Source of the DNA: Candidatus Bipolaricaulia bacterium
GTDB taxonomy: Bacteria > Bipolaricaulota > Bipolaricaulia > JBHIAT01
Assembly (NCBI GenBank): GCA_046758705.1
Contig: JBHIAT010000126.1
Span: 1 to 11,236, forward strand
Length of the DNA: 11,236 nt
Direction of reading: 5' to 3'
Numbering within the stretch: position 1 is the first letter of the stretch; each line of letters starts with the position of its first letter. A program made the translations under genes and the position numbers. The notes under the pieces were generated by a model. It was given only the letters and a program-made list of their open reading frames with translations. It was not told the DNA's origin and did not search any database. Below are positions 1 through 11,236 of the stretch, one piece after another.

Positions 1-2
1 AC

Positions 3-3000
3 TGTACCGTCGACAGTGAGGTGTTCAAAACCCACCTAAACCAAGCCAGGGATTTGGAATCTAACAATCAATTTGAACAGGCGATTCAAGAATATGAGCA
101 GGCGGTGGCCCTATATCAGGGAGAGTTCCTCGCCGACGATCGCTACGAAGACTGGGCCATCCCCCATACAGAACGATGGCAGCAGACCTACCTCGACACC
201 TTGTCTCAACTGGCCGAATGCCACGCACGCCTGGGTCAATATCGAAGGGCAATCGCTCGATGCAACAAGATTCTAGAGATCGAGCCCTATCGCGAGCCGA
301 CCTACCGCCAATTGATGCTTTACCACTATTTAGTTGGGGATCCGGAACAGGCGATCCGGACCTATGAGCGGTTTCGCACCTTGCTGAATCAGGAACTGGA
401 CGCCGAACCCCTGCCTGAAACCCAACAGCTTTACGGACAGATCGTCGATCGGGAGATTGCAGGGATCGATGAGGTGTACCAGCCAGTCTCGGTGGTCGAG
501 CGCACCCCGATCCCAACGTTGTTGAAACGGGTCCCGTTTGTGAGTCGGGAGGGGGAATACGCCGAACTCGTCACCCATCTGGAGGAGGCCAAGGACGACA
601 GCGGGAGGACGGTTTTAATCTTTGGAGAGACGGGGATCGGCAAGACGCGCCTGGTCGAAGAGCTGATCCGTTATGGGCAATACCGATATCAGGTGCGGAC
701 CTTGGAAGGACGTTGTCATAAACTGAGTACCAGCCTGTCATATCAGCCGTTGATCGATGCGATTCGAGGCGGGCTGTCCCGGATCGATCCTCAGACGATC
801 GACATTGGACCGCTGTGGTTGGCCGAGGTGGCCGATCTGGTGCCTGAACTGCGTGACCTGATTGTGGACCTGCCTGCCAATCCGTCCCTGCCTCCGGAGT
901 TGAAACGGAATCGGCTGTTTGAAGGCCTGGTCCAGTTTTTCGCAGGACTGGCTCAGGCTGAGGGCCCGTTGGTACTGTTTCTGGACGACCTCCACTGGGT
1001 CGATCCGTCCACCTTGGACTTCTTGGCTTTCTTTTGTCCTCGCGTCGTCGACCACCCGATCTTGATCATCGGGACCTATCGCGGTGAGGAGGTTGAGGAA
1101 GCTCATCCGTTGATCAACTTGATCGAGTACGGAGAGCGACAAGGGACAGTGCACCACTATGAACTCCCTCGTCTCTCCGAGCAGGCGGTGGATCAACTGT
1201 TGAGCGAGATCGCTCCCCAGCTCGACCGATCGTTCCAGGAGCGAATCTACCAAGAGACACAGGGCAACCCGTTCTTCATCGTGGCGGTTCTACAGCACCT
1301 GTTTGAGGAAGGTCTATTGCGGGTGAGAGAGGACGGCACCTGGGCCTCCACAGTCGAGGAGATCCCCTCGGAGGATCGGGCTCGAGGACTGATGTTCCCG
1401 GAGATGGCGAAGGGGGTGATCCAAAGACGGTTGAGGCGGTTGAAGGACGAGGAACGCCAGTTGTTACAGCTGGCCGCGGTGATCGGAGAACGGTTCGAGT
1501 TTGAACTGCTCCAACGAATTGAGGGAGGAGAGACCACAGCGGCCTTAGAAACATTAGAAGGGTTAACCCAGGCTCAATTGCTGGTGGAGCAAGCGGACAT
1601 GGGAGACTACGCATTCAGCCACGGCAAGATCTGGGAAGCGGTCTACTACGATGAGCTCAGCGGGGCGAGGCGGAAGTGGCTCCATCGAAACGTGGGGGAA
1701 GCGTTAGAGCGAGCCTATGCCAATCGCCTAGAGGAGTATTCCGGACAGATTGCCGAACATTATTATCGTGGCGAGGTGTGGGAGAAAGCCGTAAAGTACC
1801 TGCTCAAAGCGGGCGAGAAAGCGCGGCGCGCTTACCTAAACGACGAGGCCATCGGCTATTTCCAGCGGACAGTGGAACAGCTACAGGGGTCTGCGTTGGG
1901 CGAGACTCATAAGGATTGGCAGCTGGAGGCATTGACAGGGTTGGGAGAGGTCTATCACGGGGTTGGGAATGAAGAAATCGCGGAAGATCACTTTCGAGAG
2001 GCAATTGCACTCGGCCAGGAGATCGGGTTGGCTCCCCGTGAACTCGTCCGACTCTATCATTGGCTGGGAGAGGTGCTGTGGTGGCAGAGCCGACACGATG
2101 AGGTGATTCGTATCGGAGAGGAGGGTCTGGCACTGTTAGGGGATGATACTGAATCTACCGAATCGGTTGAAGCCGCGTTGATGAATCAAACTATAGCAAG
2201 TAGCCACAACTTTAAGAGAAACTTCGAAAAAGGCCGTGAATTCATTTATAGAAATGCGAAATTCATCCAGCAGTTGCCCTATTCGGCGGAGCTCAGACCG
2301 GCTTACATTCATATTTTTGGCATGTATGCTCTTGACAAGGACATCGAAGAAGCATTGAAGTGGCTCCAGATCCTCGAGCAGAAGGCGGAAGGACACCACG
2401 ATGTGAGAGCACTGGGAGATGTATACCATCATGAGGGAGATACCCTGGCCAATCAGGGTGACCTGCACGGGGCCATTTCGCAGTACCAACAAGCCCTGGA
2501 ACTGTTTACAAAAATAGGAGATGCCAATCACGCAAATCGATCTCTGATTCGTATGGGAGAGGTCTCCTTGGCACTGGGCGACCTCCAAAAAGCTGAGGAG
2601 TATGCGCACAGAGGGCTCGAAACAGCAGAGATTGTAGGGGACAAGATAATGATCGCATGGGCATGCGAGAGAATGGGCACGATTTTCCTGTGTCAGAGTG
2701 CCTGGGAAGAGGCGGAGGAGGCGTTTCAGAGAGCCGCTCACCTATACCGGGAAACCAGCTCTCCTTACGAGGTGTGGCCACTCATGTCGTTAGGGCGAAC
2801 TTACCTGGCTCAGAAAAAGCGACGGGAGGCGTTGATGAAGTGTCAAGAGGTCTTCGCCCTGGTGACACTAGAAAGCTCCGCATTCCCTTACGCATTGACC
2901 AGGCTTGAAGAAGCGTACGACAATCCCAAAACGTTCCGTATCTTTTGTCAGCGCTTCCGAGAAGGACACCCCGAAGCCGACGGCTCGCCATTCGTACAAT

Positions 3001-3713
3001 GGTATCTGGAACCGACGGAGGCAATCGATTTCCCTCAAAACCTGATTCACGATGAGTTTGCCGATTCCCTTTCGTCCGATTGGGCCTGGCAGGACTCGTT
3101 TGATGACAGCTCGTTCACGGTAAACGATGGGCTGGAAATCCATGCCGCGAACGGACGAGACCTCGGTTCAATCACCAAATGGCAAATCAACCTGAACGCA
3201 CCGCGCATCCTCCGGCCGATCTCAGGAGATTTCTCGGTTCAGACGGTCTGCATGCCGGTTTCCAAAGAAAAACCAGCTATCGGTGGGCTTGTACTCTGGA
3301 AGGATCGGGAGAACTATCTCCGCCTCACTCGGGGAGTCAGAGGTGAGCACGAAATCTCGTTGGAGGGATGTCTGGGAAACAAAGATGTGATTATCGGTCA
3401 CGGACGTTTGGCCAGCGAGCGCGTTTATCTACGGCTGGAGCGGTTGGGTGATCGCGTGAACGCCCTGTGCAGCACAGATGGGATGGATTGGTACGCCGTC
3501 GGATCGGCGGCCTTTCCCATCGAGGATCCGGTTGAGGTCGGCCTACATGCCATCGGCACCATTAACCGCATTATCTACCCCGGTGCCTATCCCGATGGGA
3601 CGGCGATTCACTTTGAGTCGTTTCAGTTATGGGGGACTAAAGTATGGGGTTCATTCCTTCCTGGCTCTTTGCACATAGATCCGAACCCGACTGAGTCTAC
3701 GTTCAGACTGTGA
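3..3713 (+). CDS. SARP/AfsR-like transcriptional regulator: BTAD + STAND (AAA_16-type) ATPase + TPR repeats + C-terminal ConA-like/DUF1349-like domain; 5' end lies outside the window
   Basis: Frame is open from base 3 (CTVDSEVF, resembling the 'VD..F' BTAD start). BTAD motifs LYQGEFL..D.YEDW and EPYREPTYRQLM; Walker A GETGIGKT (624-647); Walker B LFLDDLHW; TQGNPFF; many TPR-like helices; beta-rich C-terminus (GDFSVQT, GGLVLWKD, YLRLER, STDGMDW). True stop may be TAA 3638-3640 (see findings). Confidence 0.9.
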   Translation, partial: CTVDSEVFKTHLNQARDLESNNQFEQAIQEYEQAVALYQGEFLADDRYEDWAIPHTERWQQTYLDTLSQLAECHARLGQYRRAIARCNKILEIEPYREPTYRQLMLYHYLVGDPEQAIRTYERFRTLLNQELDAEPLPETQQLYGQIVDREIAGIDEVYQPVSVVERTPIPTLLKRVPFVSREGEYAELVTHLEEAKDDSGRTVLIFGETGIGKTRLVEELIRYGQYRYQVRTLEGRCHKLSTSLSYQPLIDAIRGGLSRIDPQTIDIGPLWLAEVADLVPELRDLIVDLPANPSLPPELKRNRLFEGLVQFFAGLAQAEGPLVLFLDDLHWVDPSTLDFLAFFCPRVVDHPILIIGTYRGEEVEEAHPLINLIEYGERQGTVHHYELPRLSEQAVDQLLSEIAPQLDRSFQERIYQETQGNPFFIVAVLQHLFEEGLLRVREDGTWASTVEEIPSEDRARGLMFPEMAKGVIQRRLRRLKDEERQLLQLAAVIGERFEFELLQRIEGGETTAALETLEGLTQAQLLVEQADMGDYAFSHGKIWEAVYYDELSGARRKWLHRNVGEALERAYANRLEEYSGQIAEHYYRGEVWEKAVKYLLKAGEKARRAYLNDEAIGYFQRTVEQLQGSALGETHKDWQLEALTGLGEVYHGVGNEEIAEDHFREAIALGQEIGLAPRELVRLYHWLGEVLWWQSRHDEVIRIGEEGLALLGDDTESTESVEAALMNQTIASSHNFKRNFEKGREFIYRNAKFIQQLPYSAELRPAYIHIFGMYALDKDIEEALKWLQILEQKAEGHHDVRALGDVYHHEGDTLANQGDLHGAISQYQQALELFTKIGDANHANRSLIRMGEVSLALGDLQKAEEYAHRGLETAEIVGDKIMIAWACERMGTIFLCQSAWEEAEEAFQRAAHLYRETSSPYEVWPLMSLGRTYLAQKKRREALMKCQEVFALVTLESSAFPYALTRLEEAYDNPKTFRIFCQRFREGHPEADGSPFVQWYLEPTEAIDFPQNLIHDEFADSLSSDWAWQDSFDDSSFTVNDGLEIHAANGRDLGSITKWQINLNAPRILRPISGDFSVQTVCMPVSKEKPAIGGLVLWKDRENYLRLTRGVRGEHEISLEGCLGNKDVIIGHGRLASERVYLRLERLGDRVNALCSTDGMDWYAVGSAAFPIEDPVEVGLHAIGTINRIIYPGAYPDGTAIHFESFQLWGTKVWGSFLPGSLHIDPNPTESTFRL

Positions 3714-3788
3714 TTTCACCAGGGATGCCACCGTCAGCAGCCCAAGCATCCCACTCGCGAGCACACCGATGATCAGTCCTATAAGCAT
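3651..3788 (-). CDS. Small single-pass membrane protein, 45 aa (MLIGLIIGVLASGMLGLLTVASLVKSQSERRLSRVRIYVQRARKE)
   Basis: Hand-translated; below the ORF-track cutoff. Purine-rich RBS AGGAAGGGGGAACC precedes the ATG. About 24 uncharged N-terminal residues are followed by an Arg/Lys-rich tail. Confidence 0.6.
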   Translation of the reverse strand: MLIGLIIGVLASGMLGLLTVASLVKSQSERRLSRVRIYVQRARKE

Positions 3789-3889
3789 GGTTCCCCCTTC
3801 CTGTTGTTACCTGCTGTTCACTCCATCCTTCACCTGTATATTACGGAATCGAGTGCCGGATGACTGTAAGGTTTCTTATACTAATTCGC

Positions 3890-3906
3890 CTGGTTGACGG
3901 ACAAAA
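3890..3906. repeat. IS terminal inverted repeat (IRR, downstream of the transposase)
   Basis: ctggttgacggacaaaa; reverse complement of 5235-5251 with 2 mismatches. Confidence 0.85.
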
Positions 3907-3907
3907 C

Positions 3908-5094
3908 TCACCTCACCCCCCAAGCATAGTGGGTTACCTCCACCGACGAGAAACTCAGTCGGGGCGGACCCGTTCCCCCCGGCTTCGACGCCCGGGCCGG
4001 TTCCGGATCCGCTCCCCCGACCAGCCGCACCTGCGTGATCAACTCCCAGCCCTGCATCAGCGCCCGTTTGATCCAATTCCATCCGATCTTCAGATAGCTG
4101 CTCCCCCGAAACCAATGGGGATCGACCCAGCGCCGCTTCCCCTGCGCCACTACCTCCGTCCCCTGTGACACCAGGTACAACGTGGTCATCGCCATCACGA
4201 AGCACAGCCGGCTCAACGCCTGAGCCTCGCGCACCTCAGACGATTCCAACTGAAACCCGTTCGATTTATCGTCCAAGAAGTTCTCTTCAATGTCGAACCG
4301 CAACCCGTATTCCTCAAAGGTCTCCAGATCGGTCGGCTCATCGCTGACCACCACCCAACACGTCCGGCTTCCCCCCGGCCCCGGCCGCGCTAGCGCCAGA
4401 TGGACGGGACCATACTGGTGCTCGGTGATGGCGACATCATGAAAGAACCGCGCCTGGCCGCCTGCCACACAGATCGCCTTCACCTTGCGGCGCCACTGCC
4501 CCGCACGATACACCCAGAAGTTCCGTTTGATCCGGATGCGCCAATGCCACCCCAGCCGATCCAGATGGCGCATGAGCTTTGTGTCAGCGAAGCCGCGGTC
4601 CGCCAGCAGAACGACCCGGCAGACGGGCAGGGGCAGCAGCTGAGCTGCCCGATCCAGCAGATCTTGGTAGATCGCATAGGCGACGCTGGTGCTTGGCTGG
4701 TCCAGGACCCGCCACACGAGGGGCACCGCACGGCCCCGGTAGATCGCTGAGCCCGCACGATACAATACTTGCCCCATAACATGGAGGTGTCCAAGGCCAG
4801 GTAGAGCGTATGGTTTCCCCAGTGGGCCAAGGCGTGCTGAATCAGCGGGCCGTAGAGAGGATGGACCTCGATGCGGGGGTTGTGCAACCAGCGGGTGAAG
4901 CGGCGCACCGTACTTTGGACGTAGGTCGCTCGACTGTGGACGTAGGGGGCCCAAGCGGTCAGGCTGATTCGGCCAGACTGGATTAGGCCGACCATCATCC
5001 ACGCCAGCGTGTTGAGGTGGCGCAGATCCAGCCAGTTTTGGTGTTGACTCAAGACGCGGACCAGGGTATAGTAGAAACGAAGTGTGTTTTCCAT
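3908..5094 (-). pseudogene. IS4-family DDE transposase, frameshifted at ~4745-4752 (about 395 aa if repaired)
   Basis: N-terminal part MENTLRF...LALDTSMLWGKYCIVR (first catalytic D) lies in ORF 4480-5160. C-terminal part IYRGRAVPLVW...LADRGF (second D)...YGLRFDIEENFLDDK (IS4 Y-2-R-3-E-6-K signature) lies in ORF 3908-5002. AAGGAGG precedes ATG 5094. Confidence 0.9.
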
Positions 5095-5130
5095 GGTTCC
5101 CTCCTTCAGTGGTTTCGGGGAGGGAACCAT
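5093..5130 (-). promoter_or_regulatory. Perfect 12-bp stem-loop occluding the transposase SD and start codon
   Basis: mRNA sense reads ATGGTTCCCTCC-14 nt-GGAGGGAACCAT(G); the 3' arm contains the SD and the AT of the ATG. Confidence 0.75.
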
Positions 5131-5234
5131 CTTGTTTAGGCCACTGAGAAACTGGTTCATGGCGTGAGTTCCCTCCTCCTTTTTAGGAGAGTATAACGTG
5201 TCTTGAGCACTTTATGGAAGCCACACTTCCCGAC

Positions 5235-5251
5235 TTTTGTCGGTCAATCAG
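5235..5251. repeat. IS terminal inverted repeat (IRL, upstream of the transposase)
   Basis: ttttgtcggtcaatcag; pairs with 3890-3906. Confidence 0.85.
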
Positions 5252-5274
5252 GTCCTTACTGCCAATGTAGTATA

Positions 5275-5602
5275 ATGACGGTCCTCGGACAGTTCATGCT
5301 TTACAACTTGCTGCCCAGCCTGGTGGCAGGCGCCCTCGCCTGGCTGATGGTATACGCAGCCATTGTCTCTTTGAAAATCCAACGTGCGTCCCTGCGCCTG
5401 CCTTTGCTCTACGTTCCCTTGGTCAAATCCACATTAATCCTGCTTGGCATTGGGTTTGTACTGCCCTGGCCGCACGGGGTCTTTGCTGCCTGGAACGAAC
5501 ATGCCGTCCCACCTCTGGTCGTGCTACCCTATGTTCTACTCTGGATCGGGCGTGCTGACGTTTCTGATTGCTCTGCGAACCTTCAACTTTGCGCGGGAGT
5601 AA
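5275..5602 (+). pseudogene. Membrane protein, frameshifted or truncated at ~5548-5551; N-terminus resembles M56 (BlaR1/MecR1-type) membrane regions
   Basis: Hydrophobic segments MTVLGQFMLYNLLPSLVAGALAWLMVYAAIVSL, LRLPLLYVPLVKSTLILLGIG and VLPYVLLWIG. In-frame continuation is non-protein-like, while the +1 frame gives GVLTFLIALRTFNFARE* (TAA 5600-5602). The ORF-track start at 5203 lies inside the IS. No HExxH motif is present. Confidence 0.55.
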
Positions 5603-5653
5603 AAAGTAGAGGCGGACACAAGCAAGGAAATTATGATGACAACTTACCACAAT

Positions 5654-5683
5654 TTGACTCGCTCCTTTCCATTCACTTACAAT
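5654..5683 (+). promoter_or_regulatory. Sigma70-type promoter TTGACT-N18-TACAAT
   Basis: -35 at 5654-5659 and -10 at 5678-5683, in an AT-rich intergenic stretch ahead of CDS 5737. Confidence 0.7.
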
Positions 5684-5716
5684 GATCTTCGTCAGTGAAA
5701 CAGCTGACGAAGATCA
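5683..5716. promoter_or_regulatory. Perfect 13-bp inverted repeat (operator or 5' leader structure)
   Basis: TGATCTTCGTCAG-tgaaacag-CTGACGAAGATCA overlaps the predicted transcription start. Confidence 0.65.
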
Positions 5717-5736
5717 AAAACAAAAAGGGGGTACCC

Positions 5737-6351
5737 ATGATGAGGAGCATTTGGGCTCCGCTAACTGTGGCTGTTTTGGTGTTGACGGTGGTTATGACCC
5801 TGTTTTCCACCACCTCGTGGGCACACAAAGGAGTGACCGAGCTTGCCGAGGGGACTCTGGTTGAGCTGTTCTTCAAGGAGTCCAGCACGGGGACAAAGGG
5901 ATATGCGATCTATGACTTCAGCGTGGGACAGATTCGCGTCGAGGTCAAAGATCTGCCCCGGGCCGAGGTCGGCTATGAGGCGTTCCTCGTCGAGGTGGAC
6001 GTTCCCACCTTGGCAAACGCCGTTTTTGTCGATGGTGACCCGGACAAAGGCATCCGACCCGACTTCGATCTCACCTATGAGCAGGCGGTCGGGGCGGTGG
6101 TCAAGAGCGTGCAAAGCATCGGATCGTTTAACACGGACGCTCGCGGAAATGGGACGTTGGTCTTCAATGAAGGCAGGAATCTCCATTCTATAGGCTACAG
6201 TAAGTTCAATATGTTGATCATCTTTGAGCAGAATACTCCCGGTGTACATGAGGCACCCGAAGGGCGGGTCGTTCTGGAGTGTCACGGAACCCTCGAAGGC
6301 GCTCCGGGACCGGCCGTTCCGATTCGCGACATCGCGCCCTCTATGGGATAG
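5737..6351 (+). CDS. Secreted hypothetical protein (204 aa); Sec signal peptide, predicted mature N-terminal His, RskA-C-like beta-sandwich pattern
   Basis: RBS AAGGGGG precedes ATG 5737. Signal MMRSIWAPLTVAVLVLTVVMTLFSTTSWA|HKG. Pattern G.A..IRVEVKDLP...YEAFLV...SIGSF.TD..G.GTL...LIIFEQ...PEGRVVL resembles anti-sigma RskA C-terminal domains. Confidence 0.8.
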   Translation: MMRSIWAPLTVAVLVLTVVMTLFSTTSWAHKGVTELAEGTLVELFFKESSTGTKGYAIYDFSVGQIRVEVKDLPRAEVGYEAFLVEVDVPTLANAVFVDGDPDKGIRPDFDLTYEQAVGAVVKSVQSIGSFNTDARGNGTLVFNEGRNLHSIGYSKFNMLIIFEQNTPGVHEAPEGRVVLECHGTLEGAPGPAVPIRDIAPSMG

Positions 6352-6385
6352 TGACTTAGACTTCAAAGGGATGAAGGTGACGGTG

Positions 6386-6432
6386 GCCGTTGGCCGGGGC
6401 AATCAGGATGCTGGTCGCCCCGGTTGAACGGT
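6386..6432 (+). terminator. Long GC-rich stem-loop between convergent genes (3' stabiliser or terminator-like, no U-tract)
   Basis: GCCGTTGGCCGGGGC-AATCAG-gatg-CTGGTC-GCCCCGGTTGAACGGT; several G-U pairs form only on the + strand. Confidence 0.5.
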
Positions 6433-6449
6433 GCTGATCGATCCGTGGC

Positions 6450-7568
6450 TTAGCCTTCATGGGCCGCAGCGATTTCGTCGAGCATCCGGTCGAGATCAGT
6501 TCTTGTGTACCAACGACCCCGCACCATCACCCCGGCGATATCTCTGGTATAGGTGATGTGGTAGGCCTGCTGAGCGAAGCCGCGCATCGCGGCCAGCGTG
6601 GTCGTAACCCATTTGTCAGCGTCGGCGACCCGCTGTGCCGTCTCAGGAAAAGCCCAGGCTTCTAAACCGGCGAAGTAAGCGTCGACTTCCTCCGGACTGG
6701 TCAGGTTGTAGTGATCGGGAAATGCGTCCAGCAGAATTTTGAACAGTTCTTCGACATGGGCGGCTTCTTCCTGTTCTGAGCTCAGAAAATCGTCCAGCCA
6801 GATCGAGTACGGTATGTGGCCGATGACCGGGATGCCGCGTTGCTGTGCCGATACCGTCACGGCTCGATAGACCTCTTGGGATGCGTAACTGCCCATCTTG
6901 ATCCCATCGTAACCCTGCTGCACGAGATTGGCAGTGACCTGCTCTGCCTTTTGGGGATCGTCGACCAGCACAGACGGTACGCCCAGCGCGGATCGCAGGC
7001 CGAGGAACTGGCTGAGCCGGGTGAGACGCACGGCGTGGGGTTGCCGGTCCAGGCCGGCCCGGTCGATGCGCCTCGAAGAGCCGATCTTGGCGCTGTACAC
7101 CCATAGGTTAGGACCCAGTCGCTCGCCGCGGGCGATCTCGTCGCGCCACTTCAGGTGCCAAGGCGCTCCGGTTAGCTCGCGAACCGTCGTCACACCATTG
7201 GCCAGGTGAAGCAGGAGATCGTTCTCATACTCATGGAGATGGACGTGCATATCGCTGAGCCCCGGTAGCAAAAACCTGCCACTCCCATCCACGCGAAACG
7301 CGTCTTCCGGGATATCGATCGTTGCGTTGGGTCCCATCTGAGCGATGCGGCCGTCCTTGACGATGACGGTCTGTCCCTCCCACACCTGCTCGCGGTCCAT
7401 CGGGATCACGGTGACGTCCACAAATGCGACCGTCTGCTCTATACCCGACGGGATCTGCTCGGGAGTCAAAGCAGTATCTCTCACTCTGGCACAGCCGACC
7501 AACAGGATGGCCCCGATCAGAAACGATGAGATCCAGATGAGCTTGTGATTAAAGCGCAACGATACCAT
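6450..7568 (-). pseudogene. Amidohydrolase-superfamily lipoprotein with an in-frame internal deletion (open frame, 372 aa)
   Basis: Lipobox LVG|C; VIVKDGRI; VDGSGRFLLPGLSDMHVH; ANGVTTVRE; GYDGIK; IGHIP; AHVEE. The sequence then jumps from TTTLAAMRGFAQQAY to the terminal TRDIAGVMVRGRW, lacking the GTD, AT-x-N-x-A and G-x-x-ADL segments. Confidence 0.8.
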
Positions 7569-7605
7569 CTCATATCTGACTCCCGGCAAGGAATAGGATA
7601 GGATC

Positions 7606-7634
7606 ATTATAGGACGCACCATCAGCCCTTGCAA
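7606..7634 (-). promoter_or_regulatory. Sigma70 promoter TTGCAA-N17-TATAAT for the amidohydrolase
   Basis: -35 at 7634-7629 and -10 at 7611-7606; supports the start at 7568 rather than 7634. Confidence 0.75.
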
Positions 7635-7643
7635 GGAAATCCC

Positions 7644-7674
7644 TTGACCTTCCAGTTACTGGAAGGTGTATACT
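7644..7674 (+). promoter_or_regulatory. MerR-type promoter TTGACC-N19-TATACT with CueR-consensus operator ACCTTCC-N7-GGAAGGT
   Basis: -35 at 7644-7649, -10 at 7669-7674, 19-bp spacer; dyad ACCTTCCAGT-t-ACTGGAAGGT at 7647-7667. Confidence 0.93.
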
Positions 7675-7703
7675 TGACTTGAAAGCGCTAAAAGGAGGGA
7701 TCT

Positions 7704-7829
7704 GTGAGGGTGAAGCTACAAATTCTCGAATCACCGGGCTGCGCCAAGTGCGCGTCGGCGAAGCAGTCGGAGGTGAGAAAATGTCTCAAGCTTTGTACAT
7801 CGGCAAACTGGCAGAGCGGGTCGGTCTGA
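7704..7829 (+). pseudogene. Thioredoxin/glutaredoxin-like CxxC fragment (41-aa [44 protein letters not shown])
   Basis: Strong SD AAGGAGG before GTG 7704. A beta1-SPGCxxC-helix start typical of small thioredoxin-fold proteins breaks after about residue 21 at the merR RBS. Confidence 0.7.
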
Positions 7830-8224
7830 ATCCCAAGACGATCCGCTATTACGAGGAGATCGGGCTCCTTCCCGAGCCGGAGCGCACCAACTCAGGCTAC
7901 CGCGTGTACCGTTCTGAAGATGCCGAACGGCTGAAGTTCATCCGCAAGGCGAAGGCGCTCGGCCTGTCTCTGGATGAAGTTCGGGAGATCATCGAGATCC
8001 GTGAGCGTGGTCAACTTCCTTGTAGGCATGTGCGTCAGCTGTTGGCGCACAAGCTGAAGGAGCTGGAGGAGCACATCGACGAGCTGATCGCGTTCCGGGA
8101 CGATCTCCGAAGCTACGTGGCCGAGCTGGAGGAACGCGCCCAGGATCCGGACGAAGAGGCGATTTGCCCGCACATCGAGGGGTATTCGGGCGCGTTCACC
8201 GAGATCGGAGAGGTTCCCGAATGA
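7781..8224 (+). CDS. MerR-family heavy-metal-responsive transcriptional regulator (147 aa)
   Basis: SD GGAGGTG before ATG 7781; [52 protein letters not shown]; Cys81 and Cys129; the stop overlaps the ATPase start (ATGA). Confidence 0.95.
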
Positions 8225-10710
8225 GTGAGGTCCGCGAAAAACTTCAGGTCAAGATCGGCGGGATGTCGTGCAGCTTCTGCGTCCAATCGATCGAGAAGTC
8301 CCTGACCCGCATGGATGGTGTGGAACGGGCGTCGGTCAGCATCGCCCACGAAGAGGCGCTTGTGGGATACGATCCCGACCGGGTCACGGAAACCGAACTC
8401 AAGCAGACGCTCCGCGACCTCGGTTACACGATCCGCGATCCCGACAAGGTCAAGGCGTTCGAGGAGCAGCAGCAAGAGCTAAACACGGCCAGGCATCGCC
8501 TCCGGCTCGCCGGGATCTTCACGTTGCTGGCGCTGGGCTTCATGATCCTGATGTGGGTCCAGAAAGGGGTCTATATAGACGGCCACTTCACGGACACGAA
8601 CCGGCCGTGGATGGCGTTTGCCACGCTGGCTCTCGCCCTGGTCACGATGTTCGGCCCCGGGTGGACCATCAAGCGGAAGGCGTACCAGTCGGCCCGACGT
8701 GGCATTCTCAATCAGCACGTGCTGCTGGAGTTCGCCGCGTTCGCGGGCCTGTTCGGCGGTCTGTTGGGGCTTACCACGCTCTACAGTTCGGTGATGCGCG
8801 ACGGGTTGGGCGAGACGTTTCCCATCGTCCACTTCTTCGCCGTCTCTGTGTTCGTGACGGCCTATCACATTCTGTCCGAGTGGTCCAGCCTCCTGGTGCG
8901 GGCGCGGGCCGGCGAGAGCGTAAACAAGCTCATGGACCTCCAACCCGAGACGGCGCTGGTGATCCGAGAGGACGGGACCGAAGCGGAGGTGCCCGTCGCA
9001 GAGATCAAGGTCGGCGATCTCGTCCGCGTCAGACCCGGAACGGGGATTCCCGTCGACGGCGAGGTGATCGCGGGGGCTTCGACGGTGGACGAGAGCATCG
9101 TCACCGGCGAGCCCATGCCGGTCAAGAAGGCCGAAGGCACTGAGGTCGTGGGCGGCAGCATGAACCAGACGGGCGCGCTCAAGGTGCGCGTCACCCGCGT
9201 GGGAGACGAGGCGTTTCTCAACCAGGTCGCCCGCCACGTGACAGAGGCCCGGGCGATGAAGCCGGGGATCGTGCAGCTGGCGGACCTTGTGCTCAGCTAC
9301 TTCGTGCCCGGCGTGCTCGTGATCGCGGGAGCGGCGTTCCTGTTCTGGACGCTCGGTGCCTGGCTCATCTGGGGGGCGCCGCTGTGGGGACGGGCCGCGT
9401 TGGTGTTGGGCTATCCGTGCGCGTTGGGCATGGCCACGCCGCTCGCGCTGGTGCGAGGCGGCGGCATGGCGGCCGACCGCGGGATCCTGATGCGGGCCGG
9501 CGAGGCGTTCCAGATCTTCAAGGACGTCCAATACGTGGTGCTCGACAAGACGGGCACGATCACCATCGGAGAACCCGGCGTCGTCGAGGTCGTCCCGACT
9601 GAAGGCAGAGGCCGGGAGGACGTCCTCAGGTTGGCCGCTGGCGCCGAGACGGGCAGCGAGCACCCGTTGGCGCAGGCGATTCTGGAAGCGGCCGTGGCCG
9701 AAGAGATCGAGTGGGCCGAAGGTGAAGGTTTTCGGAGCCACAGCGGTCAAGGTGTGGAAGCCCACGTGGCCGACTCTGACGTTCGGGTTGGAAAACCGGG
9801 CTGGCTACGGGAGCGTGGCATCGAGCTCGCTCCGGTCAAAGAGAAGATCAAAGCACTCGAAGAGCAAGGCAACACCGTGGTCGCCGTGGCCACCGATGAC
9901 GAACTCGCGGGCCTCATCGCGATCGCCGATCGGCTCAAAGGGGACGCGGAAGAAGCGATCGCCCGCATGAAGAGGGCGGGGCTGGTGCCGATCATGCTCA
10001 CCGGGGACAACGCGCGCACCGCCCGCGCCGTGGCCACCCAGGTCGACATCGAAGAAGTCCTGGCCGAGGTGCTGCCCGATCAGAAGGCCGAGAAGATCCG
10101 GGAGCTCCAGGGCCGGGGCCACCGGGTGGCGATGGTCGGCGACGGGATCAACGACGCGCCGGCGCTGACCCAGGCCGACGTGGGGATCGCGATCGGCGCG
10201 GGCACGGACATCGCGATCGACTCCAGCGACGTGGTGCTCATCGGAGAGCGGCTGGGCGGCGTGGTGGACGCCTATTACATCGGCAGGAATTCTTACCAGA
10301 AGACCAAACAGAACCTAGCCGTCGCGTTCAGCTTCAACGGGGTTGGCGTGCCCGCGGCGACGACGGGCTGGGTCCACCCGATCTTTGCAATGATCGCGAT
10401 GGCCGCGAGCGTCACTGCGGTGCTCGCCAACAGTTTTGCAGGGCGATTGCTGACGGAGTCCGCATCGGTGGTGGAACGGGAGGAGCGACGTGTCCGGGAC
10501 GAACACGAGAGCGTAACGCTCCGTGTGCCGACGATGCACTGCGACGGATGCCTGGAGACCGTCATCGAGGCGGTGGCCCGGCTGGACGAGGTCGAATCGG
10601 TCGACGGTGACCTGGAGGAGAAGCTGATCACGGTGCGCTACCGGGACGATCGGGACGCACCGGCCAGGATCCGCCAGGCGGTCAAAGACGCCGGTTTCCC
10701 GGTGGGATGA
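8221..10710 (+). CDS. copA: Heavy-metal-translocating P1B-type ATPase, CopA-like (829 aa), with N- and C-terminal HMA domains
   Basis: GMSCSFC N-terminal domain; [19 protein letters not shown] (9544-9558); SEHP; TGDN; GDGIND; C-terminal TMHCDGC. The gene symbol is tentative because the membrane ligands are non-canonical. Confidence 0.93.
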
Positions 10711-10742
10711 TCACCAAGCGAAAAAGAGCAGGAGGTGACACC

Positions 10743-10967
10743 ATGGCGATCGAGAACGTGGAGCTGGAAGTGACCGGGTCGAACACGATCCACTGCACAG
10801 GCTGTGAGAACCGGATTGAGACGGTGCTGGGCAGGCTGCCCGGTGTGATGGAGATCAAGGCCGATCATAAGACCCAGAAAGTTCAGATCACCTTGGCTCA
10901 GAGCCGGACCTCGCTGGACGAAATTCGGGAGAAGATGGAGTTCATGGGATACGAGATCGCGTCGTAG
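10743..10967 (+). CDS. copZ: CopZ-like heavy-metal-associated (HMA) chaperone (74 aa)
   Basis: SD AGGAGGTG before ATG 10743; TIHCTGCENRIETVLGRLPGV...MGY ferredoxin-like HMA pattern. Confidence 0.9.
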   Translation: MAIENVELEVTGSNTIHCTGCENRIETVLGRLPGVMEIKADHKTQKVQITLAQSRTSLDEIREKMEFMGYEIAS

Positions 10968-11009
10968 CCTTTAAATCGGATGCACCCGATGTAGGTGAGT
11001 GAGAATCAC

Positions 11010-11236
11010 CTAAGATTTTCTCAGAACCAATGATAGGGCGTCTTTCAAACTCTTCAGTGCCTGAGTATCTCCTTTGGAGACACATTCATTGACGCAAGTC
11101 TCCATATGGCCTTCCAGCAGCTTGATGTTGACTTGGTTGAGGGCCGAGCGGATCGCGGCCAGTTGAATCAGGATGTCTTCACAGGGCTTGTGCGCTTCCA
11201 ACATGCTCTTGACGCCCCGGACGTGGCCCTCGATCC
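11010..11236 (-). CDS. csoR: CsoR/RcnR-family metal-sensing repressor, 5' end outside the window
   Basis: Frame extends to the edge: (R)IEGHVRGVKSMLEAHKPCEDILIQLAAIRSAL...LLEGHMETCV, with the Cys-His-Cys Cu(I)-type fingerprint. Confidence 0.9.
   Translation of the reverse strand, partial: IEGHVRGVKSMLEAHKPCEDILIQLAAIRSALNQVNIKLLEGHMETCVNECVSKGDTQALKSLKDALSLVLRKS

Follow-up and report, generated by a model that had tools for sequence, protein, structure and literature searches.

Cu,Zn superoxide dismutases (SODs; Pfam Sod_Cu, PF00080) are exported or periplasmic in bacteria and are built of eight strands, of which strands 4 and 7 are followed by long loops. In barrels of this type strand 1 pairs with the last strand, and the fold is a host of metal sites. 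The SODs themselves need several histidine ligands. Two other groups, CopC (class C0-1) and YcnI (DUF1775), are small exported beta-sandwich proteins that are found near copper genes and carry an N-terminal histidine. According to the passages of PMC12154828 that concern them, CopC conserves two His, one of them N-terminal, and an Asp, and the conserved set of YcnI comprises His1, Glu and Trp. The HMA metallochaperones MerP and CopZ (PF00403), which carry a CxxC motif, and CusF provide a further point of reference, as do the sandwich-shaped domains RskA_C (PF10099) and CHRD (PF07452).

The protein considered here is encoded in a window of 11,236 nucleotides (the whole stretch of DNA that was analysed) from a Candidatus Bipolaricaulia bacterium. 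It resembles CopC and YcnI in being small, exported, of beta-sandwich type, close to copper genes and furnished with a predicted N-terminal histidine. From this combination the original prediction proposed a new histidine-brace family, an interpretation that was partly supported, the observation underlying it being partly confirmed. The reading developed below builds on the open reading frame, export signal, fold class, conservation pattern and gene neighbourhoods established here. In it the protein belongs to an undescribed envelope family that may hold a thiophilic metal at a conserved His/Cys pair.

The gene and the adjacent copper operon

The open reading frame at 5737-6351 on the forward strand translates without a stop into 204 amino acids and encodes a real protein with real homologs. 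A word-index search with the single query sequence returned only the self-match, and the closest non-self homolog was found at E 6e-31. The gene and its upstream region comprise the following features:

5654..5683, + strand: candidate sigma-70-like promoter, TTGACT-18 nt-TACAAT (consensus scan, 10/12 matches)
5683-5695 and 5704-5716, + strand: perfect 13-nt inverted repeat (repeat search, 100% complementary), placed after the -10 element and ahead of the ribosome-binding site
5727-5731, + strand: Shine-Dalgarno sequence GGGGG, 5 nt ahead of the ATG (read from the sequence)
5737..5823, + strand: predicted signal peptide, residues 1-29 (MMRS, hydrophobic core, STTSWA), with cleavage placed by the -3/-1 rule only
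5824..6351, + strand: mature domain, residues 30-204 and stop codon, predicted from AF2 and conservation to be an eight-stranded SOD-like beta-barrel
5824-5826, 6247-6249, 6280-6282 and 6283-6285, + strand: His30, His171, Cys182 and the query-specific His183 of the mature domain, which also holds the invariant E35 and E38

The promoter that had been claimed for the gene corresponds to the sigma-70-like candidate, which is weak evidence when taken alone, the scan of 5100-8300 having returned 2 sites against 1.1 expected. The inverted repeat is a candidate operator or 5′-UTR hairpin. As RNA the region folds with -27.9 kcal/mol (z -7.5), a stability equalled by 0 of 200 shuffles, and no Rfam family matched the hairpin.

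Downstream, at a distance of 1.3 kb, lies an operon with a CueR box:

7644..7675, + strand: MerR-type promoter, TTGACC-19 nt-TATACT, upstream of the regulator-ATPase-HMA operon (read from the sequence)
7647-7667, + strand: perfect dyad ACCTTCCAGTTACTGGAAGGT, of the pattern ACCTTCC-N7-GGAAGGT (CueR box), the single match in the window
7781..8224, + strand: MerR-family metal regulator (Pfam MerR_1, MerR-DNA-bind and MerR), starting at the ATG at 7781 within the open reading frame 7679-8224
8164..10710, + strand: P1B heavy-metal ATPase with an HMA domain at either end (Pfam E1-E2_ATPase, Hydrolase, two HMA)
10707..10967, + strand: small HMA (CopZ-like) protein (Pfam HMA 4.4e-14; NCBIfam CopZ-type models under their cut-offs)
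11010..11234, - strand: CsoR/RcnR-family metal-sensing repressor (Pfam Trns_repr_metal 5e-22), cut by the window end

The operon is of the copper type, as originally described, with a MerR-family regulator, a P1B ATPase, an HMA protein, a CsoR repressor and a copA-like dyad in the promoter; the same pattern is found 47-67 nt upstream of E. coli K-12 copA. The ATPase scored over the cut-offs of TIGR01525 (554 bits) and TIGR01511 (457 bits), is 36% identical to E. coli CopA and likely starts at the Met at 8221. The regulator stayed under the cut-offs of the NCBIfam MerR, ZntR, CadR and CueR models, as did the repressor with its best NCBIfam match (RicR, 59 bits). An amidohydrolase-like gene (6450-7634) lies on the opposite strand between the operon and the gene for the 204-residue protein. 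A CueR-type dyad was found neither near the latter nor in 15 homolog loci. Since a split transposase is located 0.6 kb upstream, the adjacency of gene and operon may be an accident of rearrangement.

A family of unnamed envelope proteins

A profile search collected 192 relatives of about 195 amino acids each, all of them unnamed, from Nitrospinota, Gemmatimonadota, Marinimicrobia, SAR324, Rhodothermia and other metagenome-assembled genomes. Conservation and motif counts were based on the 124 full-length relatives. No Pfam or NCBIfam model covers the query or the core domain of these 124, and even with Pfam hits allowed to E 10 the query had no credible match. PDB sequence and profile searches returned nothing below E 0.01, and keyword literature searches, which were not exhaustive, found no description of the family. 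The view of the protein as undescribed and extracytoplasmic is thus upheld by its export signal and the lack of a model. The impression that it does not look like CopC or YcnI also held, the CopC, YcnI/DUF1775 and LPMO families being absent from the Pfam results for the query (E up to 10) and for the 124 members. The query and the relative P0025 had no tblastn match in 72,556 plasmids, so the family is not a known plasmid-borne mer accessory gene (e.g., merG) in that collection.

The family conserves the motif PGxHxGPE...VECNG, which contains His171 (kept in 123/124) and Cys182 (122/124). E35, E38, R67 and E81 are invariant, and conservation reaches 90% or more at over 60 positions. The mature domain has exactly one Cys in 119 of the 124 relatives and two His or fewer in 108. 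The Cys is absent from two divergent relatives, P0004 and P0005, and from P0014 (875 aa), a large LVIVD/T9SS surface protein in which both copies of the domain lack the Cys and keep the His. The Met content of typical members has a median of 8, against 2 in the window protein; if Met residues were ligands in the family, the window protein would be without them.

The export signals of the relatives are of the Sec type or of the lipoprotein type. One member, P0023 (269 aa), ends in an HMA domain with CxxC (Pfam HMA 2.6e-11), its best NCBIfam match being MerTP_fusion (1.3e-16). The HMA domain is an addition to the family domain in this 1 of 124 members and does not replace it, and the core domain is without CxxC. 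A search for longer fused relatives of 472-2000 aa found none, which is weak evidence.

A probable SOD-like fold

The AF2 model of the 204-residue protein (pLDDT 83.7, pTM 0.75) has eight strands. For the relative P0025 the model reached a pLDDT of 86.5, with every 10-residue block of residues 61-220 at 90 or more. Foldseek against the PDB gave Cu,Zn-SODs as the top matches of both models (the nearest solved folds, for example PDB 5yul, 1to4 and 1s4i), with a weak E of about 6.5e-3, probabilities of up to 0.98-0.99, and TM scores of about 0.45-0.6 by target and 0.3-0.4 by query. No match to the PDB at E 1e-3 or better was found for either model. In the Atlas the structural neighbours of the query were RskA_C, CHRD and Sod_Cu clusters (TM 0.45-0.47), and feature searches with the query and P0033 returned unnamed clusters only. 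The eight-stranded beta-barrel is modelled with confidence, and a Cu,Zn-SOD-like fold class is probable for the family.

The beta-sandwich-like core that had been read from the sequence is borne out by the eight strands and by sandwich and barrel neighbours in both structural searches. Two details fared worse. The supposed RskA-C pattern has no counterpart in Pfam, RskA_C matching neither the query nor any of the 124 relatives. The acidic insertion of about 35 residues (88-121) turned out to be a conserved part of the family, modelled as two helices between strands 4 and 5. Extras specific to the query are limited to LTYEQ (112-116) and YSK (154-156).

The family shares export and, in the models, the number of strands and the two long loops with the Cu,Zn-SODs. 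A Cu,Zn superoxide dismutase was nevertheless rejected as its identity. The fold match is weak, none of the 124 members matches the Sod_Cu profile, and the family has one conserved His and a lone Cys without a conserved disulfide partner. From CopC and YcnI it differs in fold class, in the absence of a sequence relation and in the state of its N-terminus. MerP, CopZ and CusF, which it would resemble as a proposed small envelope holder of Hg(II)/Cu(I) beside transporters and in its mer and cop neighbourhoods, have an unrelated fold, and the HMA proteins among them use CxxC where the family has a single Cys and a His.

The N-terminal histidine

The N-terminus consists of MMRS, a 19-residue hydrophobic stretch and STTSWA, after which the sequence continues as HKGVTE. 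With a Ser at -3 and an Ala at -1 the -3/-1 rule is obeyed, so that the predicted residue +1 is His30 (CAC, 5824-5826), by this rule-based reading likely the first residue of the mature protein. The relatives end their signal peptides likewise in ...SWA or ...AWA, and AF2 models residues 7-26 as a lone helix. A Sec-type signal peptide agrees with all of this, as does the claim that it ends in S-W-A and would expose a histidine.

Conservation of that histidine had been set beforehand as the test of a new histidine-brace family. It is present at the predicted position +1 in 21/124 full-length relatives, and its state changes at least 7 times on two trees, even between near-identical relatives; close relatives exchange it for Ala, Gln, Ser or Gly. 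Lipoproteins make up 24/124; in these the chain begins with a lipidated Cys, and a linker of 13-50 residues comes after it. In 71/124 no His occurs in the 7 residues ahead of strand 1, and at four homolog loci (L001, L004, L005 and L011) the nearby His is non-terminal. Since the N-terminal His is not conserved across the homologs, the family claim was dropped. In both copper-linked members, the window protein (HKGVTE) and that of locus L007 (HGVAE), the first residue of the predicted mature protein is a His.

The further ligands that had been proposed, NLHS (His150), GVHE (His171, CAT 6247-6249) and ECHG (Cys182-His183, 6280-6285), are all present in the translation. His171 stands as a conserved residue, but His150 and His183 do not: position 150 is mostly Tyr, Val or Ala among the relatives, and position 183 is Asn in 123/124, His183 being unique to the window protein. 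Position 170 shows an apparent association with an N-terminal His (Gln in 22/29 versus 18/95), which a phylogeny-aware covariation test with 4 independent pairs (median p 0.5) had no power to assess and which is not evidence.

Gene neighbourhoods

Neighbourhoods were compared within 6 kb at 16 loci, namely 15 homolog loci and the window, six of the loci being less than 8 kb long. Soft-metal genes occur at 4/16 (L005, L007, L008 and the window). L005 is a mer locus in which the family gene is divergent from ArsR, followed by a MerT-HMA fusion, MerA (TIGR02053, 513.6 bits against a cut-off of 454) and DUF302, with CusF further along. At 150 nt downstream there is a gene of the MerR family, which places the family gene between the two regulators of the mer locus. 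At L008 a gene with a MerB domain (Pfam 5e-32) is convergent and 72 nt away, and at L007 a multicopper oxidase-CusF fusion is found at 2.5 kb. As merA and merB are rare genes, their presence at 2/15 loci lies far over chance expectation by the authors' estimate, for which no control was computed.

In the divergent intergenic region of L005, inspection by eye showed a 19-nt AT-rich element in two nearly identical direct copies. An inverted-repeat search of this region found none, and its DNA fold was not significant.

The association of the family with soft-metal genes is recurrent, through L005, L008, L007, the P0023 fusion and the window, but confined to a minority, as 12/16 loci (with the six short ones in the set) have no metal gene within 6 kb. 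An all-against-all BLAST of the open reading frames from the 16 loci revealed no conserved partner gene.

A candidate soft-metal site

The favoured reading is that the family binds or buffers a thiophilic metal (Cu(I), Hg(II) or Ag(I)) through His171 and Cys182 as an accessory of resistance, with a rough probability of 0.4. Sec export would deliver a mature protein of about 175 residues to the cell envelope, where the eight-stranded barrel would carry the site. Its core would be formed by two residues, the lone Cys182, where the last strand ends, and His171, which belongs to the loop immediately ahead; the topology suggests that the two are close. When an exported protein keeps a single conserved thiol, this is typically a ligand or a reactive residue. 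The mature N-terminal segment leads straight into strand 1, so with strand 1 paired to the last strand N-terminal residues, here His30, could add ligands in some lineages. Binding of metal by the family protein, the choice of metal, and any exchange of it with the ATPase, MerT/MerP or HMA partners are conjectural steps of this scheme.

Export, the SOD-like fold, the conservation of His171 and Cys182, the HMA fusion, the mer, merB and copper neighbourhoods and the predicted N-terminal His of both copper-linked members argue for metal. Against it stand the 12 loci devoid of metal genes, the lack of a conserved neighbour, the gene's own promoter, the absence of a CueR-type operator and the opposite-strand gene in between, and also the missing Cys in P0004, P0005 and both P0014 copies.

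The 12 loci also speak for a serious contender, itself short of probable, in which the protein has no role with metals and the metal genes are co-travellers on mobile or accessory DNA. It would be an envelope thiol-redox or stress protein acting through the lone Cys, or a module that binds a ligand or partner. Redoxin, AhpC-TSA or thioredoxin-fold genes near the family gene at L007, L011 and L013, with a weak Thioredoxin_3 match in L001, point to thiol redox. The surface proteins with FG-GAP/ASPIC domains or T9SS tails nearby at six loci, and the Cys-less duplicate domain of P0014, would also agree with a non-metal function, as would the transposases flanking the gene both in the window and at L001. 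The number of highly conserved residues exceeds the needs of a simple metal site, and an enzyme or a fixed partner would fit it equally well. However, no catalytic family or motif was recognised in Pfam, NCBIfam or PDB searches, and the HMA fusion, the position between two mer regulators and the merB neighbour are left unexplained.

It is unlikely that a brace exists in the window protein or a small lineage around it, in which the amine and imidazole of His30 would form with His183 or His171 a histidine-brace-type Cu(II) site serving the copper operon. His30 at the predicted +1 and the unique His183, which would face it if strand 1 pairs with the last strand, are compatible with such a site, as is the N-terminal His of the other copper-linked homolog. 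The invariant carboxylates E35 and E38 lie near the N-terminus, and a YcnI-type mono-histidine brace, as portrayed in the relevant part of PMC12154828, uses His1 together with a Glu. The unstable +1 His, the lipoproteins, the non-terminal His at four loci, the lack of any sequence or profile relation to CopC, YcnI or LPMO, and the absence of an operator common with the CueR-type operon all speak against it.

An RskA-type anti-sigma sensor domain without membrane anchor, partnered with an ECF sigma factor, is highly improbable and close to refuted: the earlier pattern match and the Atlas cluster with RskA_C (TM 0.47, a general sandwich shape also shared with CHRD and under the usual same-fold threshold) are outweighed by the absence of Pfam RskA_C, CHRD or zf-HC2 matches in all 124 relatives, by a protein that is signal peptide plus one domain with no transmembrane or cytoplasmic anti-sigma part, and by the lack of an adjacent ECF sigma gene at all 16 loci (the sole one within 6 kb lies about 4.7 kb away in L010), a neighbourhood that had been named as refuting the brace proposal.

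Significance

The soft-metal reading can be taken further, to a doubtful but specific proposal. In uncultured lineages of marine and sediment habitats the family might supply soft-metal resistance with a component of the envelope that is new, an SOD-fold protein that would hold Hg(II)/Cu(I) on a single Cys-His site. This site would possibly be completed by a second protomer or an HMA partner, as suggested by the P0023 fusion and the MerT-HMA neighbour in L005. Copper-linked members would add a brace-like Cu(II) site from the N-terminal His and His183, so that one scaffold would be retuned between mercury and copper.

The locus also offers a lesson: a signal peptide, an N-terminal His and an adjacent copper operon are insufficient for a brace claim without conservation. 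At a minimum, about 190 'hypothetical proteins' are united as one family with a shared motif, a confident fold model and a testable hypothesis. If the soft-metal reading is true, the site would be assembled on an SOD-type barrel from one Cys and one His, not from a cluster of His. Binding of Hg or Cu, if true, would make the family an unannotated, widely distributed periplasmic addition to the mer and cop systems, in carrier lineages (Nitrospinota, Marinimicrobia, SAR324 and Gemmatimonadota) that are relevant to marine metal cycling.

Gene and genomic setting

The predicted secreted protein under study (the query, numbered here on its precursor) is encoded by an open frame of 204 codons, and the gene is real: phmmer found homologs of it, 19 proteins at E ≤ 1e-3 among 1.84 billion representatives, the query counted, the best non-query match having an E of 6e-31.

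Features of the window
21-3713, upstream of the query gene: 1230-aa BTAD/AAA/TPR/DUF1349 regulator (domain matches)
3908-5160, minus strand: DDE (IS4-like) transposase in two overlapping frames, 4480-5160 and 3908-5002
5203-5685, upstream of the query gene: small membrane-like hydrophobic ORF, no family match
5654-5683, plus strand: candidate sigma-70-like promoter TTGACT-18-TACAAT (consensus match)
5683-5695 / 5704-5716: perfect 13-nt inverted repeat, arms 8 nt apart, located between the query gene's -10 element and its ribosome-binding site
5 nt 5′ of the query start codon, plus strand: Shine-Dalgarno GGGGG (sequence)
5737-6351, plus strand: query gene
6450-7634, minus strand: amidohydrolase-like gene, 394 aa, between the query gene and the copper operon
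7644-7675: MerR-type promoter of the regulator-ATPase operon, TTGACC, 19-nt spacer, TATACT
7647-7667: perfect dyad ACCTTCCAGTTACTGGAAGGT, overlapping the -35 hexamer and spacer of that promoter
ATG at 7781, downstream of the 6450-7634 gene: MerR-family regulator (Pfam/NCBIfam)
8164-10710, after the MerR-family regulator: P1B ATPase, HMA domain at either end (Pfam/NCBIfam)
After the ATPase: small HMA protein (Pfam/NCBIfam)
After the small HMA protein: CsoR-family repressor (Pfam/NCBIfam)

The original prediction placed the gene beside a copper operon, and rightly so, the operon dyad being that found upstream of E. coli K-12 copA. Across an 11-kb stretch of E. coli K-12, ACCTTCC-N7-GGAAGGT has a single occurrence, which lies 47-67 nt upstream of copA, and 200 shuffles gave none; the shared putative operator implies that the regulator-ATPase-HMA operon is controlled in a CueR-like way. 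Aligned to E. coli CopA (36% identity), the ATPase is atypical, with YPC for the transmembrane CPC motif, FN for the YN pair and MAASV for the MALSS stretch. Its metal specificity may depart from that of classical CopA, the CueR-type promoter notwithstanding.

Even with three mismatches allowed the dyad at 7647-7667 is the sole match in the window, at a stringency where 80/200 shuffles also match. The informative point of this search is that no CueR-type dyad was found at the query's own promoter. Because of that absence, the query gene is predicted to have its own (sigma-70-like) promoter and no operator in common with the copper operon, and an opposite-strand gene stands between them. Two sigma-70-like sites were observed where 1.1 are expected, so the promoter evidence is weak. 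The 5683-5716 repeat, which as RNA forms a highly stable hairpin of -27.9 kcal/mol (z -7.5) matching no Rfam family, is a candidate operator or UTR structure.

The upstream regulator combines BTAD, AAA_16 and TPR regions with a C-terminal DUF1349 (ConA-like) domain, and its longest reading exits the 5′ end of the window. The split transposase is either a frameshifted pseudogene or a case of programmed frameshifting; with 0.6 kb between it and the query gene downstream, the gene order here may have arisen recently. In the hydrophobic ORF at 5203-5685 a second frame (5438-5602) extends the membrane-like sequence to a stop, and the switch near 5500-5540 suggests a frameshift or sequencing error. 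The product of 6450-7634 matched nothing in Pfam, amidohydrolase-type NCBIfam models cover about residues 71-154 only, and a hydrophobic N-terminal stretch suggests that it may be exported.

A family of hypothetical proteins

No Pfam or NCBIfam model matched the query. A profile built from the first phmmer matches gathered 192 proteins at E ≤ 1e-3 among 8000 scored candidates; among the matches listed (120 of 192), relatives are nearly all 191-206 aa long and all unnamed or 'hypothetical'. Named source records are MAGs of Nitrospinota, Gemmatimonadota, Marinimicrobia, Rhodothermia and Methylomirabilia, to which a genome scan added TA06, SAR324, Planctomycetota, Acidobacteriota and one alphaproteobacterium. 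No relative is encoded on PLSDB plasmids. The analysis set comprised 124 proteins of 180-270 aa out of 138, leaving out 12 fragments (P0006-P0013, P0015-P0018) and two long multi-domain proteins (P0014, P0019). Core-domain models in Pfam and NCBIfam, RskA_C, CHRD, Sod_Cu and CopC included, matched no member of this set. The family appears undescribed: neither Pfam-A (2025 copy) nor NCBIfam release 20 contains it, none of its relatives has a solved structure, and keyword searches of the literature found no description of it.

The query is 33-44% identical to other members, which are themselves mostly 55-83% identical to the relative P0025; it sits on a long branch and, judged by sequence, is an outlier within its family. 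The 875-aa P0014, a large protein with LVIVD repeats and a C-terminal T9SS sorting domain, carries the family domain twice in tandem; each copy retains the GxH motif and lacks the Cys. On an alphaproteobacterial MAG contig (L015, 18-1005) the member appears broken over frames 18-608, 575-754 and 733-1005, the C-terminal family motif was not found in the first, and a pseudogene or assembly error is possible.

Predicted fold

AlphaFold2 modelled the query (124-sequence alignment) with a pLDDT of 83.7 and a pTM of 0.75, and P0025 with a pLDDT of 86.5 and at least 90 in each 10-residue block of residues 61-220. Both models have eight predicted strands. Strand 1 would start one residue past the predicted cleavage site, and the long segment that follows strand 4 is modelled as two helices. 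An 'acidic insertion' had been proposed for the query; the region is present but is a family feature, since both models place the two helices there. The model puts His171 in the loop preceding the last strand and Cys182 at the end of that strand.

Foldseek searches of the PDB with both models ranked Cu,Zn-SODs on top, at E 6.5e-3, with probabilities reaching 0.98-0.99 and a TM by target of about 0.45-0.6, and gave no match at E ≤ 1e-3. Going by SOD topology, strand 1 would be expected to lie beside the last strand. Structural neighbours of the query in the Atlas are RskA_C, CHRD and Sod_Cu (TM 0.45-0.47), whose general shape agrees with the beta-sandwich-like core originally proposed.

Conserved residues and gene neighbourhoods

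Across the 124 relatives 15 columns are invariant, including E35, E38, R67 and E81, and another 60 or so reach 90% conservation or more. The most striking block, PGxHxGPE(D)xxKLMVECNGP near the C-terminus, holds His171 and Cys182. The Cys is present in 122/124 (Ser in P0004 and P0005), and in 119/124 the mature domain holds a single Cys. One or two His and a median of eight Met are typical of members; the query has four His and two Met. The His171/Cys182 pair is a putative site for a thiophilic metal, a reading that draws on the lone conserved thiol, on P0023, a natural fusion in which a CxxC-bearing HMA domain follows the family domain at the C-terminus, and on merA and merB beside 2/15 homologs. 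Since merA and merB are rare, this is judged, by estimate, to lie far above chance.

These 15 homolog loci come from a single genome scan with script-called ORFs, of which 129 and 55 smaller ones were run against Pfam and selected ones also against NCBIfam. In the Rhodothermia locus (L005) the family gene lies inside a mercury locus, divergent from genes for an ArsR-family regulator, a MerT-HMA fusion, MerA (TIGR02053 513.6 bits, above cut-off; C-terminal Cys pair seen in translation), DUF302, a membrane protein and CusF, and is followed by a MerR-family gene. This compact locus (5733-11198) thus has both ArsR-family and MerR-family regulators, and the divergent promoter region that it shares with the family member contains a 19-nt AT-rich element twice in direct orientation, in near-identical copies at about 9870-9888 and 9903-9921. 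At L008 a convergent MerB-domain gene lies 72 nt downstream (Pfam MerB 5e-32; NCBIfam MerB model 170.7 bits, below the cut-off of 193). A SAR324 locus (L007) has a multicopper oxidase-CusF fusion 2.5 kb upstream, and L004 a Fur-family regulator 1.6 kb away.

The metal-gene neighbourhood expected from the original prediction holds in part: clear soft-metal genes lie within 6 kb at 4/16 loci (window counted) and at none of the other 12, six of the loci being shorter than 8 kb. Against the thiophilic-metal reading stand this majority of loci without metal genes, the loose link in the window, the many other conserved residues, and some distant relatives without the Cys. A non-metal role of the family, in thiol redox or partner binding, is nearly as probable; thioredoxin-fold or redoxin genes lie near the family gene at L007, L011 and L013, with a weak match at L001. 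Large FG-GAP/ASPIC or T9SS-tailed proteins are found near it at six loci, and no neighbour was common across loci.

The proposed histidine brace

The query had been proposed as a new histidine-brace copper protein. Its N-terminus reads MMRS, a 19-residue hydrophobic stretch, STTSWA and HKGVTE, and by the -3/-1 rule the best predicted cleavage site follows SWA, which would leave His30 exposed. The motifs put forward as ligands (NLHS, GVHE, ECHG and the N-terminal HKGVTE) are all in the translation. Sorting of the 124 N-termini relied on a motif rule together with a simple heuristic for signal peptides and lipoboxes.

Predicted N-termini of family members
21/124: His at the very start of the predicted mature protein, mostly ...SWA/HQRGV
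8/124: His one to a few positions beyond +1 (GHRGV, AHRGV, PHRGV, RHRGV)
24/124: predicted lipoproteins with a 13-50 residue linker
71/124: strand 1 preceded by seven residues that include no His, mostly AQRGV or QRGV

On FastTree and IQ-TREE quick trees, both built leaving out the N-terminal segment, the His+1 state changes at least seven times and an 'any His nearby' state (29/124) at least ten times; between very close relatives the His is replaced by Ala, Ser or Gln. The N-terminal His is thus not conserved. His171, kept in 123/124, is the sole conserved one of the other proposed ligands: position 150 is Tyr in 73, Val in 20 and Ala in 19, and position 183 is Asn in 123/124, with His in the query only. 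A family-wide brace is therefore not supported. In PMC12154828, CopC is described with a conserved N-terminal His, second His and Asp, and YcnI with His1, a Glu and a Trp. A predicted N-terminal His occurs in both copper-linked members (window, L007) and in neither of the two mercury-linked ones, an anecdote of two against two. A brace-like site private to the query or its lineage, formed by His30 and the unique His183, is unlikely. An RskA-type sensor, for all the RskA_C likeness in shape, is highly improbable; no ECF sigma gene adjoins the family gene at any of 16 loci, and one lies about 4.7 kb off at L010.

The fold and the proposed role of the family are of kinds already known. On the likeliest reading, with a probability of roughly 40%, the query would be exported and belong to a so far undescribed family of SOD-like fold, in which the conserved His171 and Cys182 form a thiophilic-metal site.

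Follow-up and report, generated by a model that had tools for sequence, protein, structure and literature searches.

A large, widespread and almost unstudied branch of copper-pump-like ATPases with one cysteine instead of two at the membrane site

Introduction

Three membrane motifs routinely serve to predict the metal specificity of P1B-type ATPases, and genome annotation, resistance-gene surveys and biomining studies rely on such predictions. The locus described here raises the question of what kind of pump it encodes, and for which metal, when all three motifs depart from the known rules. It lies in a stretch of 11,236 nucleotides from the genome of a Candidatus Bipolaricaulia bacterium (contig JBHIAT010000126.1, assembly GCA_046758705.1), called the window below. 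A preliminary description had pointed out YPC, FN and MxxSV in an ATPase where copper pumps show CPC, YN and MxxSS. It had also suggested that this pump, an atypical MerR and a small HMA chaperone belong together as one coherent module.

Results

An intact ATPase within a three-gene operon

Positions 7644-10967 of the window form a forward-strand operon of three genes, which encode a MerR-type sensor, a P1B ATPase of the YPC type and an HMA chaperone under a MerR-activated promoter. The ATPase gene (8221..10710, 829 aa; ATG taken at 8221 within the open reading frame 8164..10710) is intact, and its start overlaps the merR stop (ATGA). A further ATGA overlap joins its own stop to the start of the third gene (10707..10967, +), whose chaperone-like product of 86 aa shows a Pfam HMA domain (53 bits) with an I-H-C-T-G-C motif (10794-10805) and scores below the NCBIfam CopZ cut-offs. 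The suggestion of a coherent module is borne out by these overlaps, and by a second YPC paralog in the same genome that belongs to another subclade and is preceded by the same type of MerR. A terminator-like hairpin 3' of the chaperone gene (10992..11012, +) is weak evidence, because the region contains four such sites against 2.4 expected. An IS4-family transposase is found 3 kb upstream. Profile searches of the window detected no mer genes.

Pfam annotation of the ATPase revealed E1-E2_ATPase and Hydrolase domains and two HMA domains, one at the N-terminus (8248..8430, +, residues 10-70; CSFC at 8269-8280) and one at the C-terminus (10507..10701, +; M-H-C-D-G-C motif at 10537-10551), where a MerP model also covers residues 763-827. 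The catalytic motifs are all in place: TGE (9103-9111), the DKTGT phosphorylation motif (9544..9558, +), SEHP (9655-9666), TGDN (10000-10011) and GDGINDAP (10138-10161). An AlphaFold2 model (mean pLDDT 83.1) contains the eight helices expected for a P1B pump, namely MA (78-115), MB (129-159), M1 (165-196), M2 (202-238), M3 (349-384), M4 (399-419), M5 (680-714) and M6 (720-744); M4 is preceded by an unwound stretch, and Y-P-C lies at its unwound beginning.

The protein exceeds the cut-offs of the heavy-metal P1B model TIGR01525 (554.1 vs 346.25), the Cu subfamily model TIGR01511 (457.5 vs 397) and the broad subfamily model TIGR01512 (373.4 vs 313.5), and falls far below that of the CopA equivalog NF007952 (488.5 vs 1316). 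Catalytic motifs, TIGR01525 score, an xPC motif in a kinked M4, eight helices and HMA domains identify it as a P1B heavy-metal ATPase. In a PDB search, the nearest solved structures were the Cu+ pumps ATP7B (2.6e-142) and AfCopA (4.9e-142), with ZntA weaker at 4.6e-82; S. solfataricus CopB (2iye) is distant.

Residues along the predicted metal path

In the HMMER alignment to A. fulgidus CopA (PDB 3j09), YPC corresponds to CPC, FN to YN and MAASV to MAMSS; residue numbers along the 3j09 chain run +14 against the AfCopA numbering of PMC9433437. The M4 site (9412..9432, +) consists of Y398-P399-C400 (TAT CCG TGC, 9412-9420) and a gained M404 (9430-9432). In M5, F705-N706 (TTC AAC, 10333..10338, +) replaces the Y-N of CopA, and M6 (10390..10413, +) combines a gained M724 with M727-A-A-S730-V731 (ATG GCC GCG AGC GTC, 10399-10413), in which M727 and S730 are kept and V731 stands for the second Ser. 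The three motifs described initially are thus in frame within the intact ATPase. Further replacements lie at the start of M1 (8710..8730, +; N164-Q165-H166 and E170), where Q165 takes the place of the entry Met, H166 that of an Asp and E170 is new, and in M2 (8839..8889, +; A207, Y215-H216, S223).

Most of these residues are characteristic of YPC proteins. The entry Met position (AfCopA M158) is Q in 33/39 non-redundant YPC sequences vs M in 127/127 CPC sequences, and M404 is present in 36/39 vs L in 126/127. M724 occurs in 31 of the 35 YPC sequences covered there vs A, G or S in CPC proteins, and E170 in 28/39, with mostly A, S or V at this position in CPC proteins. Among the latter, the A207 column holds E or D in 117/127 and the S223 column (AfCopA E205) E in 127/127.

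With P1B-1 Cu+ ATPases (CopA of A. fulgidus and L. pneumophila, ATP7A/B), the pump shares the eight-helix architecture, the N-terminal HMA domain, the Pro-Cys kink of M4, the Asn of M5, the Met and first Ser of M6 and the Asp of the M3 LAD motif. It differs in that the first Cys is replaced by Tyr, the M5 Tyr by Phe, the second M6 Ser by Val and the entry Met by Gln; both M2 carboxylates (among them the Glu at E205) are missing, M404, M724, E170 and H166 are gained, and a C-terminal HCxxC HMA domain is present. Unlike P1B-2 pumps (ZntA, CadA; Zn/Cd/Pb/Hg), it has neither the M5 Lys nor the M6 DxG, showing N706 and AMAASV instead. The CPH motif of P1B-3 and the SPC motif of P1B-4 do not occur at its M4. 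Comparison of the aligned sequences shows that the rewiring spans entry, site and exit and is wider than the preliminary description had noticed; its proposed shift of a Tyr between helices is one possible reading of this much wider change.

One old clade in Bacteria and Archaea

Private decay of a single gene would leave the three changes uncoupled in homologs, and the opposite was found. The 270 aligned relatives include 127 with YPC/FN/MxxSV and 123 with CPC/YN/MxxSS. YPC itself occurs in 140/270, so that the full triplet is found in 127/140 YPC sequences. At M5, 133 of the 140 are covered (129 FN, 2 VN, 1 YN, 1 AN), and 133 could be read at M6 (129 MxxSV, 2 MxxST, 1 MxxSI, 1 MxxSA). CPC sequences (n=127) show YN in 125 and MxxSS in 125, and none has the YPC/FN/MxxSV triplet. 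An independent set of 83 loci, retrieved with nothing but an M4-motif DNA pattern, gave FN in 67/71 covered loci and YN in none, as well as MxxSV in 64/69 and MxxSS in none.

In FastTree phylogenies, which provide SH-like support only, the 33 YPC rows together make up a single branch (support 100) adjoining the CPC CopAs, with the window ATPase inside. Graded forms occur at its base: SPC/YN/MxxSF (P0185), YPC/YN/MxxST (P0129) and YPC/FN/MxxST (P0134). As the clade has a single origin, the co-variation reflects shared ancestry kept by selection and not repeated independent co-change. The ATPase, catalytically intact, is part of this old monophyletic branch of CopA-like pumps, which extends over both domains; it belongs there by YPC, FN and MxxSV, by Q165, S223, M404, M724 and R412, and by tree position. 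Within the 406 YPC sequences collected, [MILV]H stands ahead of 233/256 C-terminal CxxC motifs, and 27/65 complete C-termini among the pattern-fetched loci carry an HCxxC-type HMA tail.

YPC pumps were detected in Bacteria and Archaea and often on plasmids, many of them haloarchaeal, others from Deinococcus, Leisingera, Nitrobacter, Afipia, Paraburkholderia, Cupriavidus and Cytobacillus. YPC pumps account for 21 of the best 150 cluster representatives and were found in at least 120 metagenome stretches, in agreement with the initial expectation that YPC variants exist elsewhere. A strict DNA pattern, which misses the YPCAIGISAP variant, matched 4/184 genomes of the window's own phylum (G000 included) and 0/301 genomes in the phylum of a Methanocella MAG. 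Besides its two YPC pumps, the window's genome encodes two CPC CopAs, separate CPH and SPC pumps, Zn-type paralogs with the M5 K and M6 DMG (contigs C47 and C135) and a core merA on contig C63.

The regulator and its operator

The first gene of the operon (7781..8224, +) encodes a MerR-family metal sensor of 147 aa with Pfam MerR_1, MerR-DNA-bind and MerR matches. Alignment to E. coli CueR and a Tn501-like MerR revealed Cys81 at the CueR Ser position and a single loop Cys, Cys129, followed by Pro-His131, with no Cys at the position of the first CueR loop Cys. The second loop Cys and the following Pro are common to CueR; Cys81, the missing first loop Cys and His131 set the sensor apart from it. 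In CueR-type sensors, the dimerisation helix begins with the Ser and the loop holds two Cys. Hg(II) MerRs have three Cys, one at the helix start and two in the loop; two of these three columns are occupied by Cys here, the first loop Cys being absent. Scores are below the NCBIfam equivalog cut-offs of both MerR (TIGR02051, 106.5 vs 150.85) and CueR (TIGR02044, 97 vs 147.4).

Upstream, a MerR-type promoter (7644..7674, +) comprises a -35 element TTGACC (7644-7649), a 19-bp spacer and a -10 element TATACT (7669-7674). Such a 19-bp spacer is a hallmark of MerR-family activated promoters, and a simple sigma-70 scan, limited to spacers of 16-18 nt, does not pick it up. A perfect dyad, ACCTTCCAGT t ACTGGAAGGT (7647..7667; 10+10 nt, 100% complementary), overlaps the -35 element. 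Its half-sites (ACCTTCC N7 GGAAGGT) and their register to the TTGACC -35 element are those of the CueR box of E. coli PcopA (MG1655 copA upstream: TTGACCTTCCCCTTGCTGGAAGGT), so that the operon has a CueR-box operator within a 19-bp-spacer promoter. Similar boxes (up to two mismatches) were found at 7/84 YPC and 5/80 CPC loci, compared to 0 and 2 sites in shuffled controls.

At 35/80 YPC loci, a gene of the MerR family is found no more than 2 kb away. Of 24 aligned partner MerRs, 19 have Cys in the C81 column and none has Ser, in line with the proposed co-occurrence of YPC pumps with C81-type regulators. Cys at this position is a feature shared with the MerR-family regulators of P1B-2 pumps and, by a rule reported in Changela et al. 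2003, is typical of sensors that respond to +2 ions. In proteobacterial partners, 3-4 Cys are present in a MerR- or CadR-like arrangement, and 0 of 11 partner MerRs reached any NCBIfam cut-off that would assign a metal.

Genes accompanying YPC pumps

An operonic DUF7482 gene is present at 18/80 YPC loci vs 0/76 CPC loci, on the pump's strand in 18/18 cases and directly downstream in 17. The protein is membrane-anchored and Met/His-rich, with invariant His/Met motifs and no Cys. Its structural model (pLDDT 90.4) had no counterpart in Foldseek at E <= 0.001 or in VIA at Z >= 2, which does not imply a new fold, and no paper on DUF7482 was found. The window ORF at 5695-6351 does not encode a DUF7482 protein. 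Trx_3/CcdA genes and Trx_3 fusions also accompany the clade.

Mercury resistance genes form a second group of neighbours. merA lies within 2 kb of 5-6/80 YPC loci, vs 0/76 CPC loci at 2 kb and 0/80 at 5 kb; the CPC control set consists of 80 ordinary CopA loci among the matches listed (~33% identity), found with generic patterns and unlike the YPC set in source and taxonomy. In two loci from different subclades, merA is directly upstream of the pump on the same strand (L154, 12-nt overlap; L165, 86 nt) within merA-pump-MFS operons, and pumps adjoining merA fall in at least four subclades. The MerA call for these two loci and L107 is based on a top NCBIfam match to TIGR02053 and a C-terminal SCC tail. 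merA is also near the pump on Haloarcula pNG600 and on plasmids of Afipia, Cytobacillus and Cupriavidus, merB adjoins the pump in one locus (L129), and in Afipia and Nitrobacter MerT and MerP come next in the same-strand cluster. Copper genes adjoin some YPC relatives as well, including a four-helix-bundle copper-binding protein (Deinococcus), MCO or cop clusters and DUF411, and CsoR is encoded upstream on the pump's strand at three YPC loci.

Published YPC pumps

The preliminary description had called the subtype poorly characterised. This holds insofar as no biochemical characterisation was found in a search that covered neither Smith et al. 2014 nor Arguello 2003; it needs qualification in that two papers mention YPC P1B-type ATPases in passing (PMC4541151, PMC11082258), the latter with a failed copA complementation. 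A search for the YPCAL motif yielded nothing relevant among the matches listed, and the merA/P-type ATPase and CcdA/Trx literature contained nothing on the YPC clade.

According to Li et al. 2022 (PMC11082258), CopAL6 is a synthetic metagenomic copA-like gene with YPC in the sixth helix; it did not rescue E. coli delta-copA, made the cells more Cu-sensitive and gave the highest cellular Cu of all constructs. Like the window pump, CopAL6 (PMC11082258) is described as having YPC and one HMA domain at each end, and on this description it probably belongs to the YPC clade. S. solfataricus CopA, a verified Cu-resistance pump, is said in PMC4541151 to use YPC; the genetics for Cu and Ag resistance are those of Vollmecke et al. 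2012, as cited in PMC10694973. Should PMC4541151 be correct, Cu and Ag resistance would be backed by genetics for a YPC pump. This support is weakened by the CPCALGLA motif reported for the S. metallicus CopA orthologs in PMC3595675, and by searches with P0131 and P0129, which named no Sulfolobales protein. S. solfataricus CopA has TRASH/Lrp-type partners, whereas that of the window pump is a MerR.

Discussion

We propose that the YPC pump uses ATP to export a soft, thiophilic cation. CxxC domains (the N- and C-terminal HMA domains, the free chaperone and, in some relatives, Trx_3) would pass the ion to the pump, where it would move down a Met-Cys-Met-Met ladder. The sulfur triad for Cu+ uptake in CopA, formed by the entry Met and the CPC Cys pair, is cut to one Cys; M404 is gained one turn to the cytoplasmic side of the M4 Cys and M724 one turn further out than the M6 Met, with E170 and H166 gained at the mouth. 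In many relatives, DUF7482, anchored in the membrane and rich in Met and His, may receive the ion on the outer side.

As initially stated, the substrate is still not readable from the motif rules. We consider Cu+ and/or Ag+ the most likely cargo, with about an even chance of being right. Thioethers suit Cu+ and Ag+ by general coordination chemistry, and the gained Met residues are counted in their favour. The same ions are favoured by the CopA ligands still present (N706, M727 and S730) together with the absence of acidic residues at the M4-M6 site positions examined, by operator half-sites equal to the E. coli CueR box, by invariant His/Met motifs in a DUF7482 protein that lacks Cys, by the copper genes adjoining some relatives and by the YPC ascribed to S. 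solfataricus CopA in PMC4541151. Against them speak the partner MerRs with Cys and never Ser at the CueR Ser position, merA adjoining YPC but not CPC loci, MerT/MerP in Afipia and Nitrobacter, and the failure of CopAL6, the sole YPC pump tested, to rescue delta-copA (PMC11082258). In addition, given two CPC CopAs and a CPH pump in the genome, it is not evident that the cell requires yet another kind of Cu pump.

The same observations bear on a different cargo. The pumps could instead export mercury, either as Hg(II) or as a monovalent organomercurial or Hg-thiolate cation, or a different thiophilic divalent ion such as Cd2+ or Pb2+. The phenolate of the Tyr and the thiolate of the one Cys would then balance the charge, the Cys81-type MerR would sense the ion, and the pump would act beside MerA. 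We regard this as possible though rather unlikely. It would account for the Cys in the CueR-Ser/MerR-Cys column of 19/24 partners and the MerR- or CadR-like Cys of the proteobacterial ones, for the merA-pump-MFS operons (L154, L165), the merA neighbours in at least four subclades and on the plasmids named above, merB at L129, the merA of the genome itself (C63) and the failure of CopAL6 as a Cu exporter (PMC11082258). None of the 80 CPC loci examined has merA, although source and taxonomy are not matched between these controls and the YPC loci.

Chemistry argues in the other direction. One membrane Cys with thioethers makes a poor Hg2+ site, and MerT/C/F and ZntA use Cys pairs. An acidic residue for the +2 charge, as in P1B-2 pumps, is missing, and the K/DxG pattern of the genome's own Zn-type paralogs does not occur in this pump; DUF7482 has no Cys, and the window itself has no mer gene. 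Furthermore, Cu and Hg genes often share mobile islands while functionally uncoupled, for example on the COMER element. That the YPC clade represents the first dedicated mercury P-type ATPase family, one-thiolate and Tyr-assisted, for Hg(II) or R-Hg+/Hg-thiolate, seems to us a little less probable still than this broader alternative as a whole.

Inward transport, or metallation rather than detoxification, in which a soft metal is supplied to an enzyme, a partner or MerA reduction, is very improbable. Every well-studied P1B pump is, to our knowledge, an exporter, and detoxification is what a MerR-activated promoter and a setting in resistance islands would suit. In favour of inward transport, CopAL6 raised cellular Cu and lowered tolerance (PMC11082258), and CopA residues are replaced at the entry as well as at the exit, but the extra Cu of CopAL6 cells may be bound by the two HMA domains or reflect expression stress. 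Decay of a CopA into an inactive protein or pseudogene, to which three missing canonical ligands and the transposase 3 kb upstream might point, is hardly credible and indeed refuted by conservation across the clade, since identical residues are kept throughout a deep branch in both domains, no catalytic motif is damaged, translation is coupled between the operon genes and two paralogs of different subclades in one genome each have their own MerR.

With export of Cu+ and/or Ag+ as the preferred reading, the YPC type is a large, widespread and almost unstudied branch of copper-pump-like ATPases with one Cys instead of two at the membrane site. It breaks all three diagnostic motifs in a fixed, conserved manner and has its own type of regulator and, in DUF7482, an extracytoplasmic partner, while its members currently carry unspecific annotations such as 'heavy metal translocating' or 'Cu+-exporting' ATPase. 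If the mercury reading were true, a Cys-type MerR on a CueR-like operator would switch on the pump alongside MerA, an MFS transporter, Trx_3/CcdA and MerT/P, a resistance route absent from the mer-operon textbook. The answer would thus reveal either a wider chemistry of Cu+/Ag+ pumping, by one thiolate and thioethers, or a pump for mercury or another soft metal, and either outcome would correct the annotation of thousands of genes. The clade also constitutes a natural experiment on the debated number and nature of the CopA transport sites.

Sequence and ion path of the window pump

The P-type ATPase of the window is encoded by an open reading frame at 8164..10710 (+) and, starting from the ATG at 8221, comprises 829 residues, the same length as its database entry. 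The preliminary description had reported three unusual transmembrane motifs, and all of them lie in frame at exactly the positions it gave: Y398-P-C400 in M4 (9412-9420, +), F705-N706 in M5 (10333-10338, +) and M727-A-A-S-V731 in M6 (10399-10413, +). In a HMMER alignment with Archaeoglobus fulgidus CopA (AfCopA, PDB 3j09), YPC falls on CPC, FN on YN and MAASV on MAMSS. The set of catalytic motifs (TGE, DKTGT, SEHP, TGDN, GDGINDAP) is complete. An AlphaFold2 model using 21 clade members as input (mean pLDDT 83.1) recovered the expected helices and shows YPC at the unwound beginning of helix 399-419.

The pump carries an HMA domain at both its N- and C-terminus. A His directly precedes the CxxC in the C-terminal HMA (MHCDGC, 10537-10551) and in the free chaperone (IHCTGC, 10794-10805), unlike in the N-terminal HMA (MSCSFC). 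Across the clade, [MILV]H precedes CxxC in 233/256 C-terminal HMAs, whereas N-terminal HMAs mostly have M[SAQ]; among the pattern-fetched loci, 27 of 65 complete C-termini carry the C-terminal HMA.

For the ion path, 39 non-redundant YPC sequences were compared with 127 CPC sequences (window-pump numbering). According to PMC9433437, the AfCopA entry site comprises M158, E205 and D336 and the M4-M6 ligands are C380, C382, Y682, N683, M711, S714 and S715; its numbering minus 14 gives the 3j09 chain index. At the position of M158, YPC pumps have Q165 (33/39; CPC: M in 127/127), followed by H166 (32/39; CPC: D in 91/127), and S223 (33/39) replaces the Glu of all 127 CPC sequences at AfCopA E205. 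Further differences concern E170 (28/39; CPC mostly A, S or V), A207 (A or G; CPC: E or D in 117/127; AfCopA E189, chain residue 175), R344 (CPC: Q), M404 (36/39; CPC: L in 126/127), F705 (CPC: Y; AfCopA Y682), M724 (31 of 35 covered; CPC: A, G or S) and V731 (CPC: S in 125/127; AfCopA S715). G397, Y398 (AfCopA C380), L408, R412, Y215 and H216 are conserved in YPC pumps, and H216 is shared with the closest CPC sisters. An independent set of 83 pattern-fetched loci gave Q165 in 71/73, H216 in 75/76, S223 in 74/77 and M724 in 68/68. The rewired transport site proposed earlier thus extends past the three motifs to entry, M2, M4 and M6 positions, while C400, N706, M727, S730 and the LAD Asp of CopA are kept.

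Given the established P1B membrane topology and the model helices, M404 sits a turn nearer the cytoplasm than C400, and M724 a turn further out than M727. These helix positions suggest that soft metal could pass along a Met-Cys-Met-Met ladder (M404, C400, M727, M724). The window pump works like P1B-1 pumps and descends from them, yet at the level of ligands it departs from each feature that defines this group, as it does for the groups generally labelled P1B-2, P1B-3 and P1B-4.

Distribution and origin of YPC pumps

The nearest 120 database proteins share 60-75% core identity with the window pump, and 117 of 121 stored proteins match the YPC pattern while four do not (the 121 count the query twice). 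Variants elsewhere had been anticipated, and the named sources include Bipolaricaulia, Dehalococcoidia, NC10, Nitrospinota, Planctomycetes, Rubrobacter and many Halobacteria. An unbiased search with HMMER across 1.84 billion cluster representatives (E <= 1e-30) returned 19,207 proteins, with 21 YPC-type sequences among the best 150. In one MAFFT alignment of 270 sequences, YPC/FN/MxxSV occurs in 127 and CPC/YN/MxxSS in 123; the others are CPC/YN/MxxSD (2), CPC/FN/MxxSS (2), YPC with VN, AN, YN, MxxST, MxxSI or MxxSA (6), YPC fragments with truncated or unreadable M5/M6 (7), SPC (1), CIC (1) and a fragment without M4 (1). The three changes therefore co-occur in homologs and are not private decay.

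A FastTree phylogeny of 77 rows, anchored with the eight P1B paralogs of the window's own genome and rooted on Zn- and SPC-type pumps, placed 33/33 YPC rows on a single branch adjoining CPC CopAs (support 100, SH-like only). Graded forms occur at its base: P0185 (SPC/YN/MxxSF), P0144 (YPC/AN/MxxSV), P0134 (YPC/FN/MxxST) and P0129 (YPC/YN/MxxST). Because of this single origin, the co-variation reflects a state that was fixed on a single occasion and conserved thereafter rather than repeated co-change. Within the phylum of the window, only 4/184 genomes contain the strict YPC pattern. A broader variant, YPCAIGISAP, still with FN/MxxSV/NQH, is found on plasmids of Nitrobacter, Afipia, Paraburkholderia and Cupriavidus.

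The window is a complete contig of 11,236 bp (C126) from an assembly of 3.70 Mb in 319 contigs. This genome encodes eight full P1B pumps (contigs C53, C70, C47, C135, C104 and C176 among those concerned, plus the window): two CPC-Cu, two Zn-type, one SPC, one CPH and two YPC. It also has a core MerA (467 aa, SCC end) on contig C63 beside a transposase-like gene. With a full standard pump set and MerA present, the YPC pumps are therefore extra. The second one (C176) is preceded by a MerR 76% identical to that of the window with the same Cys/His pattern; the locus also holds a DsbD_2/CcdA-like membrane protein before the pump and, after a 0.8-kb gap, the CPH pump. A third copy of the Cys81-type MerR, behind a DsbD_2-like membrane protein, lies on C41 without a pump.

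Operon and regulator

The merR stop overlaps the ATPase start (ATGA, 8221-8224), and the 86-aa HMA gene likewise starts in an ATGA shared with the ATPase stop (10707-10710). Upstream of merR, a -35 element (TTGACC, 7644-7649) and a -10 element (TATACT, 7669-7674) are separated by a 19-bp spacer with a perfect dyad, ACCTTCCAGT t ACTGGAAGGT (7647-7667). Its half-sites and register are the same as those upstream of copA in E. coli MG1655, TTGACCTTCCCCTTGCTGGAAGGT. At the Cys81 position of the window MerR, E. coli CueR has Ser, whereas a Tn501-like MerR has Cys; Cys129-Pro-His131 is present and the first loop Cys absent. The protein reached no cut-off of the NCBIfam equivalog models.

Convergent with the chaperone gene, a CsoR/RicR-like repressor with a Cys...His...Cys pattern (11010-11234, -) is truncated by the end of the contig, beyond which its target genes lie. 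An IS4/IS701-family transposase 2.6 kb upstream of the operon (3908-5160, -) is split into two overlapping frames (4480-5160 and 3908-5002), and either carries a frameshift or relies on programmed frameshifting. The contig start truncates a 1236-aa BTAD-AAA_16-TPR regulator that carries DUF1349 at its C-terminus (3-3713, +). Neither a 160-aa membrane protein (5203-5685, +) nor a 218-aa protein that begins with a hydrophobic N-terminal segment (5695-6351, +) matched any Pfam or NCBIfam family.

Recurrent neighbours

Neighbours were identified by tblastn within 2-kb flanks of 80 metagenome loci retrieved with the M4 pattern, and set against 76 CPC/CPH CopA loci cut to an equal span and 80 CPC loci read over 5 kb. 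The contrast is suggestive rather than a test, because the sets differ in source and taxonomy and the control is Firmicutes-rich: MerR adjoined 35/80 YPC loci (controls 6/76 and 8/80), DUF7482 18/80 (0/76 and 0/80), MerA 5/80 plus one partial (0/76 and 0/80) and CsoR 3/80 (32/76 and 34/80). The suggested co-occurrence with C81/C129-type MerR was borne out in most of 24 aligned partner MerRs, with Cys in the C81 column in 19 (Ser in none) and the loop Cys in 22; only five have a Cys in the region of the first CueR loop Cys.

DUF7482 (PF24298) is encoded on the pump strand at 18/18 loci (among L099-L178), immediately downstream in 17, and further genes were found at two other loci (L096:4414-5013, +; L221:9231-9791). 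A relative of the same phylum with 71% identity has the order MerR-DUF7482-pump, and in Deinococcus the gene overlaps the pump end. It is absent from the window's genome and the 80 CPC CopA loci. Its model combines an N-terminal helix with a confident alpha/beta domain (pLDDT 90.4), and structure searches with it found no solved relative. The protein is membrane-anchored and has invariant His and Met and no conserved Cys.

Thioredoxin_3 CxxC domains (Trx_3) are fused to four YPC pumps, N-terminally in P0394, P0403 and P0455 and C-terminally in P0476, and are therefore cytoplasmic. The YPCAIGISAP plasmid clusters read HMA-pump-(MFS or HMA)-MerR-Trx_3-CcdA-(MerT-MerP or MFS), and Cytobacillus has the same gene set ordered CsoR-like-Trx-HMA-CcdA-HMA-pump. 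The fusions and the Trx_3 and CcdA genes suggest that the pump is functionally tied to a thiol-redox pair. On proteobacterial and Bacillota plasmids, free Trx_3 and CcdA genes come after the pump and MerR.

Candidate substrates

We give Cu+/Ag+ export roughly even chances. The descent from CopA-like pumps, the retained Asn, Met and Ser, the gain of thioethers, the lack of an acidic residue in the site, an operator of CueR type, the Met/His-rich, Cys-free DUF7482 and copper genes adjoining some members all argue for it, as would the YPC motif that PMC4541151 reports for S. solfataricus CopA. Export of Hg(II) or another divalent thiophile is a less likely reading. It is favoured by the Cys-type partner MerRs and by merA directly upstream in the same operon at two loci, L154 (12-nt overlap with the pump start) and L165, where merA, pump and MFS share one strand and the pumps belong to different YPC subclades. 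Nearby merA in Haloarcula pNG600, Afipia, Cytobacillus and Cupriavidus, MerT/MerP in a same-strand cluster and a single merB point the same way; so does CopAL6, a synthetic metagenomic YPC gene, which according to PMC11082258 did not rescue delta-copA and raised the Cu load. Inward transport or a metallation role appears improbable, and decay of the pump extremely so.

In the literature searched, the YPC motif of metal pumps occurs in two papers (PMC4541151 and PMC11082258) and one preprint version, with one sentence in passing in each. Our search found no paper tying YPC to FN, MxxSV, entry-site changes, DUF7482 or MerR type, though an earlier naming is possible. The YPC variant of CopA-like pumps is real and conserved, and its substrate is a directly testable question.
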